NCBI GenBank assembly: GCA_001643675.2
Contig: LSRY02000012.1
Coordinates: forward strand, 1,054,001-1,118,000
Reading direction: 5' to 3'
DNA length: 64,000 bases
Source of the DNA: Monocercomonoides exilis PA203
Lineage: Eukaryota; Protista; Preaxostyla
The notes beneath the pieces were generated by a model, which saw only the letters and a program-made list of their open reading frames with translations, was not told where the DNA came from and did not search any database. Positions 1 through 64,000 of the stretch are shown here, one piece after another. Numbering within the stretch: the first letter of the stretch is position 1; each line of letters opens with the position of its first letter. The translations under genes and the position numbers were made by a program.

Positions 1-171
1 TAATGATGGATGTGACAAAAATCAAAACAGTTGCAACACATATTTTGGTGCTTGCCTTTAGTTAGCAAAAACTTTAACTTTGATTAATTTTTAAAAATAA
101 ATCAACTTTTATGTGAAAGATGAAAATGATTCCCATAAAAAGTTAAAAACTATCATAAAAAACATTTAAAA

Positions 172-3100
172 ATGAGTTTTGGAAAAATTGAAACTCTTAA
201 CCAAATCAAAAAATTTTTATTAATTATTCTTTATTGCATCCATAATGTCTGCTCCGAAGATAAGGATTTAGTAGAAGCAGTTGAAAGTGCTCAAAAAACA
301 GGATCTCCTCCATATCCACGCGAAGGTTCATTCATCCAGTACATAAACAATCCCAAAAGAAAAGGATTATTCATTGGGGGCGGGAGGGATTATGATGGAA
401 ATGTCATGAAAGATGCATATTTTTTTGATTTAAAGCTTAAATTATGGAATATTGTTGAAACAAATTCACTTGATTTACTCCCTGATCGATATATGTGCAT
501 ATCATTTTGTACAGAAGATGTTATATATATTTGGGGAGGCCTCAGTTGTTGTGGGTTGACAAAAGAGTTACTTTCATATGATTTTGAAAGAGGCTCTTGG
601 GAAATCTTCCCGCAATCAGGAAGGATTCCCTGCGAGAGATATGCTCCTTGCAAAGCAGAAACAAAGTCGCGTGTTTATATTTTTGGAGGGCAAGGATCTC
701 ATGGACTATTAAATGACATATGGGAACTAGACAAACAGACATTTTTGTGGCGATGCCTCCGAGAAAATAATGCTTCAAAAAATCCACCCCCGCTACGCGA
801 TGGAGGAGCATGCGTGTTCAAAGGTTATTTATTTGTTTATGGAGGACTGACAAGTAATATTGATGACGAGCCAAATGTTTACAGAATAAACTTATCAAAT
901 CCTGATGATTGCAAATTTATTGAATTAATTTCTTCTCATCATTTTGTTGGAGCTGCTTTTCACTCTGGATTTACGAGTTATGTTACGGAAACGGAGTGCT
1001 ATGGAATTATGTGGAGCGGAAAAGAAGGTTCGTTGAAAGAACCGACAAATAATGCATTTATCTTGAATCTTACCGCTGCTGGATTTGACTCTGACGTTAA
1101 AAATGCAACAACGAATTATATTTATTTTTATTTTTATCCAAGCATTAAAAAATTTGGACCATCATGCACGATGGATGAAGAAGGAACTATTTATGCATTT
1201 GGAGGAAAAGACGAATATTCCGCATCAAACAGAATTTTACAAATGTCAAAAGAAAATTGGTTAAGTGCACAAACCCGAAAAGACATCATTTCACATATGG
1301 CCAATGAATCAGTGCCTTTTGTTAATCCTCAAAAAAATCAAGGTGAAATTGTATCTGAATTGACAAAAGATGCTTTTGAAGTTTCACTTCCTGTGACAAA
1401 GCACAAACTTGCTCAGTTAAGTGGAACTATGGCTGTTATTGGGGGATACAACCCTGAATTAAAGATGATGATGGAAACAAACAGAGAATTTACTCCAAGA
1501 TCAGAGTTCTGGTATAAATATCGTGAATCACGTTATGATTCTGAAAGATGTCCTTCAGTTGCAGAAGCTGCAATTGCTGCATCGAATGGAAGAATTTTTG
1601 TATTTGGCGGAGCGACTTACAATATAAACGGAGGTTTTGCATCAATGAGCAATGATCTTTTTGAATACAATGAAGTCACACAGTCTTGGCAAAAGATAAA
1701 AGTGAAAGGAGAGGAAAAACCACCGAAAATGTGCCGTTCTGGTGCCACAATATATGAATCAATACTGTACATTGTTGGAGGTTGTGATATCGACAATAAT
1801 ATACGTGATGAAGTATGGACATTCAATTTTGCTACATCAGAATGGCACAAAATTATGTTCGCTCTCTCCTCACTTCAGAGGCCAACTGTTTTTGTGAAAA
1901 GCATTATTCCTAGGAAATACTCAATTAATGGTAACAAAAGCAATCATCAACATTTAAAAAATACTCAGAATGGGCGGAAAGTTTTGAATGAAAAAGTTAA
2001 AGAAGATGATGAACAGCCAATTCCTCATCTATTTGTTTGTGGAGGAGATGATGGAGTAAGTCCAATAGATAATTGCATTGCACATCCAATCATGGTTGCA
2101 AATTCTTTTGGACCATGGCTTTATTTAAAGGGTCCTAAATTCCCAATTGGAAGCTCAGGAGTTGTTATTGGAGAGGGAGAAGTTGGATTTGTTGTTGGAG
2201 GAGAGGAATCTGGAGTTGCAAAGAAGTCATACTTATCCATGTTCACTTTCGATGAACACGGAGAAGTTAAACTAGACACACACAAATATGATGAAGGAAG
2301 AGAGGCAATTAATTTTCCTTTAGTGCACGGCAGTTGCGCTTTCATGATTGATTCGCTGTATTGCCTAGGTGGCTACGCGGTGAGTGAAGGAATGACACCG
2401 TTGCCTATTGCCACAAATAAACTAACCATAATCAAATTGAAAAGTCATCTTTCTGGCTGCTCGCCTGGATCATTTTTCGACACAAACACAAATCGGTGCG
2501 CTCGCTGTCAAATGGGAACATATTCATCACGCTTCAACCAAACGGAATGCGAAAAGTGTCCTGCTGGAACCGGCTTACTGGGATCTGGAACATCAATAAA
2601 TGCATGCGTTCCATGTGAAGATGGAACATTTCAGCCTGAAGCAGGAGCCAGCACATGCTTCACATCCATTTTAAATTGTACTTGTATTATTGGATCAGCT
2701 GCAAACAAGAGCACTTTGCAGAGAAAGCCATTTGAATGCACAGAACAGCCGAAATCATATAATCCAAATTCAAATAAAGAAACAATGTTCACAGTGTTGT
2801 TTTATGGAGTTTCGTTGGCACTAGGCTTGATTGTTGCTATTTCGTGCTTTTGCCTTCCTATACGAGAAAAGTTGTACAAATTGGATCAATTCTCAAATAC
2901 GTACAAAGATGATCTCGATGAGAAAACACATAAGGCAGTGAAGATTGTGAGGAAAACGAGTTATGGGGGATGCATTTCGATTATTGGCATCTGTTTTGTG
3001 GTTGGTGCGGCTTCGGCTGTCATTGTGCTATTCTTTTTGATAAACACGCTCGAGAATCGAATTTATGTTGACTCAAAAATCCAGAACATAACGATAGATA

Positions 3101-4159
3101 AATTCATCAACAAAAAGATGGAGCTCATAATTCGATTGAGAGATTATTCAGGCGAATGTGTAAAGGATGCGAAAGAAAAACTTGTTGAAGTACAAGGAGA
3201 ATGCTCTCCGCTTCTTGGAATTGGAAAAAGTTCATATGACCCATTAAGTTTGCTTTCTATTTTTAACTTCAATTTTTGTTTATTTTATTTTATTTTATTT
3301 TATTTTATTGTTTTTCTTTTTTCATATTTCTTGAAACTTGATCTGTCTTTTTGTTCGTTTCAAAATAAAACATTCAGATATTTATCCTACTGAGCCGGTT
3401 GCTATCGAGCCAAGATGCAGTCAATCGCCGTCTCCAAACAAATTATTCACTCCAACAACAGACTGCACCATTTCCATTTCTACAGAGAACATTAGCATTG
3501 TTGCAGTTGACAGACGAGTTAAACTTCTTTCGTTTTATTCAAAGGAGAAAGATGCATTATTCTATGGAATAGATGCATTTATCTCTGTTGATTCCGGAAT
3601 TACTCAGCAGAAAGGTTACTTCTTCCTTGATACTACATACAGTTCTCAGGCAGAAAGTCATTTTGATGGAGATCCAGCGCATGTCTTCAAAGGCGGAGAA
3701 CAAACGCAGGTTGTTGCTGAGCTGATGGTTAGCAAGTATGAGGAAAACAAATGGAAGCACATTGTGCAGATGGGCCACGAAGCAAGCAGGATTTCAATCA
3801 GACCTGGCTCTCAAGTGAAGAACAGCGGAATAAGCCTTGCGCTGAGCGTGGGAGTGGATGTGGTTGTGGAGCTGTCGCAGACGGTGGTTGTGACGACGAG
3901 GTCATTTAAGACATCAGCGGTTGGGTTGATAACTGCATTAGGAGGCACATTTGTGTACTTAAATTACATTGGGAAGCTGATTCCATTGGTGGAATTTATA
4001 TTTAGCGGGAAAATATGTTGTGGACGCTTCAAAAATAAGAGGAAAAAGTCGCGTTTTCAAAGCATTGTGGCTAGAGAACCTCTTCTGGATGAGGAGAGAA
4101 AAAGGATTCAGATGGAAAGTGATGATGTGAATCAAGACATGGTCGGATATTCATTGTAA
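172..4159 (+). CDS. Kelch-repeat + Cys-rich (GCC2/GCC3, ephrin-receptor-like) multi-pass membrane protein, 2 exons (intron 3248-3377)
   Basis: N-terminal hydrophobic stretch and many Kelch GG motifs (IYIWGG, VYIFGG, LFVYGG, IFVFGG, LYIVGG, LYCLGG). Cys repeats CSPGSF..C.RCQMGTY..CEKCPAGT..C.PCEDGTFQ and three hydrophobic helices. GT at 3248 and AG ending 3377 join ORFs 172-3393 and 3338-4159 in frame (phase 1). Confidence 0.85.
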
Positions 4160-5328
4160 CTTCATTTATTCTCTTGAAAGCACAAATTCACTTCTGTTGT
4201 ATATACTTGTGATATCTATCATGCCTGCAAACATAAGAGAAATTTTGATAAGAATGTTTTGTTTAATGCCAAATAAAAGCTCTTTTCTTTTCGTTTTTCA
4301 TTTTTCTATGATATTTATATGTATTTTCTTGCTTTTATATATTAACAATTTATCTTTGATGATTGTTAAGATGACAAAAATATTTTTTTATCTGTTATTT
4401 GTGTATTATACAGTTGCTAAATCAAATGTATTGAAGGAATGCTGATTTTATAAACAAACAGATTTTGATGATTTTAATTTGGTGTATAGTGAAGTTCTTA
4501 ATTCTTTGTTCTGAATTTTTTGTTTGTTTTTTCTTGATATTTTTCTTTCTTTCTTTCTTTTTTCTTTTTCTTTTTTTTTTTTCTTTCATATTTTAAATAA
4601 CATTTTTTTCTGTTTCTTTTCTCATTTCGGCATAACGTCTGGAATGGAGGTCTAATTATGTATAATTCCACAAGAGTGTATTGACTTTTTTCTGATGGTT
4701 TTATAAAGAAAACTTGATATTCCATTTATTTTACTTTGTGAAATTTCAATCAAAAAGAGGCTAAAATTTAATAGAGCCGATTGCATATCCATGTGTAATT
4801 GATATTTGAATCGAAAAATTATTGTCAAGTTATTCATTTATAAGACATTTCAGAAAGATGAGATATTTCCAGTCGAGAAACAAGCAACATAATTGGAAAT
4901 TGCTTTTCTTCGTTTTATTTTCATTCAATTTCTTTTAAATGGAATGCTTCCTTATGTTCTTTTCAACATGCTTTAACGAGCTCAAACAATTCTGGTTTTT
5001 TGATGCAATTCAACACTCTTCTAAACATTTATGAATGTTGAGATAAAAGTTCCACATTGGAATAAAACATGTTGACTTATATGTGTTCCAAAATTTTGCA
5101 ACAGTTTGTTGATGCGTTCAATTTTAACTTTCTGAAAAAAAAACATGTTCATTCCTTTACAAATTAAATTATGAAATTTAGAAAAAACAGGTTCAACAAA
5201 ATAACGCCAAAAATTGATAAAATCATTAACTACACATATTATTGGATTGTTGTTCTTGAATGGTTAAAAATCTTCTTTTAAAAAAAGAGTTTGAAATACA
5301 TAGACAAATGCACCAAACATTTCATCGC

Positions 5329-6423
5329 TTACCACGCCTTTGTTTCCTTTCCAATAGTATCGAGAATTCCAGGAACGAAGTTCATAACCCTGATATGAAA
5401 CTTTCCTTCACCTTCGTATTCCAACACATTCACACATGCAGCATCCTGTTAAAATTAATTTGTTAGCATTTAAGGTGCTTGCTGAAAAACAAAACGAATG
5501 ACTATCACACTTGTCCAAGTTTCCAATAATTGTCAAATGGAGCTTCAAGAAGTTCACACAATATTGTTCTGGTGCAAACTTGATGTGTAACTTGATTATT
5601 TTAATGGAGAAAAAAAGACATAAAACAATTTAGCTATCAATAATCAATAAATAAGCGTCATTCAAACCAGCCACAATTTCTTTTCCGAGATTGTCCTCGC
5701 AAGCTTTTACCAAAATGTCGCGGCACCTCTTTGCAAGATCACTTAACTTTTCTCCACCAAGATCGACTTGACTGATGTGTTCGAGGAAAAGCTGGAAAAA
5801 TAACAATTTTTATTGATAACATTTCATAAATTGAAATTACCTTGAATTTTTCTGGATCCATGGCTTGTGCTTCTTCAAGAGTCTTACCCTCCCAACTGTC
5901 AATTTGCAAATACAACAAAAATACATGCTTTTTCAAACATTAGAAATACAATATCACACGGTCCGTAAAATACGCTATCCAATTCCTTTACTACAATTGG
6001 CTTCAAGGGCTCTTCCTGTAAAATTCACTTAAAAAACAAAAACCTAATCAAATTAGACCTTTTCATCCTTGTGACCAATTGAAATGATTTCTGCAGTTTC
6101 GATAGCCCTTGGCCTGGGACTTGAGTAAATAGCTGCAATATGTTTCTTTTCCAATAGAGATTGGACTCTTTTTGCCTTTTGAAGGAAGAAGATGCATGCA
6201 TCCATTTGTTATCATTTTATAAAATTGAATCAAATTAGAAATAAGTAAAATACAAACTTGTTCTCTGCCAGTGTCACTCAATGGAACATCGGACGAACCT
6301 CGAAAGCGTGAGCCCTCATTTAAAACAGTACTTCCGTGACGGCATAGATATACTGATAAAAAAGTGAAAGCATTTCGAAAAATTGTTAAAAATTTGCATT
6401 TACAAACAAATAGTTTTTGGCAT
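5329..6423 (-). CDS. Histidine phosphatase superfamily (PGAM/CobC/PspA-like) protein, 8 exons
   Basis: Manual splicing gives MPKTILYLCRHGSTVLNEGSRFRGSSDVPLSDTGREQ-AKRVQ..IYSSPRPRAIETA..FYGP-WEGKTLEEA..GGEKLSDL..IVAVTHQVCTRTILC..YWKLGQ-DAACVNVLEY..RVMN..W*. The RHG, SSP..RA..TA and second His motifs are all present. The 3' end is slightly uncertain. Confidence 0.85.
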
Positions 6424-6651
6424 TGTAAAAATTCAAATTATTAAGCGAAATTTGATCTCTGATTTATCGTGATTTTCAATGAATTAAATAATAATACGAA
6501 TTCTCAATTGCGAAATTTTTATGTTGTGATAGTCACAAATGAAATCAAGATCCTTCCCAACAGATATTCTGACAGAAAAATAAAGCTGTCTGAGCAAGTG
6601 ACATTAGAGATTTACGAGCGTATTTGCGTTTCATCTTTCTTAAAAGTGTAA

Positions 6652-9600
6652 ATGGGCCCTGCTCACAGTCATGATAAAAATGCAGAGGAGCTTCATTTTC
6701 CTCACAGCCTTCTTACTGAACTTCCAAGGCCATTGGCAACTCAAATCCACCCAAACCTTAGGATCTTAAATATTGCGTCGAATGCGATTTCTGAGTTACC
6801 ACAGCTAAAACCAGTTTTACCAAAGCTTCAAGAACTTAATATTTCAAAAAATCGTTTTTCATCATTTCCAATCTCATTAACTGGACTGGATACTTTAAAA
6901 TCGTTGGTATGTTTTCATTATTTCCATTTTATTTCGCAAAAAAATTTTGCAATGATATTGTTGAAATATTTTTATATTTCAATCATAAATATCTTTTATA
7001 TTCAGGATATTAGCTATAACCAGATAAAACATTTTCATCATATCGTTCTCCAACGTCTTTCTGAATTGATTTTGATATCCAATTATCTTCTTACAATTCC
7101 GCATGATCTTGGAGTTCTTTTCCCTAAGCTTACACTTTTAGCCATATCCAGGAATCAGTATGTTTTTTGTTGAATGCATGTATTAATTTTTCATTTTTTC
7201 GAAATAGACTTGTCAAGCTTCCAGCAATCTCCATTCCAACATTGACACGAGTTGACGCTGACAACAATCAAATAATGTCTATTCCTTCGCCTCTTGTCTG
7301 CCCGCAACTCAGCTCGCTGAACCTTTTCATGAATGATCTGAAATCTCTATCATTCCCTCAGCCGTCAAATCTCAATAAGCTTGAAACGCTTGATCTTCGA
7401 GCGAATTTGATAGACACAATAAACAAAGAAGTCTGTTCAAATTTTTATTTTAATAATGCCACATGATAAAAAATTTGAAATAATTGATGAAAAATTTAAT
7501 AATTTATTTCATTTCTTGTTTAATGACATATTATTGTTGCAGTCGCTAAAGAACATGCCGAACTTGAAGCAGCTGCTACTGACACACAACAATCTGCAGA
7601 CGCTGCCTTCATCTCTTTGCACTTCTCTTCCGCTTCTGCGCCTTTGCTGGGTGGGAGAAAACAGGCTGACAACTCTTCCCTCACAAATTGGCCAGATGAA
7701 GGTCTGCTTTGCACAAATAACTTGCAACTTGCTATTTTGAAGCTTCTTCTTTTTCTCCTTTTTTTGTTTAAACCCTTCTTTTTGCTGTATGTATGTATGC
7801 GTGTGTGTGTGTGCTTATGTATTGGTGCTGTGTGCATTTCATATGATATCCACTTTCTTCCCTTCAATAAAAAATAATCTTTCTTCTTTCTCATCTCCTC
7901 CTCCTCCTCCTCCTCCTCCTCCTCCTCACCCAACCACTTCTCCCTTTCCAGTGTCTCACTTCATTCTTCGCCGCCTCCAACTTCATCCAGCACTGCCCGC
8001 CGCTTCGTTACACAACCCCTGCCTCGCCCGACCCGCTCGCCGACTTCCGCTCTGGGCGGATGCGTCCAATGTCGATGATGCTCACCCCGTCTGTGCTGAG
8101 AGTCAACCTCAGCGACAACTACCTCACAGCCACTCCTCCACTGGGGGCAGATGTCATCTTGTTCTCGGCTGACAGAAACGCTATCTCAAGGATCGGACGT
8201 ATGATGTGCTTTGTGGGATTAAAGGAGTTATTTTTAAATTAATGCGTTTTTCTTTTCTTCTTCTTCTTCTTCTTTTATTTAAACTCTTTTGAATACTTTC
8301 TTTAAAAAATAACCATCTTTTTTATCCTCATTCATTTCATCTATCATTATTTCCATCCTCTTAACTGCTTCTCCTCCTCCTTTTCTCCTTCTTCATCTTC
8401 AGCCATCCAACAAGGCTCCCGGCTCCAGACACTGCATCTGCGCTTCAACTGTCTCCGCTCTCTTCCTTCCAGTCTGTTTGAGCTCTCTTCCCTTCAGACA
8501 CTGACACTCTCAGGGAACAACCTTCGGAATGTGGATGCAGATAACGCTGAAGAGAATGAAGAAGAAGAAGAAGAAGAAGAAGATGATGATGAAGATGGAT
8601 CGAATGGAGAACAAAAGAACAGAGAAGAAACTGAACAAGATTGGAGTAAGTCGTTGTCGGATATTGAAGAGAACAATGAAGATGCAGATGATGATGATGA
8701 TGATGACGACGAAGGGAAGAAGAATAAAAACAATGAAGAGAACTCTGAACAGAATCCATTGTCTTTTGCATCTGACAGCAATTCATTTCATCCGCCTCTT
8801 ATTTCATCATCATCATCAACAACATCATCATTATCTTCTTCCTCTTCTTCTTCCTCTTCTTCTTCACCACACCACTTCATCTCCACCCGCTCCTCCACGC
8901 TTTCCACCACTGCCACAAAAAGCTCCACATCCACCCTCCTTTCGTCCTCCAGCCTCGCCTCCTCCTCTTCCACTGCCACCTCCACCACATCCTCCTCCTC
9001 CGATGCCAACGCTCTCTTCCTCTCTCTCCCTCCCCCTTCCCTCGGCTCCCTGGGCCTGCTCCACACGCTTGACTTGTCCTTCAACAGACTCACAGCAGTC
9101 CCTTCGGCTCTGTCTTCACTGACGCTGCTGACACGCCTCTCGCTCGCATTCAACTTCATCTCGTCTGTGCCCCGCTGGCTGTTCACAATGGACAACCTGT
9201 CGGTGCTTGTGCTGTCGGGAAACTGCATCACAGCACTTCCACCGGTTAGAATGGCGTTTGGAGGAGGAAGAGGAGGAAGAGAGGGAAGAAGGGAAAGGGG
9301 AGAAGGAGAGGAGGAGGATTATGAGGAGGAGGAGGAGGAGGATGCTATTGATGATGATGACGACGAAGAGGAGGAGGAAGACGAAGATGAAAGTGAAGAA
9401 GATGAAGAAGACGAGGATGTTGATGAGGACGACGAAGAAGATGAAGACGAAGAGGACGAAGAAGAAGAACGCACCACAAAGAGCAAGATCCAGAGGATTC
9501 CGCCTTCTCCTCCGCCTCCTCAACCCTTGGAGCCAGTCACAACAGATGCAAACTCGTCTTCATTGAATGACCTAGCTTCAACTTCTGATTCGAAGGAAGA

Positions 9601-12600
9601 AGAAAGAAAGAAAGAAATATCTGATTTGAATAACGGTTCAATGAATGGAAATGAAGAAGAGAAGGCAAAAAATGAGGTGTCAAATACAGAAAATGAAAAA
9701 TCACAGAAAACAACTGAAGATTCGGCTCATCCAAAACCAGAAGCCAAAATTCAGAATGAGCCACAAAGAACTTTACAATCAACATCATCAAACAGTCCAC
9801 ATTCAGTCAAAACAGGAGCAAACAGAGAGAAAGAAACAGCCTCTGAGACATCCAAGTCACACACAGCCACACAAAGCATCTTCCTCACTGACGAGCTGTC
9901 CCCTCTCACCCACGTCTATTTGTCCTCTAACCACCTCTCCTCTTTTCCTCCTTTGCTTCTGCAGTTCAAGTCCCTCACCACTCTCTCCATCGCCCACAAC
10001 CGCCTCGCCTCTCTTCCTCCTCATCTCTTCGCAGCTCTTCCTGATTTGCTCCGCCTGGACGCCTCGTTCAACCGCATTGAGCGTATTCCGCCGTCTCTTT
10101 TCGACACGTTTATTCCGCAGCTCGACGCCGGAGTTATTCCGGCTTCGGAGAAACTGCAGGAGCAGCTGCAGACAGCGGAGGGGATAAGAAATGAGGCAAA
10201 TGGTTCACTTAATGCGAACAAAGCAGATACTGAAAGGAATTCTCGAAGGGAAAAAGAAGGAAAAAACGAAGGAGATAAACAGAAACAAAAGGAGAGGCAG
10301 AAGGAAACGCTGGTTGTGTCAACCACAAACACGATTTCTGTGTCAAGTTCGTTGAATGTCACACCCGCGGCACTGGCTGCAATGGCATCTCGACTGAAAC
10401 CCACCCCTTCACTCCACAATTTTTCTTCTTCTTCCTCTTCCTCTTCTTCTTCTTCTTCCTCAAAGTTAACATCTCTGAATGATTCTTCCTCATCTTCCTC
10501 TTCCTCTTCTCATTCCCCCACCTCCTTCTCTGGCAAGACCATTGTGTATGTGGATCTTTCACACAACCCATTTCGTTCTCTTCCTAACTCTTTTCTTTCG
10601 ATGGACATTTCATTCCACACCTGCAAACACAGCTCAGCGTACGCCCTCCTCTCATCACCGCCACTTCAGCAGCCGCAGGAGCAAATCAGCTTAAACTACA
10701 CGTCAGTTCGAAACTCTTCGATTTCTTCTTCATCTTCATCGTCTTCATCAGCAGCATTTCAATCTTCTTCTTCTTCTACTTCTCTTTCTTCCTCTTTCTC
10801 TTCAATCTCCTCTTCGTCTCCCTCTTCTTCTTCTTCTTCTTCACATCCACTTCACGACCCTTCTCATAGCACTTCTTCTTCTCTCTCTCATCGTCAGGCT
10901 TCTTCTCTATTCAACACACAGACAAATTCCCCCATCATTTCTGGAACACCTTATCGCTCCATCACTTCAGCTGACACTTCAACCTCTCCTTCTCCTCCTT
11001 CCTCTTCTTCCTCTTCCTCCTCCTCTTCTTCTTCTGATTCGTCTCATTCATGTGAACAAGATACATCAGTATTAGCAAATTCATCATCAGCATCAATATC
11101 ATCTTCATCAACAGCTCCACCTGAACCTCCTCCCTCGCTCCATCCAGATGATGACAGCTCACCAAAACAAGAGAAAGAACCTAATGTTTCTTCTTCTTCT
11201 TCTTCTTCTTCTTCTTCTTCTTCTTCTTCTTCTTCTTCTTCTTCTTCTTCTGAAACATTCACATCATCATCATCTTCTTCATCATCTTCTTCTTTATCAA
11301 CTCCTACTCCACCTCCACCTTCACAGCACTACAACTCAAACGAAGACACTTCTTGCCCCAATTTCTCCTCTGCCATTTCATCTGCTTCTATTTCATCATC
11401 CTCAACATCAACTTCCTCTTCATCTTCCTCCTCTCTTTCCTCCTCTCCTTCCTCTTCCTGGCTCCCTCTCTCCGAATCCCTCACCCGCCGTGCCTCCGAT
11501 GCCTCGTCATTGAGCTACCCTCCGCCTCCTCCTCCACCTCCTGTCTCTTTGCATCGCCCTCTTCTCTATGCCGACCTCTCATTCACTGGAATTGGGGCAG
11601 TGAAATGGGGCACAGAAATGGATGTATATTTGGACGAAGAAGAGATCAGGAACGAGAAGGAGTCAAAGCAGATGTGGCTGAAGGAGAAGCAGAAGCTGGA
11701 GAGGATCAGCTCGAATGAGAAGGGGAAGACAAACACACAGACGAATATGAATATGAATGAGATACAGAAAGAATTGAATGATGCTAATTCACCGAACAAC
11801 ATGCAAAGACAAAACAGAAGCAGAAGCAGAAGCAGAAGCAAAAGCAAAAGTGGTAGTGCCAGTGTTAATCAGTCACAATCAGCAAATGTTCCTCCAATAG
11901 CACCGCCTTCCATTGACTTTCCTTCTCTTGCTCAGAATATGCTTCATCCATTGAAAGAAGACACAGATGGACAATCGAATAATTCTGATGCAAATGCTCA
12001 AGTGACATCGCAACCATCATCACCACCTCCACCACCTCCTCCACAAGAATTGTCATCATTTTCTTCTTCCTCTTCTCTTACTAATACTTCTTCTTTTTCT
12101 TCTTCTTCTCTGCCTTCTTCTGATAACTCCATACCAAATGAAACCTCTCCAGACTGCGAGAAAGACAAATCTCAATTCAGCGATGCTTCAGCCAGTGTTC
12201 TGCAGCAAAGCACCAGTCAGCTTCAGAACTTGTTTGATTTCTCTTCTTCCTCCTCCTCCTCTTCTTCTTCTGCCCCACAAAAAGGAACCTCTTCTGAACA
12301 CAAACATGCAGCAGATTCAACACCTTCGAAGAGCAGCAAGAAAAAGACAACACGACAAAGTCATTCAAATGATAACACATCTTCCTCCTCATCCTCATCC
12401 TCTTCCTCTTCCTCTTCATCATCTTCCTCCTCCTCCTCTTTGCTCCTCACCTCAGCCACATACGGATCCCTCGTCTTCCTCTCCCGCATCCACATGCTCC
12501 GCCCGCTTATCCGCTGCACCTCTTCTTCTCAAGTGTCTCTGTCACGTGCGCCGTGGACAGCACTGACGATGGGGCTGCGCCTGTTTGAGCACGAGTGGCG

Positions 12601-15600
12601 GAGGAGGAGAGACGAGAGGAAAAGAGAAAGATTGGCCAAGATTGAGAGAGAGGAGGAGGAGAGGAGGATGAAGGAGTCAGAGAGGATTATGCAGATGTGG
12701 ACGAGAAAAGGAGTGGCTGGGAAAACAACTGAATCGAACAATGACAATGGAGATAACAATGGAAGTTTCAATGATGATTGTAATAATGCTAACACCCATG
12801 GCAATAGCAAAGGAAACAACTATAATCTTCGCTCTTCTTCCATCCAGACAAGAAACCGCAGCAGCACGCTCTCCAAAATACCTCTCTCTGCTTCCTCTCT
12901 CTTTGCCTTTCCTGCCTCTTCCTCCTTCTCCTTCAAGCCCAAACCTCATCATGTGCTGACATCTGGCTCATTCTCCATTGAAACTCGTTCATTTGTGTCA
13001 CATTTATTATTCCCGATCTACACCTCCGCCTCTTCTCTTCCGAGCATCCCGTCATTTGTGGATGGGCAAGAGGAGGAAATCGATGTGGTTGGGGCTGAAT
13101 CCCCCAGAGGAATGCTCATCTTGGACTCTGCACAGATGCAGTCGCCTCAGCTGACTGATGGGGAAGAGAGCGAGACGGAGGCGAAGAAGAAGAGGAGAAG
13201 GAGATTGGAAAGGATCATCAAGCAGATGAAGCAGACGAAAGACGGTGGGGACAGAGGAGGACTGGAGGAGGCAGATGAAGTTGCAGGAGGAAACGAATAT
13301 CAGAATAGAGACAGCTCGTCCTCATCTTCAAGTGCAGGAGGAGAAAGCGGAATGGAAGACGACGACGGATTCAGCCTGCGAGACACGCTTTTGAGCGATG
13401 ACGACTTGTACTCACTTCTTCTGCGGCACATCAGCGACTACGAAGAAGGCGGGTTCATCTTCCTCAACTCTACACAGCCCACTTCTTCGATGCTTGTGGA
13501 AGGAGGACATAAAACCAAAAACCCTTCTGCCCCGATCCCTTCTTCATCTACACACGGCCCTCTCTCTCGTGCGGCAGCGCTGCTCCCTCCAGGGGCAGAT
13601 TTGGATCTGCCGCTGCCGTACGAGCAAAGTGCGGTGGACTTGCTGAGGTCACCGGTGGAAGGGATGAAGGAGAAGAAGGAGGGGGAAGGAGGAGAAGGAG
13701 AAGGAGGGAGAGATGGAAGTGGTGGCAGAATTGATGATGATAGCGATGATGAGGATGATGACAATGATGATAATTCCAATGGAAACGAAGGAGGAGAAGC
13801 TGCGCGATTGGTGAGGCAGAACGAGAAGGCGAAGGAAAGAGAAAGAGAAAGAGAAAGAGAAAGAGAGGAAGAAGCGATGCACGATGAGAATTGGCTGTGT
13901 CCGCTTTGTTTTCCTCCTTATCCATCACCTCCTGTTGAGGTGCATATGGATCCAGCGAACAGGAAGAGAGCAGAGGAGCTGAGAGAGATAGAGGAGAAGG
14001 AAAAGAAGGAGAAGGAGAAAGAAAAGGAGAAGGAGAAAGAAGAAGAAAGATTGAATCAAACAGGTTCTAGTTTAAGTTCTGGTTCTGAAGGAACAGATTC
14101 TTCAGTCCCAGACCCGCCTCCTTCACGAGATGGCTTATCTCAACAAATATCTTCTTCATCTGATGCTTCATTGCAGAGCGTTCCAGTGCCACCTCCTTCA
14201 CAGCCACCAAACCCGCCTCCATCTTCTGTAGAGATAGATAATGATGCTTCTGAAGAGAAGAATTCGATTTCTTCTTCTGCTTCTTCTTCTGCTGCTGCTA
14301 ATACTACGAATGATAATGCCGCGGAAACAAGTTCTTTGGATTCATCATCTTTTTCTTCTTCCTCTTCCTCTTCTGAACAGTCAACATCAACAACATCAAC
14401 AACCTCATCATCATCATCAGATTCTTCTTCTGTTCCACCGCCACCTCCTCTTCCTCTCCTCAACAGCAACGTGGAAAAGATTCTTTCTGTGGCACAGTTC
14501 CGAGAAATGGGGGGAGGCTCGCTCAGATTGCAGAAGAGCAAAAAAACAGGGAATACAAATACATTGGATGCTGGAGATGGTAGCAGGATGAATGGTGTGA
14601 AAGCGTTTTATTTTTATTTTAATTTTTTATTTTTCCTTTCTCTTATTCTTATCATTCAATCTTTCCTTCGATTTGTTTCATTTTGTATTGTTTATGCTTC
14701 AAATCTATTATCCACTTTTTTTGCAATCAATATTCTATTTCTATTCTTCCTTTCCTTTTAATGCTATATCATCTACCAAACTATCATCATTTCCATTCCA
14801 TCCATCCATCCAACCAATAAATAAATAAATAAATAAATAAATAAAAGAATCCGCCAAATCTTTCCCTTCTGGTTCTTTTCTGAGCAACGAAGACATGTCT
14901 GAGCTGATTGGCGTTGTTCCGCCTGTCTCTTCTTCTTTCCTTCCTTCTGTTTCTTCTTTGTCTTCTCTCAAACGTCCCCGCAGACACTCTCTCAGCAGCT
15001 CTCCTTCTGATCATCGATCGTTTTTTGCTTCATCATATTCTTCTTCTTCTTCTTCTTCTTCCTCCTCATCATCATCATCACCTTCTTCTTCTTCTTCCTC
15101 CTCTTCCTCTTTCATCCACAAATCAGTCTACACCACTTTATATCCATCTCTTCTGAGTCTTCCTGCCATGCTCCCTTCTTTCGTGTCATTTGACACTCTG
15201 AAGCCATCTCCTTCTCTTGTCGCTCGTGTTTCTGAGGAAAAAAGAGAAATTGAAGGGAAAACGGTTGATAATACAGGAAATGGAGGATCTTTTGATGGAA
15301 GTGATGGAAAGAATGAAGGAATGAAGCAGGAAACAAGTGCTGATAGAGAAAAAAATCATTCTTCAAGAATGGAGAGTGAGAAAGAGGAAGAGAAAACAAA
15401 ACTATCCAACAAAGTCAATGAAAAAGAAAAAGACAATAAAGAAGAAGAAGATGATGAAGACGATGATGATGATGATGAAGACAGATCAGCTTCACCACCG
15501 CCAACACTTGCCCAGCGTATGAAGCGCAAACAAACATACTTGTCTCTTTTATCATCCCAAGCATTGCATTCAAACCCCACACCTTCTGCTCCATTCGCCG

Positions 15601-18600
15601 GCAAATCATCTTCAATTGCTCCGTTTCGGCTGCTTGTTGGGAAACAGCCATTGAAGCAAGCAAAAGATAAGGATGAGTGGAAGATGCTATTTGGAAAAGT
15701 GAACAAAGAGGAGATGGATTCAAAGAAATGCGAAGAAACAAAAGTTGGAAAAGAAAAAGAAGAAATGAATGAAGTGAAAGAGGTAAAAGAAGAGAAAGAA
15801 GAGAAAGAAGGAAAACTAAACAGAATTTCAGCTGAAGAAGTTCCATCACAACCGGTTAAATCAACTTCAGAATCAACTTTCCCGTCAAATTCCTTGTCAA
15901 CCACATCGTCTGAAGCATCTGAAATACATCCTTCTTCAAGCACTGCTCAACAGCCTTCATCACAATCACAAATTTCTCCACAAGTCGAAAAGCCAACAGC
16001 AGAAACGGAATTAAAACCAACCCCACAAAAGCAGACAACCCAATCACTTTCGTCTTCTTCCGAAGAAAGAAAAACAACAAGAGACGATTCAATCCCAAAA
16101 ACATTGGCTTCTTCATCTCCTGAGACAGATTATCCAGGCCTGCTCTCTTTACCTTCAAGTGTCGTTACAAATCCATCTGAATCCTCTTCATATTTCATTC
16201 CGTCAGCACAGAAACCAATTCAGCTAGATTCTTCACTGGGTTCTGGTTCTGAGTCTGCTTCATCATCCTCTTCTTCATTGTCATCATCTTCTTCCTCCGC
16301 CTCATCTTCCTCTTCTACTTCAACCTCCACTATTTCCTCCTCTTCCCAAAGCGAACAAACCGTCTCCTCCTCCTCTTCCTCCTCTTTCTCCTACTCTTCC
16401 TCAGGCACCTCCTCTCGCCCCTCTTCCCCCCGCCCCCTCTCCCCGCCTCCTTCTCTCCCTTCTTTGCGCCATCATCACATAGCAGTCGCTGAGACCCACG
16501 GTAGCCGTCCTTCAATGGAAGACTTTCTGGTTGTACTGCCGTGTGGTGGGTGGGATCTGTCAGCGCTGATTGAGGCAGGCGAGATGGGCATTGTGAAGCG
16601 GCTGCTGACACTGCCACAGGAAATACGCTTCCACAGAGAAGGGATGAAGGTGTTCAATGAGAGAGAAGAGAAGCGATGGGCGGCGAGGCTGCGCAGAGGG
16701 TGGGGACCGATACTGAGGGATGGGATCAGAGGAGGAGGGAGAGGAGAAGGAGAAGGGGTTGGTCAGTTTTCTGGATCTTTCTCTGGGATTTCCAATCGAG
16801 GGAGGTCGATTTTGAGGAATGTGGAACGAGCAAGCGCTGTCTCATCACTTTCTGCATCGCCTTCAGTTTCTGCTTCGTTTTCGTCTTTGAGAGGAAGAGG
16901 CAGACCATCTGTTTCCTTTTCATCAGCTGAGCGGCCACGTTTGAGCTCAAAGAACAACATTTCTCGTCCGTCGCATCTGGCAGACAACAGAGAAAGTGCA
17001 ACAGCCACATCCACATCCACATCGAAAGAATCAGACATAGCAGCAGCATCATCATCTGCAGCATCCGATTCACCTGCCCAGAACAGCTCATCTCTTGACA
17101 GCTGCCCGTATTTCCACCCGTCTGTCACCAGCTGCGGGGTCTTTGCTGTGTTTGATGGACACAAAGGTCCCCAGACAGCATCTTTCTTGTCATCTCATTT
17201 TGTGGATGCCTTTCTCCACTGCACGAAGGAGAGAATCCACATGGAGAACGAGAGGAAGAAGAAGGAGAGAATGCCGAAGGGAGCAGCAGAGGCTCAGAAG
17301 CAGAAGTCGAAGCAGAACAAGCAGATACAGCAGGCAAAGCAGAAGAAGAAGAAGGTTATTTCAACAGATGTGGATGATTGGATTGTTATCGCACAAGAAA
17401 GGCATTCAGCAAATTTGGAATCGAAAGAAGCTAATGAAAATAACACCAACACTCAAAAAACAGAAGGAAACGAACAGAAACAGCTGCCTCCTGCACCACC
17501 TCCGTCTCTGCCCCTTCAGAGTCCTGACGCATCTTCGTCTCTTCCATTGGTGATTCCTGCTCCTTTGAATGATGAGCCACAAGTTGCACCTCAACCGCTT
17601 GAAGATGAAAAAGAGTCTGAATCGAAAAGAGAGCAACAAAATAAAAGCCAAAATGAAAACACACAAAATGCTTCAAAATCTGGTGATCAAGAAAGCGAAC
17701 AGCCCACGAAATGTGCAGAAGAACCTAGCGCTTTGAATCCAAAGAAAGTGGCTCCGAATCCTCCTCCATCAACAAGTGATAGTTTACCAACAAGTTCTTC
17801 CAATTTATCTTCCTCTTCTTCTTCACAGCAAGCTCCATCCGCCTCGACTGCCTCACAATCTTCATCATCGTCGTCCTCTCGTTCAACTCCTACTCCTCTT
17901 CTCTGTCTGATCCTTCGAGACACATTTGCCCATCTCACTGCCAAGATGCGTGCACTGCGTGTGGTTGATGGCTCGTGTGCGTTGGTTGCTGTGGTAACGC
18001 CCACAAATGTGTATTTAGCATCGGCGGGGGACTGCAGGGCTGTGCTGGTGTCACGGTGGATCAATGGAGAAGAATGTGTGGCTAATATGGAGGAGGTTCT
18101 TCACTCAGGTGTTGAAGAAGGAGAGATTGTGAAGAATGAAAAAGAGAATACAGAAGAGAGTTTCAATTCAAAGAGTGATACCTGCAAAGCCTCTCCAGCA
18201 AGAGAAGATAAAAATACCAATGAAAATACTTCAATTTGTCTGCATTCAGAAAAACTTTCAGAATCGACAAGCAAACAACCTTCTTCAATTGACACAGAAG
18301 AGCACAAACACAACTCATCTGATTGCACACAAAGAGAAGAGCTGTTCCGTCCTTTCAACACATTTTGCCCAACGCTCCGTCGCTTGCCTACAAACTTTAC
18401 ACAGAATGGAGTGAACAACAAACAATCTCGTTCTTCACGTTCTTCAAAGCAGCAAGCAAAAGACGAGCATTCAGGTCTGTTCGCATCCGGAGCTCGCTTC
18501 ACATCTGTCCCTTCAGTCTCCTCTTCCTTACGTCATCCGCTCATATTCCCCCCACCTTCCTTCTTTCTCACTGCCCGTGCACTCACCATCGACCACAAGC

Positions 18601-19850
18601 CGCTGTGTCCGCGTGAACGGCGCTTCATCAAGCGAGTGGGCGGTTTTGTGACGACAGAGCGGAGAATCAACAGCATCTTGGCAGTGGCACGTGCTTTGGG
18701 CGACTTCGACCTGTCGCCTGCAGTCAGCAGCGAGCCAGATGTCACGATGTGTGCAATAGAAAGGTGGGGGAAGCTGCATGTGGACGGATCTGACTGTATT
18801 CAATGTGATTGTGCAGAACATGCGAAAGAAAGGAATTGTAATAGTTTGGCTCCTCGTTCGCATGGTTGTCATTCTTTGGAAGGGTCACCAAGTACTGACT
18901 CTTCTTCATCAACACCGTTGCAATCAGCCAGGTCTTCTCTCAAATCCCAATCTATTCACCTTTCATCCTCCCATGCCTCTTCATATGTCTCGCCCTATGT
19001 CCCTCCCTCGCTTGCTCCTGTTCTTGACGAATGGCTCATCCCACCACAGCCGTTTCCTGCATTGTTTCATGCACGTGAAGAGAACTGGAGACTGAAAGAG
19101 CTATCAGCACATGAACGAGCCTCTTATTCAGAACATCATTCGAAGGAAGATGGAAACAATACAGTGTCATCAGCATCATCATCAACATCAGATTCGTTAT
19201 CAGTTGTAACAGCGTCTACCAGTTCTGCACCACATAACTCCTCAAATGTGTTTGTCAATGGATGGAAGAGAGAGGACATGGCGTTGGTGTTGGCGTGTGA
19301 TGGTCTTTATGATGTGATTGACACACAGCAAGTGGCAGAGATTGGATTCCCGTGGATGGACGAAGAAGCAGGATGGTCTGTGTTTAGCGACCCTGTCTTT
19401 GATGAAGAAGATGACGATGAAGGCAAAGGAGGTGAAGAAGACACCACTTGCGAGGAGAATGACTCATCCACAGAAGGAGGGCAGAAAGCAGAAAACGAAG
19501 AAATTTGCTCTCAAATTCCTGCAGATGCACAGGAGGAGCCTGCAACAATGGCAGCCGCGTCCAGCCAGCTGTCACTCTCAGAATGTGCAGTTGGCACTTT
19601 GAACGAGCAAAAAGCAGCGAAAACAGAACACACCCCAATTTCTAAGAAGAAGTGCCATCGCCTCAGATCACTTAAGAGATCCCAGTCAAATGTGAGTAGT
19701 ACAAGGACGCATCATCATTCACACAAGGGATGCAGATGCAGCACAATCTCTAAGGGCCAACTGGCCGAGTTGGCTGCGTTGCGCCTGCGATCTGCAGCGG
19801 AAGCGCTGGAATCTACAGACAATATCAGCATCATTGTGATTATGCTGTAA
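6652..19850 (+). CDS. Giant leucine-rich-repeat + PP2C (PPM) phosphatase, PHLPP-like architecture, ~4,100 aa, 7 exons
   Basis: LRR motifs (LxxLxLSxNxL) occur in the first exons and the long ORF. PP2C motifs: AETHGSRPSMED, VFAVFDGHKG, DGSCA..ASAGDCRAVL, LTIDHKP, LAVARALGD, LACDGLYDV, STDNISIIV. Frame-consistent GT-AG introns at 6907-7005, 7158-7207, 7431-7542, 7702-7951, 8199-8402 and 14595-14847. Confidence 0.85.
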
Positions 19851-20278
19851 TAATTGTTTTTGATTGTATGTTAGAATCGTTTTTTTTTTAATAAAAAGAA
19901 TTCTCAATATGTAAAATTTTTTTCGTTCTTTCTATAAACTTGTTCAAATCTTAAAACTGTTTTGTGAATTGTTTATTGATGATATTATTGCGGATGTTTT
20001 TATTTGAATTTGTTATTATTATCTTTTAAGTTTCATTAGGCAATTGGAGATAAAAATTCCTTCATGTTGCAGATCTTTAATAAATCATGTAAAAATTTAT
20101 TTATTCAATAATACAACAATTTTGTTTATTTTTTCTCTTCATAACCACAAACTTCTTTCTTAAAACAAAGAAAAAGAATTCACTACTATGAAACGCCATT
20201 ATTAATTTTTTTTTATTTCGATTTTTTCATTTGAATTCTTATTTACAATTTAATATCGAAACTAAAATCTAAAACGTA

Positions 20279-21489
20279 ATGGAACAAGGTATGATGTTTT
20301 ATCTTATTTTCATTTTTCACGATTTATCTTTCATATCTTATTTGAAAAAATTTTTGAGAAGAAAATCCTCAAACCCAACAGATTACAAATATCAACTCGA
20401 ATGAAAAGTCTAATGATGAAGCTGTTGCAGAATCAAATACAGAAATCGACAATAAGGAACCACAGTACGTTCTTGATTCATCAACAGAAGTTCATGGTGT
20501 GTAATTGTTTGAAGAATAAAAAAATTCAATTCGTTTTTGTCAAATAAGCAGAACATGAAGATGAGTCAGAAGTTGCAATAATATCTAATAGCTATTCAAA
20601 GTCGGCAGAACGTAGTCAACTCTCTGAGATAGAAGAAATTGAAGAAGAATTGGACAAAGAAATTATGAAGGAAACTGAGGATCAAGAGGAACAACCTCGA
20701 AGGCATCGGCCTTCTCTTCCACCTGTATATAATGTTTCTACCATGCTTGAAGAAAAAGAATCCAGAGATCTTGATTCATTGCGTAAACTTGCAACTGCTC
20801 TATCTTCAAAATTCACTTCATTTACAAATTCTTCATCACACACTTTCAAAAGCAGCACAGAAATTGACGATGGAATATCTCCAATTAAGCAACGAAAGAG
20901 AACAAGAAGCAAAACCACACCTGCTGCACTTTATTCTTCTCACTTCAACGACACTTCATTAAAACAAGCTCGCCACACCATAAATGATACAAGGGCGGAA
21001 CTCAAAGCACAAGCAGAATTAAAGAAATCAAATGAAAGATCAACAAAATCAAAGCGCGAAGAAAGCAAAGCAGAAATGAAAGAAAATGAGATTGATTCGC
21101 ATAAGCAAGACGAGAAAGAAGATGATGAATCAAATGAGAAGAGTGAAAAAATGGACACTGCTCCAGAATTAGCAACGAAAGCGCGAAAAAGAACAAGAAA
21201 AGAAATTGAACAGGCAAATGAGGATGAAAGAAGTGATCTGCCCGCTAGAAAGAGAAGGACAACAACAAAGAATCAGAAACGGTTGAGAATTGAAAATGAG
21301 GATGTTAAAAATAATGAAAAAGAAGACAAAGAAGACAAAGAAGACAAAGAAGACAAAGAAGAAAGTGAAGAAAAATCAGATTCAACTGAAAATTCTGTAA
21401 TCAAGCCAAAAGCGAAAAGCAAGCAACAAAGGCGTTCTAGCACACAGATTGAGAGAAAAAGTAGAGTCACAACTCGATCAGGAAAGTAA
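20279..21489 (+). CDS. Hypothetical Lys/Glu/Arg-rich low-complexity protein (probably 3 exons)
   Basis: 279-aa charged ORF at 20650-21489. A candidate first exon ATGGAACAAG|GTATG lies at 20279, with intervening coding-like sequence. Basic NLS-like clusters. The 5' structure is uncertain. Confidence 0.55.
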
Positions 21490-21840
21490 TGAGCACGTAA
21501 CTTTTTCATTTCTTGACTCAAGTTTAAAGGATTTCGTTTTAAAAAGAAAGAAATTCAATGACGCGCACCATTTAGTTAAATGCAATTATTTTGTCGGCTT
21601 TTTTCGTCAATTTTGCATTTAAATAATTCTGAATATTTGTTCTTTTTCTCTTTTTCACTTCATTAAAATGTTTTTCGTTTTTGTTAATGATATGTTTTTG
21701 TTTGCTTTTATAATAAAGATTATTAAATTATTCATTTAAAAGCTTTAACTGAGTTCATAGCAAAGAAAAGATGGAAATAGAAAAAGTTTTTAAGTGTATT
21801 ATTTTATTTTTGTCTGATCAAAGACTTGAATTAATTTTCA

Positions 21841-24800
21841 ATGATAATTCAAGTTCAAGATTTTATTGAACTTGTTTATCAACGAATATTACAAGCATCA
21901 AAAGAAAATAATCGAATACTTTTGATTAGCGCAAATGACGTTGACTCTGTTTGCACGAGCTCAATAATTACGGTATTTAATTTTTTTCATTTATAATAAT
22001 CATCAAATAATATTAAATTTTAATTGTTTTCTTCATTTTATTTTTTTGATTACATCTTAATCGTTTTAAAAACGATAGGCATTGCTTCAAGCAGAGCAGG
22101 TTCTTTATACTTTAATTCCAGTCTGCAGCAACAATTCGTTAGTATCAACCTTGAAATCCCGATTGGCTACTCAAGCGGAAGCTCATTATTTCTTTTTGAT
22201 AAATTGTGGAGCTCAAATTGATCTTAATTCTCTTGTTCCAAATGATGTGTCAAATGTTGTATTTTTTGTTCTTGATAACCATCGACCATATAACCTCGAA
22301 AATGCAGTGCCCACAAACGAATCCGTACGATCATTTTAAAATTTTTAAATGTTTGAATCTGATGTTTTCCAATATCTAGGTTATTCTTATTGATGATGGT
22401 TCTGGACTTCTGGAAATACAAAGATTTGAGGAGCCTGTTCCAGAAGGAACAAAAACAAGAGCTGAAGTTGAGGAAGAACGGTTAAGAGAAGAAGAAGAGG
22501 AAGGTGATGATTTTGAAGAGAATGATGATGAGGCTGAAGAGGATTCAGTAAGAGATGATATTATGAATATGGAAGGGATGGAAGAGATTGGCAGAAAGAG
22601 AAAGAAAAAGAGGAAAAAGAACGAACCTGTGATTACACAAGAAGATATTTTAGAAGAACGAAAGGTTAATCTGAAATGCATTTATTTCATTTTATTTATA
22701 AACATTATTTTTTCGAACTTGTACTAAACATTTCTATTCAGAAAGTCTATGATGAACTCAGTTACATTGCTTGCTCTTCTTCGTTTATGCTTTTTAGTGT
22801 TGCATCAAAAATTAATCGGAGCAGTAACCAATCATTATGGGCAGCACTTGTAGGACTTTCGGCATTATGGATGAATGAATTCATTGAAGAAGATGAATAC
22901 AAACAGAGTTTTGAGACACTTCTTCCTGATATCTTCCGACTCAACCCTCAGATGCAGAACACCGTTGGAGCAGCTACTTCAATCCTGGCTGTTGAGTCAA
23001 CTTTGACAGCAACTGTTGTTCCTGTACCCGACTATCCGCTTCTCTGCTACCGTCACACAACACTTGCACAGTCAATATCCATCACCCCATTCTTTGTGGC
23101 AAAGCTCGGCTTGTGGCTGGACAGTGGCGCTGATAACATCAAAGAGTTGCTTGCAATGATGGGTGTACCAATAAGAGAGGCCAATGCTCCATTTGAAGAA
23201 ATGACTATTGAATCACAAGAAGCATTGAGAGGATTTTTTGTGGAGATGGTTACATCTGATACAGCTTCGTGGAAAAGAAAAGAGGCGCAAAATGAGAAAA
23301 CATATGGAGGATTTACGAAAGAGCAGAGAATTTTGAGAGGAAGGGTGAAGACAGATATGACAATGACTGCTGTTATGAAGCAGATTGGTCACAATGATGT
23401 CAGTGCTGTGGATGTTGCATGCGCCTTGGAGGCAATACTGTCAAGAGGCTGGGAGATCGAAGGCGCAGGGAGAAGAAAAGCGATGCTTGGATTAGGATCG
23501 TCACAATCTGGCTCTGCGACTGCTTCTTCTGTAAAGCCAATGCCATTTTCAAGGAGAGAAGCAGCATCAGCATCGGCTTCTGCGTCTGCTTCATCTTCTT
23601 CTTCTTCCTCACAGCAAAGTGAAGACAATGGAGCTTCGGCTGAAGGAGTTGGTGATGGAATAACAGAATGGAAGGAATGGTCTTTCTGCTTCTGGTTGGC
23701 GTTAAATGCTCTGTCAAAGTGTGATAAAATGAAGAATTTATAAAAATAATGATGAATTTTAATTTTTCACTGTCATAATGCACAATTCTTATTTTTTTGA
23801 ATATATTCTTTGTTTAATTGTCAGTGATGGATATCAGATGCTTATGGAAGGTATTAAACTGTTCATTGAAACTCAAAAGGCTGTTATAAATGCAGGCACA
23901 AATATCATCAGAAGTAGAGTGTGTTAATAAAGAATTATGTTTTAAACATGATTATATAATCAAATGAAACTTTCTCTTTCTCTTTCTTTATTATTCCTTC
24001 TTTTTGCATGCTTCAATAAAAAAAATAAAAAACACAAAATCTTCAGCGTGTCATTTCAACATCCATCAGGCAAGCAGTCATCCATCAAAAATACGGAATA
24101 GCTCAGCTGCCTCTTTTGCAGCATCCTTTCCCTCTTTCGTGTTTGACACGGTTTTTGCTGTTAGCTTTTGATCAGTTCAAGCCCAAACAGAAAAATACTG
24201 GTAGCAACTCGCAAGCAATGGACAGATTTAAGCCTCGGCCTTTGCTGCTTTCTATCCCTCATCCTTCGTTGGCTTCTCATGTTCTTATCGTGGGTCATTG
24301 CCCTCCTTCAATGAACATGCATTGCAGAAAGTATGAAAATGCTATTTAAATAATAATAATCTCTTCTTATTTCCAAATGTTGTTTTTTTTAACCAAACAT
24401 TAAAATTTTATAAATTTTACAGTCCTTTCTCAGCTGCATATGAGCACAGCAAGCAAGTTTCGCGTACATCTGGTGAATCCTGTGGATTTGATGGGGAAAG
24501 CATTCTGATTGACACGAGGAGAGCGGCTCTTTTCATGGAAGCGCTGCAGAAGATCGACTGGGAAAGGAAGCAGGCGCTGGCGTATCGGATGTCACAAGGA
24601 GAAATGGATGTGCTGGATGCTGGCAGAAACATGAAGGACACAGAGGAAATGATGATGGCTGCATCGAAGAAGAAGAAGAAGAAGAAAGGGAAATCAAAAT
24701 TGTCAGGGTTTTTCTTTGATGAAATGAACAAGGAAGCAAATGGAGAGCAAGAAGAAGACGATGATGAATATGGCTTTGACGATGAAGAAGAAGAGGAGGA

Positions 24801-25371
24801 AGAGCCTTTTTCTCTGAGCATGTCACGAGGAGGAGGTGTATTGAGCAGTCTTTTAAGGGCTGTTAATGAGGAAGAAGCAATGATGGAAAGAGAAATGTGG
24901 CAGATGAAGGAGGAACAAAGAATGAAAGAGAGAATGAAAGAAAAAAGTAAAAAACCAGTTGAAATGATTGAGGTTGGAAAAGATGAAGAGGAGGAAGAAG
25001 AAGATGACGATGATGAAGATGAAGAACTCGATGAAGAAACAGAAGAATTTAAGAAGAAAAAACCAGATAGAGAAAGGATTTCGCGCAAGGAAAGCGATTC
25101 AGATAATGAAGAAGACGAAGATAATGAAGATGAATTGGAAGAAGAGGACGATGAAGAAGATGATGATTTAAACGCAATGGAAAATGGAAAGAAGCCAAAA
25201 TTTGATGAAGAAGATGACGAAGAAGCAGAAGACGAGGAAATTGAAAGGGAAGAAGCAGAGAATTATGGATTTGTTGTTGAGGATGGGGAAGAGGAAGAAG
25301 TGAATGAAGAAGACGAAGAGACGTTTCAAGATGATAATGATTTAACTCAGATGGAAGGAGAAAACGCTTGA
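21841..25371 (+). CDS. CDC45: Cell division control protein 45 (CMG helicase component), 7 exons
   Basis: Motifs NDVDSVCTSSII, LINCGAQIDL, FVLDNHRPYNLEN, LWAALVGL, LCYRHTTL, LGLW..LLAMMGVP, SAVDVACALEAIL and NPFSAAY. Frame-consistent introns at 21973-22078, 22325-22379, 22665-22741, 23719-23824, 23919-24046 and 24331-24422. Confidence 0.93.
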
Positions 25372-25508
25372 TTGAAATTCCCTTTTTTTATGACATTTCT
25401 ATTTATTTCCATATCGCATCATTTCACAATTCTATTTTGATTTGTGCAAATTATCATTTCACGTTCTTCGGCGAAAAAAATGGGAGATCTCAATTTTGAT
25501 CAAAGAGA

Positions 25509-26058
25509 ATGGCGACTTCTGTCTCATTAAAACGTGCTCCAACAGCATCAACCGGAGTAGAAGAGGTTATTTTTAAAACTGTATTTCTTTTTTTAGTAAT
25601 TGTTCCCTTTTATAAATTAGGAAGAGAAGAAAGATGATTTTACAAAAGGACCACTTTCACTTCTTTATCACAGTGTAAAAGAACATTGTCAGGTACTTTT
25701 TGCATTTTTAAGTAACTATGAATATTTATGTTAATAATTTCTACATTTTTAAGGTTTTGGTCAATTTGAGAAGCAACCGAAAATTACTTGGAGTTGTTCG
25801 GGCTTTCGACCGTCATATGAATCTTGTTATGGAAAATGTTAAAGAATTTTGGACTGAATTTCCTAAAAAAGGTATTTTTATTTTTTATATCTTCGGAATT
25901 ATGATGAAACTTCTATATCAATCTAATTTTAAAAAAAATAATTGTTTACAGGTAAAGGAGCAAAACGTGGACTTCCTGTAAATAGAGAAAGAGTTATTAT
26001 GAAACTTTTCGTGAGAGGAGATTCAATTATTCTAATTGTTCGAAATCCAAAGGCGTAA
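25509..26058 (+). CDS. SNRPD2: Small nuclear ribonucleoprotein Sm D2, 4 exons
   Basis: [75 protein letters not shown]. Introns at 25566-25620, 25693-25753 and 25872-25951. Confidence 0.95.
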
Positions 26059-26229
26059 ATTAAGTTAATTCATTTCAAAATTTAATTTTGTGAATAATTC
26101 AAAAATTAAAACACTTCTACTTTTTTATAATTGAGTATATATATCATATTTATTTTGAGTATCAACGCTTGACTATGTTTTTCTTGAGTTACGATCTTTA
26201 ACCATACTACAATTTCATTTCTAAGAAAA

Positions 26230-29200
26230 ATGAAATCGTCGGTTATAATATCGGCATTTCAGAATCTAGTCACAAAACCGGTTCTGGTGGAAGAAGCAGA
26301 AAATGAGCCATTTTTCACAGTAATTTCAGTCATGAGATCCATTTTTGAACATTGGAAATTTTTAACAAAGGAAAAAACTGAAATGGTCGATTCTGTTGAT
26401 GTCAATGACTATTCTTCTCTGTTGCACTTTTGCATAAAAAAATGTACTATTGCAGAGGGGAGATTACAAGATTCAGAAGATTTATCAGATTCAGAACTGC
26501 TTGATTCTTTTTATGTTCACTTGTTTTCTGTCGTAGCTGGTTCTCAACTTCCACAAAAAGAGAAAAGAACTTTAAATGATCTCTACTCAACAATGGCAAT
26601 GTGCATTCTTGCGACCGTTGCGGCACAGTCCGAAAAACATGCGACAGATATATCTGGATTAATTAGAATTTATCCTCAAGCATGGGAAAAGATAATTGAA
26701 AAAGCAAACAAGCAATCATCGATGTATCTGTTAAGGGACGGTGTTCTTGCGTTTTTTCATTGCGTTTCAGCCTCACGGAAAGCTCTTGCTATTCGAACAA
26801 TGATATTAAATCGTTCAACAACTTTATTCTTCAAAGGAATGAGAAACTGGAGTAGAAACACACTAAAGTTAATGAACTCACTTCTTTTTAAGTATTATCT
26901 AGATAGCGAAGCTTCTGTATTTGCTGAAAAGCAAGATGAAGAAAATACAACTTCATATTCGACATTTATTATTCCTGTAGATACTCCTTTCACATCACCT
27001 ATTTCTCAAAGCCTACAACTTCTTATGCTTCATGATAGTTTATTTTACCCAATGTTTGACAATCTTGACGGAAGGATTTCTGATAATGCACAGGATCTTG
27101 ATTCATATTTGAAGCTTGTTTGCCAAATTGTGTGGACTCTTCTTCACGCGGAAAGATTTACAAGAACCACAACAAACGATGGAGTTGAGACTGTTTCAGT
27201 TGTTGATCCAATCATCTCACGTTCCGTGCGCGATCCTTCAATCTCCAAGCTAAGAGACAGCCGCCTTTTCAAAGTCTGCCAGTTGCTTCCAGTACACAAA
27301 AATGCAGTTATGTCTACTCTTCTCACCTCCGTTGTTACTCATCTTCCATCTTTGGGTGCTCTTCTGCTTTCTCCGCAATTGAGCGCATTCACATCTTGGG
27401 CTTCTCTGACGAGGAAGGCGTCGAATGGTCTGAGTGCCCTTGCTGGTTGGACTGCAATTGAAAGAATGTTAGCAGCTGTGAAAGATGGAATGGAGAAAGG
27501 AAGGCAAGTTGACGCTCTCGAAAGAGAGAGGCGAAGTCAAAATCAGATGGCAAAGGGCAGAAAGTGGAGCAGAGACACGCTTTTGCTGATGTGGATGATG
27601 GGAATAGACTCAGATGCCAATGAAGCAATTACAGATGCCATGCAGACGCGAAAACTGAAAGAAATTAGAAATGAAATCAAACAAGAAGAAGAAGAAAATG
27701 ATGATGATGACGGCGAAGACGAAGAAGAAGAAGATGATGATGAAGACAACACAGGAAGTGAAGATATTGATTTGAGAGAAATGATATCGGACACAGAAAA
27801 AGAAGATGCCAAAGGCATTCTTCCTCATATTCGCACTTCAGAACCATCTCATTCATTTTGGACTTCATTTGCAGCTGCTCCAAACATTGCATTATCTTCT
27901 GAGCATTCAATGGCAGAGACGATTATGCTCTCTTCATCTGCTTCCACCTCTGCCTCCACTTCATCTTCATCAGCGCTTTTGCACCACCACGGACCAAAGA
28001 TATTCGCAGGGTTAAATTTCCCTGCTGTTCCTCTTTCTGCCATCAGATCCAACATTATCGAAGGGACGCCATATGCCTGTGCATCAATGCTGACTCTTGT
28101 GCTGCGCTTCCTTCAGATCCTCAGTGAATGGCGCAAAGAAAGACTACAAGCCCATCAGCAACAGCAGAGCACAGGCAAGAATATGACAAAGAGCTCATCT
28201 GAAGAGGATATCATACACATTGAGTCAATTGTTGAACACTGTGTACCAAAAGAAGATATGTTCCTTAAGCAGCTGGAGAAGGCTCGAAAGGGCATTATCG
28301 AAGGCGGAACTTCTATTTCAGTCAGCTCATACATCACAAAAAACTGGCTGACTGTTATGTGTTCGCGTATCCTAACTTTATATCGCTTTTGCATGCCGAC
28401 GGCAATCACAGCATCGTCCCATACGTTTTTCAACACTCTTTTCCAGACACCCTTGTTTCAGACATTTCGCTCATCTGTGAACACTTCCTATGGTGATTAT
28501 GCCTCCTTGCAGCAAAGAGACATTCTGGCAAAGCGGAGCGGAACGTGGATCAAATCTAAGTCTGTCCCGCTGCAGCTGAGCGACAAGCCGTTGGGGACAG
28601 TAAGCGGTAGTATGAGCTCTGTGCTCTGCTGGGCGCTTCAGTTTTTCGGATCGACGCCGGTGCTTCGGAATAATCTCCTTGAGTGGATTGTTCTAAATGA
28701 ACAAAGCGAGCAACTTCCTTCAGATGGAAGAAATATCTCTAATGATTCACTTGCATTGAAGGCTGGCAGCTTAATTTCTGAAAATTCGATATTGTCGCTT
28801 TCAGAAAAGCAGCTTGCCCGCGCGAAGACACAGCTACAGTTTCATGTTCCTTGGAAAGTAGACTTCCAATATGCAATTTCACAGATTCGAAGAGTGGGGC
28901 CTCTTCTGACAGTGCTGCGGTGGGTGGACATGTTAAGCGACTGGAGAAACAAGACTTCAGATGTTGATAAGTCTGTCAGTTCTTTGAAGTCTCTTGCTGT
29001 TATCACTCACAGCATCGCCTTTTCGGTTATTCGAACAAGCGGCCTCTTCATTCGTTCATCTATCCCACTTCTGCAGTTTTTGTCATTGTGCTCCAATCCA
29101 GTTCAGTTTGAAATGGCAAAGAATGAGTCAATTATCCAGCACAGAGGAGAAAATGTGATATTTATGTGCGGAGTGCTGGTGAGCACGATTCAAAACAGCA

Positions 29201-32200
29201 TCCTTTTCGCACAGACTGTCAGAGATGCACAGAAATTAGCACAGAAGTTGTCAAAATCTCTCTCTGAATGCTCCACCGAGTCTTTAGTTGACTCAATTCA
29301 ACTGATGAAAAACGAATCAAGTCAAGATTCAAAATATGATGCCCCAGTTTATCCATCGTTGGCCTTACTTCCATCTTTTCTATGTTCTGTGCTGAATCCC
29401 AGAGTCGTCATTGCTGTGATTGTCAGCTCCAACAGAGCCAGCCAGCTGACGCCTCCTGAGCAGCTGCCAGTGGACGATGTGCTGACTGCTTCGGAAGAGG
29501 CAGTGATGGCTCATCTGTGCAGAGTTTGTGCGCTGTATTGGATCGCCCGCGGGTGGGCGACAAATGAATGGGAGACACTTGAACAGCTGCTGGTTACGAC
29601 GCTATATGCGATGAGCAAGGCAAAGCAGAAAAAGAATAAGAAGGCGACTAAAAAGGCTTCAAAGAGCAAAACACCGTATGTTGATATGTCTTTGAGTGGA
29701 AAGCCGAAATCAGCGCAAATTGAGATTTTGGAGAAAGAAGATTCATCTGAGAGCGATATGGATGAAGAAATGGCACCCAAAAAGAGAAAAATTGGAGAAC
29801 TTAAGGAAGACAATGAAGATGAAGAGGCTTTTGATAGCATTACAGACGATTCCTCTTTTGCTAATTCTGATTTATCTTCAAAAGACATGATTGAATCATT
29901 GCTTCCTTCAAACATTCCTCATTCTGTTGTACAAATAATTGTCTGGCTTCATTGGCATCTTTCACTTATGGCAAAGTTGAAGAAAGGGCAGATTTTCAGT
30001 GTCCATTCGGTGAAAGTCAATTCCTCAGAAGAGAAACAGAATTCTGAGGACGAGTTAACAATGCAGGAAGTTTGTGACAGTGTTTATTCGCTGTTGTATC
30101 TTCAGCCTTCGATTGATGAATCAAAGAAAGGTGGGCTGACTCACGCATTTCGCGGGGTTGTGATGGCAGAGGGAGTCAACACGATGATTGGTGAGTGGAT
30201 GGAAAAGCGAGCAAAAGATGCTGAGGATGAAACTAAAAAACGAAAGGTGGGGTCAAAAGAGAAGAAGGAAAAGAAGCGCAAATCAAAACATTCAAAGAAA
30301 ACAGAGAAGGAAGATAAAGATAAAGATAATGATGGTGGAGATGATGAAAGGGATCAAGACACAAGCTTGGAGCAACAAAGATACCAAAAAGAATTTGAAG
30401 AAAGGCATTCATCGTTTATGGAATCAGCAAGTGTTGTGAAGATGACATGTGAAAAGTTTCTGACGCGTCTTAAGAAAGATCTCAGTAAATTACCAACTGA
30501 AAGCAAGAAAAAAGGAAGAAAATCAGCATTTTGTGTTGACAAGTCTTCGATTGTATTACCTGCTCTTCTGAATGCGTTGGACTTGACAACTCGAACATAC
30601 CTAACTGTCTCAGATGCACAAAAGGCAGCTGTAGAACAGGGGCAACAGGAAAAGACTCTTGTAGCGGAGGAGATATCTCTTATCTCCTCAACTTTGGAGC
30701 TCTTCTCTTCCTGTCTCCATCGTTTGATCACTGGAATCTTTTATTCTTGGTTGTCTTCAGAAGGCAGATTATCTGCTGATGCAGATGAAAGCCAAAGATT
30801 ATCTGACTCTGCTACATCAACTGCAACTCAATCGTCTTCGTCATCGCTTTTGTTCCATGCGCTCAAGGAACGGGATCATATTGGGCAAGACGATGCTCTG
30901 TATCGGGAAGGGTGGAGTGTGTTTGACGGGATGTTGTCTGAAGAACAGCAGATGATCTGCAAAAACGGCTGTTGTGGAATGACAATTCTGCAGCTGGATG
31001 TGTGGATGGAGGCATTCAGACGTTGGATGGGAATTCTGATAAAAGAAACGATGCTGTTTGAAACAAACAATGCAGAAGAGACAGAAGACAACTCAATCAA
31101 ATCATCTATAAAACATTCATTTGACATAATGATATCGCAACTGTCTGACATTCCTGAGGAGAATAGCAATCAATCGTTGGTGAAGGTAATTAGAAGAGCT
31201 GTTTCGGATAGCGTGGCTTGTTCTTCAATCGATTTGCTTTCTTTGAATCCTGAGCAGTATTCTTCGTTCATTCATGCTGAAAATCTGAAATTGAGCTTTG
31301 TCAAGCTTGTTCATTCATTCCTCAAAAGTGACACGTTAAGCGTTAGTGATGCTTTGTTTATTCTGTCAAAATTGACAGAGCAAAATTATTTAAGCCTATC
31401 AGAAGATGACTTAAGTAAGATTACAACAAAGGCACAGCTAATCAAACTTATTAAAGATGTCGAAAAGCGTCAACAACATGAAATTAATCCAAAACAAGAA
31501 GGCGATGAAGACATAGAGAGCGAGAGTGATGAAGAAGAATCTTCTGATGAAAGCAGCAGTGAAGAAGATGAGGAAGCAAGTGAATCGCAAACAAAAGAAA
31601 GTGAAGCATTAACCAAAAAAATGAAGCCATCTGTTGGCAATTTATGTGCCAATGGGCAATTATCTCACCAGATCTCAGTTGCTATTTTGCAGTTAAATGA
31701 AAAGGGAATGCTGAGCGGTGATCTCAATCGTGCATTGCCCATTATAAACCCAACAAAGGAGTTTGTTTCTGGACTGATTCCATATTTTGAAAGTGCATCT
31801 CTTGCATCATCATCATCATCTCTTGAACAGCAAGCTGACCTTCCTGCTCCAAAGAAATTCTACAAGTTTGCATTGTCTCTCATCAAATCGTTGAAGCACA
31901 GCACATCTTCATCCAGCAAAAAGAAGAAAAAGGAAACAGCTTCAGTCACTCCATCAATGCAGCACATGCACAACATTGAGAGTATTATCAGTGCGGTTGT
32001 GGGGATTGATGCATCAATCATTCAGACATATCCTATTGATGATTACGAGCACACAGTGAAGAAAAAGCATTCAAAAGTCAAATCTATTTACGGACTGAAA
32101 ATAAAGAAAACTAAGAATTTATTGTCTTTTATAGAAAAGCAACAGAGCAAAGTGACTGATTCAATTCAGAAACTTTTGAAATACAAGCCAACTCAGCAAA

Positions 32201-35200
32201 AAATGACGCAGAAATCCGAAGAGTCAAACTCTGAATCTGAATCAGATTCAAGTTCAAACTCAGATTCTGGCTCGGACTCAAGTTCAGACACTGATTCATC
32301 AACTAAATCAAAATCAAAATCAAAAGCAAAGGCAAAAGCAAAAGCAAAGCACAGCAAAAAAACAGAGGAAGTGCAGTTATCACAGCCAGAAATATCGCTG
32401 TCAGAAGGGGAAGCTGCAAATGTGGTGGTTGGTTGCATAGTTGGCTGTTGGATTCTTTCACAGAACAGATCACCTGAGTCGCCTAGAAAAGATGGTGAAA
32501 AAGGCGAAGAAAACAAAGAGAAAGTAATGCTTGTTGATGAAGATGATTATGTGGAATGCCTGGCAAATCTATTAAATAGCCTTGTTTTAGTTGTTTGTAT
32601 CTGGCTTCTGTCTATAAAAGATTCTTCGAATTTCTCCTCTTTATTCAAATGGAGCCCCGAATTTTCTACTTCATTCAGTTCCCTTCTTTCTTCTCTTCTT
32701 CCGTTTCTCTTATCTTTTCTCAAGACAACCTGGGAGCTGCACATGAAAATACTGCTTGCAATGAATGAATCCGAGCGGAAGAGCTCAAAAGCGCAGCTGT
32801 CCAAAGAGAAGCGGAACTCCATTCTGTCTCTCATTCGGAGTGCGTCTCTTTTCTCAGGTGCAACCCTTTCCTGGCTTCTTTGCCTCACTTCGTCAGACAC
32901 AAATGTCATTTCGTCGAACGCTGCCAAGTCAATTGAATCTCTTGTTTCCTTCACATCATCACTTCACTCAACAGTCTCCTCTCTCTCTTTCGGGTTTAAC
33001 ACTCCGAGTTTCTCAAATTCCTATTCCAGCACATATCCTGAGAGATACGAACCACATCGGCAGATCCAAGCGTTTCTCTCAGCAATTCATGAAGAATACT
33101 TCCCTCTTCTCGATCTTCTTTATGGAATTTCTGATCCTTCTTCTTCCTCATCCTCAGCTGCATCTCACCTTCCATTCAGTTCTATCTTTATGGATTCTGC
33201 TTTGTATGATTCCACACAAACTTCACTTTCGGCCAAAATAGAAAATATATTCTGTCTGTCATATCCTTCACTGTTTCCTGCATCCAATCTGCTCTCCACA
33301 TATCTATCATCTCTTTTATCTTCCTCACAGCCATCATCTGCCCTTGTAGAACTGATGCAATTGTCACATGCTTCACTTCTTTCAAAAGGCTCTGTGCTTT
33401 CCTATGGTTCTCTTCTTTTGTATTACTCGCTCTATCGCTCTTCATATCAGCCCCGTATTTCTGCATCTTCGCTTCTCAAAGCACAGCTTATGTTTGCAGA
33501 GTCAATGAGCTCGTTCTGTGATGCCTCTTTGTCTTCTCTTTCACAAAACATCTTGAGCCTCCTCAGATCATATGTGTCTTCTGTCCCTGGCTTTGTGGCA
33601 ATGGATGTGATGTGGATGCTTCAAAACACCCAGCAAAGGAAGAGTGCAGCATTAAAGCTGGCAGGCAGTTTGAGTGAAGATGCTTCACAGACATTCAATG
33701 AATATCAAACAGGAGCAGAAGAGAACGACAGAGAAGGTGCAGAGAAAACAGATAGTCAGTCGAAAGAGGATGTTGAGAGAGAACGCAGTCGCACTCTGCT
33801 TTATCGCTGGCTGCACAACTCAAGCGAGCAAAACTGGAACAAAATCAGTGCAGCATTGCTGGATCGTTTTATTGTCTGGATCAAAATCGGTGCTGCTTCT
33901 GTGTTTGAAGGGAGATTCCTTGATGAATTGAAAGCAAACAGTCAAACAAAGTTTGGCTCTCAAGCACATCAGCAGAGTTGGAAGTCAGTTGAACCACAAT
34001 CATCATCTTCAGAGATATCTGCTTCAAGCTCAATGAGTCCAGTGTCTGTATACTCATCTGTTCTCAGATGGGAGCATTTCCAGAAATTGAAGGTGCCATC
34101 GTTCCTTAATGAAGTGCTGGAAGATTCATTTGCTCGCCGGCAGATGGAAGCGAAAGAGAGGCATCAGCACCGTTATCAGCAATCTGGCTATTCATCTTAT
34201 TCTTCAAATTCATACAATGAATACGATGAGAAACGCACTGAGACCACAAGCAACACAATAAAGCCCTTCTCCATCTCCACCACAATCCCATCGATCCTTT
34301 CGCTTCTCTCTCCTCAGCGCTTGTCTCTCACTGACCAGACGCTGGTTTGGCTGAACCAGCAGTCCGCACTCCGAACAACTGGAGACACAAGAGCAGAGGT
34401 TCTTTTGTATTCTGTGTGTGGAGAAGACAAAAAGGGAAAAGAGGACGAAGTTGAAGATTCAAGAAAAATTGATATTAAACACAGAAACCACAATGAATTG
34501 ATTCTTTCAGGTGCAAATAAGACTCAAAGCAAAAAGAACAGAAAAGAAAAGGAATTAACTCCTGTATTTGCTGCAGACACACTACCAAAGACGGAGATAT
34601 TTGAGAAAGTGTATGACATTAGTGTTCTTGTGCCAATCGTCCACCAGTGGCTGAGAGATGCGCTTCTGCCGTTTATTCACTGGGCAGAAGAGCAACAGCG
34701 CATCAGTGCTGAAGAAATAGCCAGAAGAGAAAGAGAAAAGAAAGAAGAGAAAGAAGCACAGAAAAACCAGCAAGATGAGCAAAACGAGCAAAACGAGCAA
34801 GACCAGCAAAAAAATGAGGAGAGGCCATCACAGAAAAAGCAGTCATTTGAGAAGACTGTTTTGCAAGCTGCGAAGAACTTGCCTTTTACTCTTCCACCTT
34901 CAGTGCTGTTTGGCTTGTCGTCGTTCCTTGTGCATCTGTCACACACTGGACTTCTTTCAGTGCTGTGCATGTCACTTTCCCACCAGTGCCCGTTTCTGAG
35001 GAGTCTTTCTCTATCTTCTCTTTCGATCTGCTTCAGACTGAGCCAAATACTCCGCACAATCAGCATCCGCCAGCCCAAGACACTGCTCCAGATGAGGCCT
35101 GGCCCGAATGCCTCGAAGGAAAAGAAGCGGATGTACTATGCAGCACTCGACAGGGCACAGAAAGCTGCTGCTGCGTTGGGGCTGCCTCTGTCCGCTGCTA

Positions 35201-37128
35201 CACTTTCTCTGCAAGGGTTCGGCCAGTCAGACGGTGTCAATCCATTTGGTGGGGTTTCCTTGCAGCACTTTGACGTGTTCTGTGATCTGATCTCTGCTCC
35301 TTTGTGGATGACGCTCCCGAAGTTCACAGCACCTTACTTCCAGGTTGTGGACTATCAGAATCTCGGCCGTGGCAAAGACGAGCTGAATGATGGGGTTATT
35401 CCAACAGTCTCAACTGGCTCACAGCTTCATTTCAAGCGCACACAAGTAACCCCACTCCATTTTGTGCTGGAGTCATTTAAAAACAGCCTTGTTCTCAACC
35501 CATTTGATGAAAAAGCAGAAAGTTCTTCACAGCCACCGAAAAAACAATGGTTTACAACTCCTCGAGCTGTCAGCATTCGAGTTGCTCGGCTGTTTTCTCG
35601 TGCGTTCAGTGTGTGCACCACTGTGACGCATCCATTCTTCTCAGACATCCTGCGCCCAGCCACAATACGCGGGTACGTCTCATCGCGTGTGCTTCCCTTT
35701 GTGTTTGACAACGTGATCGTCGAGAGAGGAGCAGTGCAGTATTCGCGGGAGCTGCGCAGAGACCGCCAGCAGGCTGTGCTTAAAGGAGGAGAATCGGCTG
35801 AGCTCGACCAGGTGTTTGCAATCGAAGGGATGGAGGAGCACCACTCGTGCAACTGGGCCATCGACTATCTCATGGCAGTGCTTCGCGATGAGCGGCTGTT
35901 CCACACTTTTTCGCTCGGCCCGTACTCAACGCACTTGCTGCATCCACTCCACACGCACTCCAATGAGATGTCCACTGACAAGCTGGTCGTGTTTGATCAT
36001 ATCCCTCGCCACTGCTTGTCTCTGATGTATCCATGCAGTGTTGTTACTGAGCAAAGCGTCGCTCTGCGCGACTCCACTCAGGAAACAGCGAGGATGGGGT
36101 GGCTGGTGCCTACACACATAATGGAGGAGCTGGCAGTCCTGCTGTGCAGCGTGCTGCAGAATGCGTCGTGGATTGTGATGCCGCTGTGGGACGCGCAGAA
36201 TCTGTTTGGGTGGTGTGATGCGATGGTCGAGTGGGTGTGTGTGATGAGCGAGACAGGCAGCTCCGAGCAGCTCCTGACAGACACAGAAATGCAAGGCGCG
36301 GCTCTGAACAAGGCCAAAGAGAAAGAGGTTGATCTGGAAGAGCTGCCGACTGAGGCCGAAGCCTCGGGAGTTTTTTTGAATCCGCTGAGGAAAGCGTCGC
36401 AGCTGCGTATAAGGCGGCCAAACAACCCGCGCCGGCTGATTTTGGTTGTTGCGATGATTCTTGACTGTGTCAGCAAGGCAGCCCTGCTGAGGGTGCAGCA
36501 GAGCATCAACAAGACCATGTCTCCGAAGTATCACTTGATCAAAAATCAGGTTAAAACTGTGGGGAGAGATGAAAAGCCAACCTCACAGAGTGTGCAGATG
36601 CAATTAGAAATAGAGAAAGAAGATGAAGAGGATGAAGATGTGGATGTCTCAGAGGAAGAAAGTGAGGAGGAAAACATCTCAGACAGCGAAAACGAGGAAA
36701 GCAGCTTCGTAGATGAGGAAGATGACGGAATTGAGCCTAACTTTGAGTCAACAGACAAAGCAAAGTCAAATGTTTCTTTTGATAAAGCAGAGCAATCACG
36801 CACTTACACTTACAACCTCTTTTTGAAAGAGCTTCGCAGGGGACTCTCTGTCTTGGCAGATGCTGGAAATTTCGCAAAGAAACTTTTCTTTGCTGTTCAA
36901 AAACTCGCTTTTCCTGTTAATTTTGCAACTCCACTTTTTTACTCTTCAAGATGCATGGAAAATACTCAAACTCGATTCTGCTTTGCGGCAAAAGAAGCTG
37001 AAAAAGCTTTGAACAGATTTTTGCATGGCTCCAAAGCAGAATTTGCACAGGGTCTTTCTGTCTCCAACTCGAAAGTCTTCGAGGAAGTTATGAATTGGAT
37101 AAATATTGCAAATAAGATAAATACTTAA
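26230..37128 (+). CDS. URB1: Very large (3,632 aa) single-ORF protein, probable URB1/Npa1 nucleolar pre-60S factor
   Basis: Uninterrupted ORF. C-terminal segments VYDISVLVP, GLLSVLCMSLS..LRSLSLSSL, LESFKNSL, LFSRA..HPFF..LPF and WAIDYL..LRD follow the order of the NopRA1 C-terminal domain. FFKGM..TLKLMN resembles the Npa1 N-terminal domain. Recognised by eye only. Confidence 0.6.
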   Translation: MKSSVIISAFQNLVTKPVLVEEAENEPFFTVISVMRSIFEHWKFLTKEKTEMVDSVDVNDYSSLLHFCIKKCTIAEGRLQDSEDLSDSELLDSFYVHLFSVVAGSQLPQKEKRTLNDLYSTMAMCILATVAAQSEKHATDISGLIRIYPQAWEKIIEKANKQSSMYLLRDGVLAFFHCVSASRKALAIRTMILNRSTTLFFKGMRNWSRNTLKLMNSLLFKYYLDSEASVFAEKQDEENTTSYSTFIIPVDTPFTSPISQSLQLLMLHDSLFYPMFDNLDGRISDNAQDLDSYLKLVCQIVWTLLHAERFTRTTTNDGVETVSVVDPIISRSVRDPSISKLRDSRLFKVCQLLPVHKNAVMSTLLTSVVTHLPSLGALLLSPQLSAFTSWASLTRKASNGLSALAGWTAIERMLAAVKDGMEKGRQVDALERERRSQNQMAKGRKWSRDTLLLMWMMGIDSDANEAITDAMQTRKLKEIRNEIKQEEEENDDDDGEDEEEEDDDEDNTGSEDIDLREMISDTEKEDAKGILPHIRTSEPSHSFWTSFAAAPNIALSSEHSMAETIMLSSSASTSASTSSSSALLHHHGPKIFAGLNFPAVPLSAIRSNIIEGTPYACASMLTLVLRFLQILSEWRKERLQAHQQQQSTGKNMTKSSSEEDIIHIESIVEHCVPKEDMFLKQLEKARKGIIEGGTSISVSSYITKNWLTVMCSRILTLYRFCMPTAITASSHTFFNTLFQTPLFQTFRSSVNTSYGDYASLQQRDILAKRSGTWIKSKSVPLQLSDKPLGTVSGSMSSVLCWALQFFGSTPVLRNNLLEWIVLNEQSEQLPSDGRNISNDSLALKAGSLISENSILSLSEKQLARAKTQLQFHVPWKVDFQYAISQIRRVGPLLTVLRWVDMLSDWRNKTSDVDKSVSSLKSLAVITHSIAFSVIRTSGLFIRSSIPLLQFLSLCSNPVQFEMAKNESIIQHRGENVIFMCGVLVSTIQNSILFAQTVRDAQKLAQKLSKSLSECSTESLVDSIQLMKNESSQDSKYDAPVYPSLALLPSFLCSVLNPRVVIAVIVSSNRASQLTPPEQLPVDDVLTASEEAVMAHLCRVCALYWIARGWATNEWETLEQLLVTTLYAMSKAKQKKNKKATKKASKSKTPYVDMSLSGKPKSAQIEILEKEDSSESDMDEEMAPKKRKIGELKEDNEDEEAFDSITDDSSFANSDLSSKDMIESLLPSNIPHSVVQIIVWLHWHLSLMAKLKKGQIFSVHSVKVNSSEEKQNSEDELTMQEVCDSVYSLLYLQPSIDESKKGGLTHAFRGVVMAEGVNTMIGEWMEKRAKDAEDETKKRKVGSKEKKEKKRKSKHSKKTEKEDKDKDNDGGDDERDQDTSLEQQRYQKEFEERHSSFMESASVVKMTCEKFLTRLKKDLSKLPTESKKKGRKSAFCVDKSSIVLPALLNALDLTTRTYLTVSDAQKAAVEQGQQEKTLVAEEISLISSTLELFSSCLHRLITGIFYSWLSSEGRLSADADESQRLSDSATSTATQSSSSSLLFHALKERDHIGQDDALYREGWSVFDGMLSEEQQMICKNGCCGMTILQLDVWMEAFRRWMGILIKETMLFETNNAEETEDNSIKSSIKHSFDIMISQLSDIPEENSNQSLVKVIRRAVSDSVACSSIDLLSLNPEQYSSFIHAENLKLSFVKLVHSFLKSDTLSVSDALFILSKLTEQNYLSLSEDDLSKITTKAQLIKLIKDVEKRQQHEINPKQEGDEDIESESDEEESSDESSSEEDEEASESQTKESEALTKKMKPSVGNLCANGQLSHQISVAILQLNEKGMLSGDLNRALPIINPTKEFVSGLIPYFESASLASSSSSLEQQADLPAPKKFYKFALSLIKSLKHSTSSSSKKKKKETASVTPSMQHMHNIESIISAVVGIDASIIQTYPIDDYEHTVKKKHSKVKSIYGLKIKKTKNLLSFIEKQQSKVTDSIQKLLKYKPTQQKMTQKSEESNSESESDSSSNSDSGSDSSSDTDSSTKSKSKSKAKAKAKAKHSKKTEEVQLSQPEISLSEGEAANVVVGCIVGCWILSQNRSPESPRKDGEKGEENKEKVMLVDEDDYVECLANLLNSLVLVVCIWLLSIKDSSNFSSLFKWSPEFSTSFSSLLSSLLPFLLSFLKTTWELHMKILLAMNESERKSSKAQLSKEKRNSILSLIRSASLFSGATLSWLLCLTSSDTNVISSNAAKSIESLVSFTSSLHSTVSSLSFGFNTPSFSNSYSSTYPERYEPHRQIQAFLSAIHEEYFPLLDLLYGISDPSSSSSSAASHLPFSSIFMDSALYDSTQTSLSAKIENIFCLSYPSLFPASNLLSTYLSSLLSSSQPSSALVELMQLSHASLLSKGSVLSYGSLLLYYSLYRSSYQPRISASSLLKAQLMFAESMSSFCDASLSSLSQNILSLLRSYVSSVPGFVAMDVMWMLQNTQQRKSAALKLAGSLSEDASQTFNEYQTGAEENDREGAEKTDSQSKEDVERERSRTLLYRWLHNSSEQNWNKISAALLDRFIVWIKIGAASVFEGRFLDELKANSQTKFGSQAHQQSWKSVEPQSSSSEISASSSMSPVSVYSSVLRWEHFQKLKVPSFLNEVLEDSFARRQMEAKERHQHRYQQSGYSSYSSNSYNEYDEKRTETTSNTIKPFSISTTIPSILSLLSPQRLSLTDQTLVWLNQQSALRTTGDTRAEVLLYSVCGEDKKGKEDEVEDSRKIDIKHRNHNELILSGANKTQSKKNRKEKELTPVFAADTLPKTEIFEKVYDISVLVPIVHQWLRDALLPFIHWAEEQQRISAEEIARREREKKEEKEAQKNQQDEQNEQNEQDQQKNEERPSQKKQSFEKTVLQAAKNLPFTLPPSVLFGLSSFLVHLSHTGLLSVLCMSLSHQCPFLRSLSLSSLSICFRLSQILRTISIRQPKTLLQMRPGPNASKEKKRMYYAALDRAQKAAAALGLPLSAATLSLQGFGQSDGVNPFGGVSLQHFDVFCDLISAPLWMTLPKFTAPYFQVVDYQNLGRGKDELNDGVIPTVSTGSQLHFKRTQVTPLHFVLESFKNSLVLNPFDEKAESSSQPPKKQWFTTPRAVSIRVARLFSRAFSVCTTVTHPFFSDILRPATIRGYVSSRVLPFVFDNVIVERGAVQYSRELRRDRQQAVLKGGESAELDQVFAIEGMEEHHSCNWAIDYLMAVLRDERLFHTFSLGPYSTHLLHPLHTHSNEMSTDKLVVFDHIPRHCLSLMYPCSVVTEQSVALRDSTQETARMGWLVPTHIMEELAVLLCSVLQNASWIVMPLWDAQNLFGWCDAMVEWVCVMSETGSSEQLLTDTEMQGAALNKAKEKEVDLEELPTEAEASGVFLNPLRKASQLRIRRPNNPRRLILVVAMILDCVSKAALLRVQQSINKTMSPKYHLIKNQVKTVGRDEKPTSQSVQMQLEIEKEDEEDEDVDVSEEESEEENISDSENEESSFVDEEDDGIEPNFESTDKAKSNVSFDKAEQSRTYTYNLFLKELRRGLSVLADAGNFAKKLFFAVQKLAFPVNFATPLFYSSRCMENTQTRFCFAAKEAEKALNRFLHGSKAEFAQGLSVSNSKVFEEVMNWINIANKINT

Positions 37129-37344
37129 AAATAATAATTTAAAAATTTTAATTATAAATTTGAATTTGTTCACTTCACCTCACTTCAGTAATATTTCGTG
37201 ATAAATATATATTTTTCATTCATAATGTTTCGAAAATTGAAGTTAAATATTTTGGAAATACAAACGTCAACATCTAATTTAAGATATGGGTCTTAAAAAT
37301 TGAGTTATACGCATTAATTGATCTATTGCAATCGTTAAGCTATA

Positions 37345-37689
37345 ATGCTTATTAAAGTCAAAGTATACTGTTGATTTATTCATGAAAATCTTCTTAACAA
37401 TGTGTTTTAAATGATATTACAGTCTCTTACAGGCCGAGAACTTGAATTTGATATGGGCGCAACTGATAAAGTTTGTATCCAACTAATTTTTTGTTGTAGC
37501 AATATATTTCGAATTTTACAGGTTTTCTTGCTTAAGGGAAAGATTGAAGAGAAAATTGGAATTGCCCCAGTTCAGCAAAGATTGTTATTCAATGGACGTC
37601 CAATGCAAGATGAAAAAAGCTTTCAAGAACAAAATGTTTCAGCAGGAAGCGTTGTCCATCTCGTTTTGGCATTGAGAGGTGGATTTTAA
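37345..37689 (+). CDS. NEDD8: Ubiquitin-like protein NEDD8/Rub1, 3 exons
   Basis: MLIKVK-SLTGRELEFDMGATDK-VFLLKGKIEEKIGIAPVQQRLLFNG..VHLVLALRGG-F. The MLIKVK start and LALRGG (Ala72) are NEDD8 signatures. Introns at 37363-37422 and 37471-37521. Confidence 0.9.
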
Positions 37690-37991
37690 ATTATTTAATT
37701 TCGCGGAGCATTTCATTGGGGCACGAATTTTTTACTTTTAATTTTTTTTAACTCCTTTTTCAAATAATTTGCTAAAGTTGTGAAAATAGCATTCATTTTT
37801 AATATTTTCATGCTTTCCTTTTTTTAGAATCTGCACAAAAGTGTCAATTTTCAGTCATTTAATTGGGAAATGAACTTTTAAAGAAAATAAGATACGTAAA
37901 TCAATATGCTTACAAAACTTTTATCATCACATAATACTCTCATTATAATATCTTGATAAATAAAAATCCAACTTATTTCATTAAAAACACG

Positions 37992-37997
37992 AAAAAA
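37992..37997 (-). terminator. RNA polymerase III T6 terminator of tRNA-Val
   Basis: Six T on the minus strand immediately follow the discriminator base. Confidence 0.75.
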
Positions 37998-38071
37998 TGT
38001 CACGATCCGGGATCGAACCGGAGACCTCATGCGTGTGAAGCATATGTGATAACCAACTACACCATCGTGAC
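37998..38071 (-). tRNA. tRNA-Val (anticodon CAC)
   Basis: Reverse complement GTCACGATGGTGTAGTTGGTTATCACATATGCTTCACACGCATGAGGTCTCCGGTTCGATCCCGGATCGTGACA folds as a cloverleaf. It has acceptor stem GTCACGA/TCGTGAC, anticodon loop TT-CAC-AC and T-loop TTCGATC. Confidence 0.95.
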
Positions 38072-38078
38072 TTGTCGG

Positions 38079-38782
38079 TAGTCGGGGTGGAAACCCGAGC
38101 CAGGGAGGAAACCCGAGCCAGTGATCTTTTTTCGAATATTTTTCATTTTTTTCATTGATGAACAATTTTAAAAAAACGAAATAATTTCACATTATAATAC
38201 ATGTGAATATGCTGGTATGCATGTGGTTTTCGTGTTTCTTTGTTGAATGTATCTATGGAAAAAAAATTATTTTTGATCAAAAAATTTTTTCAGTGAAAAT
38301 TTTTACTAATTTTGAAGAAGAAAAAATTTCACATTTTGTCATCATTTTTGTATATTACACACACATACAATTCATTTACGCGTGTTTTCAATTTTCTTCA
38401 GTGGCTGAATGAGAAATAAAAAATTTTCTGTGTAATAAATTCGAATTTTCACACAGCCACTGAAGAAAATTGAAAACACGCGTAAATGAATTGTATGTGT
38501 GTGTAATATACAAAAATGATGACAAAATGTGAAATTTTTTCTTCTTCAAAATTAGTAAAAATTTTCACTGAAAAAATTTTTTGATCAAAAATAATTTTTT
38601 TTCCATAGATACATTCAACAAAGAAACACGAAAACCACATGCATACCAGCATATTCACATGTATTATAATGTGAAATTATTTCGTTTTTTTAAAATTGTT
38701 CATCAATGAAAAAAATGAAAAATATTCGAAAAAAGATCACTGGCTCGGGTTTCCTCCCTGGCTCGGGTTTCCACCCCGACTA
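38079..38782. mobile_element. 704-bp fold-back palindrome (329-bp arms, 46-bp spacer), probable non-autonomous TIR element/MITE with TA ends
   Basis: 38079-38407 is the reverse complement of 38454-38782. TA occurs at both ends. The subterminal direct repeat GGAAACCCGAGCCAG occurs twice (period 18) in each arm. Mirror-image 69-aa ORFs in the track confirm arm identity. Confidence 0.8.
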
Positions 38783-38999
38783 GGATAGAAGTTTTGTATT
38801 AACTTGTTAAATCATCCACTGTATTATCTGAATATTGTTTTATATTGTGAAACAATAATATTCTTTTGTGTAATAATTGCATTCATTCCATTTATGATTT
38901 GCGTTAAAATATGAAATTTTTAGTTGTAAATTATGTAGAGTATAATATTTTCAGATTGAACGCTTTTGTACATAATTCGAAGAAAACTTGAAGAATAGC

Positions 39000-40410
39000 C
39001 ATCAGATTTTTTTTGATCAATTTTTCAATTCAAATATCTAATCATTGCATTGAATGATTCATTGGCCTCAGTAAAAGAAAGAGTTTGATGTCTGCTGAAG
39101 CTGCTGGTGGTTCTGGAACTGACGAATTGTGTGAGTGATGTACAAATGTGCATTGGAAGATGGAAAGTATGTTGGAAATGATTTGATGATGTTGTAGAAG
39201 ACATGGGAAACATGGTTTCCATTCGTTCGCAAGGACAATTGAGAAGAAGGAAAGAAGAAGGAGAAGATTATGATGATGATGATGATGATGAGGCAGTGGA
39301 AATGATAGAACCATCCTTATTGGCATGTCTGAAGGTGAAGTCGAACCAAACGAAAAGGAGTCTGCAGTGTTTTCAGAAGAAGACTCTGTAAAAGAAGTTT
39401 TACCAACATTTATAGCACTGCCAGCCAGGCATTTGGTGTGTCCAAACATAAACATGAACATTGTCAACATCAATTGAAGTGACTGTGTTTCTTCTGCAAT
39501 TAGCGCTCAATTATATGAAATGATGTTGAAGCAGAGAAATCTTTGTTTAAAGATGAATTTCCACAACGTTTTCCTGTCTGTTCAGCTGAAGATGGAATTA
39601 TGAGTTGCTTCTTCGCATTCCTTGCCTTGTCAACTGGTTTGAGCTGGAATAACATGCAAAAAGAAAAAATGCTCTTCAAAAGTGCAGTCGTTTTGACTCT
39701 GAAGCAAGTAGCTTTTAAATGGAATGCATTAGGCTTTACAGGTAGAAATCAGCTTTCCCTTCCTCTTCTTCCATCTTTTCTCTATTTTTTATTTCATTAA
39801 TTTTTGTTTGTATGTGAAATTCATATAAATCTTGTTTCAATGCTCTTTCGCTCGCTTTTGTCTGCATTTCCCGAAAGGAACAGAATATCACTTTATGCGA
39901 GAAATGAGTTGTCACTCTTGTTGAAATAATTGAAAAAGTGGACATAAAGAAAGATGAATTAGGTGAAGATTGTGAAGAAGAAGGAGAAGAAGGAGAAGAA
40001 GGAGAAGAAGGAGAAGAAGGAGAAGAAGGAGAAGAAGGAGAAGAAGGAGAAGAAGGAGAAGAAGGAGAAGAAGGAGAAGAAGGAGAAGAAGGAGAAGAAG
40101 GAGAAGAAGGAGAAGAAGGAGAAGAAGGAGAAGAAGGAGAAGAAGGAGAAGAAGGAGAAGAAGGAGAAGAAGGAGAAGAAGGAGAAGATGAAGGTGAAGA
40201 AGGTGAATACAAAAACGATGAATTGTGATACCGTATCCAAAAGTGAAGTTTCGAAGGGTTCTTCAAAACACACTGAAATTTGTGAGAATGTAATGGAAAG
40301 TGCGATGCAGCAAACAAACGGAAAAGAAAAAGAAGAAGAAGAAAAGAAAAAGAAAAAGAAAAAGAAAAAGAAAAAGAAGATGAGTTGGCTGGTAAAATGT
40401 TGTTGATGTT
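39000..40410 (+). pseudogene. Decayed acidic protein-coding remnant
   Basis: Short coding-like fragments (RRRKEEGEDYDDDDDDEAVEMIEPSLLACL; IKKDELGEDCEEE) are broken by stops and frameshifts. No intact gene model found. Confidence 0.3.
39977..40183. repeat. Perfect 9-bp tandem repeat (GAAGAAGGA)x23
   Basis: Directly visible in the sequence. Confidence 0.95.
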
Positions 40411-40781
40411 GCGTAAGTGAAAGTGAATGTGAAGGATTGTGTGAGTGTGAGTGAGGTTGAAGCAGAAGCATACGATGTTAATGAGAAGACCGACTAAATT
40501 GAACGAAGAATCCATAATTTTGGTTGAATATGCTTCGTGATAGTAAAAAAATGTTGCTTCAGAACAAAATCTCTTTCTCTTCTCTCTTCTCTCTTCTCTC
40601 TTCTCTATTCTCCTCTAATTTTCCTTTTTGTTTGTTCGTTTGTTTGTTTGTTCGTTCGTTCGTTTGCTGCCATCTTCCTCTTCTAAAACCCTATTTTCAT
40701 TCTGTCTCATTCCGTTTTTTTTTTTTTTTTCGCTTTTCTGAGAGCCTGACAGAAGGAATGGAGTCGAAAAGAACATTCGCT

Positions 40782-42281
40782 TTACAAATGCACAAATAAT
40801 ACAGATGAGCCTTCTGATGGAATGTCATTTTCCGTAATGCTCGAAAAATATGGCATCAATTCATGAAAGCTTGTGGTGATATCTTCGTATCCTTCTTCTT
40901 CTATCTTATCAAACGCTTTCCTTTTGGTTGCCTTTCTTTTCGCCTCGTCAGCTTCATCTTCCTCCCCTTCTTCCAATCGCCATGAAATCGCAATAAAAAA
41001 TGACAAGCATTCACAAGTTGCTTTGTCGTTCAACGTTGGCTGCTGAATCTCTTCCAAAATTACACCAACTGCTTCATTCTCCAGCAAGCCATCAATTTTC
41101 AATGCTCTGCTTATCGCTGCATTTCTCAATGAATAAATGCACTGATTGCGAATTTCCCTGTGATTATCCTTTGCTACTCGAAACACTTGAACAATGCTCC
41201 TGATGAGCTTAGCATATTCTTTACTTCTCAATCTGCATGATTCAATGTAAGGATTAAGTTTTTGGATCCATCTCTCTGATATATTTACATATTTCGTTTC
41301 TTCTCTGCTCATTTCCTCTTCTTTCTTCTTCCAATCCACACATTTCATCAGATCTTCTAGTTCTCTTGTCGCCTCTCTCGCAAAATGTAGCTCATTCTCA
41401 ATTACACTTTCCAAATCTTCATTGAAGAAAAATCGGTTTATGAAAAATCGCCAAGCCGATAGATATGCAAGATGAGTGAGATTTCGGTGTTTCTGATGAT
41501 TCCTGACAATCTCTGTAATTTCATTCAAATATTGTTTTCTTTCAATTTCCTATTTTTCAATTTGCAAATTATTCAATGAGCCAAACAAAGCAACTTAATA
41601 AATCAAGGAATAAATTAATCAAACTTTCCATATACCAATGTTGCTCAAAGCCAGCAAAGCCATTTCCACTTCTTTTTGAACTTCTTCGCTTTCCTCTTTA
41701 TTCAACGCAGCTTTCAGGAGACATAGCACGCAGATTGAACGCAATTCTGGTGGGATGTTGTAACTTAGTGAAATATAGCATTTACAAAGATCAACAAATA
41801 TTTTTTCATTCTTTTCTTCTTTTTTGTGTTCTTCTTCAATAATTATCTCCCCAACCTTTTTCTTCAAGGAAGAATTTTCAAAACAATTAATACATGCACA
41901 TTTCAGCACATTGAAATATCCAACATGTTTCAACATCAAAATTGAATCTTTCAAATATATTTTCCTTTCTTCAATCATTCTGCATATTTTGTCGAATAGC
42001 TCTGTCGTGAAGACAGATTTGAATTCCTTTTCATCCATCTCTTCCATTGCTTCATTCATTTCAAGGATTTTCTGTTTCTGTTCTTCCTTATTACAGCGTT
42101 CAAGGTCAGAAAACAATTCTTTAATAAAAAAATAATAGAAAAAATAGCAATAAATAAGAATTCAAACATAACCATATCTGCAAACCTGTGAACTTTTTTG
42201 TGTTGACTGTCTCCTATGTTTTTGAAAAAGCATTGCAGGCAGAAAACAGCAACATTTTTGCCATTCACATTGAAAGTTCAT
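40782..42281 (-). CDS. Lineage-specific helical family protein, copy A (probably 4 exons)
   Basis: Exon LFSDLERC..EVEMALLALSNIGIWK splices (intron 41550-41624, phase 0) to EIERKQYLNEITEI..EEEGYED..FVHL*. Two upstream mini-exons give MNFQFNTKKFTE (tentative). Confidence 0.75.
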
Positions 42282-42300
42282 ATATTTGGATAGAAGAAAA
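41635..42300 (-). repeat. Shared 5' tract, copy A (666 bp)
   Basis: Matches 49937-50602 at a constant offset of 8302. Only two substitutions were seen (41660 and 42284). Confidence 0.9.
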
Positions 42301-42599
42301 CAAACGAATAAAAAATCACAAAATAATCACAAAAATCTATGAATTCACGCCATATTTCTGTATACAAGCACTTTGAGAAGGTTCTATAAAGAAAAGAAAC
42401 GTTTTATTTCTTTGTTGGTTTGTTGTTATGGATGTTCTGATCGAATTGTAGTATTTGAACTGAAAAATCGATTGGCAAAATGAGAAATGTGTGAATAAAT
42501 ATTAACTACGGAAGTAGAGATATTATTTCATGAGGTTGCAGAAGACAATTTTGGCAATGCATTGATTTTGAAATTCCATCTGATAATTTTTGAAATTAG

Positions 42600-45500
42600 G
42601 TGGCCAAGGTAACACAACGATTTCATTATTGAATTCAAACAAATTAATAGTTACACTTTATAATGTTCTATTTATTTTCAAGATATTTCCATCTATCGTC
42701 TTCTCAAAGTCAGCAATTTGATAAATTATACAAATGCGGAAGTCTTTAATCATTCAGAGCAGTATTTTGTGTTTGGAAAGAAAGCATGTGAGGCAACCGT
42801 TCATGTGGCAGGCATTCGAAGGTATTTGAGCCTGTTCAATCTTAATGAAACTTGTAACTCCTTGAGATACTGTGGAAGAGTTTGAAAAGAAGAATTGGAT
42901 TTCACTTTTTGTAGAAATGTGGAAATTAATCCATTTTGGTGAAGAATGGATGAACATCAATTCTGCTTGAATGTCTGTTGAAATCGAATTAATAAAGAAA
43001 AATATTGGATTTGATTCAGTATTATTGGAGAAAACGGACATTGCAGACACAAAAAAATTATTGAAAAATGATCGATAAATTTGTTTTGAAGGTTTGCTAT
43101 GTTTTTATATTTTTTTAGAATTTTTTCTATTGATTTTCTGATGCAGGCCGTCAAAAAGCGAGGGATTGGATAGCTTTGAAGAAAAAGAAGAAAAGAAGGG
43201 AAGAAAAAGGCAAAAAATACAAAGATTGATGGAATAAAAGATATAACAGTGAATTTGATCTCTGGTTTTCTGGCAAAAAGTTATTTTTGAGGAAAGATGA
43301 TTTGAATGAAAGAAGAGAAGTGAAAAAGTTGTGTTACGAATGAAAAAGAAACAGAAAAGATGGAAAATCACATGACCCCAGTTTTTTATGGAAAGGAGAG
43401 GATTGAGTTGAATGAGCGAGGAATTTGTAGGATCTAGTTTTATAGAAGAATATTCATGATTAAAAAAGAGGAAGCTTGATGGAGATTAATTTAGAAAACT
43501 TTTCTGTTGCATTTATTGTCATTTTTCTTCGCAATTCCAAACCTCCAATTATTTCATTCAATTCATTGTCGTAGTCTTCTTCTTCTTCTTATGTATCTAC
43601 AATGTTTCACACAATAACAACAACTTCTTCTTCTTCCGATTGAATTTCTTCATATTCTGCATCACCATCGAGATTATTTGAGAGAAGAAATGGAAATGAA
43701 GAATCTTGCTTGAGCAATGATGTTTTATACAGAAGATGAAAATGAATATTTTTACGAAAGGGAAGTAAAGGCAGGCAAGAAAACTCGCATTAAGCTTGTG
43801 AAAGTTTCTTTCATCTGGAATTGGAGCTTTGCAAACTCCAGATATCGAGGATAGAATGACAAACATTTTATGGAATCTATCTGATACATCATGGCTTCTG
43901 CGGGATTTTTGTTTGAATCAACAGAATGAGCAGATAACAGCAATTACCACATTCTCCATTTTTGAAATGAACTTTTCATATGCCTCTCATTTAATACATC
44001 TGATGTTCGACCAGAACGATAATTCATTCAAAATTAGCATCGCTTCTTCATCTTCTAATTTCATCTCAACTTTTGAAGAAACCCTATTCCATCTTTTCCC
44101 ATTGCTCGAGAACGGCGAGCTTTCGCGACTGGTTGATCTTTCTGATCAGAATATGGATGTTGTGTATGTGTCGTAGGTGGAGCTGTTGCCTGATACGAAA
44201 GCCTGCCTCAAAAAGCTTCTTGTGTCCAGGGGTAGCACAGAAGTAGTCTCTTCGTTCAGAGCCTTTGTCTTCTTCGCCTTCATCAACTGGAGCACACTCC
44301 GGTCTGCTTCGTCATTCCGGAGGCGGAGAAGAGAAGAGAAGAAGGCAGCAGGATATTAAAAGCCATCATCATCATCATCTTCTTCTTCTTCTTTTGCTTC
44401 CAACAGCCTTTTTTGGCTATTTTTTCGAATTCGTCTTCTTCCTTTTTTGGAATGCAGAATGAGATAGAATTGGGTGTGCTTAAACAAAATCCATTCTTTT
44501 TTGGCATTGTTGATGAAATATCGTTTTTGAAGGTGATTTTTGGAAAATATTCATGATCTGTGCCAAAGCCCAGATGAATGAAACAAGGGATGGTGGCAAC
44601 CGATTAAGGAAGTAACATGGAAAAGAAAAGAAATCCACCAATGATTCATCAGTCCAACCAAAAAAGAAAGACAGGTTACTTCATGGAACATTGAATGAAA
44701 CTCTTTCTTTTTCTTCATTGAGTTTCTATTAAGTGATTCATCAACATGCTAATATTGCACAACTGTTTTCCTTGTGGAAACAATAAGATCACTTTTGTTT
44801 GTGGGGCATTCAAAGTAGAGGGCAGATGGTGTATATTAGATGCCATTTGCATCTTCTTCTTCATTGTCTTCTTCATTCTTCATTGTGTATTTAATCATTT
44901 CAGCAACATCTTCATTTTTACGCCTTAACATTTCATTTATCTGTAGTCACTCAAATGCAAATATCTCATTCTCCATCTTTTTCACAGAGAAATTATCATT
45001 TTCCTCGAAATATTCCTTTTTTCCCAATAATTTAGCAACTCATCAATCAACGTAGATGAAAAACATAATTATTTATTTAATTTTATTTTATTATATTTTA
45101 TTTTATTTTATTTTATTTTATTTTATTTTATTTTATTTTATTTTATTTTATTTTATTTTATTTTATTTTATTTTATTTTATTTTATTTTATTTTATTTTT
45201 ATTTTATTTTATTTTATTTTATTTTATTTTATTTTATTTTATTTTATTTTATTTTATTTTATTTTATTTTATTTTATTTTATTTTATTTTATTTTATTTT
45301 ATTTTATTTTATTTTATTTTATTTTATTTTATTTTATTTTATTTTATTTTATTTTATTTTATTATTATTATTATTATTATTATTTTGTCCTTCTCACCTT
45401 CTCACTTCCATCATCATCAAGGGAAGAGGATTCATTTCAATTGTGAGCTATTCTTTCATCCACTTTTGAATGGATCTGTTTCATAGACTGTGAATGCTGC

Positions 45501-47050
45501 AACAACTTTCATTAATTTTTGGAAACAGATTCGTTAAGTATGATTAAGAAAACAAAAGCCTGTAAATTGAATGTTTTTTCAACCAGTTTTGAGAATTTTA
45601 TTTCTTCGTTTTCATGCCTTGTGTACATTTTATTTTCAAAGTGATTATTAAACAAGGCACATTTGGAGGAGTAACAGAAAGAATGATAGAAAGAGAAAGT
45701 GATCTTTTGTCGCTGAGAAGATACAATACATCAGCCATTCACCAAAAGAAAATATCATATTTCTTCAAATTCATTTTCATCTCACAAATCCGCTTTTCGT
45801 TCACGGGGTTTTGATTTCTCTTCTTCAATTTTCTGAAGTCATATGAAACTTGGAAAAGCAAGAAAGGAAACTAAAAAAGCACAAAACTGTTCGAAAGACA
45901 GACGAGAGGCTGTTGGAGACGATGAATGAATGCGTGCATATGCGTTTCTTTCATGAAATTTTTGAGTGGGTATATCATTTGAGGAAAACATTTGAAGAGA
46001 GAAAAAAGATGAAGAAGAAGCAGAAGAAGAAAATGAAGAAATGTTGAATGGATTCTAATTTCATAACAGCCAACATCAGCAACGGACAGCAGTTTCATTG
46101 AGTGTTGCAATATGAGAATTTTAAGGCAATTTAAACAACAAATTCTCAAAAACGAAAAAGGTCTTCTTTTCATCAATCAAGTTAATAAAAAATATCTTCA
46201 ATGAAGAAATCGGAGGAGAATAAGAAGAAACCATATAATCTTCAAAAATACTGCATGAAATGGATTGTTCTTGAAAATGAGCTCAACATGAAAAAAGCTG
46301 TTCATTGGAATGGAAACAAAAAGATATAAAATAAAAATAATTGGTTTTGCATTGATTATTAAGATTCCTCAAAAGTACACACCTGCCCTCCGTATCGCAA
46401 ATACAGAGATTATTCAATCACTGTGCTGTCAATCTCCTTTTTCATTATTTCTCAGTGCTCCTTTCTCCATCATCCTTTATTCCCACATAAATATCCTGCT
46501 TTTGATGTTGTCATGCACTTTTTTTCTGATAAAAATATTTGGCATTTTATCTTTCTTTCCAAGTGCTTTCTAATCGTTGACATTCTTCTTTTTCCTCTCA
46601 TCCATATGCTTTGAAATCGAATCTGCTTTTCCCCTGTTCAGGATGAATACAAAATATATGCAATTCCCATCTGCCGATTGTATCTTGGCATCCAGCACTC
46701 TTCTGATATTCTCCTCAGAAAAACATAAGAATGGCCATTCATATAATTTATCAGATTCTTGCACTCTGAGAAGGCCACAGATGGAAACATATTTAAAATG
46801 AACAAGAACAATAAAAAATGCAATCATCATAATATCATATATTTTGGAAAATGAATTTCCTTCAAAGATGCATTTCATAAAAATCATCTCGCTCAATTTC
46901 AAAATTGATGCATCTCCACCGTTGTTGGTGTTTTCCCAGGAAATAATATTTCTTGTTCCACATGTGATGTTCACTTCCCGTTCCATCATAATATGAATGA
47001 ACATTCGGTTTGAAAGAAAATAACTCGATCATTTTATCCATAATGAATAA
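42600..47050. pseudogene. Mosaic of decayed coding fragments on both strands, no intact gene
   Basis: Many 60-145 aa ORFs with coding-like composition are interrupted by frequent stops. No recognisable domain. Confidence 0.25.
45078..45361. repeat. (TTTTA)n microsatellite, ~55 units, followed by (TTA)n
   Basis: Directly visible in the sequence. Confidence 0.95.
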
Positions 47051-47167
47051 AGAAAAATTGTAAAAACTTTGTTTTTTTCATCATTCATTGTCAAAAACAC
47101 AAATGCAAAAAATGACGGTATGAACACTCATATTTTAAAGCTTTTTTGAGATTGTATTTGTGATGTG

Positions 47168-47817
47168 TTTCTTCTATCCAAACATATGAACTTTCAATGT
47201 GAATGGCAAAAATGTTGCTGTTTTCTGCCTGCAATGCTTTTTCAAAAACATAGGAGACAGTCAACACAAAAAAGTTCACAGGTTTGCAGATATGGTTATG
47301 TTTGAATTCTTATTTATTGCTATTTTTTCTATTATTTTTTTATTAAAGAATTGTTTTCTGACCTTGAACGCTGTAATAAGGAAGAACAGAAACAGAAAAT
47401 CCTTGAAATGAATGAAGCAATGGAAGAGATGGATGAAAAGGAATTCAAATCTGTCTTCACGACAGAGCTATTCGACAAAATATGCAGAATGATTGAAGAA
47501 AGGAAAATATATTTGAAAGATTCAATTTTGATGTTGAAACATGTTGGATATTTCAATGTGCTGAAATGTGCATGTATTAATTGTTTTGAAAATTCTTCCT
47601 TGAAGAAAAAGGTTGGGGAGATAATTATTGAAGAAGAACACAAAAAAGAAGAAAAGAATGAAAAAATATTTGTTGATCTTTGTAAATGCTATATTTCACT
47701 AAGTTACAACATCCCACCAGAATTGCGTTCAATCTGCGTGCTATGTCTCCTGAAAGCTGCGTTGAATAAAGAGGAAAGCGAAGAAGTTCAAAAAGAAGTG
47801 GAAATGACTTTGCTGGC
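47168..47817 (+). repeat. Shared 5' tract, copy B (650 bp, inverted relative to A and C)
   Basis: Reverse complement of 41650-42299 (constant coordinate sum 89467). Sense and antisense ORF translations in the track match across the copies. Confidence 0.9.
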
Positions 47818-48652
47818 GTTGAGCAATATTACGATGTGGAAGGTCAAATTTATTTTTTTTCATGTTTTTGAATTGGATTTTTTTTTTTATCTTTTTCTTT
47901 TTTAGAATATACCAGAAGAATTATTTTTGAGTGAGATCAAAGAGATCATCAAATATCATCAAGATCATCACAATCTGACACGACTTGCTTTCCAATCTGC
48001 TTGGCAGTTTTTAACAAGCAGATTACTTTTCATAAAGAAATTGGAAACAGTTATTTTAAATGAGCTTCATTTTGTGGGGGAGGCAAGAAGAGAATTGGAA
48101 GAGTCGATAAGACATATTGATTGGAAGGGAAAAGGAGAGGAAAAAGAAAAGAATAGAATTGAAAGGAAAGAAGAAATTCTTTTGGTGAGGTGGCTCCGAA
48201 TGTTGGGGCGTTTTTTTGTCAAATGCAAATTGTGGAATGAAGAATCTACCGAACTTTTCAGCAGTATTGTTCAGGTATTTGGAGTAGCAAAGGGTAATTA
48301 CAGTGAAATATGCGAGGAATGCATTCGATCATTTATTGCAGCAGTTAAAAATAGAGTTGTGATACTTGATTCCTTGCTGAAAATTGGTGCTATTGATGCT
48401 GCTTTTGAGGAGATTCCAAAATCAACAATCAAAGTCCAAATGATATATTATTGCTTGAAATTTTTTATTGAAATTTCAAGGCGAATAAAAGAAGAAAAGG
48501 AAAGAAAAGATCTGAAAAGGAAGGTGTTTGACAAATTGGAAGAAGAAGGATATGAAGATATCATCATCGGATTGTGCTATTGTATGTATAAATGGGAGTT
48601 TGGCTATCTTCATTTGATTAAGAATTGTCCAGATTATTTTGTGTATTTGTAG
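47186..48652 (+). CDS. Lineage-specific helical family protein, copy B (probably 4 exons)
   Basis: Same 5' exons as copy A. Intron 47843-47905 (phase 0) leads to NIPEELFLSEIKEII..EEEGYEDII..DYFVYL*. Confidence 0.75.
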
Positions 48653-49079
48653 TTTATCTGATTTCTTTCATTCACTTCATCTTTTTGCATTTCCATTTTA
48701 TTATTTTTTGTGCAGAACACTCATTCGCTTGAGAAATAAAGGAATTAAGATTTGCAAAAATAGATGAAAGTGTTTTCTCAAAGAATATCAAGTGTTTTCG
48801 AGAAAAATGAACATATTTAAAAAAGAATAAAATTAAAAATTAGAAAAAAAAAATCTATCAGAAAATGAATCAATCTTGTTGAATTATTCTCTTGTTATGA
48901 AAAAAATATAACAACTTCAAAAAAATTATCAAATATTAGTGAAACTCATTCAATGAAAAATATCTGGACTTTCAAATCTGAATTTTTTAAAGCAATAGAA
49001 TGGAGGATAAGGAAAATAGGTTGGCCATTTCACAGTTCATCTAATTTTTGAGTTATAAAGTGAAATGCATTTCAATTCC

Positions 49080-50583
49080 TCATATATTCACAAAATAATC
49101 GGAAATATTCAACGACAATGATATCTTAAAAAAATAATTTCTGTTTAAAAAATTCAATCTTTCATAAAAAGTTGCGATTGCATCTTCGTATCCTTCTTCT
49201 TCCATCTTTTCAGATATCTCTTTTTTTGTTGATTTTCTTTTCTCTTCTTCCATTTCATCTATCTTCTTTCCTTTCAACCGCTTCGAAATATTCATTAAAA
49301 ATGTAAATCTTTCTTGTTCTATTTTGTCATTCATTGTTGGTCTCCGCATATCCTCCAAAATTTCATCAATTGCTCCTCCTTTCAACAAGACATCAACTGT
49401 CACGGATTCATTTCTCGCTGCTGCTTCGAACAAATGAATGCATTGATCGCAAATTTCTATGTAAATATCACTTGCTATTCGATGCATCTGAGCAATGCAG
49501 ATCACAAGTCCAGAACATTATTCATTCCACAATTCGCACGAGAAAAAAAAGACCACAATGTTTGAATATGTCTCATTAAAGCAAATTCTTCTTCCGTTTC
49601 TTTTCCTCTTTACTCACTTTTAATTCTCTTCCAATCAATATTTTTTATCAGTTCTTCCTGTTCTCTTGCAACTTCTCTTGCAAAATGCAGCTCATTCACA
49701 ATAACTATTTCCAAGTCTTTGTAGTTAAAAAATCTTTTGTTCAAAAACTCCCAAGCAGACTGATAGGCAAGGCTGGTGAGATTGCGATGTTCATAATGAT
49801 ATTTGATGATTTCCATGATTTCATAAACGTAAAGTTCTTGTGACACTTTCAATAAAAAAGGGAGAAATATCATAAATGAAGCTAAAATATTTCAATGCTA
49901 TCAAAAATGAAAGGAAATGTTCATGCCACAATCGGCCCAATGTTGCTCAAAGCCAGCAAAGTCATTTCCACTTCTTTTTGAACTTCTTCGCTTTCCTCTT
50001 TATTCAACGCAGCTTTCAGGAGACATAGCACGCAGATTGAACGCAATTCTGGTGGGATGTTGTAACTTAGTGAAATATAGCATTTACAAAGATCAACAAA
50101 TATTTTTTCATTCTTTTCTTCTTTTTTGTGTTCTTCTTCAATAATTATCTCCCCAACCTTTTTCTTCAAGGAAGAATTTTCAAAACAATTAATACATGCA
50201 CATTTCAGCACATTGAAATATCCAACATGTTTCAACATCAAAATTGAATCTTTCAAATATATTTTCCTTTCTTCAATCATTCTGCATATTTTGTCGAATA
50301 GCTCTGTCGTGAAGACAGATTTGAATTCCTTTTCATCCATCTCTTCCATTGCTTCATTCATTTCAAGGATTTTCTGTTTCTGTTCTTCCTTATTACAGCG
50401 TTCAAGGTCAGAAAACAATTCTTTAATAAAAAAATAATAGAAAAAATAGCAATAAATAAGAATTCAAACATAACCATATCTGCAAACCTGTGAACTTTTT
50501 TGTGTTGACTGTCTCCTATGTTTTTGAAAAAGCATTGCAGGCAGAAAACAGCAACATTTTTGCCATTCACATTGAAAGTTCAT
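49080..50583 (-). pseudogene. Lineage-specific helical family, copy C, disrupted last exon
   Basis: The 5' exons are identical to A and B. The last exon has TAA at 49612-49610 and 49520-49518 where paralogues have Glu, plus a frameshift near the A8 run at 49543-49550. The obvious last-intron donor and acceptor are out of phase. Confidence 0.7.
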
Positions 50584-50602
50584 ATGTTTGGATAGAAGAA
50601 AA
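49937..50602 (-). repeat. Shared 5' tract, copy C (666 bp)
   Basis: Direct repeat of 41635-42300. Confidence 0.9.
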
Positions 50603-51554
50603 TAAGTGATAAAGTTAAAACTCAAAGCAACCTTACAAATATCAGCATTCGTACCAACATATTAATATTAGACATTTTTCCAGTGATAATTGAGAAAAAT
50701 TATGCTTAATATTATCGGTTTATTGTTATGGATTCTTTGATCAGGGAATATTTATAACTGAGTTATCAATTTGCAAAACTTAAAATTGGAAAAGAAATGT
50801 CAACCTCAGTAATTAAAATGCTGATGAAACAGAACTTATCTGTCAGCCTGTGTTACGCCATGATGATTTTGTCTTTTCATTCGTCAATTCCTTATTTCTA
50901 TGTCAGAAATTTTGTTTTTTAATTTTGACCATCCGAAATTTTATAAAGGAGCTTTTGAAATTTATAGTCACTTTGGATTTGTTTCATTTTTCCATTTGGG
51001 GAAAAATAAGTGACTCCTAGCTTTTTAGTTGAAAAAAAATACACTTTTCATGAACTTTTTTATATCAAAAAACACAATAAAAATGGGTCCATTTTTTGAC
51101 GTTTATGAAATGTTGGAAATTTTTATGTTTTGACTTCAACGATGCCTATTCAAGGATATGAAAATCAAATTTATTTAGAAATCTGTGAATCTTCAAAAAA
51201 AAAAAAAAAATGAAAAGAAAAAAAAGAAAGAAAAGGAAAAAATTGTTTTGTGAAAATAATGATGGATATTTTCAAATACTGTATTTGGTGGTATTATCTC
51301 AACAATCGTTGACTGAACATTTTGACAATTGACTCCGTTTTATTCACTCCGTGTTTTCATTATTATGGAACACGCGCAAGCAATATAACCAGCTCCATCG
51401 AATGATGAAGATTACATTTTCAAATTGTTATGAAATTGGGAGATTCTAATACCTCCAGTTTTCTCCGAAAAGAAAAAGTGTTTATTACGTTATTCTGCAG
51501 AGTAAGATGTTTCATTTCTGTATGTCTGACAAGTTTGTGTTCATACAAGATATG

Positions 51555-51931
51555 CAGATATCGCATAAAATACCGGACATCGCACAAAATACCGGACAAG
51601 ATCGTTTGCTCAATAACCACTCAAAGAGAAAATCTGATAATATTCCTCCAAATATATCTCATTAACGCAAACTCATTTGGCATATCAAACTTCCATTTTC
51701 ATGAAGACTGAATATTGAAAAAATAATTTTTAAAATCTCGGAGAAATTTGATTTTGGGTTTCTTTGAGATTTTAAAAATTATTTTTTAAATATTCAGTCT
51801 TCATGAAAATGGAAGTTTGATATGCCAAATGAGTTTGCGTTAATGAGATATATTTGGAGGAATATTATCAGATTTTCTCTTTGAGTGGTTATTGAGAAAA
51901 CCCCATTGTCCGGTATTTTATGTAATATCTG
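51555..51931. mobile_element. Fold-back MITE-like palindrome with degenerate termini, related to 52450-52845
   Basis: 51609-51739 pairs with 51766-51896 (one mismatch seen). Outer AAAATACCGGACAA/TTGTCCGGTATTTT. Termini CAGATAT../..ATATCTG. The right arm lacks one of the two subterminal repeats. Confidence 0.75.
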
Positions 51932-52449
51932 TTTCATCAGTTCTCCAAGTATCTATTTATTTTTGAGAGAAGTTCTGATTCATCTGCAAAATACGACAAA
52001 ACATTAATAAATTAGGTTAAAACACAAGATACGACCGGTCACAAAATTGTCATATGTCACAGCTATCATGATACCACATTGTGCACATAAGTTTTTTTTT
52101 ATGCCTATTGTGTGCGGAAACTGTGAAATATGTTATTTACAATTTTCGTAAAATTCAAAAATCTTTTTCAATTTTGATTGAAACCAATGATTTTTTTCGG
52201 GTATTTATTTGTTAGCTTTTTTTATCGCTATTATATTGTTTGGGTTTTATCCAATATCAACTTGTTAGGGTGAAATTCTGTTGCATAAATTGCTCAATTT
52301 AATTAAATATAAAAATTATTTATCATTGATCAAAAAATGCTCTATTCAAATTGGGGACAAATTAAATTGAATATGTTCAAAGCATATTTGAATGCATTCT
52401 AGAAGAATTTAGATTATTAATCTGTTTATTTTGATTGTCGTTGAATATA

Positions 52450-52845
52450 CAGTTTGTGCAAAAAATACCGGACATCGCAAAAAATACCGGACAAGATCGA
52501 TATCTCAACAACCGCAAGAAGAAAAATTCTGATAATTTTCCTCAATATACATCTCGTCAACACAAAGTCACGTGCCATACCAGACTTTTAAAATCGCCTC
52601 ATTCGTACTCAGAGAAAATTATTTTTTATATTTCGGAGAAACTTGAAATCCTATTTCTCCGAAATATTAAAAATAGATTTCTCTGAGTACGAATGAGGCG
52701 ATTTTAAAAGTCTGGTATGGCACGTGACTTTGTGTTGACGAGATGTATATTGAGGAAAATTATCAGAATTTTTCTTCTTGCGGTTGTTGAGATATCGATC
52801 TTGTCCGGTATTTTTTGCGATGTCCGGTATTTTTTGCACAAACTG
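52450..52845. mobile_element. 396-bp palindromic MITE, Tc1/mariner(pogo)-type ends, TA target duplication
   Basis: TA|CAGTTTGTGC...GCACAAACTG|TA. The 192-bp arms (52450-52641 and 52654-52845) surround a 12-bp spacer. The subterminal repeat GCAAAAAATACCGGACA occurs twice (period 19). Confidence 0.85.
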
Positions 52846-53233
52846 TAATTGATGAAAAAAATATTTGATCAATACCAATTTACAGGGAAATAACAATTTG
52901 ATTCATTTGAAAATAAATGTTTCCGCATAAAATAAAGACATAATAACTTAACGAAACAGTTAACAATAACGTTATAATCACCCTCACAAATTTTTATTAA
53001 CGGTCGTATATTGTGCAATTACCATAAATTACACAGCTTTTAAATTAACCATTAAAAAATGTAAGTTAAGTCGAAATAAGCAAAAAAGGACTGTTGAATT
53101 ACCATTATTAAAAAATAAAAACAACAAAAAATAATTGCATTTTTTTTAATGTTTTAGTGCAGAACCAGTTATTATAAAGCAAATGCAAATGAAGTTTGAT
53201 TTTTTTATTGTTTGAGTATCAAAAAGATATACA

Positions 53234-56200
53234 ATGCTTCTCAGCAACATCCATGAAAACTTTTATAAAGTAATAGAAACCCAAAATGAACATCAGTCAA
53301 AAATTTCAAGCAACTGGGAAAAGAGTTTATGCGTTGACAAGCATTATTCGAATGAGTCAATACAACACTTTTCTTTTTTTGCGAATTCTAGCGCACAAGC
53401 TGAAGCTCAGTATAATTCTGTCGGCTCATCACCATTTTTACTGGATGATTCAGTGGATGAAAGCAGCACATTTAGCAAAAGCGCGATTGCAGAGGCATAT
53501 AGACCAATGGATATCATTTTACGTAAACACATCAATCCAACAAGAGTTACCCAACGAACAAGTTCAGTACCGATTCAATTCAGTCAAAGTTCTGGGGCAA
53601 TGGATTCGAGCAAATGCACAGAATCTGTGAAACCTGATTTTATGGATCGAAGCCGTTTTCTGCTTTCTCGATTTGAAGATGAAAAACAAAGAAATTGGTG
53701 CTTCACAAGAAATCCAGATACACTTTTTAATAGTCCTGCACTCATTCGAAAGGCAACTACATCTTCGAAACAAGAGAAAATAAACCTTGTAGCACCATTG
53801 TCCAATTTTCATACAGATATCTTATCAAGCTGCATGGATATAGAGAGACGACTACAAACAAGAGACAAAGGTTTGTTTTGTTGACTCATAGAACATCTTC
53901 ATGAAAGAATAAAATGAAAATCTGTTTTGTCTAACTTTGTTAACTGTTTGATATAATTGATATCTTTAAGAGTCAAACATTAATTTTTTCCAGGAAAAAA
54001 ATACAGCACACTTGGACAAAGGAAAAGATCCGTTACTGATAGACACAGGAGAGGTTACGGATATGAACGTGATACGAATCACAAATGCGATTGGGCAAAT
54101 AATTTCAGAGAAAAAGGCACTGAAAAAGGCCGAGAAACGGAGCAGGATTTTGAAAAATGACGAGCCAAGAAGGAAAGATGACAATAGGAAAAGAATTGAA
54201 ATGGGGGAAGAAGCAGATTGCTGTATTTCTGAATCACGAAAAGACGAAGAAGATGAACAAGTTGATGCAAATCTAGCGAATATGCAACCAAAAGAGTCAG
54301 CTCCAAACGACTCATTTGGAAGGGCGGCAGAGCCATCGTCGATTATCTTGTCTGACACTTCCTCCCGTTCGTCTTCGTCTTCAACTCTGTCGCTTGACCC
54401 TCTTTTGGAAAGCAATTTTATGCACTGGACAAGGGCACAACAAAAGCTGAATGAACTATCGGCAGATTTCGACTTTGAGCTGGACGGAGAAAAAGTATCT
54501 GGAATTATGGGATGCGAGAAATTCAGATTGCTGAAGAAGTGGAGAGAAAGCGATGAAAAAGCGAAAAAGAGAGAAGCAAACAGAACAGGAGAAAGTGAAA
54601 GTGGTCTGCGCAAAACGAGAAACAAGGAAATTCCTGATGAAGCACTAAGCGGAGGAAGCAAAACGGAGATGGGTGAAGAGAAAGACAGCGATGAGCATAA
54701 GTTAATTATGATGAGGAGGCAGAAGAAAAGAATTCGAAGCCAGATTCACGAAGCCATTTCGTTTGCAAAAATATTTGGGATTTGGATTGAGAAAGAATGG
54801 GAAGTCGACGAAGAGGAACGAAAAATGTGGGAGAAAGCGAAAAACGAGATGGAAGAGAAAGCAAAGAAGAACGACGTCAATACTGTCAGTGGCAGAAAGA
54901 AAGAGACATTAGAAGAATTGAAAAGACGATTGGCCGAAGTAGAAGGGCAAGGCAAAGATGACAATGTTGAATTGGAGGAGTTGAAAGCAACAGCAGCAAG
55001 AAAAGAACAGAAGCTGAAGAAGAAAATCGAAGAGCAAAAACTCAGCCATCTGGAAAGGGTTAGGCGAACAAGAATGAAGGAAAAAGAGAAAGAGAGGAAA
55101 GGAAAGTCTTCAGAAGGAATTGAATTCAAAGAAGAATCAACTGGAAGGAGAAACAGTGCAGACAAAGAGCTGACTAATAGAGAAGAGAATTCAAATGATT
55201 TTTTCCGATACAGTAACTCTTATGCTCCAAGGTTCATAAACCAACATCAATCTTCAGATTTATATATTGTGCCGAATGGAAACATGCAGCCATCATCTAA
55301 TTCTTTTGCACACAACGAGGATGACGCTTTACCATCATTTGAAGATCTTATCATTTCTACGCAATTCTCCAATGAACCTTTTCAACAAAAAAACATCTTT
55401 CAAACGCAAGAAAAACAAGTTGAACCATCTGCCCATTTAAATGATTTTGCGTTGCAAGCTGCTGCTTCGATGCTACAAAATCTGCAGTCAGTTCCATCCA
55501 CTCAATTTGAGCTTCAATTTGATGATAGTGCCGCTGGAGACACGATTACTCATACATCAGCAGATAATTCTGTTGCATCCACTCCAAAGTCTGGAAGCTT
55601 ACCAATTGAAGTAAGCATGCTGCTATATTCCAGAAAGCCATTTCTTCCCTCATCGTCAAGAACGACAACAATGCCATTACCACTTGAGCAATTTGTATCG
55701 GCTTCTCATAAAGCCACACAACAAAACATGCTTCAACTGAAGACAATTGAAATGCCAAGCCAGTCGTATTTAAAGGAGTTTGATTCTTTTCATTCATGTG
55801 AAAGTGAAGAGTGCATGGTGTATACACCAGAGCATCCTGAATGGAGTAACAAAGTGCACTATGTCATTGAAAGCAGCTTGTCTGAAGCTCAAAAGCAAGT
55901 AGAAGCCATGCAATCCAGATGTATTCTAGACACTCAAATACTCGACTTCTTAAGCAAGATTGGATGTCCCTCTTTATCCAGACAAACTATTTCTTTTCGA
56001 GTCACCAAATCTTCCAATTATTTTCCGAGTGTGTTTGTGTCTTCGTCCAGATTTCTGCCTTTGAGGTCGTTTGGCGAAAGGGACGGGATGATAGAGAAAT
56101 TCGAGATTCCACTTTCTGTTTCGATGAAGAGAAGGTTCAGCGTTGTTCCTTCTATTGTGCCTCTCAGCCTTGATTATCTGTACAATTTTCATTTGAAGGC

Positions 56201-56471
56201 AAAGAATTTCAGAAGCGAAAAAGAACAGGACGAAGAATACGAGCCTTTCAACAGCAGCTCATTTATGGACTCGTCTTCTGTATGCTCAGAAAAGCTGCCT
56301 ATGATTCATAATTACGTGTCCGTGGCTTCGCTTCAGAGGAAGCGTAGTGTTTTTTTGTACTATCGAATAGGGTATCATGCATGGATGGAATGCCAGTTCC
56401 ATCTGGCAAAGCCAACACTGAAATATCCGTGGGCGTTCGACCGCCATAACATTTTGAAGGGCAACTGCTAA
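53234..56471 (+). CDS. Hypothetical protein (~1,040 aa) with central coiled-coil/charged region, 2 exons
   Basis: ORFs 53234-53884 and 54012-56471 join in frame via a GT-AG intron at 53871-53970. No domain recognised. Confidence 0.7.
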
Positions 56472-57060
56472 CAGAAACGGAATGATTGTGAAAATCATGT
56501 GCTATTTGTAAGACGGAATGTGTGATGTTTCAATGCGGTTGGCGAAAATGATAAGTTAATTCATATTCATTTGACAATACTTCTGAGATAGAAAATTTTC
56601 CAGCAAAAAAATTATTGCGAAAAATTCAATGCAACTTTTGGAAAAAGTCCAATGAAAAGTGATAATAAAGAAGATGAAATGACAAATGATTAGCAACGAG
56701 CGTATTTTTTTTTGGCATTTCTAAAAAGAAGGATGAAAAAACGAAGTGACAGTTGCGCTTGTCTTGCTCAATGTGAATATTGCTTTAGCTTTTGATTCGT
56801 AACATTTTCTAATTTGAACAATAAATCAACGCAAAATTTCATTTATTGAACAACTCTTTCAGTTTTTCAATTGATAATTATATTAAATTACATATTTTCA
56901 TTAATTGTTTTTTTATAGCTATTTTTACTGTTTTGACATTTTGTACTGTTATTCCTCATATGAAATAAGAAGCTAATAAAACGAAAGAAGAAAAGTAATG
57001 ATTACAACAAAAGAGTTTGTGAATGTTTTTCCCAATCATCATATTTTGATTTTTATAAAA

Positions 57061-57089
57061 ACCAACCAACCAACAAACAAACAAACAAA

Positions 57090-57147
<58 letters not shown>
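57061..57147. repeat. (ACCA)/(ACAA)n grading into ~55-nt poly-A
   Basis: Directly visible. Lies between two convergent genes. Confidence 0.9.
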
Positions 57148-57148
<1 letters not shown>

Positions 57149-57351
57149 ACCTTATATTCTTATATTCATTTGTTCAAAAAATAATATATAGTACATAATA
57201 ATTTAAACATATGCTAAATTATAAACAGAATAGATTTTTTCATAAGTTCGATCTATCGTGTAATTTGTTTTATACATGCCCATAAATTGTGATAGTGATA
57301 TATGAAAAATGATCATCTAAAAATTTGAGGAAGGTTTGTTGAATGACAAAT

Positions 57352-58813
57352 GATTTCAAATGAACAAAGCCAAGTGATTATTGCTTATGAATCTCGTTCT
57401 GTTATTCAAGTGTTTACTTGAAAATGGAGAAGAAATTATTACCTACTTTTTCTGATGGCTTTTTTTCCAATAATTTGTTTTCAAAATTTGCAATTTCGTT
57501 TCCATTGTTGCGATAACATAATTAATTCATTTTCCTTTTATCGAACTACTTATATATCTTAGCTTCAGAAGTTGCAATTCAGAACTTATTTTCAATTTTT
57601 ATATTTTTGTGAATTGTGGATTCTTTTTTTTTAAAACAATAGCTAAATGCATTTCAATTAACATTATAACAATGAGAGCCGATTACAAAATATTGAAATT
57701 TGTATTTTTTCAAAAATTCGTCAAAAAGATAAATTCACATTTTAAGATCTTCACAAAATGGAAGGATATTTTCATGATCTTTCTTTAATCGAATAAGCTC
57801 AATTCTGTTCGAAAGATCATCATTTGTAAGTTTCTGTAATAGCTGTTAGACTAAAAGATAAAGAAAATTATAAAAGGAAAACGAAGAACACCTTAATGCC
57901 ATCTTTAAAATTTGAATCTGTTAATTTCACATTGTCAAATTCCTTTTTTACATCTTCAAATGCTTTTATAGCAGATGTTAGCTTCAAAAGTCTTTATTTG
58001 TAGTAAAGTGAAATTAGACTTAAAATTTCTTTGTAATTGTAAAATCATACCGGTGAAGTTGATTGTTTCTTTTCGTTTCATCAATTAATTCCTTTTCAGT
58101 AATGGATGGAGGAGGATGATGAGAATTCATCCATTCTTCGGCGCTATCCTTTTGTTCACTTATATTTTTAATGTCATTTTGAAGAGCTAACTATGAACAG
58201 AAATTATGAAATTATAGTATAATAAATTCATATTAAAAAATGTCTCACTTCTTCTGTTTCCAATTGTTGTTTTATTATTTCAATTTCTTTTATTTCTTGT
58301 TCTAATTTCTCTGCTTCAGATAAAAGATTTTCTCTTTCAGCGCAAATTCTTTTATAGAATTCATTTGAATCTTCAATAATTTTCTCTTGAAGGATTTTTT
58401 CAAGAACTTTTCTTTGTTCAATTGGTTCTGATTTTGAAATTGGTAAAGAAAAAAAAATAATATCTCAAACAATAGAAATTCTTTAAAACTGATGTTGGAA
58501 TGAATCTGATTTCATTACAGTTATTGGTGACTTTTCTTTTTCGTTCGAAAAATTGCTCAGATTTATCGATGAAGTGAAAGCAAACATGTTTATATTTGAT
58601 TTTTGATGGGAAATTCATTACTAATTCATAAAAAATCTGAAAAAAGAAAATATATTTCATTTTGATAAAGGATTGATCGTGCATGTTCATCTTCAATTCA
58701 ACAGTTTTTTCCCTCCATTTTGCTGTTATTGTTAACAAAAATCCTTTTCGTCAAAGGAAACATTTACAGTGAAACAAACAAAATCAAAATTTAACATTAA
58801 ATATTTCAGACAT
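57352..58813 (-). CDS. Hypothetical multi-exon coiled-coil protein
   Basis: Coding-like exons (EKILQEKIIEDSNEFYKRICAERENLLSEAEKLEQEIKEIE; LQNDIKNISEQKDSAEEWMNSHHPPPSITEKEL; LLQKLTNDDLSNRIELIRLKKDHE) are separated by short AT-rich GT-AG segments. Candidate ATG at 58813. Both ends are uncertain. Confidence 0.55.
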
Positions 58814-59043
58814 AGTGCGTGATTTTTCAAAAAAATAATGAAAAACCCTCTCTTTTTTTTGTGGATGTGTATTTTTTGGACGAAAATAACCAATATTTTA
58901 TACAAATTATTATGAAAATATTCAATTAATGAAATATTATGTAAAAAATAAAAACATACATTTGTACAACATTTTACTTTATTTTGTTTCAATTGTAAAA
59001 ATTTGTTTGAAATTGAAAATTAACCCATACATAATTTTTTGAA

Positions 59044-61700
59044 ATGGAAGATGAAACAAGTAGTTTGCAGTCATCTTCCGATAAATCAAGACCATATGTT
59101 TCAGTAGGTTTCCAAATGAATTTTTTGTTCAGCTCAACACAATTTATTTGATGTGGGATTGTTGTAGAATATTGGAATGAGCGTTATTCATTGAAAAATG
59201 AAATATTTGACTTTTATTGCTGCTACCCTACTTTAATATCAACATTTTTGCATAAAAATGTCAACAATGATAGACCTATCCTCGATTTTGGATGCGGCAA
59301 CTCTCGTATGTTTTTTCGATGACTATTTAAAAAATTAAATGAACTTTTTTTTTTCCTTTTTGTGAAAATATTTGAAATATTATCGAAAATTAAATTAAAA
59401 ATTTGTTTGAGAATTATTGGAATGCCTTTATATTGATGGATTTCAGAAATTATATGGCTTGGATTTTTCAAATGTTGTTATCCAACAAATGATTGAAAGA
59501 TATTCCGAAGAATATCCAAATATAAATTGTATAAATACTTTTCATTTTCATTCAACTATTGAAGAATGTGCATTCAAATTTATTTTATCATTTACCAACT
59601 TTTTTAAAAGGGAAATGTGGATATCTTTCAACAAGGCCATACCCCAAACGTTTTTTTGAGTGCATTATAGATAAAGGTTTTTATTTTTATAAAGTAACTT
59701 TTTTTTTTAATTATGAGCCAAATACTAATGAATAAGGCACAACTGATTCAATACTTTGCGGAAGAAATTGGAGGATTAAATTGTCAAATATTCTCGATTC
59801 AGCACATGCCATGCTTTCTAAAACAGGATTTTACCTAATTATTTCCAATCAAGAAGAACAAGCGATGCGATCAAAAATTGAAAGGGCTTCCGAAGGGTTG
59901 TGGGACATAACTCATTTTATTCTTCCTCCTGGTGCATCTGATGAGTCCTTCGTGCTGTTAAAACAAAACATTTATTCTTCTTTTTCTTCTCATTCACATT
60001 CTTCGTCATGTTCATCATCTTCACATTCATCTTCATCATCTCATTCATCAGCCTCATGCAGATCGGGGGCTTCCGCATTTCAGCCATTTCATTGCCCGTC
60101 TCCTGCATACCATGTATACGTGCTTCACAAAGTGCCAAAGAATCTCGATGGAGGAGCAGATGAAGAAGAAGAAGATCATAACAGCGATAGCGATGATGAC
60201 ACAAGCTCATCAGTCTCTGATGAATTGTCGTCTGAACCAGCCCAACCGAATGCTTCTAGCGACACAGCTCAGCTGCTGCTTAGCGGGGAGATTATGACAG
60301 ACGAAGGAGCTGATGCTGAAAGAGGAGTAGAAGAAGAAGAAGAAGAAGAAGAAGGGGCTGTTGTTGAGCAGGAAGAGCGAGTGCAGAATGTTGAGCAGCT
60401 TTTGGGGGAAGCAAACGAAGTTCTGGTGGAGCAGAGAACAGAGAATGAGAGAAGAGAAGCAGATGCGGGTGAGATTTCAGGGGTAGAGAAGGAGAAAGAG
60501 AAAGAGAAAGAAAAAGAAAAAGAAAAAGAAAAAGAAAAAGAAAAAGAAAAAGAAAAAGAAAAAGAAAAAGAGAAGAATAATAAAGATAAAAAAAATAAGA
60601 AAGATAAAAAGGAGAAAAAGGAAAAGAAGAATAAAGACAAGAAGAAGAAGAAAGGATTCTCGTTTACTGAAGAGGAAGCAGCAGCAGCAACAGAAGAAGG
60701 AGAAGAAGCAGAAGATAAAGGCAGAGCCACCACGTCCACTGAAAATAACAATGAAGCCACCAACGAAGACGGTGAAAACGTAACACAATCAGAACAATCA
60801 CCTCAAAATTCGAATGACAAAGAAAAAACAAGAAACTCGCCAAAATCAAAGAAGAAAGAAAAAACAAAGCGGCTGCGCGAAGCAGAAGAATCTCAACAAA
60901 GCAGCACCCGACTGCAGTCTTTAAGCACTCCACCGCCTCCTCCTTTGGATGAGCTGAGCGGAAATGATCCAATGATAATTGGCACAGAGCAATGCACTCC
61001 ATCTTCATCTCCCCCTCCCCCGCCTCCACCTGCACTCGAACTTCCACTTGCTGTTTCTCCGCCTCAACTGATTCTGCCATCGTCTTCGTTGTCTTCTTTC
61101 TCTGCTTCTTTTGAATCTGCCTCATCTTCATTATCATCTTCCTCACCTCATTCTCCTTCACATCAGAGTGAGCTGTTGGATGACACCAATGTTTTGTCTT
61201 TGACTGCAACTGTTTCCAGTCAACAGGACGATGAAATACCGTTGCTTTCATCCGCTTCTGCTTCACCTGAGGCAGGCAGATCATCTTCCCCTGCTGTGAC
61301 AAGCGCTTCTTCTTCTTCTTCTTCCTCCTTCTCCTCCTCCTCCTCTTCCTCTTCCTCTTCTTCTTCTGAACAAATATCAACAGAGCCAGTGAAGACGAAA
61401 GGGAAGAAGAAGAAGAAGAAGAAAACAACTTTAGACACACCATTGGAAGTCGAGCAGAAAAGCGAAGAGAGAAAAGAAGTGGCGGATTTCAATGAGATTT
61501 CGAGCCAGCCGTCTGTGAGTGCTGTCACTGCAGAAAGCGAGCCAGTTGTTTTTGACTCAACGTTGATGTCGGCTTTTGATCAGACAACAAGCACACTCGA
61601 AATACCAACACCTTCTCACACACCACAGCAAAGCTCTGCTTCAACTGGACTGAAGAAGAAGAAGAAAAAGAAAAAGTCTTCAGAAGCTCAACAAATATGA
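59044..61700 (+). CDS. Class I SAM methyltransferase (EEF1AKMT4/METTL13-N-like) with long acidic/Ser/Lys-rich tail, 5 exons
   Basis: Splicing gives EYWNERY..FDFY..ILDFGCGNS..YGLDFSNVVIQQM..FECIIDKGTTDSILCG..LSKTGFYLIIS, which are the motifs of this family. Confidence 0.85.
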
Positions 61701-62169
61701 TTTTTTTTAAGTTTTTATTTTATTTTATTTTATTTTTTTTTTTGAAAGAAATGTCATTCAAAATATCAAGCTATTTTTTCAATTTTAATTAAAGTGCTTT
61801 CATTTCATTTGTATTTAATTAATTATGTATGTTTTTTTTGATGTTATTTTGAAAGTCAAGAATGAAAGAAAAATTTACTGTATGTTTTTCAAATAATATT
61901 TGTTGTTAATGCTTCGATTTAAGTAACATTATTTGAAAGTTTTCAAAAAATTTTTCTTTAAATCATTTCCATAATTAACACTTTTTCTTTTAAAACCGGA
62001 ATTTTTTGATCATCAAAAAAACCAAGTATGATTTTCATTGTAGTTTCAAAGCGTAATTGTTATCTGTTTATTTAATTTTTATTGCTATACGTATTTTTAT
62101 TATATCCATGATATTACAACGCAACAATCTGCTTATTTCATGCTTTGTTAACATATCGAAAATATCAAG

Positions 62170-62707
62170 ATGCCAGTTACCATCCAAACAAGAAAGGTTC
62201 TGAAGAACCCCCTGCTTCACCGCAAGCAAATGGTTTGAATCGCAATTTTCATATTTTGAGTCATTTATTTTCTTCTATACTTTGATATTTGATAATAATA
62301 ATATCATTTTTTTAATATCAATTTTTTCACAAAAATTTTTGCGCAACCTTGATTAAAAGGTCGTTCATGTGCTCCACCCAGGACAAAAAGCTCTCTCTCG
62401 CATTGAGCTCCGTAACAAACTTGCCAAAAACTTCAAAGTTAAGGATCCAGAATGCGTTATCACTTACGGACTGCGCACTGTTTTCGGAGGAGGGAAAACA
62501 ACTGGATTTGCTCTCATTTATGATAAGAGAGAACACATGAGAAAAATTGAAATCCGTTATCGTAAGATCCGTCATTTGGTGGCAAAGGCTCCAAAGAAGA
62601 AGACCGTCAGAAAGGCAAGAAAGGAGAGAAAGAACAAGGATAAGAAGAATAGAGGTGTGAAGAACCAGAAAGAACAAAAGGCTAAGCGTCGCCAGAAGAA
62701 CCAATAA
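62170..62707 (+). CDS. RPS24: 40S ribosomal protein S24 (eS24), 2 exons (intron 62233-62359)
   Basis: [65 protein letters not shown]. Confidence 0.97.
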
Positions 62708-63009
62708 ACATTTCATTTCTTCTTTTAGCTATTTGGATGGTTAAGCGAAGAACATGCTAACTATGCTTTTGCAACTGTTAACTTTTTTAACATTGTTATT
62801 AACTTTTAGAAGTGAAATTTAAAATAGCACATATATGAAATTGTTATAATTGGTTTAAAACGAGAAAAAAGCAAAATTATTTTGATCTTACCCTCAAATT
62901 ATTTGATGAGATATACTTATAATTGCCATAATTATTTAAAATTTTTAATTCAAATTTTGCTATTATTTATCGTTTGAACGCAACACATCTTACATAAAAG
63001 TAAATAAGA

Positions 63010-63468
63010 ATGCCTCCTTCAAAGAAATCAAGACCATATAAAAAGCCAGATATTCAATGCCCAGAGATTATTGTTGATAAAAAACATGGAACAAAATATC
63101 GTCGTGGAGAAGTTCTTGGGCAAGGAGGGTTTTTATATCTTTTTAATGATTTCTTTGCTATTGATGCTTATTTTTAACAACTAAAATTTTAGCTTTGCAA
63201 AAGTATTTGAATTTATAAATTGCCAAACTTTTGAAACTTTTGCTGGAAAAGTTATTCCGAAAAGTTCAGTAATGGAAGAGAGAAAAAAGCAAAAACTGTT
63301 TTCAGAAATAAAAATTCAAAGCTCTTTACATCACGAAAGCATTGTCCAGATGGTTCATGCATTTGAAGATTCTCAAAATGTTTATCTTGTTTTGGAACTA
63401 TGCACAGACAAGGTCTGAAGAGAAAATGTTGAAATGATTTTGAAGATTTATTATAATTTGATTGCTAT

Positions 63469-63499
<31 letters not shown>

Positions 63500-64000
63500 G
63501 TTTTTAAAGTCTTTGATGGATATCGTTAGGAAAAAGAAACGCCTTTCAGAAGATGAAGCGAGATATTTCATGAAACAGATAATACCAGCAATACGTTATT
63601 GCCATGAACGAAATGTAATTCATAGAGATTTAAAATTAGGGAATATATTCATGGGAATTGGTAATAAATGCAAAGTCGGAGACTTTGGATTGGCTGCCCA
63701 TTTATCAGCAAGAAATGAAAGGAGGCACACAATATGTGGAACGCCAAATTATATTGCTCCAGAAGTGTTATACGGCGGGCAAAGCGGCCATTCTTTTGAG
63801 GTTGACATTTGGTCGTTGGGAGTTATTCTCTACACAATGCTCATTGGGAGAGCACCATTTGAGACAGCCCATGTGAAAGATACCTACAAACGAATCAAAG
63901 AAGCCGAATTTCACTTTCCTTCTTCTGTCATTTTGTCAGACGGAGCAAAGGCATTAATCAGATGGATGCTGGCGAAAGAGGCCCAAGACCGCCCGTCTCT
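63010..64000 (+). CDS. PLK1: Polo-like kinase, 5' part (runs off the window); introns 63129-63192 and 63413-63509
   Basis: LGQGGFAKVFE..AGKVIPK..KLFSEIKIQ..VYLVLELC..IHRDLKLGNIF..KVGDFGLAA..RHTICGTPNYIAPEVL..GHSFEVDIWS. HRDLKLGN and GHSFEVD are Polo signatures. Confidence 0.92.

Follow-up and report, generated by a model that had tools for sequence, protein, structure and literature searches.

Probable ectopic gene conversion among three clustered, distantly related paralogues of Monocercomonoides exilis

Introduction

How can three neighbouring genes carry one and the same 5′ stretch of about 650 bp when the sequence on both sides of it has diverged? The question is raised by a cluster of three genes, here called A, B and C, that lies in the window analysed in this work, the 64,000 nucleotides at positions 1054001-1118000 of contig C6 of the gut protist Monocercomonoides exilis. 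A first-pass annotation of this window proposed that a defined tract had been repeatedly overwritten by gene conversion, and that the resulting proteins, with identical N-terminal and variable C-terminal halves, might form a diversification system. Our analysis points to another answer: three clustered, distantly related paralogues have probably undergone non-allelic (ectopic) gene conversion, recently and on at least two occasions.

Results

Organization of the gene cluster

Coordinates of the three genes and of the tract that they share are given in Table 1. Gene B is inverted with respect to genes A and C, and the tract arms of B and C form an inverted pair 2.1 kb apart. In a comparison with NCBI proteins the last exon of gene A showed a 100% match to MONOS_17317, and the exon coordinates together with the ATG reproduce this annotated protein exactly. 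No annotated protein was found for gene B within the searched range of 136-434 amino acid residues. The last exon of gene C is interrupted by in-frame TAA codons at 49610-49612 and at 49518-49520, and its frame shifts close to a run of eight T (T8, 49543-49550); gene C is thus a pseudogene.

Table 1. Features of the three-gene cluster (positions within the window)
Feature	Position	Strand	Remarks
Tract copy A	41635-42299	-	exact core 41661-42283
Tract copy B	47168-47817	+	exact 650-bp match to C, inverted
Tract copy C	49937-50601	-	exact with B over 49952-50601; matches A to 49937
Gene A	40782-42299	-	includes tract; coding 40782-42264 = MONOS_17317, predicted ARM/HEAT-like protein of 430 aa
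Gene A annotated ATG	42262-42264	-	requires GC-AG micro-intron 42214-42261
Gene A exon 1	42186-42213	-	
Gene A intron 1	42119-42185	-	67 nt
Gene A exon 2	41625-42118	-	
Gene A intron 2	41550-41624	-	
Gene A exon 3	40782-41549	-	
Region upstream of A	42300-43300	-	non-coding, family-conserved but diverged, outside converted tract
Gene B	47168-48652	+	open frame
Gene B exon 1	47254-47281	+	
Gene B intron 1	47282-47348	+	
Gene B exon 2	47349-47842	+	
Gene B intron 2	47843-47905	+	
Gene B exon 3	47906-48652	+	
Gene C	49080-50601	-	pseudogene in last exon, 5′ tract intact

Extent and identity of the shared tract

The tract was defined by a repeat scan and a three-way MAFFT alignment, both of which confirmed what the first-pass annotation had noticed, namely three near-identical tracts at these positions with about two substitutions close to their edges. 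It is gap-free in all copies. The longest exact match is 650 bp between B and C (47168-47817 and 49952-50601) and 623 bp among all three copies (41661-42283 in A). Copy A differs from both B and C at two sites only: it has T instead of C at 42284, 16 nt inside one tract edge, and G instead of A at 41660, 26 nt inside the other. As reported by the repeat scan, the B-C pair is a 663-nt, 100% inverted match (47168-47830 and 49939-50601), and the A-B pair extends over 741 nt at 95%.

The step in identity is sharp. Each 50-nt window of the three-way alignment shows 100% identity throughout the approximately 650 columns of the tract; immediately beyond it the values are 40-66%, and along the last exon they are 55-80%. 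Over the remainder of the gene unit the three copies are different at 40-43% of aligned sites. On the upstream as on the downstream side, the flanks of the genes align at 55-66%, and the homologous but diverged upstream motif that the first-pass annotation had pointed out near 42417 and 50717 is present in the alignment. When the differences were shuffled 2000 times, the longest identical run was 42-50 nt; the runs of 623-650 bp actually observed correspond to a log10 P of about -133 to -154.

The tract comprises the leader, exon 1, intron 1 and all of exon 2 except its last 10 nt, and corresponds to residues 1-172 of the 430 aa. Divergence, previously placed at the last intron, therefore sets in before the end of exon 2. 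Two introns had been assigned to the tract: one is certain, and the other is a doubtful micro-intron. The certain one, intron 1 (67 nt), and the leader are identical among the copies, and dS is 0.012 in the tract vs 0.95 in the last exons of A and B. Because intron 1 and the synonymous sites are as identical as the remaining positions, protein-level (purifying) selection is not the cause of the identity.

Nearly common endpoints in all three copies had also been described. This holds for the 5′ edge, where the copies agree within 1-2 nt; at the 3′ edge B departs about 15 nt before A and C separate. Conserved blocks of about 15-20 nt are found at both edges (about 15 nt in the case of the 5′ block). 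Conservation across the family reaches 0.78-0.84 over the final 60 nt of the tract and sinks to 0.38-0.49 one window further on, so that the 3′ edge follows the best-conserved block of the gene. At the 5′ edge it declines from 0.69-0.75 to 0.59-0.61. No signature of GC-biased conversion was detected in the tract. Both its GC and GC3 equal the family mean, and there is thus no sign of long-running biased conversion.

Members of the family start in one of two ways, with an ATG immediately 5′ of CAG-GAGAC or with an ATG that is followed by a short GT...TAG intron. The shared cassette has neither of these forms; its sequence at this point is ACATAG-GAGAC, with TT where the splice donor would be. 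In gene A, use of the annotated Met consequently needs a GC-AG micro-intron, without which translation would start at Met30 instead. The start codon of the cassette is doubtful.

Could this identity have been produced by the assembly, with truly different copies homogenised by Canu read correction or by Pilon? The assembly was obtained from ONT reads (read N50 of 8.9 kb, about 150x coverage) using Canu, Nanopolish and ten rounds of Pilon; according to its authors, multi-copy regions were polished unevenly (PMC8767320). Gene A is a new model missing from the 454 annotation, and the search for annotated proteins described above revealed no independent assembly of B. Nevertheless, the read N50 far exceeds the tract length at this coverage, and whereas correction or polishing can blur differences of a few percent, it cannot convert a divergence of about 28% into identity with sharp edges beside flanks that are 40% diverged. 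Even if 100% were an overstatement, at most a few real differences would have been erased and the identity step would persist. Similar tracts also occur on other contigs (see below). We therefore regard an artefact of this kind as very unlikely.

A large family with a predicted alpha-solenoid fold

We searched the 82.3-Mb, 101-contig assembly with four different parts of the gene. Each DNA search produced 1,085-1,245 first-look candidates, and the 40-41 matches listed per search were all significant and nearly all 68-77% identical. The family comprises roughly 1,000 copies (more than 1,000 loci). All 85 of its relatives in protein databases come from Monocercomonoides exilis, and the family is restricted to this species. 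Both main exons are open in 50 of the 63 genes sampled, and dN/dS in the family is about 0.25-0.9, which argues that the majority of the copies are genuine genes on which purifying selection is relaxed.

A Pfam scan of the exon products brought no family to its cut-off, Arm and HEAT profiles included, and the database relatives contain no Pfam domains. The AlphaFold (AF2) model is an all-helical solenoid (pLDDT 85, pTM 0.82), for which Foldseek found matches to designed ARM proteins, Armc8 and importin-alpha (E 2e-4 to 4e-3, TMq 0.34-0.51); structure matches in the Atlas are likewise of the ARM/HEAT type (TM 0.54-0.62). The resemblance is modest, and the model suggests that the encoded protein is an Armadillo/HEAT alpha-solenoid.

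Homology among family members ends at the stop codon and, in a subset of loci, reaches 0.5-1 kb upstream of the gene. This conserved upstream part is non-coding. Its equivalent in B, at about 46000-47167, contains an ORF of 144 aa (46570-47004) that we considered as a divergent partner gene and rejected: its relatives at other loci are frame-fragmented, and since the counterparts are split across frames, the ORF belongs to a non-coding conserved repeat.

Kinship of the tract and of the remaining gene

Genome-wide, only three copies of the tract exist at 99% identity or above, and the next best of the matches listed is at 74%. The possibility that the tract is a mobile cassette or a foreign insert was rejected, as it is homologous to every family member over its full length (72-74%); this homology identifies it as the family's own 5′ region. 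An RNA-templated copy was rejected as well, intron 1 being part of the tract.

For each of the three 3′ exons, at least 40 loci elsewhere are more closely related (71-76%), a set in which the other two genes of the cluster do not appear. Pairwise 3′ p-distances within the cluster are 0.32-0.34 vs a family median of 0.31, which places them at the 65th-84th percentile of all pairs. The 3′ exons of the cluster are thus no closer to each other than those of random family members.

A comparison of trees for the 5′ exons and the last exons, as advised by the first-pass annotation, revealed discordance. In the 3′-exon tree, A belongs to a starred clade with L036, L037 and L040, and B to a starred clade with L052, L053, L055, L057, L060 and L062. 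In the 5′-exon tree the six relatives of B again form a clade (96/87), from which B is absent, and A, B and C form a 100/100 clade adjoining L005. Recovery of this clade without B indicates that the native 5′ part of B has been replaced, i.e. that B was a recipient.

An alternative view of these relationships is long-term concerted evolution, by which an ancient local triplet would have had its 5′ module continuously homogenised, the flanks having escaped and thereby set the edges. The near-coincidence of the edges in three copies agrees with it, and so does the separate branch, 0.2 in length, that the A/B/C tract occupies in the 5′ tree. Forcing A, B and C into one 3′-exon clade cost 44 units of lnL, and the AU test (p = 0.10) did not formally reject such a clade. 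However, the 3′ exon of B is much nearer to that of L052 (dS 0.43) than to that of A (dS 0.95). In the 5′ exon, by contrast, L052 is separated from the tract by a dS of 0.85, no less than a random family member. The coherent 5′ clade held by B's 3′ relatives without B also speaks against an ancient triplet, as do the GC and GC3 values at the family mean, and we consider this explanation unlikely.

The same data bear on the opposite scenario, a recent triplication of the whole gene after which upstream flanks and 3′ parts were replaced from dispersed members. At least six replacements would be required, each of which would leave a near-identical donor, and the best outside matches of the 3′ exons are at 73-76%. 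No outside donor above 74-76% was seen for either the tract or the 3′ exons among the matches listed. With no near-identical donors for the 3′ exons among these matches, flank replacement is excluded, and a triplication of this sort is extremely improbable.

Other tracts in the family

Mosaic structure was surveyed in 63 genes out of more than 1,000 loci; the sample is small and biased, as its members were picked for their resemblance to A, B or the tract. L038 and L042, which are inverted and about 16 kb apart on contig C18, have an exact tract of 917 bp in common that begins near the end of exon 2, continues through intron 2 and takes in nearly the whole of exon 3. This is the 3′ half of the gene, the mirror image of the situation in A, B and C. 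L009 and L015 (contig C91, inverted, about 28 kb apart) have in common an exact 219-bp tract confined to the leader, and other pairs in the family show patchy identity. Five discordant pairs among the 63 genes are alike in the 3′ and not in the 5′ part, and four are alike in the 5′ and not in the 3′ part. Exact or near-exact patches in this sample fall anywhere in the gene, and no fixed module boundaries recur across it; tract boundaries common to the family, for which the first-pass annotation had suggested a test, did not materialize, given the positions of the C18 and C91 tracts.

These observations also bear on the proposed constant-N / variable-C system, in which the N-module would be purposely kept identical and joined to variable C-terminal halves. 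One N-module in three genes with three different C-terminal halves, in a huge and fast-evolving family, speaks for such a system. Nonetheless, one of the three genes is a pseudogene, the cassette lacks the normal start of the family, and it is the constant part that was copied, the variable 3′ exons having no donor above 76% among the matches listed. Moreover, discordant pairs run both ways (five vs four) and include the exact 3′-half tract on C18. We conclude that a dedicated system is highly improbable.

Discussion

An intron lies within the tract, and the sequence on either side of it has stayed homologous while diverging; together these features point to gene conversion, a double exchange at the level of DNA. 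The earlier proposal of a tract overwritten by gene conversion is thus supported, with "repeatedly" reduced to at least two events. The three-way tract is very clean and very young, and it is ordinary in kind.

The most plausible course of ectopic conversion would begin when one paralogue is broken in its 5′ part and repaired by copying a neighbour on the same chromosome, 2-8 kb away, and without crossover. The stretch replaced would be about 620-650 bp, from the leader through exon 1 and intron 1 almost to the end of exon 2. As we infer the number and order of events, one of them would have involved B and C, which are inverted and have 650 bp in common, and another A with either B or C (at least 623 bp in common). 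B was a recipient, with A, C or a lost copy as candidate donors, among which the affinities of the upstream flanks give no signal. The copied strand probably re-anneals only at short family-conserved blocks, where diverged paralogues are still similar, and we propose that this confinement explains why the edges of separate events nearly coincide. The two edge differences of A may mean that its tract is slightly shorter, or that mismatches near the ends of the heteroduplex were repaired in patches. The process is blind to function: it refreshed the 5′ end of pseudogene C and spread a cassette with a doubtful start.

Several considerations count against ectopic conversion. Recombination between sequences of only about 72-75% identity is normally strongly suppressed. 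In addition, most of the mismatch-repair components have been reported from M. exilis (PMC6759080). Two events with nearly coincident edges also call for the proposed role of the conserved blocks, and the AU test leaves a 3′-exon clade of A, B and C formally unrejected (p = 0.10).

The inverted arrangement suggests one further possibility, that the identical tracts act as a recombination switch and that the N-module is kept identical to maintain it. If so, a crossover between B and C would flip a 2.1-kb segment with both last exons, one between A and B would flip a 4.8-kb segment with both upstream regions, and in both cases promoters would be joined anew to other C-terminal halves. Upstream-flank affinities, compared with the 3′-exon clades, gave no signal and hold no trace of a past flip. 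The chance that the tracts serve as a switch is slim.

We found no description of gene conversion in the oxymonad M. exilis in the literature searched. Interlocus conversion in clustered families is well known elsewhere, for example from the palindrome arms of the human Y chromosome, RHD/RHCE and globin duplicates. Like these, the M. exilis tract is a sharply bounded stretch of near-identity with diverged flanks that includes introns, its partners are near each other on one chromosome, often inverted in the known systems, and trees of tract and flanks disagree. It differs from them in that the partners are far more diverged (about 28%) and that three genes take part in one tract. In the trypanosome VSG, Borrelia vlsE and Anaplasma msp2 systems, it is the variable part that is copied, from silent donors into an expression site. 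While conversion among family members, and genes that can be read as a constant and a variable part, are features in common with these systems, in M. exilis the identical part is copied and no close donors of the variable parts appear among the matches listed; furthermore, no expression site is evident and one of the partners is dead.

The cluster reveals neither a new mechanism nor a diversification machine; this is ordinary conversion between nearby paralogues. Its value lies in being clean and datable, and in showing that paralogues of M. exilis with an identity of only about 72% can undergo ectopic conversion. It helps to explain the patchwork look of the huge families of this organism and of the "unclassified repeats" that make up 35% of its genome, and it cautions against whole-gene trees of the ARM/HEAT family, which are unreliable.

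Shared 3′-half tract in two further family members

An exact inverted match of 917 bp (C18:1206635-1207551 versus C18:1223582-1224498, assembly handle G000) joins L038 and L042, two members of the ARM/HEAT-like family that lie about 16 kb apart on C18, another contig of the same assembly. The match spans the 3′ half of the gene; the 5′ exons of the two loci are 23% diverged, and that of L042 contains stops. This tract is the mirror image of the 5′ tract in genes A, B and C.

Upstream repeat and start codons

About one third of the sampled family members (loci L004-L030) are preceded by a non-coding repeat, approximately 0.5-1 kb upstream of the gene, which is also present in the window ahead of genes A and B (see table). 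When loci L004, L010, L017 and L023 were compared with L011-L014, two solutions for the start codon were seen: an ATG immediately 5′ of CAG-GAGAC, or an ATG directly adjoined on its 3′ side by a roughly 45-nt intron that terminates with TAG. Neither was found in several otherwise open family copies.

Repeated elements around the three genes

The near-perfect palindrome in the window is directly adjoined by a tRNA-Val(CAC) gene. Upstream of gene C, at a distance of about 1 kb, are both copies of a second, hairpin-like element; they share 74-79% identity, with arms of 171 nt (93% complementary) and 194 nt (98% complementary) and a 12-nt spacer in each, and may represent a MITE-like or fragile palindromic repeat. 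The 9-bp array downstream of gene A reads as (EEG)n or (SSP)n.

Repeats and neighbouring features in the window
Feature	Position	Strand	Details
tRNA-Val(CAC) gene	37998-38071	-	
Near-perfect palindrome	38079-38782		337-nt arms, 99% complementary, 30 nt between arms
9-bp tandem array	39976-40188		perfect, 23.7 copies; downstream of gene A
Upstream non-coding repeat, gene A	42300-42800		
(TTTAT)61 array	45072-45381		inside 4.8-kb A-B spacer
Upstream non-coding repeat, gene B	about 46000-47167		
Hairpin-like element, two copies	51550-52850		each ~350-400 bp, 895 bp apart

Annotation and size of the family

One family member in the databases (P0080) is annotated as “TSET complex, TPLATE subunit B”, a label that is probably wrong. 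DNA searches returned about 1,100-1,250 candidate loci genome-wide for the ARM-like family, which would thus outnumber the 332 tyrosine kinases that the 2019 genome paper (PMC6759080) gives as the largest family.
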